From Bacteroidota bacterium (GTDB lineage: Bacteria; Bacteroidota; Bacteroidia; Bacteroidales; JAAUTT01), in NCBI GenBank assembly GCA_021779665.1, contig JAJYAG010000001.1, positions 67,396 to 131,395 of the forward strand: a stretch of DNA of 64,000 nucleotides, in the 5' to 3' direction. The notes beneath the pieces are model-generated. The model made no database searches. It saw only the letters and a list, made by a program, of their open reading frames with translations, and was not told where the DNA came from. Shown here one piece after another: positions 1 to 64,000 of this stretch. The first letter of the stretch is position 1. Each line of letters begins with the position of its first letter. The position numbers were made by a program, and so were the translations under genes.

Positions 1-510
1 CGCTCCATGGCATAACATGCACTTGGCTTTGATAATTGGACAAAAGCTGATTGAAATTGCTCCTTTAAAGGTATTCTCCGGGGCCTGGGCAAGTGTGCCA
101 TAAACCAGGGCAGCTCCCGACAAATAGCCCACTAATATTGGCTTAAAGTATTGTGCAAAATTGTATTTCTTTTGTAATGAAAGGCTTAGTATCTCAAAAT
201 CACCTGCCGGATACAAACACTTTACTTTTTGGCAGCCAGCTCTTTTAAAATATTCACGCGTGTCCAGACCCACCACCATTGCTCCCTGGGACACCAGGTT
301 TTTGGTCATGACAGAAGCACTGGTACCCCGACCCTCTTTTTCTGAAACAAAAAGAACAAAGGCGTTTGGTTTTGATATGGGTTTGTTCACCACAACCCTG
401 CCAAAGGTGTTGAAGGCAAGTGTATCAACAGAAATTGTATGAGAATAGCTTTTTATAAACGCTGTAAAAAACAGGCAGATGATAAATAGATATTTCAGCA
501 AAGTCTTCAT
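1..510 (-). CDS. VirJ/AcvB-like protein (lysyl-phosphatidylglycerol hydrolase family), 5' portion only. The gene starts at 510 and runs off the window start. Signal peptide MKTLLKYLFIICLFFTAF.
   Basis: Manual translation of the minus strand from the ATG at 510 gives an uninterrupted frame to position 1. The ORF track does not list it because it is truncated. It sits directly downstream of mprF, the known mprF-acvB/virJ pairing. Confidence 0.5.
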   Translation of the reverse strand, partial: MKTLLKYLFIICLFFTAFIKSYSHTISVDTLAFNTFGRVVVNKPISKPNAFVLFVSEKEGRGTSASVMTKNLVSQGAMVVGLDTREYFKRAGCQKVKCLYPAGDFEILSLSLQKKYNFAQYFKPILVGYLSGAALVYGTLAQAPENTFKGAISISFCPIIKAKCMLCHGA

Positions 511-530
511 TTTAATACGATTTACTTCAA

Positions 531-1211
531 TCAAGCCGCCCGGGCAGGTTTTCTAAACATAAAAAAAGCAATGGCGATGAGATAAATATATGAATTAAGC
601 ATCATCAGCCGCTGCCACAAACCCTGATAGCTACTTAGAAAGTTACTTTTATCGTTCGAAATCCGAAATGAAAACAATATCAAAAAGAATATACCCATTA
701 TAAACACAACATTCGAAACTTTGTGGAAGAAAGGAAATTCAGCATCAGCGATTACTTTTTTCATTACAAGTGGTAATACTAATATTGCTACAATGCCAAT
801 CCCACCGAGTACATCGTGAATCACAGCCGATGAGGTTAATACCCCTCCTAAATGATGGTTCGCCTTAAAGGCGCCTGACCCGATGCCTTCGCCCGCCCCA
901 TATACCGCTATAAGCCATGAAGCCGTTGCAGAAGCTTTGCCTTGCGACCTAAAGGCGAAATAAACTCCAATTCCATAAAATATGAAAAGCAATCCCGCAA
1001 CAATCCACCATGCAGACATTTGATCGGATACCGGGCTTATGGAGGCTCCTAATGAGCTCATTGTGTTTTTCATTTGACTGTATCCGGTGAAATAACTTCC
1101 CAGAATAAACATCACTGCAAAATCGCCCACACAGGCAATAATGCACGCAACTCCGGAGATTTTGACAATGCGGTTTGAAGTTAAATTATCATATTTTAAA
1201 AATTCCAACAT
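531..1211 (-). CDS. hypothetical multi-pass membrane protein (about 6 hydrophobic helices)
   Basis: 226-aa ORF with strong hydrophobic periodicity. Its start codon overlaps the mprF stop (TAATG). It lies in the same operon as mprF and the AcvB-like gene. Confidence 0.5.
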   Translation of the reverse strand: MLEFLKYDNLTSNRIVKISGVACIIACVGDFAVMFILGSYFTGYSQMKNTMSSLGASISPVSDQMSAWWIVAGLLFIFYGIGVYFAFRSQGKASATASWLIAVYGAGEGIGSGAFKANHHLGGVLTSSAVIHDVLGGIGIVAILVLPLVMKKVIADAEFPFFHKVSNVVFIMGIFFLILFSFRISNDKSNFLSSYQGLWQRLMMLNSYIYLIAIAFFMFRKPARAA

Positions 1212-3817
1212 TAAGGTTTAATAACATTTGTTAAAACCGTGGGTAAAGAAAGTAAATCGTAATCGTGCGAATAAATCAAATACTGGTTATTCCATCGGGG
1301 AGAAAACTTCTCTTTAAATTCCCGCAAACCTTTATAATGCGAAAAAGCCTTTATTTTTTCATAGGCAAACTTCATCGATTTTTCCGGAAAAGTATGAGGA
1401 TCATTCAGTCCGCTCATGGGTGCAAGACCGAGGTTAACCGATGAATAATTCTGCTTCTTTAAATAATTAAAAAGTTCTACCAGTATAAAATCCATGATAC
1501 CATTGGGTGCATCGCTGGTTTTGCGGATCAGGTCGTAGGTACCTTCACCTTTGGCATAATCGGGAATTATATTTAAAAAGGCAATTATCTTTTCTTCGTG
1601 GTTTTCCACGGTAATTATTGTCTGTAATTTTAATTCCTCCCAAACAAACATCCCCTGTGAAAAAACAATCTCTTCTCTTTCAGTTTCCTTTAGCCATTCA
1701 TCGCTCACCGATTTTAATTTTTGTAGCAGCCCGTCCTTTATGGGTGGTGTGTGAACAGTTGCTTTCAGACCTTTATCACTTACCTTCTTTAAGGCGTTGC
1801 GAATGGATTTCTTACTGCCTCCTTCGAGCGAAAACGTGGTTAAATCGACAATTCCTTCCTGTCCAAGAAATAAATTCTTCTTTCCTAAGGTATTATATAT
1901 GTTTAAACTTTCCTCCGGAACCCTGTAATAAATGCTTTTCAACCCGTTTTCGTAACAAAATTGGTCGAATTGAGCAATACATACTTTAAGTTCGTTCAAG
2001 TTCTTTGCCACAGGGTTCTCCAGAACAACAGCAAAGTTTCCTGTTATCCGGTAAGCAATGAAGGCATTCTGGCTTTGCGATAGAAAAATCAGTTTATCCG
2101 AATAGGTTTTAAAATAATCAAGACCGGAGTTTCCGTAAGATTTTGAAAGTTCGGTTGCAGTAATTTTCTCATCGGTTAAAACATTCGTTTTAAGAATATA
2201 GGGTTGAATTAAGGTGTAAATCAGGAACCCGATCGATAATATACCGCTGATTTTGATTGAAACCACAAAATGAGCCGCAAATCCTCCAACGGGAACCAAA
2301 TCGGCACTGCCAACCAGAAAATAGTTCTGGAGTGTGTATTTTACGGCCTGAAGTAAACTAAAATCAATGTTAAAATATTTTTTATCGATAAAATAAAAAC
2401 CTATAATGCCGTATAGCAAAACAACAAACACGCTGAATATTGATGTTTGCAACCCAATTAAACGAAGACGCGGATTGTTTTTAATGTAATATTCCTTTCG
2501 TGTGACAAGCAGGATTGTTATAACAACACAGGCAACAATAGCTTCTTCAAAGTCTATAGCCTTTGTTAAATGCCCCACTGCTGAAATAACACTTAAAACG
2601 AGTGCAAACCACCAGGCGGTGCGTAACCCTTTCAGCATAAAAGTAGCTGTAACCAATAAAAACAAACCAGCCGTGAACACCAAATAGTTGGATGCATGAA
2701 TGGCCTGAACGGGTAAAAAGTTGGTTATCCGTGCCAATCTCCCGGCTATGGCCGGGGTGAGGACAGAAACAATATTTAGTATTCCCAGGCACAGCAACAG
2801 CAATGCCGGAATAACACGCATCAACAATTTATTTATTTTCAAAAGGAATGTAACGGCACCGGCAAGCAAGGGAGTCCAGAATTCAAAAAACCGGTACATA
2901 AAGGTAATTGCGATGGCTTCGACATTTCCAAAACCCATGCGAATGAGAATATAACTCATTGAAAATTCGATAGCTCCCAGTCCTCTCAAAAAAGGCGATA
3001 CAATTAAAAAAATAACCGAGACAATATAACCAATACAAGCAGCAAGCACCGAGGGTGTAAAGTTCAAAGCCAGCATTGCAATAAGCAGATGGCTTATGCC
3101 GACTATTTCTATTAAAATGGAATAGAATACAGTTAATAAGAATTGGTTACGGTCAATTTTATTATTCTGTAAATCGTCCATAAACACTTCCGATTTAGGA
3201 AAAAGCTTTACCAATCCTTTAAATATTAAACCTTTACTTATTATTGAGCGATATGTCAAAATAATAAGTAAAGTCACCAAGGTAATGGAACCTAAAGCAA
3301 ACCATTCTCCCGAACCAACGGCTCCTTCAAACAATGCAAAAATGAATACAGGAATTGCCACAATAACCACCGAAAGAATCCCGATAAACCCATAAATTGA
3401 AGAAGCAAAGTAAATCTGTGTTTCTTTAACGCCCTTTTTCTCAATAGAGTTGGAAAAAAAAGCTAACGACGACACTCCTCCTGCCGGCAGAAAAACACTT
3501 ATAAAGTTTCGTTTCAAAAATAGTGTGACAGTGTCGGACAGGGATACTTTACTTTTAACTGCTGCAAACGACGAGGAATACATGAGTCCCTGAAGTATAA
3601 TATAAACCGCAGTCCAGACTAAGCCCAAAATTACCCATTGCCATCTGGCATTTGTAAGCGAATGGCTTATCTGAAACAACTCGGCTTTTTCGTGCTTAAT
3701 AAACCAGATGCCAATACCAATAAAAAATACCCCAAAAACAAATTGTGCAATTATTCTTCCGTTACCCCTGATGAAAGGAACACTTCTTTCTTTGAAAAAC
3801 AGAACTACTGAATTCAT
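1211..3817 (-). CDS. mprF: bifunctional lysylphosphatidylglycerol flippase/synthetase MprF (aminoacyl-phosphatidylglycerol synthase)
   Basis: 868 aa. N-terminal half is a polytopic membrane (flippase-like) domain. C-terminal half is a soluble DUF2156/LPG_synthase_C-type domain (FIAYRITGNFAVVLENPV...). Domain order and length are typical of MprF. Confidence 0.8.
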   Translation of the reverse strand: MNSVVLFFKERSVPFIRGNGRIIAQFVFGVFFIGIGIWFIKHEKAELFQISHSLTNARWQWVILGLVWTAVYIILQGLMYSSSFAAVKSKVSLSDTVTLFLKRNFISVFLPAGGVSSLAFFSNSIEKKGVKETQIYFASSIYGFIGILSVVIVAIPVFIFALFEGAVGSGEWFALGSITLVTLLIILTYRSIISKGLIFKGLVKLFPKSEVFMDDLQNNKIDRNQFLLTVFYSILIEIVGISHLLIAMLALNFTPSVLAACIGYIVSVIFLIVSPFLRGLGAIEFSMSYILIRMGFGNVEAIAITFMYRFFEFWTPLLAGAVTFLLKINKLLMRVIPALLLLCLGILNIVSVLTPAIAGRLARITNFLPVQAIHASNYLVFTAGLFLLVTATFMLKGLRTAWWFALVLSVISAVGHLTKAIDFEEAIVACVVITILLVTRKEYYIKNNPRLRLIGLQTSIFSVFVVLLYGIIGFYFIDKKYFNIDFSLLQAVKYTLQNYFLVGSADLVPVGGFAAHFVVSIKISGILSIGFLIYTLIQPYILKTNVLTDEKITATELSKSYGNSGLDYFKTYSDKLIFLSQSQNAFIAYRITGNFAVVLENPVAKNLNELKVCIAQFDQFCYENGLKSIYYRVPEESLNIYNTLGKKNLFLGQEGIVDLTTFSLEGGSKKSIRNALKKVSDKGLKATVHTPPIKDGLLQKLKSVSDEWLKETEREEIVFSQGMFVWEELKLQTIITVENHEEKIIAFLNIIPDYAKGEGTYDLIRKTSDAPNGIMDFILVELFNYLKKQNYSSVNLGLAPMSGLNDPHTFPEKSMKFAYEKIKAFSHYKGLREFKEKFSPRWNNQYLIYSHDYDLLSLPTVLTNVIKP

Positions 3818-4195
3818 AAATACTTTTGCTTTCGTATGCGAAAGTTAAACAATAAAATAGTTGAATAGAAAGGGCTTTAACCTTAATTAACAATTTTGGA
3901 AAGAAACAAGTTGAAGTAATTTAAGACATGGATTAACACTTCTATACCAAGGTAATTTCTGCACAGTCTCCGGTGTGATCCACCCGAAGTTCGGGATAAT
4001 AATCTGAATTCCATGTAACTTAACAATTTGATATTGTGCCATGTTTGTCAGAAATCGAGAATATAATTCACATTCTTATCCAGGTTATATGGTGTTCTTC
4101 TTCTTTCTTGGCAAGTATTGCGACCGCCTGTTGATGTATTTATTTAATCGTTTATCTTTGATCTATTCTTTAAACAAACCCTAAACTTCACATGT

Positions 4196-4711
4196 ATGAA
4201 ACCAAACCAACTTTTTACGGGAATTGGCTGTATGCTGATCTTTATGGCTTTTTTAGGCAATTTAAAAGCCCAGTCGCCTGTGAATTTCTCAGGAAAATGG
4301 CAGTACGACAGAGCCAATAGCGATAAGGACAAATTTGAGTCTGAATTAGATGGCACAGTTATTTTGGAAATTAACCAAACCAACGATTCTATTTCTTTTT
4401 CAGAAACATACATATATCCCGATCGTCCTCAGTGGAAAACATCTGCCGACTCCTACAAAATCGATGGAAAAGAGCAAATCACCAAATCATCGGTCGGTAA
4501 GAGTAAGAAGTCGGCAAAATGGTCACCGGATAAGAAACTGCTTATCGTTACCAATATCGATACACAGACTGTTAAAGGAGTATTGCAGGAATTTATTGTA
4601 AGCGATACTTATAGTCTTTCTGCGGACAAGAAAACAATCATGCTCGAGAGGTACCGTAAAAATTATGTTACCGGAGAAACCAAGTCGAAAAAGATATATA
4701 CGCGGAAATAA
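4196..4711 (+). CDS. secreted/lipoprotein-like hypothetical protein (signal peptide, Lys-rich). Paralog of 50602..51111.
   Basis: N-terminal signal peptide ...FLGNLKAQSP. Shares blocks with the ORF at 50602 (FSGKWQYDRANS vs FGGTWNLNQEKS; SAKWSPDKKLLIV vs VASWSADSKELTI; LSADKKTIMLE vs ISDDKKTLTID). Confidence 0.6.
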   Translation: MKPNQLFTGIGCMLIFMAFLGNLKAQSPVNFSGKWQYDRANSDKDKFESELDGTVILEINQTNDSISFSETYIYPDRPQWKTSADSYKIDGKEQITKSSVGKSKKSAKWSPDKKLLIVTNIDTQTVKGVLQEFIVSDTYSLSADKKTIMLERYRKNYVTGETKSKKIYTRK

Positions 4712-5205
4712 TGTTTAACGACGAAGAAGAAATATCCCCTAAAAACCTTCCCATCTATAAGAAAGGTCAGGAAATTTTTGATGTAATCCGCGAGATTTGC
4801 GACTTAATCCCTGAAGAAAATGAACTACTGCAGCATGTAAAAGCAGAAATGTATGCTGATGCTTCCATGTTGACTGTAAAAATTGCTGGGGCCGAAAGAG
4901 CAGGATTATACGATCTAAAGATGGAAGCTGCAGCCATTATTCGTAAGGCCGCCCGTGACTTAATGGTTAGTAAGCATTCGTTAGAAATGTTTGGCTTTGA
5001 GTATGTGGAATATTATAAGATTGTAAGGGATTTGCTTGAAGAATACCGTTTGCTCTTTATTGATTGGGTTGCCGGTTTCGACAAGTGGAACTATGTGATC
5101 GATCGCTGGGGACTTTTTAACCCTCCGGGAGTTGGTCCATTCGATAAGGATCCTGATGAAGATATTCCATTTAACGGATTTAACGACTTCGACGATGATC
5201 TTTAA
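4711..5205 (+). CDS. hypothetical acidic cytoplasmic protein, translationally coupled to the upstream gene
   Basis: ATG overlaps the preceding TAA (TAATG at 4709..4713). 164 aa with an Asp/Glu-rich C-terminus (DPDEDIPFNGFNDFDDDL). Confidence 0.5.
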   Translation: MFNDEEEISPKNLPIYKKGQEIFDVIREICDLIPEENELLQHVKAEMYADASMLTVKIAGAERAGLYDLKMEAAAIIRKAARDLMVSKHSLEMFGFEYVEYYKIVRDLLEEYRLLFIDWVAGFDKWNYVIDRWGLFNPPGVGPFDKDPDEDIPFNGFNDFDDDL

Positions 5206-5468
5206 GTTGTTTCTAAGCTAACATCAATTAAAAAGTTAACCTAAATCAATAAACTAGTTGTCATTTCTATATCTGTGGATTGCAATCGCAATTTGTTTTT
5301 TAGTTTTCTTGCAGCAGGCTGTTTGAAAATTCAATTGCCAGTCATATTTCGACTCCGCTCAATATGACAAATAGCTGATTGTCAAAGTCAATCTGAGCGT
5401 AGTCGAAGTCTTTCAGCCCTTTAACATAACCACGTTTAATTTTAATTTTAAAACAAAAAAAGTAAAAT

Positions 5469-5792
5469 ATGCTCGAAGCAATCAAAAAATTATTAGGATT
5501 TAAAACCGTAGATTATAGCCAATTAATGCAGGAAGGTGCAATAATTTTGGACGTACGGACACCGGGCGAATTTTCCTCAGGGCATATCCGGAGATCAATA
5601 AATATTCCACTGGACAAGCTGTCAGGCAATCTCAATAAATTAAAAAATAAAGCAACTCCTGTTATTACCTGTTGTGCTTCCGGAATGAGAAGTGCGTCTG
5701 CAAAAAGTATCCTTCAATCAAAAGGATATAAGAATGTTTACAATGGTGGTTCATGGACTAGTTTAGACCGAAAAATAAATGTGAAGAATTAA
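5469..5792 (+). CDS. rhodanese-like single-domain sulfurtransferase
   Basis: 107 aa with an active-site Cys loop ITCCASGMRSASA in the position typical of single-domain rhodanese proteins. Confidence 0.75.
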   Translation: MLEAIKKLLGFKTVDYSQLMQEGAIILDVRTPGEFSSGHIRRSINIPLDKLSGNLNKLKNKATPVITCCASGMRSASAKSILQSKGYKNVYNGGSWTSLDRKINVKN

Positions 5793-5956
5793 TTGTGACG
5801 GCCTTGATTTACTCATGATGACTCCCGAAATGATAGTAAAAGAGGGACTCAATCCTTAACAAACTCCTTCTGATTAAAACCAGATAGTTCCTGTGTGAAT
5901 CCCCAAAATAAAGGGTTTAATTTTTACATTGTACTCAAAATAATTAGTTTTATCTG

Positions 5957-7384
5957 ATGGATATAGTTAATACGGAGTACAAATTTTTGAGGACTGTTGC
6001 CGGGATTTTCTCAATCAATTATAAACTTGAGGAATCGTGGCTCATAACAGGCCCATGGCGGGAAGCTCATGAAAAACTTGTTGCGCTGCTGCGAAACACT
6101 GCTATTCTTACTCCCTATAATCTTCACGAAGCCGGCATTCCACAGTTTAACTTTCCTTTTCGGACTGCTTATGTTTCGTACCAGGAAAACATTGCTGATA
6201 AGCATGCAACTTATTACCAGCAACGCTTTTATGCTACTGAAGTTGACGAAATAAAGACGTTAAAAAAATATCTGTTTGGAGAAGATGCTGATTTCAGGTC
6301 GGTTCATAAGTATTACGATTTGTTGGACTCCTTTAAATTAAGGCACTTACTCAACGAGGAGGTTGTTAAACTCTCGAACGGCGAAACAAGGAAGGCCGCT
6401 ATTCTTAAAGCTTTGCTGACCAATCGCCAGGTGCTGATTCTGGATGAACCGTTTGCCGGTATCGACCAACAAACGGTTCCAGAACTTAATTTATTGCTGC
6501 AACAATTATCATGTAACGGATTGAATATAATCCTGATAAGCAATAGCTTTCTACCCGAATGGATTTCGCAAGTTTTGCTGATAAACACTCCCGACGAAAT
6601 CAAAAAACTCCCACCGGCGGAATATAGAAAAATACTTTTGATGAAAAATGATGCTAATAGCATTGTTTCCCAATTGCATGTCCCTGCCGTTGCTGCTTTT
6701 GAGGGTGAAAACATCGTGCAGCTTAATAATGTTTCAGTGAGTTACGCCGATAAGCATGTGCTCATGAATATTAACTGGTGCATCAAACCAGGCCAGAAAT
6801 GGTTATTGAAAGGTATTAACGGCGCCGGAAAATCTACTTTACTGAGTTTAATTTATGCCGATCATCCCCAGTCGTACGCCAACGATATTGGGCTGTTTGG
6901 AAGGAAAAGAGGTTCCGGGGAGTCTATCTGGGATATAAAGGAGAAGATAGCATACTACTCCCCTGAAATGTATTATTATTTCGATAAGTCGGTTTCCTGC
7001 AGGGAGGCTATTTTGAGTGGTATTTATTTTCATCCTTTTAAAAAAGGAGTCAGAAATTTGGAACTGGAGAAGTTTGCCGAAAAACTTTTTCTATTGTTCT
7101 TCAGTGAAGATAAACTGGCTCTGCCTCTTAACCGGTTATCGGGTGTTCATCAGCGGCTGATATTGTTTTTACGAACGCTGGCCCAAAACGCTCCTTTGGT
7201 GCTTCTCGACGAACCTTTCCAGGGTTTTGATGCTGAACTGACCGAAAAGTGCAAACAACTAACCGAGTGTTGCTGCCAGGATAAAACCCTAATATTTGTC
7301 AGCCACAATGCTACAGATATGCCTAAGTTTATTACCAGGATTTTTCAATTATATAATGGAAAAGGTTTAGAAGATAAATTTTAG
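5957..7384 (+). CDS. ABC transporter ATP-binding protein with tandem nucleotide-binding domains and no transmembrane domain (ModF-like). The N-terminal domain is degenerate.
   Basis: Second domain has an intact Walker A (GINGAGKSTLLSLI), signature (LSGVHQRL) and Walker B (LLDEPFQGFD). First domain keeps signature and Walker B (LSNGETRK...LILDEPFAGID), but its Walker A position reads ITGPWREAHEKL. Confidence 0.7.
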   Translation: MDIVNTEYKFLRTVAGIFSINYKLEESWLITGPWREAHEKLVALLRNTAILTPYNLHEAGIPQFNFPFRTAYVSYQENIADKHATYYQQRFYATEVDEIKTLKKYLFGEDADFRSVHKYYDLLDSFKLRHLLNEEVVKLSNGETRKAAILKALLTNRQVLILDEPFAGIDQQTVPELNLLLQQLSCNGLNIILISNSFLPEWISQVLLINTPDEIKKLPPAEYRKILLMKNDANSIVSQLHVPAVAAFEGENIVQLNNVSVSYADKHVLMNINWCIKPGQKWLLKGINGAGKSTLLSLIYADHPQSYANDIGLFGRKRGSGESIWDIKEKIAYYSPEMYYYFDKSVSCREAILSGIYFHPFKKGVRNLELEKFAEKLFLLFFSEDKLALPLNRLSGVHQRLILFLRTLAQNAPLVLLDEPFQGFDAELTEKCKQLTECCCQDKTLIFVSHNATDMPKFITRIFQLYNGKGLEDKF

Positions 7385-7417
7385 TTAACAGGATATAAGA
7401 ATTTGGTTTATAATTGA

Positions 7418-7702
7418 CTACAGAATAACTTTATTGGATTCCTGTAAAATTAAAGGTTCTACCCAGATAATTTTATCGTCCTTTTCCGATTCGTATTTCC
7501 GAAAAATGAAATTCTCGGTTTTAGCGATTGAAAGATCATCATTCAATAAATCGAACTTTGCCTTTTTGAACTCATCCAGAATTTTCTTCTCAACGGCCGT
7601 ATCTATCCTGGGATTTATATCAAGATCCACTCTTTCAGATTTATTCTCGAGGGCTATAAACAATCCCCTTTCGCAATCTTCGAAACATGCATGTACTTCC
7701 AT
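7418..7702 (-). CDS. hypothetical protein
   Basis: 94-aa ORF, 12 nt downstream of a small ORF on the same strand. No recognisable motifs. Confidence 0.35.
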   Translation of the reverse strand: MEVHACFEDCERGLFIALENKSERVDLDINPRIDTAVEKKILDEFKKAKFDLLNDDLSIAKTENFIFRKYESEKDDKIIWVEPLILQESNKVIL

Positions 7703-7714
7703 ACTTCAAAATTT

Positions 7715-7873
7715 TAATTAACGGGAATATTATCCTTAAACTCCCAGTAAACCTGGTTTCCTTTATAATCGGGGACTACGCTTCCTTCTTTAAAAACAAA
7801 GGTAATGGACGGGCAATCCTGAACTTCCCATATTCCTGTAGCCGGACATCTTTCTCCTGTTTTAACTTTCATA
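7715..7873 (-). CDS. small hypothetical protein (52 aa, MSMKVKTGERCPATGIWEVQDCPS...)
   Basis: Manual translation, below the ORF-track cutoff. It is tandem with 7418..7702. Uncertain. Confidence 0.25.
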
Positions 7874-8201
7874 CTCATAGCATTTAAGTTTTGCTTTTGT
7901 TGGCAAATTGTATTCCTTTTTTACCCTTCATATTGATTAGCCATTTTAATCTCCTTTCTTCCAAAAACTTCAGTTTGTAAAAGAAAATCTATATAAACTT
8001 AGATGGTTCACAGAAAACACTTATCTGTGGAAAATTCTCTACGGATCGGATTTTTAATTCATTTTTTTCTTTTTTAAATGGGGGTATTCGCACGGCTAAG
8101 TATTTGATTCATTATATAATATATATTTATCAAGAAAAACCTGAAATTGGTTGGTATGTTGTCTTAAAAACAACTTTGCATTAGTAGGAACTTAAAAAAT
8201 T

Positions 8202-8549
8202 ATGCTTATGAGTCACGAAAATTATCAAAGTTGTATTGACGCATGTCAGGAATGTGCTGTTGAATGTCTTCATTGTGCAAATGCCTGTTTGCAGGAAGAT
8301 AATGTAAAAATGATGGCCCAATGCATTAAGCTGGACCAGGAATGTGCGCGGATTTGTAATCTTGCTGCCGATTTTATGGCCAGCGGAAGTGAATTTGTAA
8401 ATGAAGTTTGTATGGTGTGCGCAAATATTTGTGATGCCTGTGCCCAGGAATGCCGCAGTCACTCAGGTATGGAACATTGCCAGAGCTGCGCGGAAGCCTG
8501 CAGCATGTGCGCTGAAGAGTGCCGTAAAATGGTCCATCAGTTTGCATAA
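8202..8549 (+). CDS. four-helix-bundle copper-binding protein (Cys-rich, DUF326-like)
   Basis: 115 aa with repeated CxxxC motifs (CIDACQECAVECLHCANAC ... CANICDACAQECRSH ... CQSCAEACSMCAEECRK), characteristic of this Cys-rich family. Confidence 0.65.
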   Translation: MLMSHENYQSCIDACQECAVECLHCANACLQEDNVKMMAQCIKLDQECARICNLAADFMASGSEFVNEVCMVCANICDACAQECRSHSGMEHCQSCAEACSMCAEECRKMVHQFA

Positions 8550-8560
8550 GAAACTAAAGT

Positions 8561-8609
8561 CCTTGTCTTCCTTTTCGTTAAGAGAAATAACTGATAAGGA
8601 AGACAAGGC
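8561..8609. repeat. 13-bp perfect inverted repeat between the convergent Cu-binding and MCP genes (probable terminator)
   Basis: CCTTGTCTTCCTT-23 nt-AAGGAAGACAAGG. Confidence 0.5.
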
Positions 8610-8614
8610 AATGA

Positions 8615-9727
8615 TTATATTGTAAAAAAGGAAGTATACTCTACGAGTTTTTCACTATGCTCGTCTACATTATGCGCAGTATTGGCCAGTTCTTCGGATG
8701 ATGTAGCACTCATTTGCGATGAATTGTTGAGCTGCTGGATAGAAAGGTTAATCTGCGAAGCCCCGGCATTTTGCTCAATGGAAGCCATGCTAATCTCATT
8801 TATCAGCGATCCGGCTCTTTGAATACGGGGAACAATTTCACCGATAATCTGGTTTGTTTCACCTGTTATCGACAAACTCCGGCGGGAAAGATCCTGAATT
8901 TCCTCCGAAGCTATTTTACTTTTCTCGGCCAAGCGACGTACTTCGGTTGCAACCACGGCAAATCCTTTCCCGTGATCGCCGGCCCTGGCAGCTTCAACGG
9001 CTGCATTTAGTGCCAGAATATTGGTCTGGAATGCAATATCGTTGATGATACTTATCTTTTCGGCTATGTTATTTACGGCAGCAAGACTTTCTTGCGATTT
9101 TAAGAGGATCGCTTTAATCTGATCGCCAATGATCTTCGATTCGTTTTCAGTTTCTTTTGCATTATTTGCATTTTGCTGAATACTGGAAGCAATCTCTTCC
9201 ATAGAAGCCGATATCTCCTGGATGGCAGCAGCCTGGTTAGCAATAATTTGCGATAACTGCTGAGAGTTGTCGTTTATCTCTTTACCTGCGCCCTTCAGGT
9301 CATTGGAAACTATAACAATATTTCCGATAGCGCCTTTCATCTTATCCGAAAGGTTCTTTACAGCATTCGAAATTCTTCCGAATTCATTATTTTCCTTTAG
9401 TTCCTTTTCGTTTATTTCAACAGTTAGATCGCCCTGCGAAATCAAATCGAGCTTTTCCGAAATTTTTTGTAATGGATTTTTAATAATTCTCAGCATAATA
9501 AAAAATGCTGCGAATATGCCTGCCCAGCAAAACGGTAATCCCCACCAGATATGGTGAAGACCTTTTGCTCCCAGGATAAAAGTCACCAGCGGCATTGTTT
9601 CGAAAATAATCAGCATTACCATTCCGATTTTGAATATTATCGTTTTCTTAAACAATAATTTCATCGAAAACCAATAGATAGGAATAAGTGCGAGGAGAAC
9701 CAATTCAAAAATTAAAGTACTGTCCAT
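8615..9727 (-). CDS. methyl-accepting chemotaxis protein (2 TM, HAMP and MCP signalling domain)
   Basis: Two N-terminal TM helices, then a HAMP-like linker and a conserved MCP signalling domain ([34 protein letters not shown]). Confidence 0.75.
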
Positions 9728-9869
9728 AACGATTTAAAGTGAGATTGTGGTTTTATTTTATGTTTTATGAAAATAGTGCAATGAACAAATGCGCAGGTAA
9801 GACTTTATACCCATTTTGTATCATCCTAAAGGATGATTTTGGTGTCATACTTTTGGTCAGAAGGAATGG

Positions 9870-11039
9870 CTATTTCTTTGAAAATACACGGTTATAATAA
9901 TAAGGGGCTGTTTTAGTCCGGAATAGAAAAAGACCAATGGCTACAATAATGGCGCTGAGTATAAAGGTAACAGAAATGCTTATATACTCAGCCACATACC
10001 CCATAATAACCATTCCGGCACCCATACCAATATCCAGACAGGTATAGAGGGTTGAGTTAGCAGCGCCTCTCCGCATCGGATCAGCAAGGTTATTGATCAT
10101 GGCCTGAAATATGGGAAATACAACTCCTATTCCAAACCCCATAATCAGCGCCGAGGCGTAAAATCCATAAGCATTTTTGAATATCACTAAAGTGAGAAAT
10201 CCGGCAGCGAGCAGACTTAAACAAACTGTGAGGATATTCAGCGGACCATGCCTGTCGAAAGCTTTTCCGGATGTAAATCTTGAAATTCCAATTCCAATAG
10301 AGAAAACAAGGAAGAAAACAGAAGTATTCTGTATGCCTATTTCCTTGCCATACAAAGCAATAAATGAAAGTAAGCCGCCGTAAGTCGACATGATCACAAG
10401 CAGGTTCAGTGACGGCACAACCGCCTTTCTGTCGAATAGTTTATGCAACGATAAATTAAACGGAGCACCCATTTTCAAAGGAGGAAATTTCATCAGTCCG
10501 GCGCATAGAAGGCTTATAAGGCTTATGATGATTCCCGCCGAAAACATTGCCGTGTATCCAAACTTATGCTGAAGAAAGATTCCAAGAACAGGTCCGGTCG
10601 ACATGCCCAATGTTGTCGACAGGGCAAAATATCCGATGCCTTCTCCCCGCTTTTCAGCAGGGATAATATCTACAGCAATCGTCGAACCCGAGATGGTGGT
10701 GATACCCCATGTGAGGCCCTGAAGAAAGCGGAGGGCGATTAATGCAGCAATACTTGCCGCAACAAGATAGCCACTGAAGAATAATGAATATAATGTTAAC
10801 GAAAGAAGGAAAACAGTGCGTCGGCCAAACCTGTCGAGGGAAAAGCCTCCAAAAGGTCTCACCAGAATGGATGCAATTGTAAAAGCAGCAAGGACAACCC
10901 CTACCTCATTTTTACCGGCATGCAAACTGGTTACCAGGTATACAGGCAAAGTTGAAATGATTGCATAATAAGTAATACACATTAAAAAATTGGAAGCAGT
11001 GAGCAAAATAAAATTCCTGCTCCATATTTTGGTCGTCAT
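9870..11039 (-). CDS. MFS transporter
   Basis: 389 aa, about 12 TM, with MFS-type motifs (GGFSLDRFGRR; G-rich helices). Confidence 0.75.
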   Translation of the reverse strand: MTTKIWSRNFILLTASNFLMCITYYAIISTLPVYLVTSLHAGKNEVGVVLAAFTIASILVRPFGGFSLDRFGRRTVFLLSLTLYSLFFSGYLVAASIAALIALRFLQGLTWGITTISGSTIAVDIIPAEKRGEGIGYFALSTTLGMSTGPVLGIFLQHKFGYTAMFSAGIIISLISLLCAGLMKFPPLKMGAPFNLSLHKLFDRKAVVPSLNLLVIMSTYGGLLSFIALYGKEIGIQNTSVFFLVFSIGIGISRFTSGKAFDRHGPLNILTVCLSLLAAGFLTLVIFKNAYGFYASALIMGFGIGVVFPIFQAMINNLADPMRRGAANSTLYTCLDIGMGAGMVIMGYVAEYISISVTFILSAIIVAIGLFLFRTKTAPYYYNRVFSKK

Positions 11040-11169
11040 GGCTCCAAGCGCTGAAATAAAGTGCGAAGATAGGGATTTTGGGTAAGGGTGGTTGATTATG
11101 AATATTCAATTCACTATTGCCCGGTAAATATTTATTAAGGTTGGAATATTTTTCGGAAAAATAACCAGC

Positions 11170-12501
11170 CTAAATCATTCCCCTCGCCTTCAGCTCTAAG
11201 TATTTGTTGATGGTATTGAGCGATAATTCCGACGGAACCGATTTGATACATGCAATGCCGTGATTGGTAAGTTCCGAAACTATCTGGTTCTTTTCGTGAA
11301 GATATTTACGGGCCATGGTTTGTTCGTAAATGCCCATGATATCACTGACTGGATTCTTACTCATGCCTGCAACAGCATCGTTCTCAAAAAACATCACTAC
11401 CAGCAGGTGTAATTTGCTGATTTGCCGCAGGATAGGTAGAACTCTCTCAAAAGCATGAAGGCTCTCGAAATTGGTGTAAAGAAATATCAGGCTGCGGTGC
11501 TTGATAACATTGCGCACCAAGTGGTATAAGAGTTCGTATTCTGCCTCCAGCACATGTTCCTTCTCGTTGTACAATGCTTCCAGAATTTTCCGCAGTTGCT
11601 GCGAGTTTTTATCGGCGGGAATTACAGAGCCAATTTTATCGGAAAAGGTTATCAGACCTGCTTTGTCATGCTTTTGGAGTACCACATTCGAAATTACCAG
11701 TGAGGTGTTGATTGAATAATCGAGCAGCGTAAGCCCATTGAAAGGCATGTGCATGGAACGGCTTTTGTCGATGATGGAATAGACCTGTTGGGAACGTTCT
11801 TCCTCATATTGGTTTACCATCAGCGAACCCCTTCTGCTGCTTGCTTTCCAGTTGATGCTGCGACTGTCGTCTCCAATTACATATTCCTTTACCTGGTCGA
11901 ATTCGTAGCTGTGGCCAATTCTCCGGCGCCGCTTAATGCCTTCGTTGAGTTGATGTGATGGCCCCGATTTAAGTTCAAATTTCTTCATCTGCACAATGGA
12001 TGGATATACCTTCACCATCGTATGGCGGTCAACGGTTATTTTTCTGCTGATCAAACCCAGCGTGGATTGCACAAACAAATTAATATTCCCGAAATTATAT
12101 TCTCCTCTTTTAACAGGAGTTACTTCGTACTTTAAAAGGGTTTCTTCATCATTGCCGAGTGCAGCTTCAAATTTCAGGTCACGGATCTGGAACTGGCAGG
12201 GCAATTCGTCAATTACGGTCAGCCAGACTTTCAGCTTTGATGTATTACGAACCAGAATCTCAATGTGGTTTTCGTCACCCAGCGTCATAATACTGGGGAG
12301 ATGGCGTTTCACCTCAAAGGTTCTGTTTTTATTGAAAAGAAGAAGTATATCGGCAAGCGAAGCGGTAAGCAGCGCAATGAGCAAAAACTGTCCCAAAGGA
12401 AACAGCCAGTGTACCGTAAAACTGAACGCAAAAAGCACCACCGCAGCTGAGCCAACGACGAAGAACCTCGATGTGAGAAATATTTGCCTGTATATGCGCA
12501 T
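11170..12501 (-). CDS. DUF58 domain protein (vWA-like), the MoxR partner
   Basis: 443 aa with N-terminal TM helices. Directly downstream of, and start-overlapping with, the MoxR ATPase; this is the canonical MoxR-DUF58 pairing. Confidence 0.7.
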   Translation of the reverse strand: MRIYRQIFLTSRFFVVGSAAVVLFAFSFTVHWLFPLGQFLLIALLTASLADILLLFNKNRTFEVKRHLPSIMTLGDENHIEILVRNTSKLKVWLTVIDELPCQFQIRDLKFEAALGNDEETLLKYEVTPVKRGEYNFGNINLFVQSTLGLISRKITVDRHTMVKVYPSIVQMKKFELKSGPSHQLNEGIKRRRRIGHSYEFDQVKEYVIGDDSRSINWKASSRRGSLMVNQYEEERSQQVYSIIDKSRSMHMPFNGLTLLDYSINTSLVISNVVLQKHDKAGLITFSDKIGSVIPADKNSQQLRKILEALYNEKEHVLEAEYELLYHLVRNVIKHRSLIFLYTNFESLHAFERVLPILRQISKLHLLVVMFFENDAVAGMSKNPVSDIMGIYEQTMARKYLHEKNQIVSELTNHGIACIKSVPSELSLNTINKYLELKARGMI

Positions 12502-13520
12502 TACCTTGGCACTTCTATTTTCTGGATGATGTCCTTTATAATATCTTCAGCATCCACCCCTTCAATTTCGCGTTCGGGAACGAGAATGATACGGTGATTC
12601 AGCACCGGGTATGCAACTTTCTGAATATCGTCGGGCGTAACAAAGTCGCGGCCGTTGATTGCTGCTATGGCTTTCGATGTGCGAAGGATAGCAATGGAAG
12701 CTCTTGGCGATGCCCCCAGGAACAGGTTAGAATTGCTGCGGGTATTATTTACAATGTTTGCGACATAAGCAAGCAGTTCATCCTTAACATGCACCTTCTC
12801 GACAATAGAGCATAAATTGATCAGATCTTTGGCTTTATAAACCTTCTGAACATCTTTTTCGATCCGGTTAAAGAAGTCTGATTTAAAGCGCGAAAGTATA
12901 CCAATTTCTTCTTCTACCGAAGGATATCCGATTTTGATGCGGAACATAAACCTGTCGAGTTCAGCCTCGGGAAGCCGGTAGGTTCCCTCCTGCTCTATCG
13001 GATTTTGGGTGGCGATTACATAGAGCGGATAATCCAAACGATGGGTTTCGCCATCGACTGTAATCTGACGCTCTTCCATTACCTCAAAAAGAGCCGACTG
13101 GGTTTTAGCCGGGGCACGGTTTATTTCGTCGGCCAGGATGATATTGCTGAAAACAGGTCCCTTCCGGAAGAAAAACGAAGCCGACTGCATATTGTAAACC
13201 GTGGTACCAATAACGTCGGACGGCATCAGGTCAGGTGTAAACTGAATTCTTTTATATTCGGCATCGAGTATGTTGGCCAACAGCTTCACAAGCAATGTCT
13301 TTGCAATACCTGGAACGCCCTCTATCAAAACATGGCCGTTGGTAAGCAGACCAACCGTTAAAAGTTCAATGGTATTGTCCATCCCGACAATGACTTTCTG
13401 GAGCTCGGTTTTCACCTTCAGGGCAAAATCCATAACTTCGCTCACATCAATATAAGTGTTGCTTTCTGTTGCAGTTGGTTCTGCATTGGCGTCAGGATCG
13501 TTCAAAATGTTTTCTTCCAT
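12501..13520 (-). CDS. MoxR-family AAA+ ATPase
   Basis: Walker [12 protein letters not shown], Walker [10 protein letters not shown], and a length of about 330 aa typical of MoxR. Confidence 0.85.
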
Positions 13521-14765
13521 TTACTTGCAGTTTTTGTAAAAGTTTTCGATTTGAGTGTGTAGTTTTATTAACGACTTAGGTTCGTAAACCGGGTTGTAAA
13601 CCACGTCGCCGTATGCTTCAAAAAGTTTGTCGAGTTCACTTTCGGGAATTCCCGATAAGGGAGCAAGAATTTTTGGCGTGTCTTTTTTGCTCAGGTTAGG
13701 CGAAATTCCATATTTATGCTTCACAAACGAGAGAAACTGTTTCATCATTTCTTCGGCAATATAAATGTTGGAATTGTTCTTAAAATAAAGTGTGGCAATG
13801 GAGTTGATAAATTCCACTGTTGTATTGGTGTTCGCTGGTATAAGCGGAATCTGGGCTTGTTTTCGTTTTGAATTGAAAACAACAAACAACAATATCAGTC
13901 CTCCAATCAGGTACCAGGCCCACCGCAGACTTTTTTCGGAAAGAATAAAGCGCAACGGCGATTCCTGAGTCGAGGTTATATTGGTATTATCCAAACCCGA
14001 TTTGCTGAATTCGTCCCACAAAATGCGCGGCTTTTTGTATTCGGAGAACATCTGATTGATGTACAGGTATCCGTTCTCTTTGGAAAGGTTGTAATTGGTA
14101 AAGAACAACGGATTGGAATGAAATATGAACCATCCTTTTCCGTGTTTAACACGCATAGTTTCTACAATTACATTGCCTATTCGCGAAACTGGCTCGAAAC
14201 CATACATCGAAAGAGAATCTCTTAGAAAGAGACTGTCCAGTCCCAGCCATTTGTATTTTGCTTTTTTAGGTCCGTTTTTATAGTCGAACTTATAATATTT
14301 CTCAGGATTCAACCTGTCGAAGTTAGCCTCTACAACAGAATCATTAATATAGTTGAAGGTTAGCATGGGAAACCGGTCATCGGTAAGGTGACCGTAAATA
14401 TAATGCTCCGATCCAATGCTGGAGATAAAGGCATTATTTCCGCGGTGAACAAAGTCCAGCAGTTTTTCCGACAGGATACTGTCTCCAACAAAATTCTCTC
14501 CGATAAATATATAAAGCACTCCGGTATCTTCTTTGGCAATGTAATTTTGAGCCGGATTATCTATCAACACAAAATTGTTTTTTTTGCAAGAGGTTGAAAT
14601 TAAATCTGCCGCAAGCTTTAGCCCATATGGTTGGGCGTTATCGTACAAATAATTCTCGTTCCACCTGTATTTAGGACTATAACTCCTGAAATGGAAATAA
14701 AGCACGGTGCCAATGAGAATCACAGCACAAACAATAAGAATTACTATTTTATTGATGGATTTCAC
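13521..14765 (-). CDS. DUF4350-like protein (N-terminal TM anchor, large extracytoplasmic domain)
   Basis: 414 aa with a single N-terminal TM. Positioned immediately upstream of MoxR as in the conserved DUF4129/DUF4350/MoxR/DUF58 cluster. The family assignment is from memory of that cluster, not from explicit motifs. Confidence 0.5.
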   Translation of the reverse strand: MKSINKIVILIVCAVILIGTVLYFHFRSYSPKYRWNENYLYDNAQPYGLKLAADLISTSCKKNNFVLIDNPAQNYIAKEDTGVLYIFIGENFVGDSILSEKLLDFVHRGNNAFISSIGSEHYIYGHLTDDRFPMLTFNYINDSVVEANFDRLNPEKYYKFDYKNGPKKAKYKWLGLDSLFLRDSLSMYGFEPVSRIGNVIVETMRVKHGKGWFIFHSNPLFFTNYNLSKENGYLYINQMFSEYKKPRILWDEFSKSGLDNTNITSTQESPLRFILSEKSLRWAWYLIGGLILLFVVFNSKRKQAQIPLIPANTNTTVEFINSIATLYFKNNSNIYIAEEMMKQFLSFVKHKYGISPNLSKKDTPKILAPLSGIPESELDKLFEAYGDVVYNPVYEPKSLIKLHTQIENFYKNCK

Positions 14766-15495
14766 GCGGCTCTATTAATTGTTGTATTTGTTCAAAAATG
14801 GGAATAATTCCTGTGTATTCACGCTCGGTAATGGCTATTTCGCCATACCAGATTCTTTCAAATTGCAGCGTTAGTTTCCTGAATAAATCAAATTCTCTTT
14901 TTCCATACATTTCTCTCAGATAATGGCCGTTGGTTTTATCTTTTTTCCAGGCAACAAATTTATGCTTGTTTAGCAACCTCAAAAGCATCAGATACCGGAG
15001 TCGTACAGCTTCCTTGTACTCGCCCGACTTTAAGGCATACTGCAGATCGCCGTCAAGATTTGCTTTTTCAATATTTTCGTACCCGGAACCCATACGCGGC
15101 TTAATTTCGGGTAAGGATTGGTTTGAGGGACTCCGGAAGAGGCTTACAATCAAAACCACCATCAATAGCAAAAGAGCAATAGCAACAAAGGCTATAAACA
15201 GATAAACGATTCCTGAATTCCCTGAGAAAAATGGTAGGAAAAAAGAGCCTTCTTCGCGATCAGAACTTTCATCTTGATCAGCTTTCCCTTTTATCTTTTT
15301 ACCATCCCGGTTAATATTCTTTTCTGATTTCTTTTTCTGGCTTTTTTTCGGATTGCTCTCATTGTAATTGTACTCCCGGGCATGTTTTTGCCAATTTTCC
15401 TTGCTGACAAACCGCTGGTTATCCTGACTGAAGGCACCCGGGCCCTTCAAAAGCAAGGCAAGAATAAAAAAGATAATTAGTTTAAGGCGGTTCAT
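14749..15495 (-). CDS. DUF4129-like membrane protein
   Basis: 248 aa with a signal peptide plus one internal TM (VYLFIAFVAIALLLLMVVLIVSLF). Overlaps neighbours on both sides (operon). Confidence 0.5.
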   Translation of the reverse strand: MNRLKLIIFFILALLLKGPGAFSQDNQRFVSKENWQKHAREYNYNESNPKKSQKKKSEKNINRDGKKIKGKADQDESSDREEGSFFLPFFSGNSGIVYLFIAFVAIALLLLMVVLIVSLFRSPSNQSLPEIKPRMGSGYENIEKANLDGDLQYALKSGEYKEAVRLRYLMLLRLLNKHKFVAWKKDKTNGHYLREMYGKREFDLFRKLTLQFERIWYGEIAITEREYTGIIPIFEQIQQLIEPREIHQ

Positions 15496-17330
15496 CGGTT
15501 ATGCTCCTTTTCGAATCCAAATAAAACTTTTCTTTCGCCAAACATGTCAATTCGCTGGTTCAGACTTTCGGCCATCGAGATTTCCCTGAAAGCATAATAA
15601 TTGAATATCGACGTGGCTATTAGAAAATATGAATAAACTGAAATGATTGCAATGGTCAGGAACGAAAGTATAAAAATTTCGAGCAGATAGGTCGTTTGCT
15701 CGTCATATTTAAAGTTCATAAGGAACATTTGGATGTAGTTCCAGGCAACTTCTGTATTCAGCAAAACATAAAACACCACGATAAATACAAATATTTTGAA
15801 ACTGTTAACGAATTGCTTCCCCCAGGAATTATTGAGCAAACCAATGGTTTCTGCAATTGCCAGCGGAAAATTTACTTTCTCGATATAGCTCTTATAAACC
15901 GTCGTAAACAGGACCGGACTCAGCAAAATAAATGAGGTTACTCCCCAGAAAACCCCAAAATAGAAAGGCAGTAACACCAAAAATGAAGAAAGTAATGACG
16001 AGGAAATCAGGTAAAGATATCCTGACCTCCTTTGGGTGTCGTTTTCCAGAATTTTGCGGACACTACCCGAAAGATTAATCTGCAGCATCGTCAATGTTGC
16101 TATTCCTATCCAGAAATGCGATTTTATGCAATTGAGGTTAAAAAAAGTAAAAAACGAATGTGAATCAACATCCAGCTCATTTGTAGTCTGATAAGAAGAA
16201 AATGCAAGGGTTGCAAAGGAATGCAGCAAAGCAAATCCCGACACCATCAATAAAAATGGCAGAATATTACTGCTGAAATACTTGAATGAATTTCCAATTA
16301 TTTCGGATGCATTTAATATCCTGCTGAAGTCGTAAACTACCGGTTCTTTGTAACTTAGCTTTTCCGATTCGTTTACCACATACATCCGGCGCTTTTTCAG
16401 GTACCACGGATACCAGACAAAATAAAACAGAATAAAGGACAGCGAAAGTACGATAACCGCGATTCTTACAAAATCAGGAATATTGGTATAGCGTGTTATG
16501 AAGCTTTCGATAAAGCCGGCCAGAACAATAAGCGGCGTGATCCCGAGAAAAATCTTCAACCCTCTGAGGGCAGATATTTTCAAGGAATTAATACGCGAAT
16601 AGGTTCCGGGAAAAACCAACCCTCTTCCTAATGTCAACCCTGCAGCTCCTGCAATGATAATGCACGATATTTCAATGGTTCCATGTTGCCAGATGGTCAG
16701 GAACGATTCCTTAAAAAGTCCCCTTTCGACGAAAAAGTATTGAAAAACACCCACCATTATTCCGTTGCGAAGCAAAGCAAGTACAGTGCCAACCGACATA
16801 AATACGCCCAACACGAAAGTATACATGGCAACCGTAAGGTTATTGATGGTAATGCCCAGAAACATATGGGCTTCGTTGGCTTTTTTATAAACGGCCATCG
16901 GATCCTTGGTCTTAATATTTTCGATGGTCATCTGGACATAGTCGTTTCCGAGAATAAGCCGCGCAAATTCTTTGTCGTATATGCTGGAAAGTACGCCAAT
17001 GCCCATGGCCAGTATAAAAATGATGAACGAAATCCTGAATTCTTTACGAGCACAGTGTATCTGATATGGTAAATCGTATTTCCAGAATTTTACAAAACCC
17101 TGCATGCCGGTCGACTGATTCTGGTAAAGATTATTAAAGAGCAGCTGGGCAATTCCGTTCAGGTAAACACGTACCGAGCGGTATTTGAAAAAAGTACGGG
17201 CATACGATAAATCGTCGGTTACCTGAATAAACAACTTGCTATGTCGGGTTTTTAAGTTTTCGGTTCGAAGGTCAGTTTCGAATTCCAACCAATTTTTCTT
17301 ATTTTGTTCGACGAATTTTGATTCTTTCAT
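15492..17330 (-). CDS. polytopic membrane protein (possibly SpoIIM/DUF95-like)
   Basis: 612 aa with many TM helices. It is the first gene of the minus-strand MoxR operon. Confidence 0.5.
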   Translation of the reverse strand: MKESKFVEQNKKNWLEFETDLRTENLKTRHSKLFIQVTDDLSYARTFFKYRSVRVYLNGIAQLLFNNLYQNQSTGMQGFVKFWKYDLPYQIHCARKEFRISFIIFILAMGIGVLSSIYDKEFARLILGNDYVQMTIENIKTKDPMAVYKKANEAHMFLGITINNLTVAMYTFVLGVFMSVGTVLALLRNGIMVGVFQYFFVERGLFKESFLTIWQHGTIEISCIIIAGAAGLTLGRGLVFPGTYSRINSLKISALRGLKIFLGITPLIVLAGFIESFITRYTNIPDFVRIAVIVLSLSFILFYFVWYPWYLKKRRMYVVNESEKLSYKEPVVYDFSRILNASEIIGNSFKYFSSNILPFLLMVSGFALLHSFATLAFSSYQTTNELDVDSHSFFTFFNLNCIKSHFWIGIATLTMLQINLSGSVRKILENDTQRRSGYLYLISSSLLSSFLVLLPFYFGVFWGVTSFILLSPVLFTTVYKSYIEKVNFPLAIAETIGLLNNSWGKQFVNSFKIFVFIVVFYVLLNTEVAWNYIQMFLMNFKYDEQTTYLLEIFILSFLTIAIISVYSYFLIATSIFNYYAFREISMAESLNQRIDMFGERKVLFGFEKEHNR

Positions 17331-17379
17331 TTACCGTCTTTCTTATATGCGAATTAAGTAAAATTTTGGAAACCTCTAT

Positions 17380-18099
17380 ATGAAAAAGATAAATATTACT
17401 ACCACACAAAACGTAACCATCGAATACGAACTTGCAAGCGTTACCGAAAGATCTGTTTCCACTGTAATCGACCTTATTATTATTTATCTGGGAAGCCTCA
17501 TTATTTATGCTTTTTCATCCATATTTATTGACAAAGCTTCGCTCATATATCTATTTATTTCTACACCGGCGGCTTTCTTTTACCATTTGCTGTCCGAAAC
17601 ATTAAATCACGGACAAACTTTGGGTAAAAAAATTATGAAGGTCCGTGTAGTTAAAATCAACGGTGAACGTCCGGGGTTTTTCGATTTTCTGATGCGCACC
17701 GTTTTTCGTTTTATCGATATTACTTTAACAGCTGGAACCCTGGCACTGATTACCGTTTCGTCGACCGAAAAAGGTCAGCGGTTAGGCGATTTTCTTGCCG
17801 ACACCACGGTTGTAAAACTGATCAATGCAAACCGTTTCTCTTTGAGTCGCATCCTTTCCATGGAAAACCTGAAAAACTACACTCCTGTTTATCCGGGCGT
17901 GGTTAAATTTAAAGAAGAAGAAATGCTCCTTATTAAAGAAACACTTGACCGACTTGCTAAATACCCTACTGATAATCATATAGATGCCCGCAACAAGCTG
18001 GTGTATAAGATTGAGAAGCAACTTGGTGTAGTTGCTCCTCATGATAAAAATCTGTTTTTAAAAACTTTGATAAAAGATTTTGTAAGTCTTACACGCTAA
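17380..18099 (+). CDS. RDD family membrane protein
   Basis: N-terminal RDD-type region (TM helices plus a GQTLGKKIMKVRVV motif), then a soluble C-terminal domain. Confidence 0.6.
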   Translation: MKKINITTTQNVTIEYELASVTERSVSTVIDLIIIYLGSLIIYAFSSIFIDKASLIYLFISTPAAFFYHLLSETLNHGQTLGKKIMKVRVVKINGERPGFFDFLMRTVFRFIDITLTAGTLALITVSSTEKGQRLGDFLADTTVVKLINANRFSLSRILSMENLKNYTPVYPGVVKFKEEEMLLIKETLDRLAKYPTDNHIDARNKLVYKIEKQLGVVAPHDKNLFLKTLIKDFVSLTR

Positions 18100-18101
18100 A
18101 A

Positions 18102-18545
18102 TTAATCGTTAACTACTTGTGTATAGGTAATAGAGTCGTGCCAGCCGTTATTTCCCCCAAGAAAAGACAACGGCTCCAGCGGGATAATGCGGCAAAGACT
18201 TCTTTTAAAAATAGTTCCGGTTGAAGCAACGGAATTGTCATCATTTAAGACTCTGGTTCCTGTAATCATTTTACCAATAGTTTTGCCGGTCGTACTTTCA
18301 AGAATGGTATAATACAAAATTAGTACGGAGTAACCGATCAGATAAGAAGTTAGGGTACTCATTTCTCCATTCTCAGGGAAAGCAACTGCATAGAGCATTC
18401 CGCATATAAAGATTAAAATTAAGAGTACAATCCTGTCGATTATATAATTTGCGAACCGCTTACCAGTGCTGGCATACTCATAAACTTCGGCTTTGGAATT
18501 TGACTGATCAAAAACTCCGGAGTCCAGAATTTCGTTATTTTCCAT
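18102..18545 (-). CDS. RDD family membrane protein
   Basis: 147 aa with the RDD core (ANYIIDRIVLLIL ... GKTIGKMITGTRVL). Confidence 0.65.
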   Translation of the reverse strand: MENNEILDSGVFDQSNSKAEVYEYASTGKRFANYIIDRIVLLILIFICGMLYAVAFPENGEMSTLTSYLIGYSVLILYYTILESTTGKTIGKMITGTRVLNDDNSVASTGTIFKRSLCRIIPLEPLSFLGGNNGWHDSITYTQVVND

Positions 18546-18687
18546 CTTGTGATATTTTTTAGGTTAGTAATTGAAATTGTTGGTTAAACAGAAAACCAAA
18601 CAAACCCGTTTACGGATAGTGCCTGATTTTGGTTCCGGTTAGCGGGTTTAAATTTATTAAGTCATTGAAAAGCAATAGTAAAAGTAA

Positions 18688-18724
18688 GCAGGCTCAGACG
18701 ATAAGATTTTAGCCATGAGCCTGC
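18688..18724 (-). terminator. putative terminator hairpin downstream of the lipoprotein gene
   Basis: GCAGGCTCA-19 nt-TGAGCCTGC. A T-rich tract follows on the minus strand. Confidence 0.4.
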
Positions 18725-18731
18725 CCAATTA

Positions 18732-20153
18732 TTATTTAAGTCTCATTAACCTGAATTCCCCTTCAATGAAGTGCATATCGGAGGTTTGACACTGATCGTG
18801 GTACCCTGGTTTATCTTCGTAAATTCTACCGGAGAAAGAACCTTCCATGATCTGGTTCGGACCTTTAAATTGAGTCAACGTTACAGTTGCACTTTCACTT
18901 ACTGCAACACGGTCACAAACTCCGTTCTTAACAGATCGGTTGTAGTAATCCAGTTCATAGCTGACTCCGGGCACAGGATCATATTCTAAAACTTCATCGC
19001 CGTTATTATTCAAACCAATCAAATGATGAGTGCCTTCGGAGGGGTTTTCAAGTTTCAGATTGAAAATTTTTGAGACAGCAGAACCGGTATAACTTGCAAC
19101 TATCTCGAGCATATTATTTTCGACGCCACACACTACAAGTGAAAAATTATTCGGATCGGGAGGAGTTGCAGTGCTAAATCCGTATTGGTAATATTCTACC
19201 GTTTTCCCGTCGACTTTGATGATTACAAAAAAATCGGATTCAACCACAGTTATGTTGGATGTAACCATAAACGACCAGTTACCACCCGTTTTGTTGCTTG
19301 CTTCAAGCTGAACTGTAACCGCAACAGGATTGCCTGAAGGTATTTTGGCGGGAGCCGTATACGTGGCAGCAAATCCCGATGGCTGCAAATTTCCGTTGGT
19401 GTTGCTCACAGGGGCAGCTACGCCGTTTAAAGTCCATTGTTTGGCTTTGAAGCCCATAAGGCGCTCTGTAGCCAGTGGTGTTAGCGGGGTAAGATCATCA
19501 GTTAATTTTACAATGGGCCGCAGCGGCACCAGTTCTTCGTCATCTTTTGAATCTCCTTTCGAGAAACCCCTGAGTTGAAGTGAAATGGACTGACCTTTCA
19601 TGACGATAGTTGAAACAGGATCCAGCGAAAAGTCGATAAAACGCCCGAGTGACCAGTCACTGAAGTGTGCAGTTTCCACGCTCACCGTATTTGCACTTTT
19701 GTCAACTGTACTTTTGAGCATGGCGTTCCAGCTGCCATCCACAGCCTGCGAAACAATCCAGAGAAAATCTTCCGGGGTTTGCTTCAGATCCGCATCCTGG
19801 TAGTGAAATACAATTTTTACAGGCTTGGAAAATGTAGTACCCTCGGGTAACAAACGGTAACCCATGCCAATTCCAAGAGGTGCATTGTTTGAAATGGGCT
19901 GGATTGAAATTTTTGTATCTCCCGTTAAAGCTCCAGCCGGAATATTTAAGGACAGATTACCATCGGCTGAGTTTAAGTTTCCTCCTGAGGAGCCAATGGT
20001 GGCTGATGAAACATTTCCGACAGGGATTCCGATTTCGGTAATCACCGGATCTTCATTCTGAGGAGGCTCCGGATCGTTAGTTTCGCACGAAACTGTGAAA
20101 ATCCCCAATAGCAAAATCAATGAAAAATGCTGAAAAGAATACAGGTTCTTCAT
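18732..20153 (-). CDS. hypothetical lipoprotein
   Basis: Signal peptide with lipobox (LLLGIFTVSCETND). 473 aa, no recognisable catalytic motifs. Confidence 0.55.
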   Translation of the reverse strand: MKNLYSFQHFSLILLLGIFTVSCETNDPEPPQNEDPVITEIGIPVGNVSSATIGSSGGNLNSADGNLSLNIPAGALTGDTKISIQPISNNAPLGIGMGYRLLPEGTTFSKPVKIVFHYQDADLKQTPEDFLWIVSQAVDGSWNAMLKSTVDKSANTVSVETAHFSDWSLGRFIDFSLDPVSTIVMKGQSISLQLRGFSKGDSKDDEELVPLRPIVKLTDDLTPLTPLATERLMGFKAKQWTLNGVAAPVSNTNGNLQPSGFAATYTAPAKIPSGNPVAVTVQLEASNKTGGNWSFMVTSNITVVESDFFVIIKVDGKTVEYYQYGFSTATPPDPNNFSLVVCGVENNMLEIVASYTGSAVSKIFNLKLENPSEGTHHLIGLNNNGDEVLEYDPVPGVSYELDYYNRSVKNGVCDRVAVSESATVTLTQFKGPNQIMEGSFSGRIYEDKPGYHDQCQTSDMHFIEGEFRLMRLK

Positions 20154-20449
20154 ATTATTATAGTTTTAGTTAACCAGATAATTGCTGAAACTGAAGCGGG
20201 CTTAATTCTGCCGGTATTCTAACTTTTAAACGCTAGGTTAAAAATGATTTTTATAACACTTAACAATGAAGGAATGTTCAGGATGAAAATTGGACAGATT
20301 GACCAAATCAACCAATTCTCAGGTAAATAGGAGAAATAAATATATTAATATTCAGAAATAATACATTCCGAATGGAACGAAGTGGAATGAGAAATCCCTT
20401 AGAGATCTACTTGATTTCTACATGCAATTATCCCGATTGTCATTGGATT

Positions 20450-21856
20450 TTAAAAAATGTAGCGGAACAATAAAAACAGAGATCCTGAAATAACCATGGT
20501 GCAAGGAATGGTTAATATCCAGGTCAGGAATATATTTTTAATAGTTTTGCGTCGCAGGTTTTTGATTCCGTTTGTCGCCACCATTGATCCGGCCACTCCC
20601 GACGAGAGAATTTGAGTTGTACTTACCGGCAGACCCAGGGTGCTTGAAAGACTGATTGTAGAAGCGGCAATAATATTAGCAGAAGATCCCTGAGCATAGC
20701 TTAACGGTTGAACACCAATTTTTTCGCCCACAGTAACAACAATGCGTTTCCAGCCAATCATGGTTCCTGTACCCAGAGCAACAGAAATCATTAAAATAAT
20801 CCATGTGGGTGCATAATCTGTATAGTTTTTAATTACATCCAAATTACTGTTCATTAATTTCTGGTCATCGTGAGAAATCACTTTTTTTATACCGGAATTT
20901 TCATTCAGAGCCTTAACTTCTTTCTGAAGACTCATCAAATTATCCCTCACAACCCAGCTTTCGGTTCCGTTTATTGCGGCATAATTTGATTTTCCTGACA
21001 AATGCGATTGAATAGTATCTATTTGTGAATGAATTACCAACAAAGAAGCTTTACTTCTGGCATCGAGGGGCTTGCTGTCCATGTGGTTAAAAACAGTTTC
21101 AACTGAATTTACCTGTGATAAAAGCTGTACAGGGTTATGATGATGATTTAATGCAAAATGAGCAGGAACCAGCGCTATCAGTATAATCATAATGATACCC
21201 ACGCCTTTTTGACCATCATTCTGGCCATGAGAAAAACTCAGATGTGTACTCGAAAGTATGATGAGCAGGCGGATCCAGAATGACGGCGCCTTTTTGGCAT
21301 GAGGTGCCCGGTAGAATTTTTTATATTTGACAGTACGTTTTAGGAATGCAACCATACCCCAGGCAAGCATAAACCCGGTTATGGGCGAAAGCAACAACCA
21401 GATGCAAACACTTTCAATTTTTCCCCAGTTTAAGGATACGGAAGCAATATCAGGTAAAAAGTTATAAGCAATGCCAACGCCAAAAATGGAGCCTAGCAGT
21501 GTATGTGAACTTGAACAGGGAATTCCAAAATACCAGGTGCTAAAGTTCCAGATTATAGAGGTTAAAAGAATAGCAATAATCAGAGCAATATTCTGCGATA
21601 CGGTTTGTGTCATCAAAATCTCATTGGGAATCAGCTTCATAATTCCCATGGCCACGATAGTCCCACCAAAGAAAACGCCCATAAAATTCATAATCCCTGC
21701 CCAGACAACAGCATGGGTAGGTTTCATGGATTTAGTATAAATTACAGTAACAATGGAGTTTGAGGTATCGTTAAAACCATTAATTAATTCAAATACACAG
21801 GCAATTGTTATACAGACGATCAATATTACCGTCATGCCAGTATCAAGGCCAAGCAT
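20450..21856 (-). CDS. inorganic phosphate transporter, PiT (PHO4) family
   Basis: Two repeat units with PiT signatures (GFNDTSNS ... SHGQNDGQKGVGII) separated by a long cytoplasmic loop. 468 aa. Confidence 0.8.
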   Translation of the reverse strand: MLGLDTGMTVILIVCITIACVFELINGFNDTSNSIVTVIYTKSMKPTHAVVWAGIMNFMGVFFGGTIVAMGIMKLIPNEILMTQTVSQNIALIIAILLTSIIWNFSTWYFGIPCSSSHTLLGSIFGVGIAYNFLPDIASVSLNWGKIESVCIWLLLSPITGFMLAWGMVAFLKRTVKYKKFYRAPHAKKAPSFWIRLLIILSSTHLSFSHGQNDGQKGVGIIMIILIALVPAHFALNHHHNPVQLLSQVNSVETVFNHMDSKPLDARSKASLLVIHSQIDTIQSHLSGKSNYAAINGTESWVVRDNLMSLQKEVKALNENSGIKKVISHDDQKLMNSNLDVIKNYTDYAPTWIILMISVALGTGTMIGWKRIVVTVGEKIGVQPLSYAQGSSANIIAASTISLSSTLGLPVSTTQILSSGVAGSMVATNGIKNLRRKTIKNIFLTWILTIPCTMVISGSLFLLFRYIF

Positions 21857-22052
21857 AGTATAAATATTAAATGATAAAAGTTAGCATTCACGAAAACTCA
21901 TGGGTTTTCAGAAAAACCCTGCCAAGATATATTTTATTTGAATCCCTTCTACAGCTTGATTAAAAATTGCCCTAATTTAATTTCAAGTTGGCCGCAAGCC
22001 CAATTGTTTTGGCTAAGTTGGTATTTTAAATGATTATAAAGTGACATTTCTG

Positions 22053-22775
22053 CTATTTACGCTTCAGTTCAAGCTGAAATACTTCATTCTTCTCCCAGGC
22101 ATCAGCTCCCGGCTGAATTTTTGGTTCGGGAATATTCTTGCGCTGTTCTCTTTTTTCGGCTGTTGACATTTCAAAAATGCTATCCCTCCTTTTCAGAATA
22201 GAATCGGCAAGTTGGCCGTCCTTTGTAAAGCCCATCATAAGTACCGGAATTCCCAGGGGCAATTCATGGTTCATATTGGTATGCCAGGTGTGAATTGTTT
22301 TTCCATAGGTTGAAACAATTTCTTCCATCAACTCCTTTTCAGCTGCATCGGGTAAGCCGGGAGCTATCAGCGTTCCCGATTTAACCTCATAAACATGGCT
22401 GTGCCAGAGTTTTTTCTCATCCTCAGGAAGTTTCTTAAACAGACGTTCCGAAATGATATACTCAATGCCCATAATTTTTGCATCCTTAGTATTTCCATCA
22501 TACATCACGCACTGGGTTAAATCTTCATTCAGCTTTGTGCAGTAATGGTGCGCTTCTGTTTGCATATTCATATTTCCGTTCGCGAAATGGAATCCATCAA
22601 GATATATTTCGAGTTGATTAACGGGAGTCTTATCCTGAAGCACAGCGGCTCCGGTTTCAAGAACTTTTGTTTTCCCGGTTTTTTCCGAACCAGGCGAAGA
22701 GACATTGGAAGGTTCTCTTTTTTGACCGCATGATATTAATGTTGCGAATGCAATGATGACAAATAACTTATTCAT
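22053..22775 (-). CDS. hypothetical lipoprotein (His-rich motifs HHYC, WHSHVYE, HTWHTNMNHE). Possibly DUF1264/OBAP-like, unverified.
   Basis: Signal peptide plus Cys (LISCGQK). 240 aa. Confidence 0.5.
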   Translation of the reverse strand: MNKLFVIIAFATLISCGQKREPSNVSSPGSEKTGKTKVLETGAAVLQDKTPVNQLEIYLDGFHFANGNMNMQTEAHHYCTKLNEDLTQCVMYDGNTKDAKIMGIEYIISERLFKKLPEDEKKLWHSHVYEVKSGTLIAPGLPDAAEKELMEEIVSTYGKTIHTWHTNMNHELPLGIPVLMMGFTKDGQLADSILKRRDSIFEMSTAEKREQRKNIPEPKIQPGADAWEKNEVFQLELKRK

Positions 22776-22871
22776 TTCCTTAACGTTTTAGAAGAAAACA
22801 GACGGAAACAAATTAAGTTTCAGCAACAAGTGCCTAAAAATCAAGAATATTAATTAAAGATCAACTTCTGA

Positions 22872-24278
22872 TCAAAAGCAACTTGAACCATCCCAGCAAT
22901 GGGTGCATAGTTTCTCTTTTGGTAAACCAATAGCAGTAACAAGATCGTCAAGTTTTTGAAATTTCAGACTTGTGAGATTCAGGTTTTTCCTGATTACTTC
23001 AACCATGGCCGCATGTTTGTCGGAGCTTTCGTTGGAATACTCATGCAGGTTGTTGTTTTCGGATCCTTCCAGCTCTTTGATGGCGCGCCGGGTAGCGAGA
23101 TCGAGATTGGAACGCGAGCGGCTGAAATTGAGATATTCACAGGGATAGATCAGCGGTGGACAAGCGATACGAACATGAACTTCACGGATATCTCCCAGAT
23201 AAAGTTGTTGTACGTTATCCTTCAGCTGAGTTCCGCGAACAATGGAATCGTCAAGGAAAACGCCCGATTTACCTTTAATTACTGATGGATTGGGAATAAG
23301 CTTCATTTTGGCAACAAGATCACGTGTTTCCTGCTTTTGCGGCATAAAGCTCCTGGGCCAGGTGGGAGTATATTTGGAGTAGGGCCTCTTTATAGGTATA
23401 CCGGTAGCATTGCTGTAACCGTAAGCATGGCCAATTCCAGAGTCGGGTATGCCGGCCACAAAATCAGCCTGAATGTTGTCGTTTTTAGCCAATGCTGCAC
23501 CGCAGTTATAACGGCTTTCGTCTACATTTATATTTTCGTAAAACGATGGAGGATAACCATAATAAACCCACAGGAAAGAACAAACCTGCATTTTCTCGTT
23601 AGGTTTTCTTAACTGGCGGTAGCCTTGGGGAGTAATTTCAATCACTTCGCCTGGACCTAAATAATATTCAGTTTCGAAATCAAGATTTGGAAAAGCACAG
23701 GTTTCGAAAGAAACAGCAAAGGCTCCATCCTTTTTACCAATAATAACAGGTGTACGTCCGAGTTTATCGCGAGCTGCAATAATGCCGTTTTCAGTCATAA
23801 TCAGCATGGAGCAGGATCCCTTTACATGGTCGTAAACATTGTTGATGCCACATGTAAAATCCTCACATTCGGCAATAAGCATCGCCACCAGTTCGGTGGG
23901 ATTAACAGAACCTTGGCTTGTTTCGGCAAATGTACGGCGCTGATCCATAAAACGCTTTTCGAGCTCATCGATGTTGTTGATTTTACTTACGGTAGCCACG
24001 GCAAAACGCCCCATGTGCGAAGTAACAACAATTGGCTGCGCCTCGTGGTCGCTTATTACTCCAATACCACAATTCCCCGAAAAACCCTGAATATCACCAT
24101 CGAATTTATTTCGGAAATAACCGTCCTCCAGACTATGAATGGCGCGCTGAAATCCTTTTTCTTTAGAAAAGAAAGCCATTCCCGCTCTTTTTGTTCCCAG
24201 ATGTGAATGGTAATCGGTTCCATAGAACACATCCATAACACAATCAACCTTCGAAATACTTCCGAAAAAACCACTCAT
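22872..24278 (-). CDS. amidophosphoribosyltransferase-like class II glutamine amidotransferase/PRTase (PurF-like)
   Basis: C-terminal PRPP-binding motif (VFLDDSIVRGTQ). N-terminal Ntn-amidotransferase-like region (HLGTKRAG..., GNCGIGV). Cys at position 13 after a short leader. 468 aa. Confidence 0.65.
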   Translation of the reverse strand: MSGFFGSISKVDCVMDVFYGTDYHSHLGTKRAGMAFFSKEKGFQRAIHSLEDGYFRNKFDGDIQGFSGNCGIGVISDHEAQPIVVTSHMGRFAVATVSKINNIDELEKRFMDQRRTFAETSQGSVNPTELVAMLIAECEDFTCGINNVYDHVKGSCSMLIMTENGIIAARDKLGRTPVIIGKKDGAFAVSFETCAFPNLDFETEYYLGPGEVIEITPQGYRQLRKPNEKMQVCSFLWVYYGYPPSFYENINVDESRYNCGAALAKNDNIQADFVAGIPDSGIGHAYGYSNATGIPIKRPYSKYTPTWPRSFMPQKQETRDLVAKMKLIPNPSVIKGKSGVFLDDSIVRGTQLKDNVQQLYLGDIREVHVRIACPPLIYPCEYLNFSRSRSNLDLATRRAIKELEGSENNNLHEYSNESSDKHAAMVEVIRKNLNLTSLKFQKLDDLVTAIGLPKEKLCTHCWDGSSCF

Positions 24279-24399
24279 AGTTGTAAATTTTTTAAAAAAC
24301 GTGGTAAATGTAAATGAAAAATTGAAGAAAGATTTTGATGTTAATAACTCTTCAAAGATTTTTCATTTAGGGAAGTATTCTAAATAATTCAGAAGTCTG

Positions 24400-24909
24400 T
24401 TACCAGTTATCTTCGGCTTTCTTAGGAACACTTTTTATATGTGTTACGAGAGAAGTTAATAATGCATTGATGGTAGTTTCGAATGAGGCTTCCGATTCTT
24501 TAAACTTTGGAATGGTACTACCGTCGGCATTATACCAGACTTTATAACGTGTTTCGGGTGTCTCGAAAGTCACACGGCAACGGCCTTCCTTCATTTCCAC
24601 ATTAAGGGTGTATTGAAGGGTATACCAATGGTCGAAATTATTGTCGCGTATTTTCCAGGCATTGTCTTTATAACCTGCAAATTTCACCTGGGTATTTGGG
24701 TTATCCACACGGATTCCGGTTTCGGGATATTTTATAAGAGAAGCATTCCAGCTTTTTACTTTTTCGTAAATTTTAGAAGCTGTAAAAGCAGGATCCAATA
24801 TTATCACTACTGGTGCAACTCCATCTTTTGTCAGATTAAACTTTGGGGTAGTTTGCGAAAATGCTAAAAATGGCAACGAAAGCAGAAATGCAATAAATAA
24901 CTTTTTCAT
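24400..24909 (-). CDS. hypothetical secreted protein
   Basis: Signal peptide MKKLFIAFLLSLPFLAFSQ. 169 aa. Confidence 0.5.
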   Translation of the reverse strand: MKKLFIAFLLSLPFLAFSQTTPKFNLTKDGVAPVVIILDPAFTASKIYEKVKSWNASLIKYPETGIRVDNPNTQVKFAGYKDNAWKIRDNNFDHWYTLQYTLNVEMKEGRCRVTFETPETRYKVWYNADGSTIPKFKESEASFETTINALLTSLVTHIKSVPKKAEDNW

Positions 24910-25006
24910 AGGAACAGAATTTGGTCGTAAACAGGGTTATAGCTGATTTAACGTCAAAGTTCCTGTATATGTTGTTTTTGCGATTGAAAAGTTCTGTCTA
25001 ACATTT

Positions 25007-26440
25007 TCAATAATGCTGCGATAAAAATCGCAACGCATTGCCACATTTGAATTTATAGATGATTTCTTCGGGTTCCGCTTTTTGAGTGAGTTTGTTTTTT
25101 TTGAGAAATCCTGCTGCATGAAGTAGCAGATTATCATCAAGATGCTGGATATCCTCCTGAGTCCAGTAACCCGGAATTGGATTCACAATGCCGTCGTAGT
25201 CACTGCCCAGACATGTCATATCCTACGGAGGAAGCCCAGCCTTATCGAGCACTTTTGCAATATGTTCCATCTGATTCCACACGAGTTTTGACCAGTTAAA
25301 AAGGATTTGGCGGGTGCGGAGCTTTCCTTTAAGTCCCCAGATTACAATATTTGAAGCAATGCGCCTTTCGTCAATCTGAATTCCAAACAGCCCGCCCGAT
25401 CGGGCAATTCTTACCAGCTCATCGTCGTAGAAGTTGATATCTCTTTTGTAGAACAAACCGGGAGCATCGGGAAAATTGGTTGATCCTGAGTCGTTTTTAA
25501 AGCCGTTCACTGCTCCATGACTTACAATAACCGGAATATTTTCCCTGCCATAATCGTTTTTAAGAATATCATAATACCGGTACCTGTTCTTTAAATTCAT
25601 GTGCTTAACATCTATCAGTACTCGCTTGGGATCCTTATCAAGCAACTTATGAATTACTTTCCCGCCTAAAGGGGTTATACCAAAATCAGTTCCGTAATCC
25701 TGGTCGATAAATTTCCGCAGAAACTTATCCATACTTATGGAGTGCCCACACAGTCCATTATAAAAATGATGGGCCAGGCTTATGAACAACGGCCGGTGTT
25801 CCCAGCTTTTTACCTTATCTATATTGGCAAGAATATTTGCATCAGAATCAGTGGGCCGCTTATTTTCGGCATCCCAGCCTGTAAAAAAGCTGTGGGCACC
25901 TTCTATGGTAATAACCACAAAAATTGTTTTATCGGCCAGCAAAGTGTGTTGCGACAGGTCGGCCGGGCTTTGCAATATCTTATAAGTAACATGCTTCTTT
26001 TTAACCCTCACAATCTTGCTTTGGTGCGAAATCAGGAAATCGTATTCATTACACAAGTCCTTAAAATAATCGCAGTTGGCCTGCAGATAGTTGATGCGGG
26101 GTTTTCCCAATCCGGTAACAAGGTCGAGAGCCAGATCGGAAAGGGTATTTCCAAGTTTGGTTTTGAAAAAACCCTGCTCCGGCGGGTACAGGCATACAAA
26201 CATAATCCCCGTCTCTCCTGTTACGGAAGATGTAAAATCACTCTGCCTGAACTTTGTAAGAGAAGCAATATTATTAATAAGTTTATCGGCTATGGTTGGC
26301 GGATCGTAGTTCCATAAACTGGTTTTGTTTCTTGGATTGGGTGACTGACCGCGGCTAGTACCATTGCGCCTGAACGACTTTCCATAAGGCTTCATTGTTG
26401 GGTGACAATGAATGTCGATAAATTGGTTATAAGGCAACAT
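25007..26440 (-). pseudogene. membrane dipeptidase (peptidase M19)-like gene interrupted by one in-frame TAG (25223..25225). The upstream part is 405 aa and the downstream part is 70 aa.
   Basis: ORFs 25223..26440 and 25007..25219 are in the same frame, separated only by TAG plus one codon (...KAGLPP*DMTCLGSDYDGI...). The downstream fragment carries the M19 C-terminal motifs (GSDYDG; CGNALRFL). The upstream part begins IDIHCHP. Confidence 0.6.
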
Positions 26441-26685
26441 TTTAAATTATAGGTTAGGTTTGTAAATATAGCAGAAGAATTGTCATATAAATGAAGTTGT
26501 TAATAAAAAAACAAATCGCTTAAGTAACTACATCGCAATTAACGGTTGGAGCGCATTTGCAGATTCGGCAAACTCATGACACCTGCTACCGGGCTTTCAA
26601 CATGAGAAGCTAATATCCTTTAAAATAGCATTTTAATAAGGAACTAAAAAATACAGGATATTTTCAAGATATTTATTTTTTTATT

Positions 26686-26693
26686 TACCTTTG
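26686..26693 (+). promoter_or_regulatory. putative -7 element (TAccTTTG) for the TetR gene
   Basis: Matches TAnnTTTG. About 28 nt upstream of the ATG at 26721. Confidence 0.3.
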
Positions 26694-26720
26694 ACCGTCC
26701 GTTCAATCAAAAACAAAATT

Positions 26721-27305
26721 ATGTCGCCACGCACCGAAGAACAATTTGAGCTGATAAGGCAGGAAAAACGGCAACTCATTATGGATACCGCCCTTGAACT
26801 GTTTGCAGCCAGCGGGTTCGAAAACACAACCATTACTCAGATAGCCAAAAAGGCCGGAATCTCGAAAGGTTTGTTATATAATTACTTTATAAGCAAGGAA
26901 GAACTTCTGGAAGCTATCCTGAATAAAGGAATAGATGACATGCTAGCGGGATTCGATCCCAACAAAGACGGAATCCTCGACAATATGGAAATGGAATTCT
27001 TCATCACCCAAACTTTCAGGATGATTAAAGAAAACCGTAAAATGTGGAAGCTTTACATTGCTATTTCTTTTCAGCCTTCGGTTTATAAAGTAATTGAAAA
27101 TCGAAGCAAAGAGCTTTACGAGCCAATGGTACGAATGATGAACAACTATTTTCAGGATAACAGGTTTGAAAATCCGCAGATCGAAACATTCATGTTTAGT
27201 GCATTGATGGATGGAATTGCAATGGATTATATTATGGCTCCCGATATTTATCCTGTCGACGATGTGGTTAAAGAGTTAATAAACAGATATTGTAAACAAA
27301 AATAA
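26721..27305 (+). CDS. TetR/AcrR family transcriptional regulator
   Basis: N-terminal HTH (TTITQIAKKAGISKGLLYNYF). ATG at 26721 is preferred over the TTG-initiated ORF-track start at 26691. Confidence 0.75.
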   Translation: MSPRTEEQFELIRQEKRQLIMDTALELFAASGFENTTITQIAKKAGISKGLLYNYFISKEELLEAILNKGIDDMLAGFDPNKDGILDNMEMEFFITQTFRMIKENRKMWKLYIAISFQPSVYKVIENRSKELYEPMVRMMNNYFQDNRFENPQIETFMFSALMDGIAMDYIMAPDIYPVDDVVKELINRYCKQK

Positions 27306-27311
27306 AATAAA

Positions 27312-28058
27312 ATGAACCGGATACACGCAATGATATGCCTGTTTCTTTTTCCTGCTGCAGTTTTTGCACAGGATGCAAAGGAAATAGTAAAGAAAGCCGA
27401 TGCCAAAATGAAAGGAGAACAATCCAGCATCAGCCAGATGACCATGAAAATTGTCCGTCCTACCTGGGAACGGACGGTAAGCTTTAAAAGCTGGAGCAAA
27501 GGAACCGATTATTCGATGGTACTGATCACCGCTCCTGCTAAGGAAAAAGGACAATCGTTTCTGAAATTCAAACGCGACATGTGGAGCTGGAATCCATCCA
27601 TAAACCGCATGATCAAGCTGCCGCCTTCCATGCTCTCGCAGGGCTGGATGGGTTCAGACTTTACAAACGACGATCTGCTGAACGAATCTTCAATTGTAGT
27701 TGACTATACCCATAAATTACTTGGAAAAGAAACGGTTTCGGGGAAGAATTGCTTTAAAATAGAACTGATTCCCAAGGAAAACGCACCTGTTGTCTGGGGT
27801 AAAATTATTCTTTGGATTTCGACCGATGAGTATTTACAACTGAAATCGGAATACTTTGATGAGGACAATTATTTAGTGAAAACCGAAATTGCCTCCGATA
27901 TCAAAACCATGAGCGGTAGAGTGATTCCTACGCGTTTTGAACTCATTCCTGCTGATAAAGATGGTAATAAAACCATTCTCATTATGGACCAGATCGAATT
28001 TAACAGCCCCCTTTCGGAGAGCTTTTTTACACAGCAAAATATGAAGAAGCTGAGATAA
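27312..28058 (+). CDS. outer-membrane lipoprotein-sorting (LolA-like) protein
   Basis: Signal peptide and about 248 aa. It precedes two FtsX-type permeases and an ABC ATPase, a typical gene neighbourhood. Confidence 0.7.
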   Translation: MNRIHAMICLFLFPAAVFAQDAKEIVKKADAKMKGEQSSISQMTMKIVRPTWERTVSFKSWSKGTDYSMVLITAPAKEKGQSFLKFKRDMWSWNPSINRMIKLPPSMLSQGWMGSDFTNDDLLNESSIVVDYTHKLLGKETVSGKNCFKIELIPKENAPVVWGKIILWISTDEYLQLKSEYFDEDNYLVKTEIASDIKTMSGRVIPTRFELIPADKDGNKTILIMDQIEFNSPLSESFFTQQNMKKLR

Positions 28059-28180
28059 GAGGAGCCTCACCCCCTGCCCCTCTCCAAATGGAGAGGGGAG
28101 AAGGAACGCGCAATGAGTTAAATAAGTGCTAAAAACGCTGTTTACTCAGTACTAAGTACTCATTACTAAATACTAAAAAC

Positions 28181-29398
28181 ATGAAAACATATAAAATGGC
28201 CTGGCGGAATTTGTGGCGCAATAAACGCCGGACCTTAATTACAGTGGCAGCGGTTGTATTTGCCGTCTTCCTGTCGACTTTTATGAGTTCGATGCAGGAA
28301 GGCACTTATTCCAAAATGATTGAAAATACGGTGAGCTTTTATTCAGGTTATATCCAGGTGCATCACCCCGGTTACTGGGCTTCGCGTTCCATCAACGATG
28401 TTTATGCTCCTGGTCCGGAGTTCTTTAAAAAAATTGATGAAACCCCGAATGTAACCTTGAGTTTTCCTCGTCTGGAGTCGTTTACGCTCCTGTCCACAGG
28501 CGAAAATACAAAAGCTGCTGCGCTTATTGGAATCGATCCTGTTAAAGAAAATAAAGTGACCAGACTTTCGCAATGGGTTGAAGCTGGAAAATACCTTGAA
28601 CCCGGCGATGATGGATTGCTGGTGGCGAAAAACATTGCCAAACAAATGAGCCTGAATGTTGGCGATACCATGGTACTGCTTAGCACCGGTTACCACGGGT
28701 CCACTTCTGCCGCATTGTTTCCCATAAAAGGCATTCTGAATTTTCCTTCGCCGCAAATGAACAACATTGGTGTATATGCTGATATTACCAAAGCTGGCGA
28801 GTTTTTTTCAACCGGAGATATGATTACCTCGACCGTAATAATGGTTGACGATTACACAAAACTGAATCATACCAAACAAGATATCGGAAAGAAACTGGGA
28901 AATGATTACAGTGTGATGACCTGGGACGAGATGCAGCCCGAAATTATGCAAATGATAGAACAGGACCGCGCCGGCGCTGTGATCATGAAAGCCATTATCT
29001 ACATTGTCATTGGGTTTGGTATCCTCGGAACCATCATTATGATGATGTCGGAACGCCGGAAAGAACTGGCTATTATGGTTGCCGTCGGCATGAAACGCGG
29101 AAAAATAATCAAAACGCTTTTTTTTGAAACATTGTACATCGGATTTTTAGGCATTGTGCTCGGTTTTCTCCTGAGTACGCCTATTATGTTGTGGTTGGTA
29201 CAGCATCCTATTCCTTTGCCCGACAGTATGGCCGAGGTATACGAAAAATTCGGGTTTGAGGCAAAATTGTTCTTTTCCTTGCATTATCCGGTTTTTATGA
29301 ATCAGATATGGACCGTTTTTGCCATTACCATTGGGGTTTTTCTATACCCTCTGGTGACCGTTGCCCGGTTTAAGCTTATTCAGACATTAAGGAGTTAG
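28181..29398 (+). CDS. ABC transporter permease, FtsX/MacB-like
   Basis: N-terminal TM, large periplasmic domain, C-terminal 3-TM FtsX region. 405 aa. Confidence 0.8.
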   Translation: MKTYKMAWRNLWRNKRRTLITVAAVVFAVFLSTFMSSMQEGTYSKMIENTVSFYSGYIQVHHPGYWASRSINDVYAPGPEFFKKIDETPNVTLSFPRLESFTLLSTGENTKAAALIGIDPVKENKVTRLSQWVEAGKYLEPGDDGLLVAKNIAKQMSLNVGDTMVLLSTGYHGSTSAALFPIKGILNFPSPQMNNIGVYADITKAGEFFSTGDMITSTVIMVDDYTKLNHTKQDIGKKLGNDYSVMTWDEMQPEIMQMIEQDRAGAVIMKAIIYIVIGFGILGTIIMMMSERRKELAIMVAVGMKRGKIIKTLFFETLYIGFLGIVLGFLLSTPIMLWLVQHPIPLPDSMAEVYEKFGFEAKLFFSLHYPVFMNQIWTVFAITIGVFLYPLVTVARFKLIQTLRS

Positions 29399-29417
29399 TT
29401 ATTTAAATATCACGATT

Positions 29418-30638
29418 ATGTTAGCACAAGTATCCTGGAGGAATGTATGGCGCCATAAGCTTCGCAGCTCTGTCATCATTTTTGCGGTTGCAATAGGGAT
29501 TTTTGCCGGCGTGTTTGCCTGGGCCTTTTACAAAGGCATGATGAACGAGCGTGTGGAAACTGCCATTTCAACCGAGTCCTCCAATATTCAGATTCATCAG
29601 AGAACGTATCTGGAAGATCCCGGAATAAAGAAATTTATTGCCAATGGAAATGAAATAGCTGAAAAAATTGAAAAAATTCAGGGAATCAAAGGTGTTTCCA
29701 AGCGGTTGCTTTCCAACGCCATGGTCACCTCGGCCGAACAAGGCACCGGGGTGATGGTGATAGGCATTGATCCTGAGCAGGAAAAAAAGGTAACCAATAT
29801 CAGCGAAAGTGTAAGTATTGGAACTTATTTTAAAGAAACCGGGAAAAATCCTGTTCTCATCGGTAAAAAGCTGGCCGAAAAACTCAAAATAAAGGAGCGC
29901 TCTAAAATTGTACTCACCCTTCAGCAGCTTGACGGAACCATTACAAGGGCTCAGTTTCGGGTAGCAGGCATTTATAACATTACCAATTCCATGTACGAGG
30001 AAATGAATGTATTTGTAAGATCCCAGGATCTTGCAGGAATCCTGCAGCTCGATGCATCAGCCTGCCACGAAATAGCTGTGAAAGTTGTCGATAACAATAC
30101 TGAAAATGTAATTTTCAATAAAATAAAACCGTTGTTCCCTTCGCTGGATGTGAAAGAATGGAGGGAACTGATGCCTGAAGTGAGTGTTGCTGAAGAATCC
30201 ATAGATGTATCCATGATTGTCTTTATTATAGTAATTCTCGTGGGACTCTCACTTGCCATTATCAACACCATGCTGATGGCTGTGCTGGAGCGTGTTAAAG
30301 AAATTGGCATGCTGATGGCTATCGGGATGACCCGTAAGCGCGTATTTAACATGATTTTGCTGGAAACCATTTTCCTTACCATCACGGGAATGGTGGTGGG
30401 GATCGTAATTGCAAGTCTGCTATCGCTCTATTTTGGTAAAACAGGGATAGATATCTCCATGGGATCGGAAGTTTATGAGTCGATGGGATATACGTCGCTT
30501 ATTTACCCTGTTCTCTCAGCTAAAATTATAATCGAAGTAGCCATAATGGTTGTAATTGCAAGCATATTATCGGCTATTTACCCTGCGTGGAAGGCTTTGA
30601 AATTAAAGCCCGCAGATGCAATCAGAAGTGATGTTTAA
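29418..30638 (+). CDS. ABC transporter permease, FtsX/MacB-like
   Basis: Same architecture as the preceding paralog. 406 aa. Confidence 0.8.
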   Translation: MLAQVSWRNVWRHKLRSSVIIFAVAIGIFAGVFAWAFYKGMMNERVETAISTESSNIQIHQRTYLEDPGIKKFIANGNEIAEKIEKIQGIKGVSKRLLSNAMVTSAEQGTGVMVIGIDPEQEKKVTNISESVSIGTYFKETGKNPVLIGKKLAEKLKIKERSKIVLTLQQLDGTITRAQFRVAGIYNITNSMYEEMNVFVRSQDLAGILQLDASACHEIAVKVVDNNTENVIFNKIKPLFPSLDVKEWRELMPEVSVAEESIDVSMIVFIIVILVGLSLAIINTMLMAVLERVKEIGMLMAIGMTRKRVFNMILLETIFLTITGMVVGIVIASLLSLYFGKTGIDISMGSEVYESMGYTSLIYPVLSAKIIIEVAIMVVIASILSAIYPAWKALKLKPADAIRSDV

Positions 30639-30650
30639 TCAATAAAAATA

Positions 30651-31343
30651 TTGACCATGAAAGTAATTGATATAAAAGACCTATATAAGATTTATGAAGA
30701 CAACGAAGCTGAAGTTCACGCTGTTGATGGTATCAGCCTTTCGTTCAATGAAGGGGAATTTGCTGCCATTGTTGGCCCTTCGGGTTCAGGAAAAACAACG
30801 CTTTTAAATATCCTTGGCGGACTGGATAAACCAACATCGGGCGAAATAACCATTGGCAATGTGAAAATTAACGAATTGCCTCCATCGAAGCTGATTGACT
30901 TCCGTCTTCACAACATAGGCTTTGTTTTTCAGGCATATAACCTTATACCGGTGCTTACCGCTAAAGAAAACGTGGAGTTCATCATGGATCTGCAGGGGCG
31001 TCCCAAAGCCGAAAAAGAAAAAAGAACCCGCGAACTGCTGGAACAGGTCGGACTTGGCGACCGGCTCAACAGCAGACCCAACCGCTTATCGGGCGGACAG
31101 CAGCAACGTGTTGCAGTTGCCCGGGCTCTGGCATCGCGGCCTAAATTTGTTCTGGCCGATGAACCTACTGCAAACCTCGACTCCAAATCGACTGAGAATC
31201 TGTTGGATATTATGGAAAAACTGAACCGGGAAGAAAATATCACCTTCATTTTTTCGACGCACGATCCGCGTGTGGTGAAAAAAGCGCGCCGGGTGATTAC
31301 CATTGAAGACGGTAAGGTAATAAAGGATGAGGCGATCCGGTAG
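30651..31343 (+). CDS. ABC transporter ATP-binding protein (LolD/MacB-type)
   Basis: Walker A GPSGSGKTT, signature LSGGQQQRVAVARAL, Walker B LADEPT. Confidence 0.85.
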   Translation: MTMKVIDIKDLYKIYEDNEAEVHAVDGISLSFNEGEFAAIVGPSGSGKTTLLNILGGLDKPTSGEITIGNVKINELPPSKLIDFRLHNIGFVFQAYNLIPVLTAKENVEFIMDLQGRPKAEKEKRTRELLEQVGLGDRLNSRPNRLSGGQQQRVAVARALASRPKFVLADEPTANLDSKSTENLLDIMEKLNREENITFIFSTHDPRVVKKARRVITIEDGKVIKDEAIR

Positions 31344-31365
31344 GGAATAACAATAATATTCTGCT

Positions 31366-32568
31366 ATGAAAAAATCATTTCTGATATTCATAATTGTAAT
31401 GTTTAATTTGACTGTCCATGCACAGGATACTGCCCGGTGGTCGCTAAACGGCTATGTAAGTCTGCTGGGATCGGCTAAAAAGAGCATGTCCGATTCTCTT
31501 TTCAGGCCTACAGGTGAGGAAAAACACAAGGATGCGTTACTGCATAACCGGCTAAATTTCTTTTGGTATCCGGCTAAAAACTTCACTTTTTCGGTGCAGG
31601 TGCGTAACAGGCTCGTGTACGACGAAACCTATTCCCAACAACCCAATGTTGGCGAAATGTTTGAGCAGGACCAGGGACTGATGCAGCTTTCCAAAACGTT
31701 TTACAGTAAAGGCGATTATCTGCTCAATTCGTCGGTCGACAGGCTTTATTTTCAATATACAAAAGGAAAAATGGAGATAAATATAGGACGCCAGCGCATT
31801 AACTGGTCGCAGAGTTTTGCCTGGAATCCCAATGATATTTTCAATGCTTCGAACTACTTCGATTTCGATTATCCCGAAAAGCCCGGAAGTGATGCCATTC
31901 GTGTTCTGTATTATACCGGAATGGCTTCGTCGGCTGAGGCTGTCTTAAAAGTGGATCATAAAAAAAACATTACGGCGGCTGCCTTATACCGTACAAACCT
32001 AAAGGGTTACGACCTGCAGGTTTTAACAGGAACCATGAATGAAGAAGAACTGGTGTTGGGTGGCGGTTGGTCCGGGAGCCTTGGTCCGGTAGGATTCAGA
32101 GGCGAAGTAACGTCGCTGTTTCCTTATAAGGATTCGTCGGAATACAACCACAATATGGAAAAACTTACCCTGGCTTCGGTTTCGTTCGATTACACCTTTC
32201 CGAACTCTGCAAGGTTAATGAGTGAATTTTTATATTCGAGCAACGATATCTCTACATTATCAACCTCCTTAACTTCCATATTTTCAGAAACCATCAGCAT
32301 CCGGAATATGGCTTTTTCGAGACTGTCCTCCCTCCTTTCGTTTACTTATCCGATACATCCGCTGGTGAATGTAAGCCTCTCGGGTATGTATTTTTACAGA
32401 ATAAGCGGCTGGTACGCCGGCCCAAGTGTAGATATTTCCCTGAGCGACAATCTCGACCTTTCGCTATTCTGGCAATATTTTAACATGTATCTTTCCAAAG
32501 AAAAGCAGGCCATGATGGACGATATAAAGATCAACTATGCTTTTTTAAGATTGAAGTATAGTTTTTAA
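31366..32568 (+). CDS. hypothetical outer-membrane (probable beta-barrel) protein
   Basis: Signal peptide. 400 aa, rich in alternating aromatic/polar residues. Final gene of the ABC cluster. Confidence 0.5.
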   Translation: MKKSFLIFIIVMFNLTVHAQDTARWSLNGYVSLLGSAKKSMSDSLFRPTGEEKHKDALLHNRLNFFWYPAKNFTFSVQVRNRLVYDETYSQQPNVGEMFEQDQGLMQLSKTFYSKGDYLLNSSVDRLYFQYTKGKMEINIGRQRINWSQSFAWNPNDIFNASNYFDFDYPEKPGSDAIRVLYYTGMASSAEAVLKVDHKKNITAAALYRTNLKGYDLQVLTGTMNEEELVLGGGWSGSLGPVGFRGEVTSLFPYKDSSEYNHNMEKLTLASVSFDYTFPNSARLMSEFLYSSNDISTLSTSLTSIFSETISIRNMAFSRLSSLLSFTYPIHPLVNVSLSGMYFYRISGWYAGPSVDISLSDNLDLSLFWQYFNMYLSKEKQAMMDDIKINYAFLRLKYSF

Positions 32569-33035
32569 AGCTCCATATCCAGATCTTTCCTCTCTTTTTT
32601 ATTGAGGTAATTGATAATGGTGTAAAGCTTTTCTTTCAGATCCAGTAATTCCTTTACATTCATGGCTTCCGATGCTATTTCAGCGCCAAGCTGTTCGGGT
32701 ATTTTAGCAGCTTCAACCTGCATTTGCCTGCCTTTTTCGGTCAGCCGGACAATCACCTTCCTTTCATCGCTGCCTTCACGGTTTCGGGTAACAATGCCCT
32801 GACTTTCCATCCGTTTCAGCAATGGTGTTACAGTGTTTGTATTTAAAATAAGCTTATGCGCAATTTCATTTACCGTAATTGAATCCTGTTCCCAAAGCAC
32901 CAGAAGAACAAGATACTGCGGATAAGTTAATCCGAGTTTATCCAATAAAGGCTGATATTCCCTGATGATGAGCCTGGAAGCTGCATAAACCGGGAAACAC
33001 AACTGGTTATCAAGCTTAAGCTGTTCGAATGCCAT
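32565..33035 (-). CDS. MarR family transcriptional regulator
   Basis: 156 aa with a winged-HTH region (LTYPQYLVLLVLWEQDSITVNEIAHKL...). Confidence 0.75.
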   Translation of the reverse strand: MAFEQLKLDNQLCFPVYAASRLIIREYQPLLDKLGLTYPQYLVLLVLWEQDSITVNEIAHKLILNTNTVTPLLKRMESQGIVTRNREGSDERKVIVRLTEKGRQMQVEAAKIPEQLGAEIASEAMNVKELLDLKEKLYTIINYLNKKERKDLDMEL

Positions 33036-33059
33036 ACTTTTTTCTTCAAAGATAAAATT

Positions 33060-33539
33060 TTAAGATAGTACCTTTTCGAGGTATTTGTCGATTTTTTCGG
33101 GTTTTGTAACAGGAGCAAATCTTTTCACAGGCTTTCCGTTCTTATCCACCAAAAACTTCGTGAAGTTCCATTTGATTTTGCTTCCCAAAAATCCTGGCAG
33201 CTTTTTTTTCAGGAACTTATAAAGAGGATGTGCATTTTCGCCATTTACCTCAATCTTCGAAAACATTGGAAAGCTTACACCATAATTAATCAGGCAGCCT
33301 TCCGAAATTTGCTTTTCGTCGCCCGGTTCCTGGTTTGCAAACTGATTGCATGGAAATCCCAGTATCACAAGACCTTTATCCCTGTACTTCCCGTAAAGTT
33401 TCTCCAAACCTTCGAATTGCGGGGTTAACCCGCATTTACTCGCAGTATTCACTATCAATACTGTCTTACCCTCATAATCTTTCAGATTAACTTCCTTGCC
33501 CTGCAGGCTCTTTGCAGTGAACTGGTAAATATTATCCAT
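33060..33539 (-). CDS. glutathione peroxidase
   Basis: Canonical GPx active-site block VNTASKCGLTPQ and the FPCNQF motif. 159 aa. Confidence 0.85.
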   Translation of the reverse strand: MDNIYQFTAKSLQGKEVNLKDYEGKTVLIVNTASKCGLTPQFEGLEKLYGKYRDKGLVILGFPCNQFANQEPGDEKQISEGCLINYGVSFPMFSKIEVNGENAHPLYKFLKKKLPGFLGSKIKWNFTKFLVDKNGKPVKRFAPVTKPEKIDKYLEKVLS

Positions 33540-33558
33540 AATTTTATTGACTTATATT

Positions 33559-33620
33559 TATCGCAAACGAATATATCTTTTGCGATACAAATATAAGAAT
33601 TTTATATCGCTTGCGATATA
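33559..33620. promoter_or_regulatory. two palindromic operator-like sites sharing an ATATCGC half-site in the gpx-marR promoter region
   Basis: TATCGCAAA-N11-TTTGCGATA at 33559..33587 and ATATCGC-TT-GCGATAT at 33605..33620. They lie 20-80 nt upstream of the gpx start (33539, minus strand). Confidence 0.5.
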
Positions 33621-33710
33621 TTTTACAGACTTTTATTAAGTATCTGGATGACAAACAAATTATACATTTAAAATGTTATTTTAAATAAAATGAAAGAGGT
33701 CGGTCAATGT

Positions 33711-33741
33711 CATTAGAAAGTGTTCATCTTGCTTTCTAATG
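33711..33741 (+). promoter_or_regulatory. perfect 10-bp inverted repeat about 45 nt upstream of the K+ channel gene
   Basis: CATTAGAAAG-N11-CTTTCTAATG. Confidence 0.35.
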
Positions 33742-33785
33742 TTATTGTTGATATCTTTAAACCATAAAAATCAACCGATATAGAT

Positions 33786-34607
33786 GTGAATAAACCTGTC
33801 GAAAACAATACGCCTCTTAAAAAACGGCTTTATGAAATTGTTTTTGAAGCTGATACCCGTGCCGGCCAGTTGTTTGACGCCTCATTGCTTATTCTTATTC
33901 TGCTGAGCATCTTTATTGTTATGCTAGAGAGTATGAGCCAAATCAGGGCAGCTTATCTTCGGGAGCTAAGAATATTGGAATGGATAATCACTGGAATATT
34001 TACCGTTGAATATTTTACCCGTATATGGCTTGTTAAAAGACCATTAGGATATATTCTGAGTTTTTATGGAATCATTGACTTGCTTGCTATTTTACCTACC
34101 TTCCTGAGCCTTTTCTTTACCGTAGGACATAGTTTAATGGTGATCAAAGCCTTACGCTTATTGAGGATTTTCAGAATTTTAAAGCTTAGTCAATATACCA
34201 AGGCGGGAAGATTCCTGCTGAATGCTATATGGAGTAACAGGGAGAAAATCGGTATTTTCTTTGTATTCATAATTACGCTCACCACCATTGTAGGTACTAT
34301 GATGTACCTTATAGAAGGTGAAGAAAACGGGTTTACCGATATCCCCACAAGTATATACTGGGCAATTGTAACCCTCACCACAGTGGGTTATGGAGATATT
34401 TCTCCTGTTACCGGTCTGGGTAAATTTTTTGCAAGCGTTGTAATGATCCTGGGCTATGCCATTATTGCTGTTCCAACCGGAATTGTTACTGCAAGCTTGA
34501 TTGTAAAAGGTTCGACCAACACGCAGGTTTGTTCAAATTGTTTCTACGACAAGCACGACGACGATGCCCATTTCTGCAAACGTTGCGGAAATTCTCTGAA
34601 TGATTAA
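33786..34607 (+). CDS. voltage-gated-like K+ channel (6TM, TVGYGD filter) with a C-terminal zinc-ribbon
   Basis: Selectivity filter TTVGYGD. S4-like segment with spaced Arg (RLLRIFRILK). C-terminus CSNCFYDKHDDDAHFCKRCGNSL. GTG start at 33786. Confidence 0.8.
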   Translation: MNKPVENNTPLKKRLYEIVFEADTRAGQLFDASLLILILLSIFIVMLESMSQIRAAYLRELRILEWIITGIFTVEYFTRIWLVKRPLGYILSFYGIIDLLAILPTFLSLFFTVGHSLMVIKALRLLRIFRILKLSQYTKAGRFLLNAIWSNREKIGIFFVFIITLTTIVGTMMYLIEGEENGFTDIPTSIYWAIVTLTTVGYGDISPVTGLGKFFASVVMILGYAIIAVPTGIVTASLIVKGSTNTQVCSNCFYDKHDDDAHFCKRCGNSLND

Positions 34608-34638
34608 TAATAATTTGCAATAAAATCACTCAAAAATT

Positions 34639-34932
34639 ATGGAAAAGAAACATTATTTGTTGTATTTGAATCCTCCACGTCCAACTTTCATCATGGACAT
34701 GAGCAACGAAGAAAGGGAAATTATGGGTCGCCATGTTGCTTATTGGACAAAGTTTATGGAAGAGGGCAAAGTTGTTGCATTTGGCCCCGTATTTGATCCT
34801 GCCGGTGCTTATGGCGTTGGCATTGTAGAAGTAGAAAGCGATGAGCAATTGCAGGATTTTATGGCTAACGATCCGGCCAACGGCATTAATTCATACGAAT
34901 ATTACCCCATGCGGGCAGTTGTCAAAAAATAG
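34639..34932 (+). CDS. YciI-like protein
   Basis: 97 aa, YCII-related pattern (H...W, GPVFD). Confidence 0.55.
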   Translation: MEKKHYLLYLNPPRPTFIMDMSNEEREIMGRHVAYWTKFMEEGKVVAFGPVFDPAGAYGVGIVEVESDEQLQDFMANDPANGINSYEYYPMRAVVKK

Positions 34933-34948
34933 GTATTAAATACCCTGT

Positions 34949-34984
34949 AAGCTCCGGAAGTAAACATATTCGGAGCTTTTTTAT
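34949..34984. terminator. terminator hairpin between convergent genes
   Basis: AAGCTCCG-loop-CGGAGCTT followed by TTTTATTTT. Confidence 0.55.
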
Positions 34985-34985
34985 T

Positions 34986-35264
34986 TTACCAGCAATTATT
35001 TACCGGAATATTTCGGATCAGGGAATGCAGAACGGGTCTTGGATAATCCTCGGGTAAAACCTGGGCCATAAAGCCGAATTCGTTAAAAAGTTTTATAATT
35101 TGATCAGGTTGAATTAAGCCTTCCTGTGATTTAACCCGCAAAATCCTGTCGCAATCCTCCAGGTCGAAACTAATTTCGTACCCGTTAAAACGGTTCACTA
35201 CCTGATCTTTTAAAAACTTCGCCTGCTTAGGATCAATAACATTGGTTCTGAAAACTTCAATCAT
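34986..35264 (-). CDS. hypothetical protein
   Basis: 92-aa ORF, 3 nt downstream of the MmcQ/YjbR-like gene on the same strand. Confidence 0.35.
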   Translation of the reverse strand: MIEVFRTNVIDPKQAKFLKDQVVNRFNGYEISFDLEDCDRILRVKSQEGLIQPDQIIKLFNEFGFMAQVLPEDYPRPVLHSLIRNIPVNNCW

Positions 35265-35267
35265 AAT

Positions 35268-35603
35268 TCAATTCTTTTTACTTTGTTTCTTGTTTTTCAC
35301 TTCATTATAGGCCGTATTCAATGCATCCTGACACAGATCCTCATCAATTTTGTCAAGGTCAAGGATAGTCCATCCCTGTTTTCCCCATTTATTGGGAACC
35401 GGATATATTTCCGGATCAGCTCCTTTTGAAGAAAAAGCAAACTGATCCACTTCCGACAATTTAATGGTAGCAAGTTTTTTAGCAATATCCAGCGTGGCGA
35501 AAATTTTATCTGGCGTCCGGAAGGATAACTTATCGAAATGCGGCTGTTCAACTACATCAGGAAAAGAAATAGCCATTTTTTTGAAAGATTCAATGGTAAC
35601 CAT
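35268..35603 (-). CDS. MmcQ/YjbR family DNA-binding protein
   Basis: 111 aa with an N-terminal block (FPDVVEQPHFDKLSFRTPDKIFATL) typical of the YjbR/MmcQ family. Confidence 0.55.
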   Translation of the reverse strand: MVTIESFKKMAISFPDVVEQPHFDKLSFRTPDKIFATLDIAKKLATIKLSEVDQFAFSSKGADPEIYPVPNKWGKQGWTILDLDKIDEDLCQDALNTAYNEVKNKKQSKKN

Positions 35604-35606
35604 GGT

Positions 35607-36008
35607 TCAAATATCTTGTCGTACAGGCACTACAAGTTTTAATCTTTTTTCGCGAAGATAGATGCCAATCCATACCAGAATCCCCATTGCAATGGGGAAA
35701 TAGAACGGGTCCCCTATCCTTACATGAGTTGTAACAGCACCTCCCAGATAAGCTGTTAAAAGAATGGCTCCCAACACTGCCGATTTTGGGATGAGGTAAA
35801 GAATCGTACTTATCAAAAGTACCAAACCAATACCAAAAATTGTATTATCGGGATAGCCCAGCCGCACACTGGCCTCAATTACTTCGTTGATTTTAATGAG
35901 TTTGACTATGGCATCGAATAATAAAAACAGTCCTACAAAGCCTGTAATAATCCAACCGGTCCATAATCTTTTCTTCGTTACCGGAACAAATTGTGAATTG
36001 CTTTCCAT
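35607..36008 (-). CDS. DoxX-like small membrane protein
   Basis: 133 aa, 4 predicted TM. Confidence 0.45.
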   Translation of the reverse strand: MESNSQFVPVTKKRLWTGWIITGFVGLFLLFDAIVKLIKINEVIEASVRLGYPDNTIFGIGLVLLISTILYLIPKSAVLGAILLTAYLGGAVTTHVRIGDPFYFPIAMGILVWIGIYLREKRLKLVVPVRQDI

Positions 36009-36213
36009 ATAATAAATTGTTTTAGTTTCCCTTCAAAACTGGTTTACCAAAAGGTCTGATTCTTTTTTGAAAACTGACACCTTTTATTCAACCTTTACTG
36101 TAAACCTGATTATATAACAAAAGTAGAACAACAATGTGGCTTGACAGAGGGTTATAAAAGAAAAAGATGAAGGCTTTGTGCGACAAAATAGCCGGAATAA
36201 AAATTTACGGGCA

Positions 36214-36240
36214 TAAAAAAAGCCCCACAATTGTGAGGCT
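36214..36240 (-). terminator. rho-independent terminator of the csp gene
   Basis: On the minus strand: AGCCTCACAATTGTGGGGCT hairpin followed by U7. Confidence 0.55.
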
Positions 36241-36265
36241 TTCAAAAATATCTTAGAAATGACTG

Positions 36266-36457
36266 TTAAACTAACTTAACGTTAACAGCATTTAATCCTT
36301 TTCTACCTTCCTGAAGATCGAATGTAACTTCATCATTCTCTTCGATGCTGTCTCTGAGACCTGATGAATGAACAAAATATTCCTGTGATGTTTTTGAGTC
36401 TTTAATGAAACCAAATCCTTTTAACTCATTGAAAAATTTTACTGTACCAGTATTCAT
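36266..36457 (-). CDS. cold-shock protein (CspA family)
   Basis: 63 aa with RNP motifs (GTVKFFNELKGFGFI; VHSSGL). Terminator downstream. Confidence 0.9.
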   Translation of the reverse strand: MNTGTVKFFNELKGFGFIKDSKTSQEYFVHSSGLRDSIEENDEVTFDLQEGRKGLNAVNVKLV

Positions 36458-36805
36458 AATGTGATTTTTAAATTATTCGGTAAAGATACGGTGAATAAAT
36501 CAATAAAAATCAATTATTTATTATTTAGGCCAGACGGTAAATGGACAGTTATTTTCTTTCGCTACATACTGACGGGTAGGATCTTGGGAAATAAATTTTG
36601 TAAAAGCTTATTTAGAATCAGTCAAATTATGGCAATTATTTATTCACTAAATACTCAAAAAACAACTTTTTGCACGGTTATTGCCTATATTTAAATCTTT
36701 GAAATTCTGGTATTAATTCCTTTCAGTTATTTAGAAATAATTCCTGATTTCTCAAAGAGAAGGCCGGCAGTGTTTGCCGGAAAATATTTATTTAAATTAA
36801 ATCAC

Positions 36806-36967
36806 ATGAATTACGACAAAAAGCCGTCAAATTTTAAATCACCTGACTTATCGAAAATGCAGGAAGTAATAATAGATTTTAAAACTAAAATTTATATCGC
36901 AGTGGGTGCCGATCCCGAAGAAGCCAAAACAAGGTATTTCTCAAAAATTGATACAAAAAAGAAATAA
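36806..36967 (+). CDS. small hypothetical protein (53 aa)
   Basis: ORF followed immediately by a canonical terminator (AGAGTG-GCAA-CACTCT plus T6). Confidence 0.3.
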   Translation: MNYDKKPSNFKSPDLSKMQEVIIDFKTKIYIAVGADPEEAKTRYFSKIDTKKK

Positions 36968-36971
36968 AAAA

Positions 36972-36992
36972 AGAGTGGCAACACTCTTTTTT
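36972..36992 (+). terminator. rho-independent terminator after the small ORF
   Basis: AGAGTG-GCAA-CACTCT followed by TTTTTT. Confidence 0.6.
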
Positions 36993-37089
36993 AGTTTAAA
37001 GGAATTCTCTTTCAATGATACTTTGGAAAATTGAATTTTGCCCTACCTTTAAAAAGAAAAATTTTCCTCATTGAGCAATTATTACACGT

Positions 37090-37329
37090 TTGATAATGAA
37101 CGAAGAACAGAGTGACAGTCGTATTTTACTCGATATAGTACAAACCCGAATGCCTTTTGGAAAATATAAGGACAGGCTGATTTGTGAACTCCCCGAGCAC
37201 TATCTGGTTTGGTTTAAGCAGCAGGGATTTCCACAGGGAAAACTGGGTATGATGCTGCAAACCATGTACGAGATAAAATTAAACGGACTGGAATACCTGC
37301 TGGAGCCCTTAAAGAAAAAGCGATTATAA
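37090..37329 (+). CDS. DUF3820 family protein
   Basis: MPFGKYKDRLICELPEHYLVWFKQQGFPQGKLG matches the DUF3820 consensus. Confidence 0.6.
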   Translation: MIMNEEQSDSRILLDIVQTRMPFGKYKDRLICELPEHYLVWFKQQGFPQGKLGMMLQTMYEIKLNGLEYLLEPLKKKRL

Positions 37330-37337
37330 ATTTAATT

Positions 37338-38411
37338 ATGAATAAATTACACGAATTCAGAAAATTATTAATCGAAAATAATCTGGAAGGATTTTTTACA
37401 ACTTCCATTTCCAATATAACCTATTTAACAGGGTTTAAAGGCGATTCCTCGCGTCTATTAATATCGCAAAACAGAGCCATCCTTATCACTGACGGACGCT
37501 ATACCGAACAGGCTGAAAACGAATGCTCAGGTGATGTAGAAGTATTTAAATGGATTGACAACATACGTTACGCCTCCGAAACGTATTCACACCTTTTAAA
37601 AGAGCTTCAGATAAAAACGATTGGGATTGAAGGAAATGCCCTAACTGTTGCCGAATTTGAAACATTGCAGAAGAGTGCGTTAAATATTGTCATCACCAAT
37701 ACACCGGGACTTACAGAAAAGCTGCGCGCTAAGAAAACGACTGAAGAAGTTGAATATCTCAGAAAAGCCTGCCGGATATCAGACCTTGCTCTTGAAAAAA
37801 CCTTGCCTTTCATTAAAGAAGGTATAACCGAACTTGAACTTGCCGCTCAGCTTGAATATCAGCTCAAAATGAACGGTGCCGAGAATCTCTCGTTCGATAC
37901 AATGGTACTCTCAGGTGCTAAAACATCGCTCCTCCACGGAAAACCGGGAAATAAAAAACTCGCAAACGGCGATTTTGTGCTTTTCGATTTCGGCGCCTTG
38001 TATGGTGGCTATCATGCTGATATCAGCCGTACATTTATGCTGGGCTCACCATCGGCGCAGCAAAAGGAAATGTATCAGGCTATTTATGATGCGCAGATCG
38101 CTGCTGTTTCAGCTTTAAAATCCGGCATAACCTCCAGAGAGCTCGATGCACTGGTTCGGAGCATTCTACCGGCAAAATATCATGAATATTACTATCCCGG
38201 ACTGGGGCATGGTGTGGGACTCGAAATTCATGAGACACCTTTTTTAGGCAGAGATTATGAAGCCACGCTTGAGGTGAATAACGTAATTACTATTGAGCCA
38301 GGAATTTATATTCCTGAATTTGGCGGTTTACGTATTGAGGATACTGTTTGGGTACAAAATGACAAATCTGAGCCTTTAACACAGTTTCCAAAAGAGCTGA
38401 TGATTCTTTAA
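37338..38411 (+). CDS. Xaa-Pro aminopeptidase / M24 family peptidase
   Basis: N-terminal creatinase-like domain. C-terminal pita-bread fold with metal ligands (DFGALYGGYHADISRT; GHGVGLEIHE; IEPGIY..GG.RIED). Confidence 0.8.
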   Translation: MNKLHEFRKLLIENNLEGFFTTSISNITYLTGFKGDSSRLLISQNRAILITDGRYTEQAENECSGDVEVFKWIDNIRYASETYSHLLKELQIKTIGIEGNALTVAEFETLQKSALNIVITNTPGLTEKLRAKKTTEEVEYLRKACRISDLALEKTLPFIKEGITELELAAQLEYQLKMNGAENLSFDTMVLSGAKTSLLHGKPGNKKLANGDFVLFDFGALYGGYHADISRTFMLGSPSAQQKEMYQAIYDAQIAAVSALKSGITSRELDALVRSILPAKYHEYYYPGLGHGVGLEIHETPFLGRDYEATLEVNNVITIEPGIYIPEFGGLRIEDTVWVQNDKSEPLTQFPKELMIL

Positions 38412-39691
38412 GCTTCCTGCTCTTTGAATTCCCCAAGGAATTTTGAGAATAGAAAAATACAAACAATCCCAACTAAAAAGTGAACGCTCAAGGTATACCA
38501 GATATATTCGGGGTGATGCATTTTTTCGTAATATCCATATAAGGAAGTGTAAGTAAATCCGCTTAAAAATCCTCCGATACAGCTCGAAAGGAAATAGGTT
38601 CCCATGTACAATCCTGCTTTTTCTTTAGGGGCAATCCAGGTGATATATTCCTGAATTCTTGGCGCTGTGGCCATCTCTCCTATTCCATACAAAAAAACTC
38701 CCAGGAAAACCAAAGCTGGCAAGCCAAAATAACTTTGGGCAAAGCAAAAGAAGCCCGTGGAGGCTATTGCTAAACCAACAATGATGGCCGGCAATGCTTT
38801 TAACTTACCACTGGCCCACGAAACAAGCAACTGAAAAATAATGATGAAATAAGCCGGGGAAGCAATTGTTTCTCCAATTACCCTCCAGGTTCCTTTCTCC
38901 TCATGAGAAACAAGTCCCGCAAATCCGCCGCCGAAAGTATTTTTCAAGCTTTGGTACAAACTTGCGGTGTCGATGTATTTATCGATATAATCGGCTACCA
39001 CATTGTAAAACGACCACAAAGGGAGCCAAAACATCAACCCGATCATTACCAGGAAGAGTACGAATTTACCATCGGACAGTGCAATTCCCATATCCTTGAA
39101 CTTCTTGCCGAGTGTCTCGCCTTCAATGGCGCGCGGAGGTTCTTTATAGAAGAAAATGGTGATTAAAAGCATTACAACGATGGATATTGCAGCAGCAGAG
39201 AATGCATGATCCCAAGAAATAGCCCTTAAATGCCCAGCTACCAAAGGCCCAAAAGTTCCGCCCACATTTACCATCGCGTAAAAAATACCAAATCCCAGCG
39301 TTTTATTGTCTTTATTGGATACCGCCCTCACCGTGCCCGAAATAAGTGGCTTAAACACACCGGCAGCAAAACCTATGGTTAACATGGACAATACTATACC
39401 ATTGAATGACGTTGTACTTTTTAACAATAATATTGCAGGAATATATGCCAGATATGCAAATATCAGCATTTTTTTAAATCCGTAACGGTCGGCAAAAGTC
39501 CCTGAGAATAGCGGCACAAGATACGAAACCAGCAGAAAAATGCTTTGCACCACCCCAAGTTGTGCTCTGGTGTATCCCAGATGGGTCATATAAATGCCAA
39601 AGCCCATGTAAATACCATAATAGGCAAAACGTTCCAACACCTCAATGGTATTGGCAATCCAGAATACAGGAGGAAAAGCCGATCGTTTCAT
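38408..39691 (-). CDS. MFS transporter
   Basis: 427 aa, 12 TM. Confidence 0.7.
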   Translation of the reverse strand: MKRSAFPPVFWIANTIEVLERFAYYGIYMGFGIYMTHLGYTRAQLGVVQSIFLLVSYLVPLFSGTFADRYGFKKMLIFAYLAYIPAILLLKSTTSFNGIVLSMLTIGFAAGVFKPLISGTVRAVSNKDNKTLGFGIFYAMVNVGGTFGPLVAGHLRAISWDHAFSAAAISIVVMLLITIFFYKEPPRAIEGETLGKKFKDMGIALSDGKFVLFLVMIGLMFWLPLWSFYNVVADYIDKYIDTASLYQSLKNTFGGGFAGLVSHEEKGTWRVIGETIASPAYFIIIFQLLVSWASGKLKALPAIIVGLAIASTGFFCFAQSYFGLPALVFLGVFLYGIGEMATAPRIQEYITWIAPKEKAGLYMGTYFLSSCIGGFLSGFTYTSLYGYYEKMHHPEYIWYTLSVHFLVGIVCIFLFSKFLGEFKEQEA

Positions 39692-39720
39692 GTAATTAGT
39701 TTAAGGCCGCAATATAGTTA

Positions 39721-39870
39721 AAAAATAGAAAGAGTCCTCAGTCGTCGGTCCACAGACGACTGCTAAACAGCCCAGGAATAAAATGTTTGTATTAGCGGTG
39801 GACTAACGTCTGTAGATCGTCCAATAATTGTATTTGCCGTGGACCGAGGTCTGTCGACAGTCGACTAATC
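39721..39870. repeat. GTCGAC/GTGGACC/GTCTGT-rich palindromic intergenic repeat (copy A)
   Basis: Shares AGTCCTCAG...CAGAC...GCTAA(A)CAGCCCA and GTGGACCG-GTCTGT-CGAC words with the copy at 54490..54600. Contains internal direct and inverted repeats. Confidence 0.6.
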
Positions 39871-40583
39871 TACTTCCCTCTCCTGAATCTTTCCTTCTCT
39901 TCTTTGCCCATTTTTTCAGTGGCGTACTGAATGATCAATCTGGGAGCTTTATCTTTCCATTTCAGCAGAAACTCCTCTGTTTCGGCTGGCTTAATTTTCC
40001 AGCATTCTCGCAAAAACCAGCCCATTCCCTGGTGAACTTCGCGTTCGGGATCCGTCATTAACTGCTCCAGGAATTTAAATAGGGACTGGAAGTTATCCCT
40101 TGTCTTTATAGTTTTTATTATGGTTACGGGGACGCAACGTCGCTGAAACTTATACTTCGACTTCAGCCAGCTTTTAAAATCTTTATCTTCAATAATTTTG
40201 TACTTGAAAAATTTAGGCAGAATAAACATCCCCAGGGTATCAGCATGTGCCCAATTGTAAATGGAATAGCTGAACCAGGTGCCCATTTTATCAAAAAGCT
40301 CCTTAGTGTATTGCTTTTCGAAACCGTTGACGAGAAGAAGTCCCAGAGTCACCTCTTCATATTTTGCGCTGTTAAAAAGCTCAGGAACAGCCTCCAGGAC
40401 AGTTTGAAGCGTAATCGCTTTTTCGCGAAGCAGCTGCTTCGCTTTTTCATTCATCTGAGGTTGAGTAAGGCCATAACTATCAGGTGCTTCTTTAAAATAC
40501 CTTTTTGATTTCGAAGCATTTTCTGCATTCTGATTTTCAATGCAGAATTTTCTGATATCATCAATTAACTCCGAACTGTTCAT
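39870..40583 (-). CDS. DNA alkylation repair enzyme (AlkC/AlkD-like HEAT-repeat protein)
   Basis: 237 aa with N-terminal ...NASKSKRYFKEAPDSYGL, typical of the DNA_alkylation family. Confidence 0.6.
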   Translation of the reverse strand: MNSSELIDDIRKFCIENQNAENASKSKRYFKEAPDSYGLTQPQMNEKAKQLLREKAITLQTVLEAVPELFNSAKYEEVTLGLLLVNGFEKQYTKELFDKMGTWFSYSIYNWAHADTLGMFILPKFFKYKIIEDKDFKSWLKSKYKFQRRCVPVTIIKTIKTRDNFQSLFKFLEQLMTDPEREVHQGMGWFLRECWKIKPAETEEFLLKWKDKAPRLIIQYATEKMGKEEKERFRRGK

Positions 40584-40585
40584 GC

Positions 40586-42055
40586 CTAAAAATTAAACCA
40601 TGATTCGACAAAACTACGCATTTTACAAGGATCCTCGTCCTTGTGGGTGTATTCGTTTGTGTGAGGATTATATTGATAATCCTTACGCCACTCCCAATGA
40701 TTTTCGGCAAGCTGTTTTATTGCGTTCAGAATAAACCTTACCTCATCATCTGTCATAACCGGATGGATGGAGAATCTGAGCCAGCCAGGTTTGCAGGAGA
40801 GATCCCCCTGACTGATGCGCTCGGTAATTTCACTCGAGAGACTCTGGTCCACATGCAGCAGATAATGACCATAAGTTCCTGCACAGCTGCAACCACCGCG
40901 TACCTGAATCCCGAACCTGTCGTTTAGTATCCTGACAGCCAGATTGTAATGAAGATTATCTATATAAACAGAAAAGATGCCCAAACGTTCTTTGATGTTA
41001 CCTGCAAGAATATGCAGACCTTCAATTTTTTCAAGCCCCGGCCAGATAATATTTTTCAGTTCTTCTTCTCTTTCGAGCATTTTTTCAACGCCCATCTGCT
41101 CCTTCAGTTTAATACAAAGTGCAACTTTAATAGTGGGCAGAAAGGCAGGTGTACCGCCATCTTCACGTTTTTCAATATCTTCAACGTATTTATGACGACC
41201 CCATGGGTTTGTCCACTCAACTGTTCCACCTCCCGGACAATCGGGTATTTTATTTTTGTAAAGAGAGCTGTCGAATATCAGAATGCCAGTAGAACCTGGC
41301 CCGCCGAGAAACTTATGCGGTGAGAAATAAATGGCATCCAGCTTCTGAGCTGCTACCTGCGGATGCATGTCGATGTTGATATACGGTGCTGCACAGGCAA
41401 AATCGACAAAGCACAGGCCGCCAAAATTGTGCATTATTTCGGCAATCTGATGATATGGCGTTGCAATGCCTGTTACGTTGGAATAAGAAGTAACAGCGGC
41501 AATTTTGGTCTTTTTGTATGAAAATTGTTTCAGCAAAGTTTCCAATCCCTGCAAGTCTACCAATCCGTTATCGTCCGATGGTATAATCATCAGTTCGCCG
41601 ATCGTTTCAAGCCATGAAGTCTGATTGGAGTGATGCTCCATGTGCGTGACCAGAATCAGAGGCTTTTCTTCTTCTGAAAGCTGAACGAGATCTTTATACT
41701 TCTCGTGTATCCTGAAACCTAATATGCGTTGAAATTTATTTACAACGCCTGTCATACCTGAATTAGACGAGATAATCACATCCGATGAATGAGCGTTGAC
41801 ATGCCGTTTGATTGTTTTGAGAGCCAAATGATACGCGTGAGTCATACTGGAACCCGTTAGCGTGGTTTCGGTATGGGTATTACCCACGTAAGGACCGATA
41901 ATATCCGAAATTTGCTTTTCAATGGGAGCATAAAGTCGTCCGCTTGCTGTCCAGTCGGCATAAACAACTTTTTTTTTGCCATAAGGCGATTCGAAAAACA
42001 AATCGTTCCCAATGGTATTTTCACTATAGGTTTTGAAGTAGTTTTCCAGTGACAT
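40586..42055 (-). CDS. aminotransferase class V-fold PLP-dependent enzyme (cysteine desulfurase-like)
   Basis: 489 aa with a PLP-lysine context FSPHKFLGGPGSTG. Confidence 0.7.
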   Translation of the reverse strand: MSLENYFKTYSENTIGNDLFFESPYGKKKVVYADWTASGRLYAPIEKQISDIIGPYVGNTHTETTLTGSSMTHAYHLALKTIKRHVNAHSSDVIISSNSGMTGVVNKFQRILGFRIHEKYKDLVQLSEEEKPLILVTHMEHHSNQTSWLETIGELMIIPSDDNGLVDLQGLETLLKQFSYKKTKIAAVTSYSNVTGIATPYHQIAEIMHNFGGLCFVDFACAAPYINIDMHPQVAAQKLDAIYFSPHKFLGGPGSTGILIFDSSLYKNKIPDCPGGGTVEWTNPWGRHKYVEDIEKREDGGTPAFLPTIKVALCIKLKEQMGVEKMLEREEELKNIIWPGLEKIEGLHILAGNIKERLGIFSVYIDNLHYNLAVRILNDRFGIQVRGGCSCAGTYGHYLLHVDQSLSSEITERISQGDLSCKPGWLRFSIHPVMTDDEVRFILNAIKQLAENHWEWRKDYQYNPHTNEYTHKDEDPCKMRSFVESWFNF

Positions 42056-42152
42056 CCCTGTTTCCTTTACATGTATAAATTTCGAACGTTATGTGCAAAA
42101 TAATGGATTTTATTCTGTAATTTACATGACAGTTTTCGATAAAACGGAAAAT

Positions 42153-42341
42153 ATGGAAATTGACGATGATAAAATTACCTGCAACTGCGGGAAAAGCTTT
42201 CCAAGAACCAGCGATTACAGGCATTGTACCAATTGCTTTGCCTGCACGGGATGCGAAATTTACTATTGTCCCTATTGCGACGAACGCATTGAAATTAAGC
42301 CGGTAAGGAAGATTGAGGATGGAAGGGAGAGAAATATTTAG
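42153..42341 (+). CDS. small Cys-rich zinc-ribbon-like protein
   Basis: CNCG...C.NC..C.GC...YCPYC pattern. Uncertain. Confidence 0.3.
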   Translation: MEIDDDKITCNCGKSFPRTSDYRHCTNCFACTGCEIYYCPYCDERIEIKPVRKIEDGRERNI

Positions 42342-42470
42342 TCGACAGACTTCAGACCACAGCAAATACGAAATACAAAGTCGACGGTCGGACGGACCTC
42401 AGTCTACAGCAATTCAAAATACAAAAAGACGACAGACCAATGTTAATTACCTAGGTCTGTCGTCTTTAGT
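42340..42470. repeat. same palindromic repeat family (copy B)
   Basis: GTCGACAGAC...CAGACCACAG...GGACCTCAGTCTACAGC...GACGACAGACC...GGTCTGTCGTC. Confidence 0.55.
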
Positions 42471-42689
42471 GGCTCTGATGCACATTATTGTTGGTACTAA
42501 ATAGTATGTACAATTGCGGCGAAAATAAAATTAAAGCTCTTTTTAGGACATTTGCACGCCGCCAAAATTAATCCTTTGATATAACCCGGGGCGCCGCTTC
42601 ACTTTGCCCCGGGCTGAATTATCCAAGGCTTTCAGCCTTAAAAAACATAAAATCAAATCTACATTTTTGTGCAACATAGCCTCCATAAA

Positions 42690-42790
42690 CGACAGCTAAT
42701 GCAGAATACAAGTCGATAATCGATAGTCTATCGACTAAACGCTATTGACCTGTATTCTTGTATTGGCTATTGACCATGGACTAAAAGCTA
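42690..42790. repeat. degenerate relative of the same repeat family (copy D)
   Basis: GTCGATAATCGATAGTCTATCGAC...TATTGACC...GGCTATTGACC...CTATCGAC. Resembles copy B with C-to-T changes. Confidence 0.4.
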
Positions 42791-45700
42791 TCGACTAACT
42801 TTAACCACCTCTCCATCAATCCAATATTTCATCTCATTTGTATAATAAAGGTAAGTACAACTTGCGGGGGCCTGGTAAGTTCCGGCGATTTCGGATCGTA
42901 AGTCGAGCTTTATTTCTTTCTCTTCGCCTGGTGCCATTTCTCTGTAATACAGCACTAAAAGATTCTTATTCACTTCATAGAAATCTACTTTGCCTTTTTC
43001 CTGAATCTCTTTTAACTGCCAGGGCTGCAGACTTAATCCTGAGGGTATTCCGATGATTGCCATTGTCATAGGCAATCCATCATTGGTGATATTCCGAAGT
43101 TTAATGTTCATACGTACCGTTTCTCCAACCCTTGTATTATGAGTGGAAAGGGCTGTTTCTAAAAGTAACTTGCTATCAGGATGCGATGCCGGGGTGCTGC
43201 TGTTCCATGATGCATCGAACGAAAAGGGCATTGAAGCCTGTGTGCCTGAAAACCTGATTAGGACTTTATTGGTACCTTCCTGAAGATATTTTTCAAATCG
43301 TGCAAGAACAATCTTCCCCTTGTCACCCTTCCTGAAACTTTGTGAACCGGCATTGCTGCCATTGATAATAAGGCTGATTTCTCCATCGCTGTTAACCTGG
43401 GCCGACTGGAGTGAATAAGCCGTAAGGGCCTTTAAGGCAAGAATGGTGGCCTGTGTTGATCCAAAACCTCCATAAGAGCGGGAAGAAATAATAAAATTGA
43501 CTGATTTTTCAAGCTCACTCCAGCTATACAGGGTGGTTTTTAACGCTGCCATGATATACAAGGATGCTGTTTCAACCTGTAACGATTTTCCATAAGAATG
43601 AGTAAACGAAGGTTGAATAGTTAACTGATCCCAACTTTTGTTATCTATCTTTTTTTGAATCATTTCCAGCATCTTACTTCCATCATTGGTTTTCTTATAA
43701 TTAAAGGCTGCATTCGCCATCAAAGCCAGGCGGTAAGGATCCTCGCTCTTTAAAGCTTCCTGCTTTGCCAGTTCATATTCAGTATCAATTTTATCAATTC
43801 CGGCTTCCGATAAAGCATAAACCACATAGGCATTGGTAACCTGGTCGCTTGTGCCGCCAAAGCTATATTTCTGATAGTTATCGCCTTTGAAGTTGCCTTT
43901 CCCATCGCGGTGTTTCAGAATCCATTTCAGGGTTCTGTCCATCATCGCCTGGTCAACGTCATCGTAAACAGCTTTCATATCGGTAAATTCCATAAATCCA
44001 TAGGCAGTGAGGCCTAAATGTCCGGGCGCATGACCAAACCATTCAAAACCATTCTGGGAGGTTTCAAAGCTTTTTAAACGGTCATACCCTGTTTTGATAA
44101 GTTTGAGTGCCCTTTGCGAAACCATTGCCGTATCCATGCCTCTGGATTTCAGGTATTGTAAAACCATGATGTTTGGATAAGTGCTCGACGAAGTCTGTTC
44201 AAAACAACCATAAGGTTCCCTCAGAATCGATTCAATACCCGATAATAGATCGCTCAGAATGTCAGGATAAGCTGAAAACTGGGCTTTTAAGGAACCCGGA
44301 ATGGCCTTGCTGATTGTAAATGTGAAGTTCTTTTCCGTCTCCTTTGCCGACACCGAAAAAGATGCAGGAAAACCTTTGGGCTGGATATCAACCTCCTGAT
44401 TAAATGCATCGCTGTTTGTACCACCGTCGAAATTAATCCCAAGTTTTACTTTACCGGCCATATTTCTGACAAAGAATGGAACGGATAAATTACGGTCGGA
44501 AAATGGAGCTATTTCAACTGAGTCGGGTAAAATAGTCAAGGGATTAAGATTCTCAGGAACATAGTATTGCAACTTTCCTGTTAATGTTTTGGATGTATTA
44601 TTTTTAAGAATCAGAGGCATCACAACTGTATCGCCAAAGGAAACATAAGCAGGAAACTTCACAGCCATACTGAATGGCAGCTGGGTATAGAATTTCTTTT
44701 CGGTACGACCCACATCGCCTGTGTTTCCAATACCTTCGGCTACAGCCCTGAAGGTTGTAATTTCGTCGGATGTATAAAATTCCACTTCGGCACTACCGGC
44801 GTTATTGGTACTGATGTTGGGATTCCAGTAAATCGTCGATCTGAAATCGGTCCGTTCCTTAGGTGTTTCATTCTCTTTATAAACCGGATAATAAAACTCT
44901 TTGATGCCAGACAGCCTTCTAGGCGAAATGAGTAAGCCGGAATATCGTGGTTTGAAGCTTTTCTTTAACTGCTTGTAATACCCATTATTGGCCGAAGTTG
45001 TAATCAATATTACCCCATTTGCTGCTCTGCAACCGTAAATTGAAGTAGCGCTCGCATCTTTTAATACCGAAATGCTTGCGATATTCGACACGGGAATGTT
45101 ATGGAGGATTGATTTACTATCGGACAAGGAAGGATCGTAGACAACGCCGTCAACCACATACAAAGGTTCATTCACTGATAAAGCGTTTGTCCCCCGGATA
45201 GTAACCTGCGGCGATACACCTGGCTGACCCTGATCGTTGATAACATTTAACCCGGCAACACGTCCCTGTAATGCCTGGTTAACCATACCCGGCAAGGTTT
45301 GAATATTGCTTGCAGTTACTTTGGTAACTGAGCCTGTAAGATCGGCTTTTCTTTGTGTTCCGTAACCGATTACTACAATCTCGTCGAGGCTTTTCACATC
45401 TTCATCAAGTATCATGTCAGGCCCTTTGCCCATTTCGACTGTTTCGGTAACATAGGATGTAACTGATCTTTTTTTGCTGATTTCCCCGGTCTTTACCTTC
45501 ACAATTTCGGGCATCAGCGATTCTCCGCTTATTGAGGAGCCCAAGCCTGTGCCAGCCAATTCATTCAGATAATCAATTTCTATGTAAATATCAGATATAT
45601 CAATTTCGCTGCTCCGGGCCAACACCTGAATATGTGATGATGCATCAGCATTTTCGAACCTGAAACGACCCAGTTCAGTTGTGCTAACTTTTAAAATTCT

Positions 45701-47443
45701 TTTGCGGTTTTCCAATTCAATTACAACAACTTCCGCTTTTACAGGCTTTCCATCTCTTTTATCCTTAACAGTGCCACTAATACAGCCAATTCTTTCGGCG
45801 GGATAAAGTACATTGTAATTCATTTTCAGGACCTCATTCCAGTAATATCTGCGCCAACCCTGGGTTAATAAAAGGTAATTGAGGGCCTTTTCAGCTTTTG
45901 GTTCTTCAGGGTTGAAATAAAACTCAGGTTTCTCAACTTTCCCTTTGATTTCGGAGCCCAGCAACATCCACGATAGAATATTATGCTGCTTGTCATCGGC
46001 CATGGTCATAAGCTGATCTTTCACAACAGCCAGCGAAAGATTTGCAGCTACCGGAATACTGTCCTTATCGGTTGTACGAATGCTCAGCTTTACCTTCTGG
46101 CGCGGGTTATATTTTTCCTTATCGAACCTTAGAGATATGTTTAAACGCTTATTATAATTGAAGAACATCAGCCGCTCGCAACGAGGATTCCCCTGTCGGT
46201 CGAACAAAGTTGCAATAGCAGTACCAGTAGGAAATTTATCGGCCGAAAATTCTATTTCGTTGCTATTTCCGCCTGCATTTTCGGAATAAGTGAAATAAGT
46301 TCCGTTAGCTGACTGAACCGCAAAATGAACCCTTTCGCCCTGAGGCGCATGATATATAGCTTTATACCTGTTTTCGCCGGCAGGAACCACTCTTAGCGTG
46401 TACCCCCTGGGCATTACTTCGGGCAATTCGAACCTTTCTTTGATTTGAGGTTTCGTAATTACAGCAAAGTAATGCTTTCCGGGAACAGGAAACATTTCGA
46501 AAGCTCCCATTCCCTGGTGAAAGCTGCTGAATTCAAGAATTCTGTTATTGGTATTGTCGGTAATATATCCTTCTACTTCAGCAGGTTTACCAAATTCGTT
46601 TACAGCTTTAAATGCAATATTACCCGGAATATTAGCCACAAGGTATCCTCCTTCCGGAAAGAATTCAATATTGATTTTATTCAAAACAATGGGTATAGAG
46701 CGGGAAACAGCCTCTGTACTGCCTTCGTGCAATATTTTGGCATTGATAAGTCCGTCGCTGCTTTTCAGCGTTTCGGGGAGGATATACTGCAGCATCACTT
46801 TACCTTTATTATCGGTCTGAAGGTCAACCGTTTTTACCTTTTCCCCGGCAAGTGATATATCTGCTTTTACGTTTTTGAAAGTTAAAGGAACATTTTCGAG
46901 TGTTTCAACTTTCAGCTCAGCCTTCACAGTATCGCCCGGGGAATAGCTTTCTCTTTTAAAATCAATCTTTGCCAGCAACCGTGGATAAACCACTTTCTGA
47001 ATCTGAATTTCCTTTTCGAAGTAATAATCCACCCCAAAATTTTTCATCCAGGTGGTGTAAGCCTTTATTTTGTAGAGTCCGCCTGCATAAGAATCGTCGA
47101 TGGTGAAGCTGCCGGAACAAACTCCCTGAATCACCTGAAGTGTCAACGATTTATCAACATTGCTGCGGGGATTGATAAGCTCGATATAAACAACATCCGA
47201 TTGTCGGGATGGGAGATTGGTAGCTCCATCAGTCACAAAAGCCTTGAACCAGATATCTTCTCCGGGCTTGTACAGCGATTTATCTACATGCAGATACACC
47301 TTTTCAAAAGGCTTGTTTTTATAAAAGGAGCTCACAAAGTTCTTCAGAGCAGCAATAAAAGGATCTTCCGACTGGCTGAAATAAACAAAGCCAGAACAAA
47401 TAAGGGTTAATATCAAGGCTGTGGTTATAATTTTTGTTTTCAT
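42788..47443 (-). CDS. alpha-2-macroglobulin family protein with an embedded SusC-type CarboxypepD_reg+Plug module
   Basis: 1551 aa with a signal peptide and N-terminal MG-like domains. CarboxypepD_reg at aa ~553-640 (CISGTVKDKRDGKPVKAEVVVIE). TonB-receptor Plug at aa ~688-816 (IVVIGYGTQRKADLTGSV...NQALQGRVAGLNV...TIRGTNAL...EPLYVVDGV...ISVLKDASATSIYGCRAANGVILITT). Thioester motif GCFEQ at aa 1079-1083 (nt 44195..44209). A2M C-terminal region follows. Confidence 0.8.
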   Translation of the reverse strand: MKTKIITTALILTLICSGFVYFSQSEDPFIAALKNFVSSFYKNKPFEKVYLHVDKSLYKPGEDIWFKAFVTDGATNLPSRQSDVVYIELINPRSNVDKSLTLQVIQGVCSGSFTIDDSYAGGLYKIKAYTTWMKNFGVDYYFEKEIQIQKVVYPRLLAKIDFKRESYSPGDTVKAELKVETLENVPLTFKNVKADISLAGEKVKTVDLQTDNKGKVMLQYILPETLKSSDGLINAKILHEGSTEAVSRSIPIVLNKINIEFFPEGGYLVANIPGNIAFKAVNEFGKPAEVEGYITDNTNNRILEFSSFHQGMGAFEMFPVPGKHYFAVITKPQIKERFELPEVMPRGYTLRVVPAGENRYKAIYHAPQGERVHFAVQSANGTYFTYSENAGGNSNEIEFSADKFPTGTAIATLFDRQGNPRCERLMFFNYNKRLNISLRFDKEKYNPRQKVKLSIRTTDKDSIPVAANLSLAVVKDQLMTMADDKQHNILSWMLLGSEIKGKVEKPEFYFNPEEPKAEKALNYLLLTQGWRRYYWNEVLKMNYNVLYPAERIGCISGTVKDKRDGKPVKAEVVVIELENRKRILKVSTTELGRFRFENADASSHIQVLARSSEIDISDIYIEIDYLNELAGTGLGSSISGESLMPEIVKVKTGEISKKRSVTSYVTETVEMGKGPDMILDEDVKSLDEIVVIGYGTQRKADLTGSVTKVTASNIQTLPGMVNQALQGRVAGLNVINDQGQPGVSPQVTIRGTNALSVNEPLYVVDGVVYDPSLSDSKSILHNIPVSNIASISVLKDASATSIYGCRAANGVILITTSANNGYYKQLKKSFKPRYSGLLISPRRLSGIKEFYYPVYKENETPKERTDFRSTIYWNPNISTNNAGSAEVEFYTSDEITTFRAVAEGIGNTGDVGRTEKKFYTQLPFSMAVKFPAYVSFGDTVVMPLILKNNTSKTLTGKLQYYVPENLNPLTILPDSVEIAPFSDRNLSVPFFVRNMAGKVKLGINFDGGTNSDAFNQEVDIQPKGFPASFSVSAKETEKNFTFTISKAIPGSLKAQFSAYPDILSDLLSGIESILREPYGCFEQTSSSTYPNIMVLQYLKSRGMDTAMVSQRALKLIKTGYDRLKSFETSQNGFEWFGHAPGHLGLTAYGFMEFTDMKAVYDDVDQAMMDRTLKWILKHRDGKGNFKGDNYQKYSFGGTSDQVTNAYVVYALSEAGIDKIDTEYELAKQEALKSEDPYRLALMANAAFNYKKTNDGSKMLEMIQKKIDNKSWDQLTIQPSFTHSYGKSLQVETASLYIMAALKTTLYSWSELEKSVNFIISSRSYGGFGSTQATILALKALTAYSLQSAQVNSDGEISLIINGSNAGSQSFRKGDKGKIVLARFEKYLQEGTNKVLIRFSGTQASMPFSFDASWNSSTPASHPDSKLLLETALSTHNTRVGETVRMNIKLRNITNDGLPMTMAIIGIPSGLSLQPWQLKEIQEKGKVDFYEVNKNLLVLYYREMAPGEEKEIKLDLRSEIAGTYQAPASCTYLYYTNEMKYWIDGEVVKVSR

Positions 47444-47575
47444 GGTTGCAGGTATTAATGTTTTTTAAAAGATGTGGGCGGAATACGAGTCCCCCAAAAA
47501 GATTGTATTTTATTTCAGACATTGTCTGTTCATCTTTACATTGATTTTTGACTCTTTGGTTCTTTGATATGCTGC

Positions 47576-50449
47576 TTAGAGACTTACCTTTATCGAAATT
47601 CCAACACTACTTACCGCCGGCATATTGAAAAGATCCAGTCCACCAGTATTCGATTTCTTCCAGAGGGTTATATTCGGATCGGAGCCGCTATAGCTGGTAA
47701 TGAGTAACGGATTGCGGATGAAAACCGAGATTTCAGGTTTAAAATCACGCATTCTGTAAAATTTATAACTTACTGATATCTCACGGATCCTGAACCAGGA
47801 GGCATTTTCAACCGCATCTTCTGCAACACCGGTCATGCCGTAGCGATACCAGCGATTCTGCTGCAGGGATCGGGTGGGATTGGCAAAATCAACCGGTGTA
47901 GTATTTACAGTGCCATCCTCCTTTACTCCCGGAAAAATATATTCCAGTACCTTCCGCCCTTCAACAGTCTTTTCCGACAAACCCAGGTACGATAAAACAT
48001 TACCCGTGCCGTTCCAAACCTGTCCCCCGTGCCTGTATTCCATTAAGATACTTGTAGTAAAGCTGCCCAAAAAAATTGTCGGTTCGAAACCTATTGTAAA
48101 ATCGGGTTGAGGATTGGCAATCACTTTCAGGTTATCATCCACAAGCGGATAACCATCTTCTCCGATAATCAATTTCCCATTATCATCTCTTCTCCAGGAA
48201 GTTCCAACCACCACACCTGCAGGATATCCTTTTATCAGCGAGGTATGCACATCGGCATAACCGCCTAAGGGAATCTCACGGTTGTTTCCATAAATATTGG
48301 TAACTACAGATTTATAGCTGTCGAAAATAAAACGAAACTGAGAGGACCTGTTGTTGTACACGAAGTTCTGGTAGATTAGAATTTCTGCTTCTATTCCGCG
48401 CGTTCTGGTGGACGCCAGATTCTTCACCAGCACTTCCCCATTTTCCAAAACCGGGAACATTGCATTGGTGGTTTTGTGCTCATAAAAATCAATATCGAGC
48501 GAAATCTTATTATTCAAAAAACCAAATTCTCCACCTGCATCTTTCTTTTCAACCTTTTCGGGAGTAAGACCCAGGTTGGGAATTATTTCGTGCTCAAAAA
48601 GGGTATTGTAAAAATCGGATGAGCGGATGTTCTGAAAGTTATATTTACCAAAAGAACTGTTCATGGCTGCAAAAGAATAATTATATCCCCAGTTGGCTTT
48701 CAGCTTTATTCGTTCAACAAAGCCATGTATTCTGAAGATATCATCAATATTGAAGCCCAATGCATATGTCGGAGCATAAAGCATTTTGTTTCCGTGATAG
48801 TGATTATTTCCACTGAAGTTGTGTGTCATTTTAAGCAATATCCCTTTTCGGAAAGTCAGATTTGAATTCCAGTTTATACTATGTTCTTCGCGGGAAAGAC
48901 TATAGTTTGTTTTTGTAAGTATTTCATCAGACAAAACTTCATCTCTGCGCGCCAATTCTGAATTCACACTGTAATATTCGTACCTTAGCGAAGAGCTTAA
49001 ATCAGCATATCTGAAATATTTGTTCAGGTTAATGCCTGTGGCGGATAAAAAAGACTCCAGCGAACCATTACGGAAAGTATTTGCTGTTTCGTCCATGCCA
49101 ACAGGCACAGATAAAAACCCGGTGTAAACTTTATTTTTTTGGTTTTGATATCTGAAGTCGGTAAAAACTGAAAACTGGCCGGACAGTTTGTATTCAAGAT
49201 TTAACACGCTGTTGATGGATTGCTGGTTCTCCTTATCCTGCATATTATGAAGCAACCAGTAAGGGTGGTTAACTTTACCCGCTGCATAGCTCCTTTGTGT
49301 CCCATTCTCCAGCTGATATGTTTCGGAGGAGTTATATGCATCTCTGGCTTTTTTACCTCCGGTTATATCAAAACTAGGTGGTGATGTTAATATGGAAGCT
49401 ATTACCAGGGTGCTGTTAGGAGAACCGTCGAGGTAGTTGCTTTTTAAATTATCGATGGTAAGTTGTCCTCCAATTTTGAACCTGCCATATACGCGCTTTA
49501 ATTTCAAATCGACAATATTCCCATTACTTTTTTGTCCGGCTAAGATACCCTTGTTTAACTGGTTGCTGAGCGCTATCGAATATTCTTTGCGCTCCGTTTT
49601 AAGAAAAATTTTCAGACTGTTGATATAAGTAAAGCCATTGCAAAATGCTTTTGACGGATCGTAACTCCGGGCCGGATTTCCGTTTCCGGTATTTTTGGGT
49701 ACCAGGCGGCCGTTGGAATCATAATCCCAGCTACTTCCATCAAATTCGAAGTTTTGAAGATTGGGTCCCCAGCTTAGTATTTCGCCGGTTTCGGGCGATT
49801 GCCACTGCGAGGTTCCATTAACCGGCCTTCCCTGTGCAAAACTGCTCTGTAATTTTGGCAACCGGGTATGGTGTTCTGTTGAAACCGAGGTAAAATAAGA
49901 AACATGCGGAATCCGGATGTATTCATCCCTGACCATATTGATCCGTGCCAGATCTTTGCCAAAATCGATACTTCCAATCTTGTTAACTACCATGTCATGG
50001 TCGTGCAACCAGTTATAATCAGGATTTATTACAGAAAAGGAAGGCGTTGAGGAGGTAAACACTGCTCTTCCTTCTTCAGCAGGTAATGTGTCAGTATATT
50101 CCGGGTAAGAAACCGGTACATAACTTCTCTCAGGCTGTGGTTCACCGGAAGTTATGTTCTGACTTTGCCCCCCGGGTTCTGAGTTTTTAACCGTAACGAG
50201 CATTTCTTTGGTGCTAAAACCTATATAAGAGAATACCAGTGTGGATCCCAAAGGGGCATTAATGCTGTAGGTTCCGTTAATATCGGTTACCACACCGGTG
50301 GTGGTTCCTTTAATATTTATGCTAACTCCTATTAATGGCTCCCCGGAACTATCTTTCATGGTACCTCTAATCAAACGCATTTCCTGCGAAAAGGCCATTC
50401 TTAAAGAAAAAAGGAACAGCAGTGTTAAAATTATTTTATAAGGCTTCAT
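47576..50449 (-). CDS. SusC/RagA-like TonB-dependent outer-membrane barrel lacking a Plug domain
   Basis: Signal peptide from the ATG at 50449. CarboxypepD_reg domain (IRGTMKDSSGEPLIGVSINIKG...TDINGTYSI). Long barrel with SusC-like C-terminal strands (ISVFIRNPLLITSYSGSDPN). No TonB-box or Plug consensus between the reg domain and the barrel. Confidence 0.7.
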   Translation of the reverse strand: MKPYKIILTLLFLFSLRMAFSQEMRLIRGTMKDSSGEPLIGVSINIKGTTTGVVTDINGTYSINAPLGSTLVFSYIGFSTKEMLVTVKNSEPGGQSQNITSGEPQPERSYVPVSYPEYTDTLPAEEGRAVFTSSTPSFSVINPDYNWLHDHDMVVNKIGSIDFGKDLARINMVRDEYIRIPHVSYFTSVSTEHHTRLPKLQSSFAQGRPVNGTSQWQSPETGEILSWGPNLQNFEFDGSSWDYDSNGRLVPKNTGNGNPARSYDPSKAFCNGFTYINSLKIFLKTERKEYSIALSNQLNKGILAGQKSNGNIVDLKLKRVYGRFKIGGQLTIDNLKSNYLDGSPNSTLVIASILTSPPSFDITGGKKARDAYNSSETYQLENGTQRSYAAGKVNHPYWLLHNMQDKENQQSINSVLNLEYKLSGQFSVFTDFRYQNQKNKVYTGFLSVPVGMDETANTFRNGSLESFLSATGINLNKYFRYADLSSSLRYEYYSVNSELARRDEVLSDEILTKTNYSLSREEHSINWNSNLTFRKGILLKMTHNFSGNNHYHGNKMLYAPTYALGFNIDDIFRIHGFVERIKLKANWGYNYSFAAMNSSFGKYNFQNIRSSDFYNTLFEHEIIPNLGLTPEKVEKKDAGGEFGFLNNKISLDIDFYEHKTTNAMFPVLENGEVLVKNLASTRTRGIEAEILIYQNFVYNNRSSQFRFIFDSYKSVVTNIYGNNREIPLGGYADVHTSLIKGYPAGVVVGTSWRRDDNGKLIIGEDGYPLVDDNLKVIANPQPDFTIGFEPTIFLGSFTTSILMEYRHGGQVWNGTGNVLSYLGLSEKTVEGRKVLEYIFPGVKEDGTVNTTPVDFANPTRSLQQNRWYRYGMTGVAEDAVENASWFRIREISVSYKFYRMRDFKPEISVFIRNPLLITSYSGSDPNITLWKKSNTGGLDLFNMPAVSSVGISIKVSL

Positions 50450-50601
50450 GGTTAAAATTTTTGGTTCACACTTAGGATGAAGCTCAAAAATTTGTCCCCT
50501 AAAAAATGAATAAAAAAAGTTCAATTCAGCCGCAAGAAATTGTAACTTTCGTTGTCAAACATTCAATTTACTTCCATAATTAACTTCTAAACTATCTAAA
50601 C

Positions 50602-51111
50602 ATGAAAAGTAATTTTTTAAAGCCAACCACCTTGATTTTTGTAAGTCTTCTGTTTTTTACAGCTTTTACAGTTTCAGCCCAGAAGCCAAGCTTTGGAGGA
50701 ACCTGGAATCTGAATCAGGAAAAAAGTCAGTTGGGCGAAGGTCCGGGCAGACGCGCTGCTGCCAAAATTGTTATCAACGAAATTGAAAGCAGCATGATAG
50801 TCGAACGTACTTCTACTCGTCAATCGGGCGAAACCATGACCACAAAAGAAATTTATAACCTTACCGGAACTGAGACTGATAACTCCACCGAAAACAGGAA
50901 GAAAAAATCAGTAGCCTCCTGGTCGGCCGACAGCAAGGAACTCACCATTAAATCGACCACCACATTTGAACGCGATGGCAACAGCATGGAAATGAAATCG
51001 ACCGAGGTTTATAAAATAAGCGACGATAAAAAAACGTTAACAATAGATAACACGATGAGCTCGCAGCGGGGCGATTTTAAAACCACACTGGTTTACGACC
51101 TCGCTCAATAA
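50602..51111 (+). CDS. secreted hypothetical protein, paralog of 4196..4711
   Basis: Signal peptide ...FTVSAQKP. Shares blocks with 4196..4711. Confidence 0.6.
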   Translation: MKSNFLKPTTLIFVSLLFFTAFTVSAQKPSFGGTWNLNQEKSQLGEGPGRRAAAKIVINEIESSMIVERTSTRQSGETMTTKEIYNLTGTETDNSTENRKKKSVASWSADSKELTIKSTTTFERDGNSMEMKSTEVYKISDDKKTLTIDNTMSSQRGDFKTTLVYDLAQ

Positions 51112-51225
51112 TACTCAACCTTTGTATTAACGCTATTTAAGCCTTGCATCGGATGGTGCAGGGCTTTATTTTTAAACAAAAAAGCCGTATTATGCTTTAT
51201 ATAGGTAAACTTTAAACCTTTAAGC

Positions 51226-51903
51226 ATGGCAAACAGATTAATGGATCCCATTGGCCGCCTGATGGGATTGCGGTATAAGTCACATCCCTGGCATGGAGTG
51301 GATATTGGTCCCGATGCTCCCCACCTCATCACCTGCTTTATCGAAATGGTTCCTACAGATACCGTAAAATACGAAGTGGACAAGGTTACCGGCTATTTAC
51401 GTATTGACAGGCCCCAGAAATACTCCAACGTGGTGCCAGCCTTATATGGATTTATCCCTCAAACATATTCCGGGCAGCGTGTTGCCGAGTTTGCCATGAG
51501 CAAGACAGAACGCACCGGAATTACAGGTGATTCGGACCCGATTGATATTTGTATCCTGACAGAAAAGGAAATAACCCACGGCGATATAATTCTGCGCTGC
51601 CGGCCCATTGGCGGTTTTAGAATGATTGACGGGAATGAGGCTGACGATAAAATTATCGGGGTATTGTATGGCGATGCTGTATATGGAGATTATAAAGATA
51701 TTAACGATGTTCCCGAACTTGTGATCGACCGTTTGAAACATTATTTTTTAACCTACAAGGATTTACCAGGTAATAAAGCCAATACTGAGATTACCCATAC
51801 TTATAATATAACAGAGGCCCACGAACTTATTCAATGTTCTATGGAAGACTATCAGAATAAATTCGCAAGCCTGGATAAAATTTTGTCGTCGGCAACGAGC
51901 TGA
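51226..51903 (+). CDS. ppa: inorganic pyrophosphatase (family I)
   Basis: HPWHG motif, EMVPTDTVKYEVDK, DSDPIDIC (DxDPxD). Confidence 0.8.
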   Translation: MANRLMDPIGRLMGLRYKSHPWHGVDIGPDAPHLITCFIEMVPTDTVKYEVDKVTGYLRIDRPQKYSNVVPALYGFIPQTYSGQRVAEFAMSKTERTGITGDSDPIDICILTEKEITHGDIILRCRPIGGFRMIDGNEADDKIIGVLYGDAVYGDYKDINDVPELVIDRLKHYFLTYKDLPGNKANTEITHTYNITEAHELIQCSMEDYQNKFASLDKILSSATS

Positions 51904-51916
51904 AAGGGTTGCGCAT

Positions 51917-51993
51917 GTTTCGGGTTACGCGTTACACGTTAATACTCGTAACAAATTTTTTGACCCGAAACCCGTAACCTCGTAACCCGAAAC
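51917..51993. repeat. complex inverted repeat between convergent ppa and SDR genes
   Basis: GTTTCGGGTTACG (51917..51929) pairs with CGTAACCCGAAAC (51981..51993). Internal CCCGAAACCCGTAAC direct repeats. Confidence 0.5.
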
Positions 51994-52008
51994 GCATTAA
52001 CCCGGCTC

Positions 52009-52662
52009 CTACCAGCTTTTCTTTTTTCCTTTATACCAGAAATAACCTGAATCGACTTTCGAAACAGCCAGATCATATAATTCATTGGCCACTTCTTCGG
52101 GATCGCGGGCTGCTTTTTCTCCGCCCATATCGGTTTTTACCCAACCCGGATCAATGGATGATACTCTGATATCGATTTCATTTAAACGACCGGCCAGCAC
52201 TCTTGTATACATGTTTACGGCTGCTTTCGAAACCCGGTAAGCCGGATAAAATCCATTGATAGTACCTTCAATAGAACCTAACCCGGAGGAAATATTAATG
52301 ATATGTCCTCCCGTGGGAACGATATGAAGAATGCTCTCAGTAAAGTTAATAAGGCCAATAACATTGACATTTATTGTTTTCTGAAGGTCTTCGTACGAAT
52401 ATTCCTCGCCTTTTTCGAGCAGAATTCCTGCACTGTTAATCAGCACATCAACCGGTTGAGCATTTTTCTTTATGAACTCTTTAAACCTGTTGACGCTTTC
52501 GATATCGGAAACATCCAGCTTTTCGTAGAAAAACCGCGGATGAACCAATGGGGATACTCCCGATTGACTACCTCCCAATACCTGCCATCCTTTTTCAAGA
52601 AATTTCTCGGCGGTGGCTTTGCCGATTCCACGGCCTACACCTGTGATTACGACTGTGCTCAT
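52009..52662 (-). CDS. SDR family oxidoreductase
   Basis: N-terminal TGVGRGIGKA Rossmann motif. 217 aa. Confidence 0.8.
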   Translation of the reverse strand: MSTVVITGVGRGIGKATAEKFLEKGWQVLGGSQSGVSPLVHPRFFYEKLDVSDIESVNRFKEFIKKNAQPVDVLINSAGILLEKGEEYSYEDLQKTINVNVIGLINFTESILHIVPTGGHIINISSGLGSIEGTINGFYPAYRVSKAAVNMYTRVLAGRLNEIDIRVSSIDPGWVKTDMGGEKAARDPEEVANELYDLAVSKVDSGYFWYKGKKKSW

Positions 52663-52811
52663 TGATGTTTATTTATTAGTTAATAGAAAAACACTTTTAA
52701 ATAATAACGGTTCAAACAAAACACCTGTAGTTAGAATATAAAGATAAGAAAAATAGGGTAAAACCGGTTTGGGGAATTTAATTTTCATCAAACCTTAAAA
52801 AACCGCTAATT

Positions 52812-53288
52812 ATGAAACCAAGTCTGAAACGCCGCGAATTTTTATCATCGTCCTTTAAAGCAGGTATTGTCACCTGTGGCCTGATGCTTTCAGGAAAACT
52901 AAATGCATTCACGCTTCCCGATGAAAAACCTGACCTGAAAAAACTGAATTATTGCGGATATCAATGTCCTGCCGACTGCAAAGTGAAACAAGCCACTGTT
53001 GAAAATAACGGGGAACTCAAGAAAGAAGCCTACAAACTTTGGCGAATCAAGGAAAAGTATAACACAGAGTTCGATGCTGAAAAAATGTTCTGCTGGGGCT
53101 GTAAAACCGAAGGAAAACCATTAGGTATTATTACAAGTAACTGCACGGTGCGCAGTTGTGCCATTTCCAAAAAATATGATTGCTGCCTCGAATGTAAGGA
53201 TTTATCCAGCTGTGACAAAGAAATATGGAAGACATTTCCGAAGTTCAGAGAAAGCATGCTGGAGCTGCAAAAGAAATATTTTTCGTAA
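52812..53288 (+). CDS. Cys-rich protein with a twin-arginine-like signal (possibly DUF3795-like)
   Basis: RREFLSSSFKAGIV signal, then multiple CxxC-type clusters (CGYQCPADC; CWGCK; CTVRSC; CCLECKDLSSC). Confidence 0.45.
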   Translation: MKPSLKRREFLSSSFKAGIVTCGLMLSGKLNAFTLPDEKPDLKKLNYCGYQCPADCKVKQATVENNGELKKEAYKLWRIKEKYNTEFDAEKMFCWGCKTEGKPLGIITSNCTVRSCAISKKYDCCLECKDLSSCDKEIWKTFPKFRESMLELQKKYFS

Positions 53289-53334
53289 GAATTTTTAAAT
53301 TTGCTTTTGTCTCCGTCACCCGAATTTTGTTAGC

Positions 53335-53919
53335 ATGACTCAAAAAATAGCAAGGATAATTTCAATCTTAGGCCATCCTTTTTTAACAATCCCGATGTAT
53401 ACGCTTATCATTACTTTCAGCTTGATGGAGGTACGCAAAGCTATATTTATCTCTCTTACAATTATAGGTGGCTTTTTTATACCCATTTCGCTGTGGAATT
53501 TTATTAAAACGCGGAAAGGAAGTTATACCAACTTTGATGTATCGGACCAGAAGCAAAGAAATTCAATGTATCTTTTTGCAATACCAGCCTTGTTGCTGGT
53601 ATTGGCTGTTTTCTATTTCACCAGGCAGTCGCACAACCTGATTCTCGTGATCGTGTTTGCCTTGATCCTGCTCACACTCTCCTACGCAGTTAATTTTTTC
53701 ATCAAATGTTCCGGGCATGCATCCATGACAATATTTCTTTCGTTTCTGGTTCTGCCTGTAAGCTTTACTTCAGCAATAATTATGCTGGTTTGCGCTATTG
53801 CAATTGGCTGGTCGCGACTTGAGCTAAAAAGACATACTTTTGCAGAAGTTATAACCGGAATTTTCCTCGGATTAGCAATTGGTTTTCCAATGCTGTTTTT
53901 CCAGGGTTATTTTAAATAG
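53335..53919 (+). CDS. PAP2-family membrane phosphatase
   Basis: Membrane protein with PAP2-like motifs (KCSGHAS ... SRLELKRHTFAEV). Confidence 0.55.
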   Translation: MTQKIARIISILGHPFLTIPMYTLIITFSLMEVRKAIFISLTIIGGFFIPISLWNFIKTRKGSYTNFDVSDQKQRNSMYLFAIPALLLVLAVFYFTRQSHNLILVIVFALILLTLSYAVNFFIKCSGHASMTIFLSFLVLPVSFTSAIIMLVCAIAIGWSRLELKRHTFAEVITGIFLGLAIGFPMLFFQGYFK

Positions 53920-53924
53920 AAACT

Positions 53925-54494
53925 ATGCAGGAAATTTGTATCGACGAGCAGTTCAATAATCTTGATTTCACCCAAAAAGCTCCTCCCTCGCGCGATTTTG
54001 ATGGTTGCAGCTTTACCGGATGTAATTTCAATGGTATTAATATATCGTCATTTAACTTTATCGATTGTACTTTTACGAACTGTAACTTCAGTATGGTGAA
54101 TATTGCAGGAACAAGCTTCAAAAATGCAGTTTTTACCGATTGTAAACTTATGGGAGTCGACTTTGGCAAATGCAACGATTTGCTTCTTTCGTTTACATTT
54201 GTCCGTTGTCAGCTCGACTATGCATTTTTCTACAAGAAAAAGCTTAAGAAAACCCAATTTAAGGAATGTAGTATCCAAGAAGCCAATTTTACCGAATCCG
54301 ATTTAAGTTTATCTGTGTTCCAGAAATGCGATTTATCGCGGACCACCTTCGACCGGACAAACTTATCAGGCGCAGATCTCCGGTCGGCATTCAATTATTC
54401 AATAGATCCTGAAAGTAATCAGATTAAAAAAGCTAAATTTTCGCTCGAAGGCATCAGAGGCTTGCTTGAAAAATACGATATTGAAATATCCTGA
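53925..54494 (+). CDS. pentapeptide-repeat protein
   Basis: Tandem A(D/N)LxF-type pentapeptides (CSFTGCNFNGINISSFNFIDCTFTNCNFSMVNIAG...). Confidence 0.75.
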   Translation: MQEICIDEQFNNLDFTQKAPPSRDFDGCSFTGCNFNGINISSFNFIDCTFTNCNFSMVNIAGTSFKNAVFTDCKLMGVDFGKCNDLLLSFTFVRCQLDYAFFYKKKLKKTQFKECSIQEANFTESDLSLSVFQKCDLSRTTFDRTNLSGADLRSAFNYSIDPESNQIKKAKFSLEGIRGLLEKYDIEIS

Positions 54495-54600
54495 CCACAG
54501 TCCTCAGACCTCAGTCGACAGCTAACAGCCCATGCACTTGTATGCCCTGAATTCTGGATTGGCTGTGGTCTGTGGACCGTCGACTGTCGACTTTTATTTT
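54490..54600. repeat. same palindromic repeat family (copy C)
   Basis: GACCACAGTCCTCAGACCTCAGTCGACAGCTAACAGCCCA ... CTGTGGTCTGTGGACCGTCGACTGTCGAC. The arms are mutually complementary (long hairpin), followed by a T-run. Confidence 0.6.
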
Positions 54601-54696
54601 TTTTCATCAAATCTTACACCCAAATCACTTTATTTATATCTTTAGACCTACAAAACCTAATTTAATTTTTATAAACAAACCTAATTCTAGCCAACT

Positions 54697-55266
54697 ATGG
54701 AATTTTTTCAAACCATGGAGCCCTTGCTAAAAACATTGTGGTTTATTGCAATGCCTGTAACTCTGATTTTCCTGGTACAAGTTATTATGACTTTTATCGG
54801 GATGGATGCCACCGACGGTTTGCATTCTGACTTTGGAGGAGATGTTGATGCTTCCGATCACGGGAGTTTTCAGTTATTTTCCGTACGTAACCTGACAAAC
54901 TTTTTGCTGTCCTTCAGCTGGTCGGGTATTACGCTCTATAACACAATACACAGCTCAACGTTGCTGGTTGTTGTTTCCTTCCTGATAGGTGCCGGATTTG
55001 TAGCTTTGTTCTTTTTTGTAATGCGTGCCCTCCATAAACTATCAGAGGATAATACCTTTAAATTATCGCTTGCCGTTGGAAAAACAGCATCTGTGTACAT
55101 CGGGATTCCCGCACAGAAAAAAGGGACCGGAAAAGTACAGGTGAGCGTAAACGGATCGGTTCACGAAATTGAAGCCATTACCGAACACGAAAAAATTGAA
55201 TCGGGCTCTATGGTCCGCGTTAACGAAGTAATTAATAACAACATCCTTTTAGTAGAAAAACTCTAA
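54697..55266 (+). CDS. NfeD-like / YqiJ-like membrane protein (flotillin partner)
   Basis: TM helices plus a C-terminal OB-like beta domain (GTGKVQVSVNGSVHEIEAITEHEKIESGSMVRV). Directly upstream of the flotillin gene. Confidence 0.6.
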   Translation: MEFFQTMEPLLKTLWFIAMPVTLIFLVQVIMTFIGMDATDGLHSDFGGDVDASDHGSFQLFSVRNLTNFLLSFSWSGITLYNTIHSSTLLVVVSFLIGAGFVALFFFVMRALHKLSEDNTFKLSLAVGKTASVYIGIPAQKKGTGKVQVSVNGSVHEIEAITEHEKIESGSMVRVNEVINNNILLVEKL

Positions 55267-55281
55267 CCTAACTTTTATCTT

Positions 55282-56799
55282 ATGTTTTCAAACCCAGTTC
55301 TTTTAATTGCAATTCTTGTTGTTGCATTCTTTTTATTGGTTTCGGCCTTATTGGCCCGCTTTAAAAGATGTCCGTCCGACAAAATTTTAGTGATTTATGG
55401 TAAAACAGGTGGCAGCTCTGCCCGCTGCGTTCATGGTGGTGGTGTATTTATCTGGCCTGTAATTCAGGATTATGCTTTTCTCGATCTGAAACCTATTTCC
55501 ATCGAAGCTAATCTTACCAACGCGCTCAGCCGCCAGAATATCCGTGTGGATGTTCCATGTCGTTTTACCGTTGGTATTTCTACCGAATCGGATAGTATGA
55601 ACAATGCAGCAGAACGTCTGCTTGGCCTTTCATCCGATCAGATTCAGGAACTCTCGAAAGATATCCTTTTTGGTCAGCTGCGTTTGGTTATTGCCACAAT
55701 GACCATTGAAGAAATCAACTCCGACCGTGATAAATTTCTCGACAACATTTCGAAAAACGTTGATACCGAGCTGAAGAAAATCGGCCTGAAACTTATCAAC
55801 GTAAACGTAACCGACATCAAGGACGAATCGGGCTACATCGAAGCTTTGGGTAAGGAAGCTGCTGCAAAAGCTATCAACGAAGCTAAAATTTCGGTTGCCG
55901 AGCAGGAAAAAATCGGGGAAACCGGTAAAGCAATGGCCGACAGAGAACGCGACACCCAGATAGCTGAAACACATCGTGATCGTGATGTAAAAATCGCCGT
56001 TACGATGAAAGACCGCGAAGTTAGTATCGCCGAAGCTGCCAAAGACGAATCGATTGGTAAAGCCGAAGCTCAAAAGTTTACCCGTATCAAAACATCTGAA
56101 GCCAACGCAATAGCTGTTAAAGGAGAAAACGAGGCCAAAATTGCCATAGCAACTTCAGATGCCCTGAGACGCGAAAAAGAAGCTGAAGCCTTAAGAGTAG
56201 CCGTAACTGCTGAAAAAGTACAGCAGGCCAAAGCTCTTGAAGAATCGTACGTTGCCGAGCAAAAGGCTGAGTTGGCCCGCTCCGAAAGAGAAAGAGCCAG
56301 TCAGATTGCCAACGTTATTGTTCACGCTGAAATTGAAAAGCAGAAATTAATTATCCAGGCACAGGCCGATGCAGAGCGTATCCGCGAAAATGCAAAAGGT
56401 GAAGCTGACGCTATTTTTGCCAAAATGGAAGCTGAAGCAAACGGTTTGTACGAAATCCTTACCAAACAGGCACAAGGTTACGAAAAAGTGGTGGATGCTG
56501 CCGGAGGCGATCCAACTAAAGCATTCCAGCTGTTGCTTATCGAAAAGCTGCCTGAGCTTGTTAAAACCCAGGTGGAAGCTGTCAAGAATATCAAAATTGA
56601 TAAAATCACCGTTTGGGACTCGGCATCGAATGGCGATGGAAACACATCCACAGCCAATTTTGTTTCGGGCATGATGAAAACCGTTCCACCGTTAAACGAC
56701 CTGTTTAATATGGCCGGTCTTAATCTTCCTACTTATCTGAAAGGTAAACCAGAAGATAACGACAATGCTCACGAAGACAAAAAAGAAGAAAATGCTTAG
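55282..56799 (+). CDS. flotillin-like SPFH/band-7 protein (YqiK-like)
   Basis: N-terminal TM and SPFH domain, then a long Ala/Glu-rich coiled-coil (EA-repeat) region. 505 aa. Confidence 0.85.
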   Translation: MFSNPVLLIAILVVAFFLLVSALLARFKRCPSDKILVIYGKTGGSSARCVHGGGVFIWPVIQDYAFLDLKPISIEANLTNALSRQNIRVDVPCRFTVGISTESDSMNNAAERLLGLSSDQIQELSKDILFGQLRLVIATMTIEEINSDRDKFLDNISKNVDTELKKIGLKLINVNVTDIKDESGYIEALGKEAAAKAINEAKISVAEQEKIGETGKAMADRERDTQIAETHRDRDVKIAVTMKDREVSIAEAAKDESIGKAEAQKFTRIKTSEANAIAVKGENEAKIAIATSDALRREKEAEALRVAVTAEKVQQAKALEESYVAEQKAELARSERERASQIANVIVHAEIEKQKLIIQAQADAERIRENAKGEADAIFAKMEAEANGLYEILTKQAQGYEKVVDAAGGDPTKAFQLLLIEKLPELVKTQVEAVKNIKIDKITVWDSASNGDGNTSTANFVSGMMKTVPPLNDLFNMAGLNLPTYLKGKPEDNDNAHEDKKEENA

Positions 56800-56820
56800 T
56801 CGGGCATTATAACTTACAAA

Positions 56821-56854
56821 AAGGCATTGACTCCAAAGGTTGATGCCTTTTTTC
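56821..56854 (+). terminator. rho-independent terminator after the flotillin gene
   Basis: AAGGCAT-loop-ATGCCTT followed by TTTTT. Confidence 0.55.
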
Positions 56855-56934
56855 TTTATGGCTTTGATTATTGATTTCAAATCAATATTTTTGGCGCTTC
56901 TAATTTTAGACTCGCATAATTAAAACTAAAGACT

Positions 56935-57402
56935 ATGAGCAAAGTTGTTATCTCAAGCTTCGAAGAGTACGAGAAATTTATTGGTAAAGAAATTGGAGTT
57001 TCCGAATATATTGAAGTTACACAGGAACAAATTAATTTATTTGCCGATGCAACACTGGATCACCAATGGATCCACACCGATCCGGCAAGAGCCGCTGTTG
57101 AAAGTCCGTTTAAATCAACCATTGCCCATGGTTATTTCAATCTCTCGATTCTGCCTTACTTGTGGCTCGAAATTGTAGAGTTTAAGAATGTAAAGCTGAT
57201 GGTAAATTATGGTATCGAAAAGCTGAAATTTAACCAGCCGGTGCTTATCGGAAGCAGAATCCGTTTACGTGCAAAACTCGAAACGCTTGTTAACCTGAGA
57301 GGTACAACCAAAGCAGGATTATATGTAGTGCTCGAAATTGAAGGAAACAACAAACCTGCACTTGACGGTGTTCTGACCTTTTTATATCATTTCAATAATT
57401 AG
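56935..57402 (+). CDS. MaoC-like (R)-specific enoyl-CoA hydratase / hot-dog dehydratase
   Basis: 155 aa with a hot-dog fold signature around HTDPARA. Confidence 0.7.
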   Translation: MSKVVISSFEEYEKFIGKEIGVSEYIEVTQEQINLFADATLDHQWIHTDPARAAVESPFKSTIAHGYFNLSILPYLWLEIVEFKNVKLMVNYGIEKLKFNQPVLIGSRIRLRAKLETLVNLRGTTKAGLYVVLEIEGNNKPALDGVLTFLYHFNN

Positions 57403-57425
57403 GAGAAATTATAAAATATAAAGAA

Positions 57426-57451
57426 AGCGTTGGTATTCCAGCGCTTTTTTT
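57426..57451 (+). terminator. rho-independent terminator after the MaoC-like gene
   Basis: AGCGTTGG-tatt-CCAGCGCT followed by T7. Confidence 0.6.
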
Positions 57452-57472
57452 GTTTGACCCATATTTGCATAG

Positions 57473-59239
57473 GTGAAAAACAGCAAAGACATACATGAGT
57501 TGAAATTCAGGAACAAACCACCGTTTGTGACCCTGCTTTCCATTTATAAAACGGAACGGGGAAATCTTACAATTTCGCTCATATTACTTATAATCAAGCA
57601 CTCTCCTGCCCTGCTTCTGCCAGTTATCATCGGGAATGTAATTAATGCAATTATTGCCGGCGGACCCGAAACGCTTCATAAAATCACCTGGAATTCGGTT
57701 TTCATTGGTATCTTAATTTTTCAGAATATTCTTACGCATACTTTATTTATAAAGTACCTGAGCAAGGCAAATCGTTCCATTGAAAAGAAACTCAGGTTTT
57801 CTCTTGTAAAGAGGATGCAGGAGCTGTCGATTTCGTTTCATGATAATTTTGAATCCGGCCGGCTGCAAACAAAGGTATTGCGCGACGTCGAATCTATCGA
57901 GATTCTTACCCGGCAGCTTGCCAATATTGTTTTTACAGGACTGCTCAACATCGTTTTTGTAATTGTTGCCACGCTGCTTCATAATGTTTATGTGGCTCTG
58001 TTTTATTTTGTCATTATCCCTCTATCTGTTTTTCTGGTATTGACATTTCGCCGGAAAATGGTAAAAAGTAATGAAGAATACCGGTTGACACTCGAGGTTA
58101 TGTCGGCACGGGTAAGCGAAATGGTACAGATGATTCCCATAACACGGGCTCATGGAGCAGAGAAGACTGAAATTGATCAGGTAAGTTCCCATTTGGAAAA
58201 CGTACAAAAAAAAGGTTTCCGGCTCGATGTTCTGAATGCCCTGTTTGGATCTTCAGCATGGGTTACTTTCCAGATTTTCCAGTTTATATGCTTGCTGGTT
58301 ACAGGTTTTATGGCATATTATAAAATGATTACCGTTGGCGATGTAGTGATGTACCAGGGATTTTTCGGCCTTATAATCAACGCCATCAACATGATTATCA
58401 ACGTTTATCCCGAAATCAACCGTGGTTTCGATTCCCTGCATTCGCTGGGCGAAATTCTGGAATGTCCCGATCTGGAGCAAAACGAGGGCAAGAAAAGAAT
58501 TCAATCGGTGAAGGGCGAGGTGGAGTTCCGCGATGTAGTTTTTGGGTACACCTCCGATGTTTTAGCGGTTAATAATATATCCTTCAAGGCTGAACCCGGA
58601 CAAACCATTGCTTTTATCGGCGAGTCAGGCGCCGGTAAATCAACGCTGATGAATCTGCTTATTGGCTATCGTCGGCCTGCCTCCGGGCAAATTCTGCTGG
58701 ATGGAACTTCCATGAACGAAATTGACCTGAGAACCTACCGCAGGCATATTGCAGTGGTTCCGCAGAATATCATTCTGTTTTCGGGCTCAGTACGCGAAAA
58801 CATCCTTTATGGAATTGATAGCGAAAACGTTAACGAAGCTATATACAGTGAAGTGCTTGAGATGTCGCGCGTAAATGAGTTCCTCGGCAAATTACCCGAT
58901 GGCGAAAATACCCGCATAGGCGAACATGGCAGTAAACTTTCCGGCGGACAGCGTCAGAGGATTGCCATTGCAAGAGCCTTAATCCGCGACCCCAAGATTA
59001 TTATTCTCGATGAAGCCACTTCAGCCCTCGATGTTCAAAGCGAAGTTTATATCCGTGAAGCCATCGGGAATATGATAAAAAACCGGACTACCTTTATCAT
59101 TGCTCATAGGCTAACCACAGTGCGGCATGCAGATCTTATTATTGTTCTGAAAAAGGGTCGGATAATTGAAAGCGGAGGTCACGACAGCCTGATGGCAAAA
59201 AAAGGTGAGTATTTCAAAATGAACGAAGTTGTTCAATAG
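57473..59239 (+). CDS. ABC transporter permease/ATP-binding protein (type I exporter, MsbA-like)
   Basis: 6-TM N-terminal domain plus NBD (GESGAGKST; LSGGQRQRIAIARAL; ILDEATSALD). The start codon is uncertain (GTG). Confidence 0.85.
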   Translation: MKNSKDIHELKFRNKPPFVTLLSIYKTERGNLTISLILLIIKHSPALLLPVIIGNVINAIIAGGPETLHKITWNSVFIGILIFQNILTHTLFIKYLSKANRSIEKKLRFSLVKRMQELSISFHDNFESGRLQTKVLRDVESIEILTRQLANIVFTGLLNIVFVIVATLLHNVYVALFYFVIIPLSVFLVLTFRRKMVKSNEEYRLTLEVMSARVSEMVQMIPITRAHGAEKTEIDQVSSHLENVQKKGFRLDVLNALFGSSAWVTFQIFQFICLLVTGFMAYYKMITVGDVVMYQGFFGLIINAINMIINVYPEINRGFDSLHSLGEILECPDLEQNEGKKRIQSVKGEVEFRDVVFGYTSDVLAVNNISFKAEPGQTIAFIGESGAGKSTLMNLLIGYRRPASGQILLDGTSMNEIDLRTYRRHIAVVPQNIILFSGSVRENILYGIDSENVNEAIYSEVLEMSRVNEFLGKLPDGENTRIGEHGSKLSGGQRQRIAIARALIRDPKIIILDEATSALDVQSEVYIREAIGNMIKNRTTFIIAHRLTTVRHADLIIVLKKGRIIESGGHDSLMAKKGEYFKMNEVVQ

Positions 59240-59336
59240 TAAGCAGATAAAATTACTTTTTCAGGGTGAATTACCCGGGTTGATAAAAAAAATTTTTCCA
59301 TTTAAAAAAGTAGCTTATTTTTGAAGCAGCAATATA

Positions 59337-59843
59337 ATGCGCATGAATATAATAGAAGCTATCTGTACTCCTATCAACCAAATTATTAACTGGTTTTATC
59401 CACCATTCCGAAGGCTGGTACCTATCCAGACTTTCCGATATGCTGCCTGTGGAGGATCCAACATGGTACTCGATACGCTTTTATATTATATAAGCTACAA
59501 CTATATTCTTGAAAAAAGGCTTGTACACCTGAAGCTATTTACAATCAGCCCGCATATTGCAGCCGTGTTTATGGCATTTTTCGTGACTTTTCCTACAGGT
59601 TTCTTTCTTTCCAAATACATCACCTTTACACAGTCGGAACTGCGCGGTCGAATTCAGTTATTCCGATATGGCCTCACCGTGTTAATCTGCCTTATTCTTA
59701 CCTATTCCTTCATGAAAATTTTTGTCGATTTCATAGGATGGTACCCAACTCCTTCAAGAATACTTACAACTGTTCTTGTAGTAATTTATAGCTATTTCTC
59801 TCAGAAATACTTTACTTTCCAGACTGTTCCTGCCAATGTTTAG
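59337..59843 (+). CDS. GtrA-family membrane protein
   Basis: 168 aa, 4 TM, N-terminal FRYAACGGSNMVLDTLLYY typical of GtrA. Confidence 0.6.
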   Translation: MRMNIIEAICTPINQIINWFYPPFRRLVPIQTFRYAACGGSNMVLDTLLYYISYNYILEKRLVHLKLFTISPHIAAVFMAFFVTFPTGFFLSKYITFTQSELRGRIQLFRYGLTVLICLILTYSFMKIFVDFIGWYPTPSRILTTVLVVIYSYFSQKYFTFQTVPANV

Positions 59844-59846
59844 GAA

Positions 59847-60260
59847 ATGACCGCTGAAGAACTTAAAACACGTGGTTTCGAAGAAGAACTGATTTTCAGC
59901 GCCAGCAGAAGTAGCGGTGCTGGGGGACAGAATGTAAATAAAGTAAATACCAAGGTTGAATTACGGTTTAATGTTGAAGATTCCCAGTTACTTACTCCCG
60001 AAGAAAAAGAACTGATATCAGCCAAACTTGCAGCACAGATCTCTAACGACGGCTTTTTGATTATCGTGTCACAAACCGAACGTTCCCAGCTAAAAAACAA
60101 GGAAACGGCAATTTCCAAATTCTACAATTTGCTTGCAAAAGCTTTAACCAGGCGTAAAAAGCGGAAACCCACCTCTCCAACTAAAATTTCTAAAGAAAAA
60201 CGGTTGGAAGGGAAGAGAAAAAATTCTGAAAAAAAGGGATTGCGAAAAAAAATTGAATAG
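59847..60260 (+). CDS. arfB: peptidyl-tRNA hydrolase ArfB (alternative ribosome-rescue factor B)
   Basis: GGQ motif (SRSSGAGGQNVNKVNTKV) plus a basic C-terminal tail (RRKKRKPTSPTKISKEKRLEGKRK). Confidence 0.8.
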   Translation: MTAEELKTRGFEEELIFSASRSSGAGGQNVNKVNTKVELRFNVEDSQLLTPEEKELISAKLAAQISNDGFLIIVSQTERSQLKNKETAISKFYNLLAKALTRRKKRKPTSPTKISKEKRLEGKRKNSEKKGLRKKIE

Positions 60261-60367
60261 CTACATCCCTTTCTAATTCAAGGTTCTGTGAAGATAACAT
60301 TTCATTAAGAAACTTTGGCAGAGATTTTGCGTTAAGGGTATTCAAAGAGACCTAAAAACTCATTACC

Positions 60368-61360
60368 ATGAAAGCAATTGTAACATTAACAGCCGGTTTG
60401 ATGATTGTATCAGCCACTTTTGCACAGTCCTCCAGGAGGTCCGAATCAAAAGAGAATAATAATGAATCCAACAATAGAAGATCAGAATCAGTAACTGAAA
60501 GAAGAGCACCGTCCGAAAGATCGGATAACAGCAGAACCGAAAGCGTAAGTTCCGACAGAAGATCAAACGAACGAATTGCGGTTGAAAAAAAATCTGAATC
60601 AAGCTCCAATACCAGTGTTCAGCAGCAGGTTCCTGTCACTCCCGACAGATCAGGCGATCGGTCGAGCGTTACAAACCGCCGCAATCCTTCGGAACAAAAC
60701 AAAGAAAGCTACAGCAGCAATCGGGGTAACAGTTCTAATTCGGGAAATAACAACCCTGACCGGAACCGGTATACTCCAAGCCAGAATTCTTCCAAAACTT
60801 ACGACGACAACCGGAGAGAGCCTCGCGGTGATGTTCGCAGGGAAGTTGTAGTTCAGGAACATTCAAGAAGAACCGTAGAGCCCAGACATCATGCAGTTGT
60901 TCACAATTCGTACCGTCCGGTTCCTGTCGAAGTTCGCAGAGTAAAATACCCTTATCGTGCACCTGTAAGAACCGAAGTAATCTGGACAGTAGATTTATCA
61001 AGACGTTTCGAAGTATATTACCCGGCATACCGCCCTTACAGATACCATGTCGGAATGAGATTAGCTACAGTTTCGGCTTACGATGCTTACGACTTTGTAG
61101 GTGAAATTGCCAGAGTATACGGCCGAGTAGCTGAAACATACTACTCATGGGAAACTGATGAATACTTCCTTTACCTCGGTGATTACTATCCTTACCACGA
61201 TTTCTCGGTAATCATACCCGGACGTGAAGCCAGAGATTTCAGCCGCAGACCGGAAAGGTTTTTCGAGAGACAACATATTGAAGTTACCGGTCTGGTAACC
61301 CGTTTCGAAGGCAAACCCGAAATGGTAATCAAAAGATCGTCGCAGGTAGCTGTTTACTAA
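60368..61360 (+). CDS. secreted protein with an N-terminal low-complexity region (Ser/Arg/Glu/Asn-rich) and a C-terminal Tyr-rich domain
   Basis: Signal peptide. About 170 aa of S/R/E/N-rich sequence, then a compositionally distinct domain. Strong terminator downstream. Confidence 0.5.
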   Translation: MKAIVTLTAGLMIVSATFAQSSRRSESKENNNESNNRRSESVTERRAPSERSDNSRTESVSSDRRSNERIAVEKKSESSSNTSVQQQVPVTPDRSGDRSSVTNRRNPSEQNKESYSSNRGNSSNSGNNNPDRNRYTPSQNSSKTYDDNRREPRGDVRREVVVQEHSRRTVEPRHHAVVHNSYRPVPVEVRRVKYPYRAPVRTEVIWTVDLSRRFEVYYPAYRPYRYHVGMRLATVSAYDAYDFVGEIARVYGRVAETYYSWETDEYFLYLGDYYPYHDFSVIIPGREARDFSRRPERFFERQHIEVTGLVTRFEGKPEMVIKRSSQVAVY

Positions 61361-61371
61361 AACACCATCAC

Positions 61372-61400
61372 AAAAAAACCGGGTTCTTCCCGGTTTTTTT
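61372..61400. terminator. bidirectional rho-independent terminator between convergent genes
   Basis: A-run, ACCGGG-ttctt-CCCGGT, T-run. Confidence 0.7.
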
Positions 61401-61437
61401 GTGTTTATACGTTTCTTAAATTTGCTTAAGCCTGAGT

Positions 61438-62418
61438 TTAATTTGCCGCTTCTCTGATGGGGACACGCTTATGGTTTTTATACGCTACCACAAAAGCCTT
61501 GGGAATATTAACCTTCTTCAGCAGCTGATTAGCTTCTTCGAATGTTCTGTACCTGCCGATTACATATTTATACCACCCTTCTTCCTTAAGAGTTTCTATG
61601 GGCATATCGCCATCGTAAACGTTCATTTTGATATAGCTCGAATTAAGCGGAACTGTATGAGCCACTATCTGAACCTGATAGTAAACAACCGTAGAATCGT
61701 AAGGCTCAGGCTCAGGTTCTTTTTTAATTTGTTGCGCTATCACCGAATCCTTTTTAACAGGTGTGGATGCAACAACCTCAGCAGGTTTTTCTTTGGTGAA
61801 AAGATTTTTCACAATATCGTCGTCGTAAACATAATTGTAATGAACAGGCCAATCGCGATATAGCTGAAGTGCACGGCCTTCTTTTTTTACAGCAATAATT
61901 TCAAGCGATATAGCTTCATAGAAACGATCGAAAGCTTTTGCATATTCCCGGCTATAACTTGCAGCTGCCTGTCTGTTTAATCCAGCTTTCTCAAAATAAT
62001 TGGAAGCTTCTTTCTGCAAAGCTTTGGCACTTTCCAATCCGGATGGGGAATCGTATTTATGCTTTGACCAGAATTCGGAGCTGTTCTTTTTAAAAACATC
62101 ATATTTAATCTGGCATCCTTCCTGAAAATTCTTTGCAGCCTGCACCAGGAGCGGATAAGCTTTGGCGTGGTACATGGAATCCATACGCGGATTGGATATG
62201 TCTTTGGGGTTGTAAACATTTACCAATTGATTCCAGGTAATAATACCACTCTTAATCAACTCGTTAGCCTTTTCAATCTTTTTTATTTCACTTTTTTCAA
62301 ACTCAACCGGAGGATCCAATACTTTAGGAAGTTCCTGTGCAATAAGATTCCGTGAAATGAATACGGTAAAGCCAATAAGAATAATCCGGGTTAATTTTTC
62401 TTTATTCATCTTATCCAA
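61438..62418 (-). CDS. SPOR domain-containing protein
   Basis: Signal peptide. C-terminal ~80 aa resemble the SPOR fold consensus (YYQVQIVAHTVPL...ETLKEEGWYKYVIGRYRTFEEANQLLKKV). Confidence 0.5.
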   Translation of the reverse strand: MDKMNKEKLTRIILIGFTVFISRNLIAQELPKVLDPPVEFEKSEIKKIEKANELIKSGIITWNQLVNVYNPKDISNPRMDSMYHAKAYPLLVQAAKNFQEGCQIKYDVFKKNSSEFWSKHKYDSPSGLESAKALQKEASNYFEKAGLNRQAAASYSREYAKAFDRFYEAISLEIIAVKKEGRALQLYRDWPVHYNYVYDDDIVKNLFTKEKPAEVVASTPVKKDSVIAQQIKKEPEPEPYDSTVVYYQVQIVAHTVPLNSSYIKMNVYDGDMPIETLKEEGWYKYVIGRYRTFEEANQLLKKVNIPKAFVVAYKNHKRVPIREAAN

Positions 62419-62470
62419 TTTTCGAGAATTTTTTACGAAAGAATTCCGAAAATGTAACGTTGTTTTAAAA

Positions 62471-63278
62471 TTATTTTAAAGGCGAGTTCGGTTCTTTCCT
62501 CATGGTGTTGTATTCAATCACATCGAGTAAACGAGGACAGATTTTGTTGAGCAATATAACAAGTTTACCTTCCATGGTAAGCACTATGGAACGTTTTCGG
62601 CGTTTTATACCATTAAAAATATGGCGGGCCACCTCTTCCGAACTCATCAGATTGGATTCCTGCAAAGGCGATTCGCCCTGTTCCTGTCCATTTTCGTTGA
62701 GTGCTGTTTTACGGATGTTGGATGCAGTAAAACCCGGCGCTACTATCATAACATGCAATTTATTTTTAAGATTCTCGACACGGAGAGTATCCAGAAATCC
62801 TTGTAAAGCAAACTTGGAGGCAGAATAACCGGTACGGGCCGGCAATCCTTTAAAGCCTGCAATAGACGAGACACCTACCACGGAGCCCTGATTTTGGAGC
62901 AGGTATGGCAAAGCATATTTGGTACAGTAAACAGCTCCCCAGAAATTCACATCCATTAGCTGTTTTATTACCTTTAAATCAACGTTTTGAAACAAAGCCC
63001 GCATGGATATTCCGGCATTGTTAATCAGGATATCAATTCTTTTAAATCTATCTATTGTTTTATTTACCAAATTCTTACAATCATCATCTTTTGTAACATC
63101 TGTTTGAACGATCAGAATATCAGGGTTCGAAGGTTTTATTTCCTGCTCAATCTCTGTTAACCTTTCTATATTACGGGCCGCTAACACTACAGAATAACCT
63201 TTAGAAGCAAACTCCCTGGCGCAGGCAAGTCCAATTCCAGAAGAAGCTCCGGTTATTATCACTACTTTATTTTGCATA
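62471..63278 (-). CDS. SDR family oxidoreductase
   Basis: Start placed at MQNKVVIITGASSGIGLACA (Rossmann TGxxxGIG). The ORF-track N-terminal extension to 63463 is unlikely to be translated. Confidence 0.8.
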
Positions 63279-63686
63279 TTAAGGTTGACGTCGTTAAAAT
63301 TGTTGTAAAAATAGTAAAACAAACCAAAGTGGTGCGAAATTAAATGCATGTTTTCGGCATTTCGGACATGAAGCAACTCTTTATTGATTGTAGCAAAGTA
63401 ATTTACCGGACAATAATGCACCTCACCTCTTTCCTTCTGCCTTGCAAGGAGTCTCTGGTTCAAAAGCTTAAACTATTAAAGTAATCGTATTTTCTGGTTT
63501 ACAGAGATATATAAAATCCAGGATACCTATTGGAATTATTTCGATGCCATGTTCAATAAAAAAGTGCGATTTTTTTGAATATTTTTTTAGTTGGGATACT
63601 CAGGTCATTTTTAAATTCTTAGGCTTGAATTTTAGAAAATTTAGCGGATTGCACAGGATATTTTTTGCCAATTTTTTCCGAAAGCA

Positions 63687-63717
63687 TTTGGAGAAAAAAA
63701 AAATGGTATTACCTTTG
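63687..63717 (+). promoter_or_regulatory. putative Bacteroidota-type promoter for tRNA-Lys
   Basis: TTTG at 63687..63690, then 19 nt, then TAccTTTG at 63710..63717. The tRNA starts 20 nt downstream. Confidence 0.35.
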
Positions 63718-63737
63718 CAGCGCCTTTGAAAAAAGAC

Positions 63738-63810
63738 GATTCAGTAGCTCAGCAGGTAGAGCACATCCCTTTTAAGGATGGGGTCCTGGGTTCGAATCCC
63801 AGCTGAATCA
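63738..63810 (+). tRNA. tRNA-Lys (anticodon TTT)
   Basis: 73-nt cloverleaf. 7-bp acceptor GATTCAG/CTGAATC. D-arm GCTC/GAGC. Anticodon stem CATCC/GGATG with loop CTTTTAA. T-arm CTGGG-TTCGAATC-CCCAG. Discriminator A. Confidence 0.85.
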
Positions 63811-63813
63811 CAA

Positions 63814-63836
63814 CCCCGCCGAAAGCGGGGTTTTTT
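63814..63836 (+). terminator. rho-independent terminator after tRNA-Lys
   Basis: CCCCGC-cgaaa-GCGGGG followed by TTTTTT. Confidence 0.7.
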
Positions 63837-64000
63837 GTTTTATGTACCTCCAAAACAAATTCAAAATCCGATAGGGTATTTTTGGATCAGTCGGAAAAGT
63901 TGGGGGAGAATAAATAAAGTATTTTCTTTGCACTCCTATGGAACATCAAAGAGAAGAATCGAATCTATTAAATGCTTTTTTGCCTAAAGGCATTCTTGAA

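Follow-up and report, generated by a model that had tools for sequence, protein, structure and literature searches.

A SusC-type outer-membrane transporter is split here over two adjacent genes, one encoding a barrel without a plug and the other a thioester alpha-2-macroglobulin (A2M) that carries the plug together with the TonB box. The window, that is, the whole stretch of DNA analysed, comprises 64,000 nt from a Bacteroidota bacterium (GCA_021779665.1, contig JAJYAG010000001.1, positions 67,396-131,395 of the forward strand); on its minus strand, the plug-less SusC-like barrel gene (47576-50449) is followed by the A2M gene (42788-47443). Taken as a whole, the pair is probably best explained as a conserved two-gene operon for a split SusC-type TonB-dependent transporter, the parts of which would dock in trans and serve in envelope defence. 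No published account of such a split between a barrel and a plug-bearing A2M was found in the literature.

Results

The barrel protein lacks a plug

All the features that an earlier note on this DNA had described were recovered in place from the ORF list, Pfam and NCBIfam (Table 1), and only the length of the barrel protein had to be revised. The 982 aa given for it correspond to the longest ORF (47576..50524), which rests on an upstream TTG start; the sensible start is likely the ATG at 50449 (MKPYK..., signal peptide), and the likely product of 957 aa is 100% identical to the database protein P0121.

Table 1. Features of the barrel and A2M genes in the window
Feature	Position (nt)	Strand	Basis
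Plug-less SusC-like barrel gene, 957 aa from ATG at 50449, stop 47576-47578	47576..50449	(-)	ORF list, translation
Barrel signal peptide, aa 1-22, MKPYKIILTLLFLFSLRMAFSQ	50384..50449	(-)	translation; AF2 helix at residues 3-20
Barrel N-terminal CarboxypepD_reg-like domain, aa 27-92	50174..50371	(-)	Pfam PF13715 57.6 bits, PF13620 36.6 bits
Barrel linker at canonical site of TonB box and plug, aa 93-180	49910..50173	(-)	AF2, Pfam, NCBIfam
SusC-type beta-barrel, aa 181-957	47579..49909	(-)	TIGR04056 positions 211-981; AF2 pLDDT mostly >90
Intergenic spacer between barrel and A2M genes, 132 nt	47444..47575	(-)	sequence
Thioester A2M gene with SusC N-terminal module, 1551 aa, stop 42788-42790	42788..47443	(-)	ORF list, Pfam, NCBIfam
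A2M signal peptide, signal-peptidase-I type, aa 1-23	47375-47443	(-)	sequence
A2M N-terminal MG domains, aa 24-476	46016..47374	(-)	Pfam MG2 48-130, A2M_BRD 392-474 (weak)
Conserved helical bait-region-domain segment, aa 477-551, ADDKQ.NIL...LLTQGWRR	45791..46015	(-)	strong conservation in A1, A6
Internal CarboxypepD_reg-like domain, aa 552-640	45524..45790	(-)	Pfam PF13620 at 555-608; AF2
Hypervariable disordered linker, candidate bait, aa 641-680	45404..45523	(-)	homologue comparison, AF2
TonB-box region, aa 681-697, DEDVKSLDEIVVIGYGT	45353..45403	(-)	58% mean identity; within TIGR04056 match 666-817
SusC-type Plug, aa 698-816, with SusC/RagA signature, aa 788-816	44996..45352	(-)	Pfam, NCBIfam, PDB profile
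Return linker from plug to A2M body, aa 817-865	44849..44995	(-)	31% mean identity, length 45-50 aa
A2M C-terminal body, aa 866-1551: A2M/MG7, CUB-like region, thioester, receptor-binding-like domains	42791..44848	(-)	Pfam
Thioester motif GCFEQ, aa 1079-1083	44195..44209	(-)	translation

The sole domain that Pfam recognised in the barrel protein is CarbopepD_reg_2 at residues 27-91, within the SusC-type N-terminal extension, which AF2 predicts as a beta domain (pLDDT 79-88). The linker that follows is smaller than a plug, largely disordered and hypervariable among homologues (pLDDT <50 at 95-152 and 53-62 at 151-180), and neither Pfam nor NCBIfam found a Plug or TonB-box match in it. A custom plug HMM matched neither this protein nor the barrel ORFs of homologous loci, though ordinary SusC plugs in the fetched loci scored 101-156 bits. 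The AF2 model of the whole protein (pLDDT 86.6) consists of the CarboxypepD_reg-like domain (24-90), a disordered stretch (95-152) and a confidently predicted barrel (181-957), a layout that therefore leaves no plug domain. The absence of Plug and TonB box claimed in the earlier note is thus borne out by Pfam, NCBIfam and the custom HMM, as well as by structure prediction. The barrel is of the 22-strand type, and the best Foldseek matches of its model were the SusC proteins BT2264 (5fq6; E = 2.9e-44, TM 0.67), BT1763 and RagA.

The A2M protein carries a SusC N-terminal module

The combination of MG-like N-terminus, CarboxypepD_reg domain, Plug and CxEQ motif in a single 1551-aa A2M, as the earlier note had it, is upheld by Pfam, NCBIfam and translation, and HMM scans of both proteins placed a Plug in the A2M and none in the barrel protein. 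The A2M belongs to a family of more than 1400 database proteins; in a PDB profile search with the window protein, the best match was human A2M. No conserved Cys or lipobox was found at the N-termini of the homologues. AF2 predicts beta domains at residues 352-476 (pLDDT 80-90) and helices at 489-539, between A2M_BRD and the insert. In the C-terminal body Pfam recognised A2M (870-958), TED (1057-1343) and A2M_recep (1459-1537); this part aligns with residues 726-1423 of human A2M (172 bits), and its AF2 model, of high confidence, is closer to native A2M-family structures than to activated ones. The thioester motif is invariant in A1 and A6, with CFEQ present in 83/83 homologous loci.

The insert, situated at the bait-region position, consists of a CarboxypepD_reg domain, a hypervariable linker, the TonB box and a SusC-type Plug, in that order. 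The PF13620 match to its first domain (555-608; 23.9 bits) lies under the cut-off of 32.3, and the region 552-626 is a confident AF2 beta domain (pLDDT 78-89); PF13620 is annotated in many A2M homologues. The linker, a candidate bait, had a mean pairwise identity of 15% and a length of 31-56 aa among 15 homologues, compared with 44-58% identity in the flanking parts, and a pLDDT of 25-40; its place corresponds to that of the human bait region, for the alignment with human A2M picks up again at residue 726. The TonB box, the only one in the gene pair, has four invariant residues (D682, L686, E688 and Y694), and most of the 80 homologues with a plug have a motif of the E-V-V-V-x-G-Y type.

Pfam Plug matched residues 699-811 with 59.8 bits (cut-off 23.9), residues 788-816 correspond to the SusC signature TIGR04057 (59.8 bits, cut-off 46.2), and in the PDB profile search the domain matched the plugs of SusC and RagA with E values from 7e-41 to 1e-33. 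It is a generic SusC plug, with no specific kinship to the plugs of the SusC clade that is sister to the barrel. Beyond it, the return linker is predicted with mixed confidence and contains one short strand (835-839). Identity among homologues is 44% for the Plug and 58% for the TonB box, next to 50% for the MG and TED domains; judged from these alignments, the inserted module is under purifying selection, with its SusC signature intact. In isolation the plug is poorly predicted by AF2 (pLDDT 38-65, with confident flanking domains), which is consistent with a fold that depends on a barrel.

The two proteins match complementary parts of the SusC model TIGR04056. Residues 666-817 of the A2M cover model positions 56-204 (181.9 bits) and residues 181-957 of the barrel protein cover positions 211-981 (193.9 bits); neither protein alone reaches the cut-off of 368.25, and the summed scores amount to 375.8.

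The gene pair is conserved across Bacteroidota

Comparison of 83 A2M loci, which span many orders of Bacteroidota, showed a plug-less barrel beside the A2M gene in 77 and a Plug within the A2M in 80. Of the six barrel-free loci, two end at a contig edge. In the reciprocal search, an A2M gene followed the plug-less barrel in all 11 cases with downstream sequence, and the association is far beyond chance. The median spacer between the two genes measures 4 nt, and 46/61 homologous loci have at most 20 nt. Operon coupling is tight and co-inheritance strict across the phylum. Barrel and A2M distances correlate with r = 0.88-0.92 (75 pairs), and the partial-Mantel signal of plug-barrel co-evolution is 0.22, no stronger than for other A2M domains. 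The window spacer, for which ORF coordinates and sequence confirm the reported 132 nt, is longer than usual, and no minus-strand terminator-like site was found in it. Two loci (L061 and L067) have adequate flanks yet no barrel nearby, and one (L050) has kept its barrel with a degenerate A2M plug. Loci of the Chryseobacterium type have a single barrel and, next to it, a second protein with a Plug, and one-to-one pairing is therefore not universal.

The same comparison disposes of the reading of the two ORFs as an artefact, be it one gene broken by a frameshift or by mis-assembly, or a pair of decaying pseudogenes. A nearly identical public assembly does have a stop within the A2M gene (TAA for GAA at codon 903), but this nonsense difference hits an invariant Glu in that assembly and not in the window, where both ORFs are intact and each has its own signal peptide. 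With the two-gene layout present in 77 independent genomes of at least five orders, the single-gene reading is effectively refuted.

In five A2M variants (P0076, P0082, P0088, P0108 and P0120; loci L003, L163 and L164), TonB_C stands where the Plug is otherwise inserted, and the adjoining barrel gene is absent in 3/3 loci. Presumably, ordinary transporters would offer these variants a docking site in their TonB boxes. The idea that the two genes encode complementary parts of one SusC-type machine, put forward in the earlier note, is backed by the halves of TIGR04056, by co-inheritance and operon coupling, and further by these variants.

It could still be argued that the two genes are co-transcribed while their products do not dock, the barrel being a hollow passive pore and the A2M Plug a vestige, a decoy or a part of the bait. 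'Type S' Bacteroides SusC-like transporters, which are naturally lidless and often plug-less, have been read as hollow small-sugar pores, and BACOVA_04505 with an engineered plug deletion still moves small sugars; plug-less SusC-family barrels can thus be made and can function (bioRxiv 10.1101/2025.11.13.688124). The low AF2 confidence for the isolated plug and the persistence of the L050 barrel beside a degenerate plug point the same way. On the other hand, Plug, TonB box and SusC signature are conserved like functional A2M domains in 80/83 loci, an A2M follows every plug-less barrel of the present family with known downstream sequence, and the barrel is lost in the TonB_C variants, whereas one would hardly expect an independent hollow pore to follow the type of A2M insert. 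We therefore regard coexistence without docking as quite unlikely.

Discussion

The first gene would give rise to a barrel in the outer membrane that has an N-terminal extension on the periplasmic side and neither TonB box nor plug, and the second to a Sec-exported, non-lipidated thioester A2M with a complete SusC N-terminal module inserted into its bait-region domain. Most likely, the barrel receives this plug in trans, and a periplasmic protease trap is thereby anchored beneath the outer membrane. In canonical TonB-dependent transporters the plug begins and ends on the periplasmic side, and a plug is therefore possible as an insert in a periplasmic protein. The A2M plug would enter its partner barrel from below, seal a pore that would otherwise be open and hold the 170-kDa trap directly under the membrane. 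It would also bring the bait-like linker and the sole TonB box of the two proteins to the mouth of the barrel on the periplasmic side. As the bait abuts the TonB box, its cleavage and the pulling of TonB on the plug may be mechanically coupled. The most likely role would be envelope defence, in which proteases that break through or cross the outer membrane are captured covalently. We infer docking in trans, a place in the periplasm, a role in defence and gating of any kind. Braun and colleagues reportedly found in 2003 that the cork and barrel of FhuA, exported as separate chains with a signal sequence apiece, formed an active transporter in vivo; that was a laboratory construct in which one protein was cut, whereas the split in the window is natural and ancient, with the plug internal to an unrelated large protein.

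Alternatively, the same architecture might serve mainly as a nutrient importer for TonB-dependent uptake of peptides or proteins, in which the A2M body, as a periplasmic receiving or ratchet device, would covalently capture or hold incoming polypeptides for nutrition, not defence. The best structural matches of the barrel include BT2264 and RagA, which we take to be peptide-associated SusC proteins, the conserved TonB box implies energised movement of the plug, and the nearest plug-bearing relatives of the barrel, its sister clade, are ordinary SusC genes with a SusD-like gene (SusD-like_2) directly downstream in all three loci checked. Yet the pair has no SusD lid or surface binding protein for substrate capture, no peptidase or permease is conserved beside it in loci with annotated neighbours, a single-use thioester fits repeated transport cycles poorly, and a hypervariable bait-like linker is a hallmark of protease trapping, which makes nutrition an unlikely purpose.

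Very unlikely, in our view, is an arrangement in which the barrel exports or displays the A2M, the plug staying in the lumen and some portion of the A2M facing outward against external proteases. Bacteroidota SusC barrels do usually partner with surface-exposed proteins, and a related locus (L082) encodes a different Plug-bearing protein with a type IX secretion C-terminal domain. However, the A2M has neither a lipoprotein signal nor such a domain, a plug with both ends in the periplasm, as in known transporter structures, speaks for the inner side, and a folded A2M half of 60-100 kDa is too large for a plugged 22-strand barrel.

Docking in trans, the reading we prefer, can be set against several known systems. 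Canonical SusC/RagA proteins (TIGR04056; BT2264, BT1763 and RagA) consist of the same building blocks in the same order, namely a CarboxypepD_reg extension, a TonB box (EVVVxGYG), a signature-bearing Plug and a 22-strand-type barrel. Here, in contrast, plug module and barrel are two polypeptides, the plug lies inside a 1551-aa A2M and there is no SusD lid; the flanking genes encode no SusD, which agrees with the earlier note on the missing SusD/RagB partner. The Type S transporters resemble the window barrel in having neither plug nor SusD partner, but a plug encoded by a neighbouring gene has not been described for them, whereas the present family is paired with a Plug-bearing A2M. The TonB_C-bearing variants share with the window A2M the scaffold, CarboxypepD_reg domains, insertion point and thioester, and differ in the inserted domain and in having no adjoining plug-less barrel gene.

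Type I bacterial A2Ms (E. coli ECAM/YfhM and Salmonella SaA2M) are Sec-exported and periplasmic, as the window protein probably is. They share with it MG domains and a bait region, a thioester domain of the CxEQ kind and, at the C-terminus, an MG/receptor-binding-like domain, and its AF2 model agrees with ECAM and SaA2M in their native conformations. Type I proteins are associated with the inner membrane and encoded beside PBP1c (PMC5764988). The window A2M, by contrast, lacks a conserved lipobox and a PBP1c partner, none being encoded by the flanking genes, where the earlier note had suggested looking; its partner is a plug-less SusC barrel, its bait-region domain holds a plug module, and human A2M (172 bits) is closer in sequence to its C-terminal half than ECAM and SaA2M are (about 55 bits). 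The type II protein MagD of Pseudomonas (magABCDEF operon) achieves membrane association via an operon-encoded partner (PMC5764988), as the window A2M would. MagD, however, has no thioester, and MagB holds it at the inner membrane, whereas the window protein has an invariant thioester and a putative barrel tether in the outer membrane.

Among the readings in the earlier note, that of an unusual anchoring mode for a bacterial A2M appears to fit best, because the A2M has a signal-peptidase-I signal, no conserved lipobox and no PBP1c neighbour. Both known types of bacterial A2M are anchored at the inner membrane, and anchoring at the outer membrane would set this family apart from them if docking holds true.

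A SusC-like barrel without a plug

The anatomy and the conservation of the barrel–A2M gene pair are firmly established. The first protein of the pair, a SusC-like barrel, gives a single Pfam match, to a CarboxypepD_reg-like domain at residues 27–91, and its residues 181–957 cover positions 211–981 of TIGR04056, the NCBIfam SusC/RagA model (981 positions; curated cut-off 368.25 bits), at 193.9 bits. The second, a thioester alpha-2-macroglobulin (A2M), matches positions 56–204 of the same model at 181.9 bits. Each of these scores lies below the cut-off while their sum, 375.8, exceeds it, and the split of the model between the two chains makes them complementary pieces of one family model. The SusC/RagA signature TIGR04057 is found on A2M residues 788–816 (59.8 bits against a cut-off of 46.2) and not on the barrel. 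Together with the Pfam Plug match, these scores bear out the earlier note, which had placed a SusC-type plug inside the A2M protein. In the SusC family, the TonB box and the Plug belong on the chain of the barrel itself; here both are carried by the A2M.

The note had also described the barrel as lacking a plug, and HMM searches and structure prediction agree: none was detected in this protein by Pfam, by our own plug HMM or in the AF2 model (34 homologues, mean pLDDT 86.6), and an EVVVxGYG-type TonB box is absent from the segment that follows the N-terminal domain. As modelled, the roughly 90 mostly disordered residues that precede the barrel cannot make a plug of roughly 130–150 residues. 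In the Chitinophaga-type homologues, the whole pre-barrel region amounts to only about 100 residues, signal peptide counted in. Foldseek matched the barrel model to BT2264 (5fq6; E = 2.9e-44, TM 0.67), followed by BT1763 and RagA. A SusC-type barrel, predicted to be of the 22-strand class, is supported by TIGR04056, AF2 and Foldseek. Neither protein has a dedicated model in NCBIfam or PADLOC, and no PADLOC defence model matched the barrel, the A2M or the two small flanking ORFs.

Features of the gene pair, its proteins and the homologous loci (L, locus; P, database protein)
Feature	Location	Strand	Basis or remark
Barrel ORF, TTG start	from 50524	minus	ORF list; 982 aa possible
A2M ORF	42788-47443	minus	1551 aa; same direction as barrel, begins 132 nt past its stop
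Small ORF, 169 aa	50602-51111	plus	divergent from barrel gene
Small ORF, 113 aa	42024-42365	minus	downstream of A2M
N-terminal beta domain	barrel aa 24-90		AF2
Disordered stretch	barrel aa 95-152		AF2, pLDDT <50
Weakly predicted hairpin	barrel aa 158-172		AF2
Confident barrel	barrel aa 181-957		AF2, pLDDT mostly >90
MG2	A2M aa 48-130		Pfam
A2M_BRD (weak)	A2M aa 392-474		Pfam
Helical, conserved bait-region-like segment	A2M aa 489-539		AF2
CarboxypepD_reg fold, confident	A2M aa 552-626		AF2
CarboxypepD_reg (sub-threshold)	A2M aa 555-608		Pfam
Disordered stretch	A2M aa 628-711		AF2
Plug	A2M aa 699-811		Pfam, 59.8 bits (cut-off 23.9)
Plug, poorly predicted	A2M aa 712-831		AF2, pLDDT 38-65
A2M domain	A2M aa 870-958		Pfam
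TED (TED_complement)	A2M aa 1057-1343		Pfam
Thioester GCFEQ	A2M aa 1079-1083 (nt 44195-44209)	minus	translation
A2M_recep	A2M aa 1459-1537		Pfam
MG domains; MG7, CUB, TED and C-terminal domains, confident	A2M		AF2
Loci without adjoining barrel (6/83)	L045, L072; L061, L067; L071; L003		contig edge; none in flank; degenerate plug; TonB_C variant
Barrels lacking CarboxypepD_reg, Chitinophaga/Chitinophagaceae type	L037-L040, L042, L043, L046, L049, L056, L058-L060, L062, L063, L075, L081, L095-L097, L107		
A2Ms with TonB_C in place of Plug	L003:384-5201, L163:7001-11887, L164:7001-11887		P0108, P0082, P0076; also P0088, P0120
Second Plug-bearing protein	L076:482-3064, L082:562-3153, L108:3642-5924; also L078, L080		order: short cytoplasmic N-terminus, one transmembrane helix, Pro-rich spacer, TonB-box-like IDEVVMIGYG, Plug (51-62 bits), VWA

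A macroglobulin with an inserted plug module

The second protein has the domain array of a macroglobulin. A PDB search with a profile built from 15 family members finds human A2M, CD109, TEP1 and C3, and Foldseek on the AF2 model (residues 352–1551, 51 sequences) retrieves native A2ML1, CD109, TEP1, ECAM and SaA2M; the model lies nearer to native than to activated A2M-family structures (TM ~0.41 versus ~0.22). The thioester was found by translation exactly where the earlier note had put it. From about residue 869 onwards, the protein aligns with residues 726–1423 of human A2M at 172 bits, with ECAM and SaA2M reaching only ~55 bits, and residues 677–849 align with the plug regions of solved SusC/RagA chains (E 7e-41 to 1e-33). 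We take the bait region of human A2M to lie at about 690–728 in precursor numbering; if so, the alignment places the insert, residues 552–865 (CarboxypepD_reg–linker–TonB box–Plug), at the bait position.

Within this insert, the linker at residues 641–680 has a mean identity of 15% and a length of 31–56 residues among 15 homologues, in which mean identity is 58% for the TonB-box segment, 44% for the Plug and ~50% for the MG and TED domains. This disordered stretch, hypervariable and directly followed by the pair's sole TonB box, resembles a bait region both in appearance and in position and is a candidate bait. The signal peptide of the A2M is of the signal-peptidase-I type, and no conserved Cys or lipobox is present at the N-termini of the A2Ms in the family.

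The gene pair in the window

The likelier start of the barrel gene is the ATG at 50449; the resulting 957-aa protein opens with a typical signal peptide (MKPYKIILTLLFLFSLRMAFSQ) and has the same sequence as database protein P0121. The surrounding genes are of the housekeeping kind (class-V aminotransferase, DNA alkylation repair protein, MFS transporter, M24 peptidase, inorganic pyrophosphatase and short-chain dehydrogenase) rather than glycan-utilization genes. No SusD/RagB gene is found among them, as the earlier note had stated; none adjoins the pair in the homologous locus L002 either, and the sole SusD-like gene in L001 is the partner of a separate canonical SusC ~6 kb downstream. The note had further named a PBP1c gene as the usual A2M partner; here none occurs among the genes flanking the pair, nor is any transglycosylase or transpeptidase gene present within ~10 kb of it in the window, L001, L002 or L165. 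A promoter and terminator scan gave nothing above shuffled expectation, Bacteroidota promoter types being outside the models of the tool, and the TAnnTTTG motif is absent from the spacer and from the region upstream of the barrel. Of the two small flanking ORFs, the 169-aa one has no Pfam or PADLOC match and is annotated as a gene in a public metagenome-assembled genome (MAG); the 113-aa one overlaps the start of the aminotransferase gene, has no match and is probably not a gene.

It could be argued that the pair is an assembly artefact or a pseudogene. The window and a public MAG contig (DAIEJK010000100.1; GCA_027352335.1) are identical over 7850 nt save for one base, at window position 44737. 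A G in the window makes the codon GAA, for the invariant A2M residue Glu903; a T in the MAG makes it the stop TAA, which divides the A2M in two, with products of 902 aa and 626 aa. Sequencing error or a nonsense mutation would account for the stop in the MAG copy. As both ORFs are intact in the window and the layout recurs in the homologous loci below, the artefact or pseudogene reading was rejected.

Conservation across Bacteroidota

Among the candidates scored, 1439 database proteins belong to the A2M-plus-Plug family at E <= 1e-10, annotated merely as 'TonB-dependent receptor plug domain-containing', 'MG2 domain-containing' or 'alpha-2-macroglobulin-like'. In a scan of one genome per species, at least 574 stretches had relatives of the A2M, and such relatives occur in no fewer than 574 species-representative genomes from all over Bacteroidota. 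The best 80 loci come from Bacteroidales, Marinilabiliales-type taxa and Dysgonomonas; Cytophagales; Flavobacteriales (Aquimarina, Winogradskyella, Flavobacterium and Chryseobacterium); Chitinophagales; and Sphingobacteriales. HMMs derived from the window family were then run on six-frame ORFs of 83 loci. The A2M carries a Plug in 80 of the 83 and is adjoined by a plug-less barrel in 77, directly upstream in 76 and downstream in 1, which answers the question raised in the earlier note of whether the pair is conserved elsewhere. Our plug HMM had no match in the barrel ORFs of the surveyed loci, the ordinary SusC plugs in the same loci scoring 101–156 bits. The median gap from barrel stop to A2M start is 4 nt, CFEQ is retained in 83/83 A2Ms, and most have the E-V-V-V-x-G-Y TonB-box motif. 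A reciprocal search of metagenomes with a barrel alignment of eight sequences gave a plug-less barrel followed by an A2M in all 11 cases having downstream sequence.

Pairwise distances of barrel and A2M body are correlated at r = 0.88–0.92 over 75 pairs, which indicates that the two are inherited together. A partial Mantel test that related barrel distances to plug distances, with the A2M body as the control, gave a coefficient of 0.22 (p = 0.001), no larger than for other A2M domains, so this signal is not specific evidence for contact.

Several loci depart from the common arrangement. Barrels of the Chitinophaga/Chitinophagaceae type (~840–870 aa) lack even the N-terminal CarboxypepD_reg, and their A2M partners retain the full module. 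At L050:3089-7615 and L071:2871-7403 the plug of the A2M is degenerate or truncated. The first of these still has its TonB box (LSEVVVTGY) and a barrel next to it; in the second the plug remnants are rearranged and there is no barrel upstream. One pair (L069, contig JASGCW010000030.1) comes from a MAG labelled Limnohabitans (Betaproteobacteria), all other loci being from Bacteroidota, and this contig is probably mis-binned.

Alternative inserts and a second plug donor

In some family members, a TonB C-terminal domain (PF03544) replaces the Plug at the same insertion site, preceded by a TonB-box-like EMAVVGFG motif and a Pro-rich, charged spacer. No barrel gene was found near these variants in any of the three loci examined, so that the type of insert predicts the presence of the barrel. 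Among the indirect arguments that the job of the Plug is to engage the barrel, this one is the strongest, and it also suggests that the A2M insertion site serves as a slot into which modules for docking at the outer membrane are fitted. The simple one-to-one model of barrel and plug is complicated by some loci of the Chryseobacterium/Weeksellaceae type, where a second Plug-bearing protein, itself not a barrel and with YfbK_C or a type IX secretion C-terminal domain after its VWA domain, is encoded directly upstream of the plug-less barrel. A single barrel is thereby flanked by two plug donors.

Origin of the split system

The closest plug-bearing relatives of the barrel, found at nine loci (576–661 bits on the barrel HMM), have the canonical CarboxypepD_reg–Plug–barrel order and no A2M. 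In the three of these sister loci checked (L086, L089 and L091), a SusD-like_2 gene lies directly downstream of susC, the position that the A2M gene takes next to the plug-less barrel. On this evidence, the split system looks to be derived from an ordinary susC–susD pair, with the A2M now in the place of susD. Descent of the A2M plug from this same sister clade is unsupported, as the sister plugs score 118–128 bits with the A2M-plug HMM and other SusC-type plugs 101–156. The other neighbours in the sister loci (L086, L089, L091, L094 and L103) are type IX-secreted LTD/Calx-beta or PKD proteins, an arylsulfotransferase-like protein and an M14 carboxypeptidase, and no shared substrate theme is evident among them.

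Discussion

TonB-dependent transporters are defined by a barrel and a plug on one chain, and to our knowledge only two types of bacterial A2M have been recognized, both associated with the inner membrane. The pair would be a natural split transporter and a third, outer-membrane-anchored type of bacterial A2M. Canonical SusC proteins (TIGR04056) have Plug, TonB box and barrel on one chain and an adjacent SusD/RagB gene, whereas the window pair has two chains and no SusD. Type I A2Ms associate with the inner membrane, their genes lying beside that of PBP1c, and the type II protein MagD has MagB as its tether to the same membrane (PMC5764988). Unlike type I proteins such as ECAM and SaA2M, the window A2M has neither a lipoprotein anchor nor an adjacent pbpC (PBP1c); unlike MagD, which lacks a thioester and belongs to the six-gene mag operon, it has a thioester and a two-gene barrel–A2M operon. 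The nearest report, on Bacteroides, describes 'Type S' SusC-like pores that are lidless and often lack a plug, together with an engineered deletion of the plug (bioRxiv 10.1101/2025.11.13.688124). These pores are interpreted as stand-alone hollow barrels in sugar-utilization loci, whereas the barrel described here is followed by a Plug-bearing gene (77/83 homologous loci and 11/11 in the reciprocal search). A full-text literature search returned no account of an A2M with a TonB-receptor plug or of a naturally split TonB-dependent transporter. The pair thus appears as a widespread variant of both SusC transporters and bacterial A2Ms, the mechanism of which we infer.

The plug of TonB-dependent transporters with solved structures has its two ends on the periplasmic side, so a plug that is an internal domain of a periplasmic protein could enter a barrel from below. 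Our favoured reading is a SusC-like complex of two chains, where the plug of the A2M would seal the barrel and, by sitting in it, anchor the protease trap beneath the outer membrane, with the bait and the TonB box at the periplasmic mouth of the barrel. There may be a precedent in FhuA, the cork and barrel of which, exported separately, reportedly assemble in vivo (work attributed to Braun et al. in 2003). Any coupling of bait cleavage to TonB action is speculation. The earlier note had proposed a two-component TonB-dependent gate, and we consider it unlikely that the pair is a protease-triggered, TonB-energized outer-membrane gate, with the A2M as sentinel and its bait abutting the TonB box of the barrel-held plug. 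Under such a scheme, an invading protease that cut the bait would at the same time spring the thioester trap and free the N-terminus just before the TonB box; the plug could then be extracted by TonB, so that a dedicated outer-membrane channel would be opened or irreversibly altered, for expulsion, signalling or controlled permeabilization. If this were true, protease sensing akin to innate immunity would be coupled to outer-membrane gating driven by the proton-motive force and, more broadly, Plug and TonB_C would be interchangeable modules with which Bacteroidota dock periplasmic proteins at the outer membrane.

The favoured docking of the A2M plug in the barrel would, if true, provide a natural system for studying the insertion and extraction of a plug in trans, and would mean that Plug and TonB_C are able to act as portable outer-membrane docking modules. 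It would also make it possible to test whether protease sensing is linked to outer-membrane gating in a phylum that is dominant in polymer degradation in gut, soil and marine environments.
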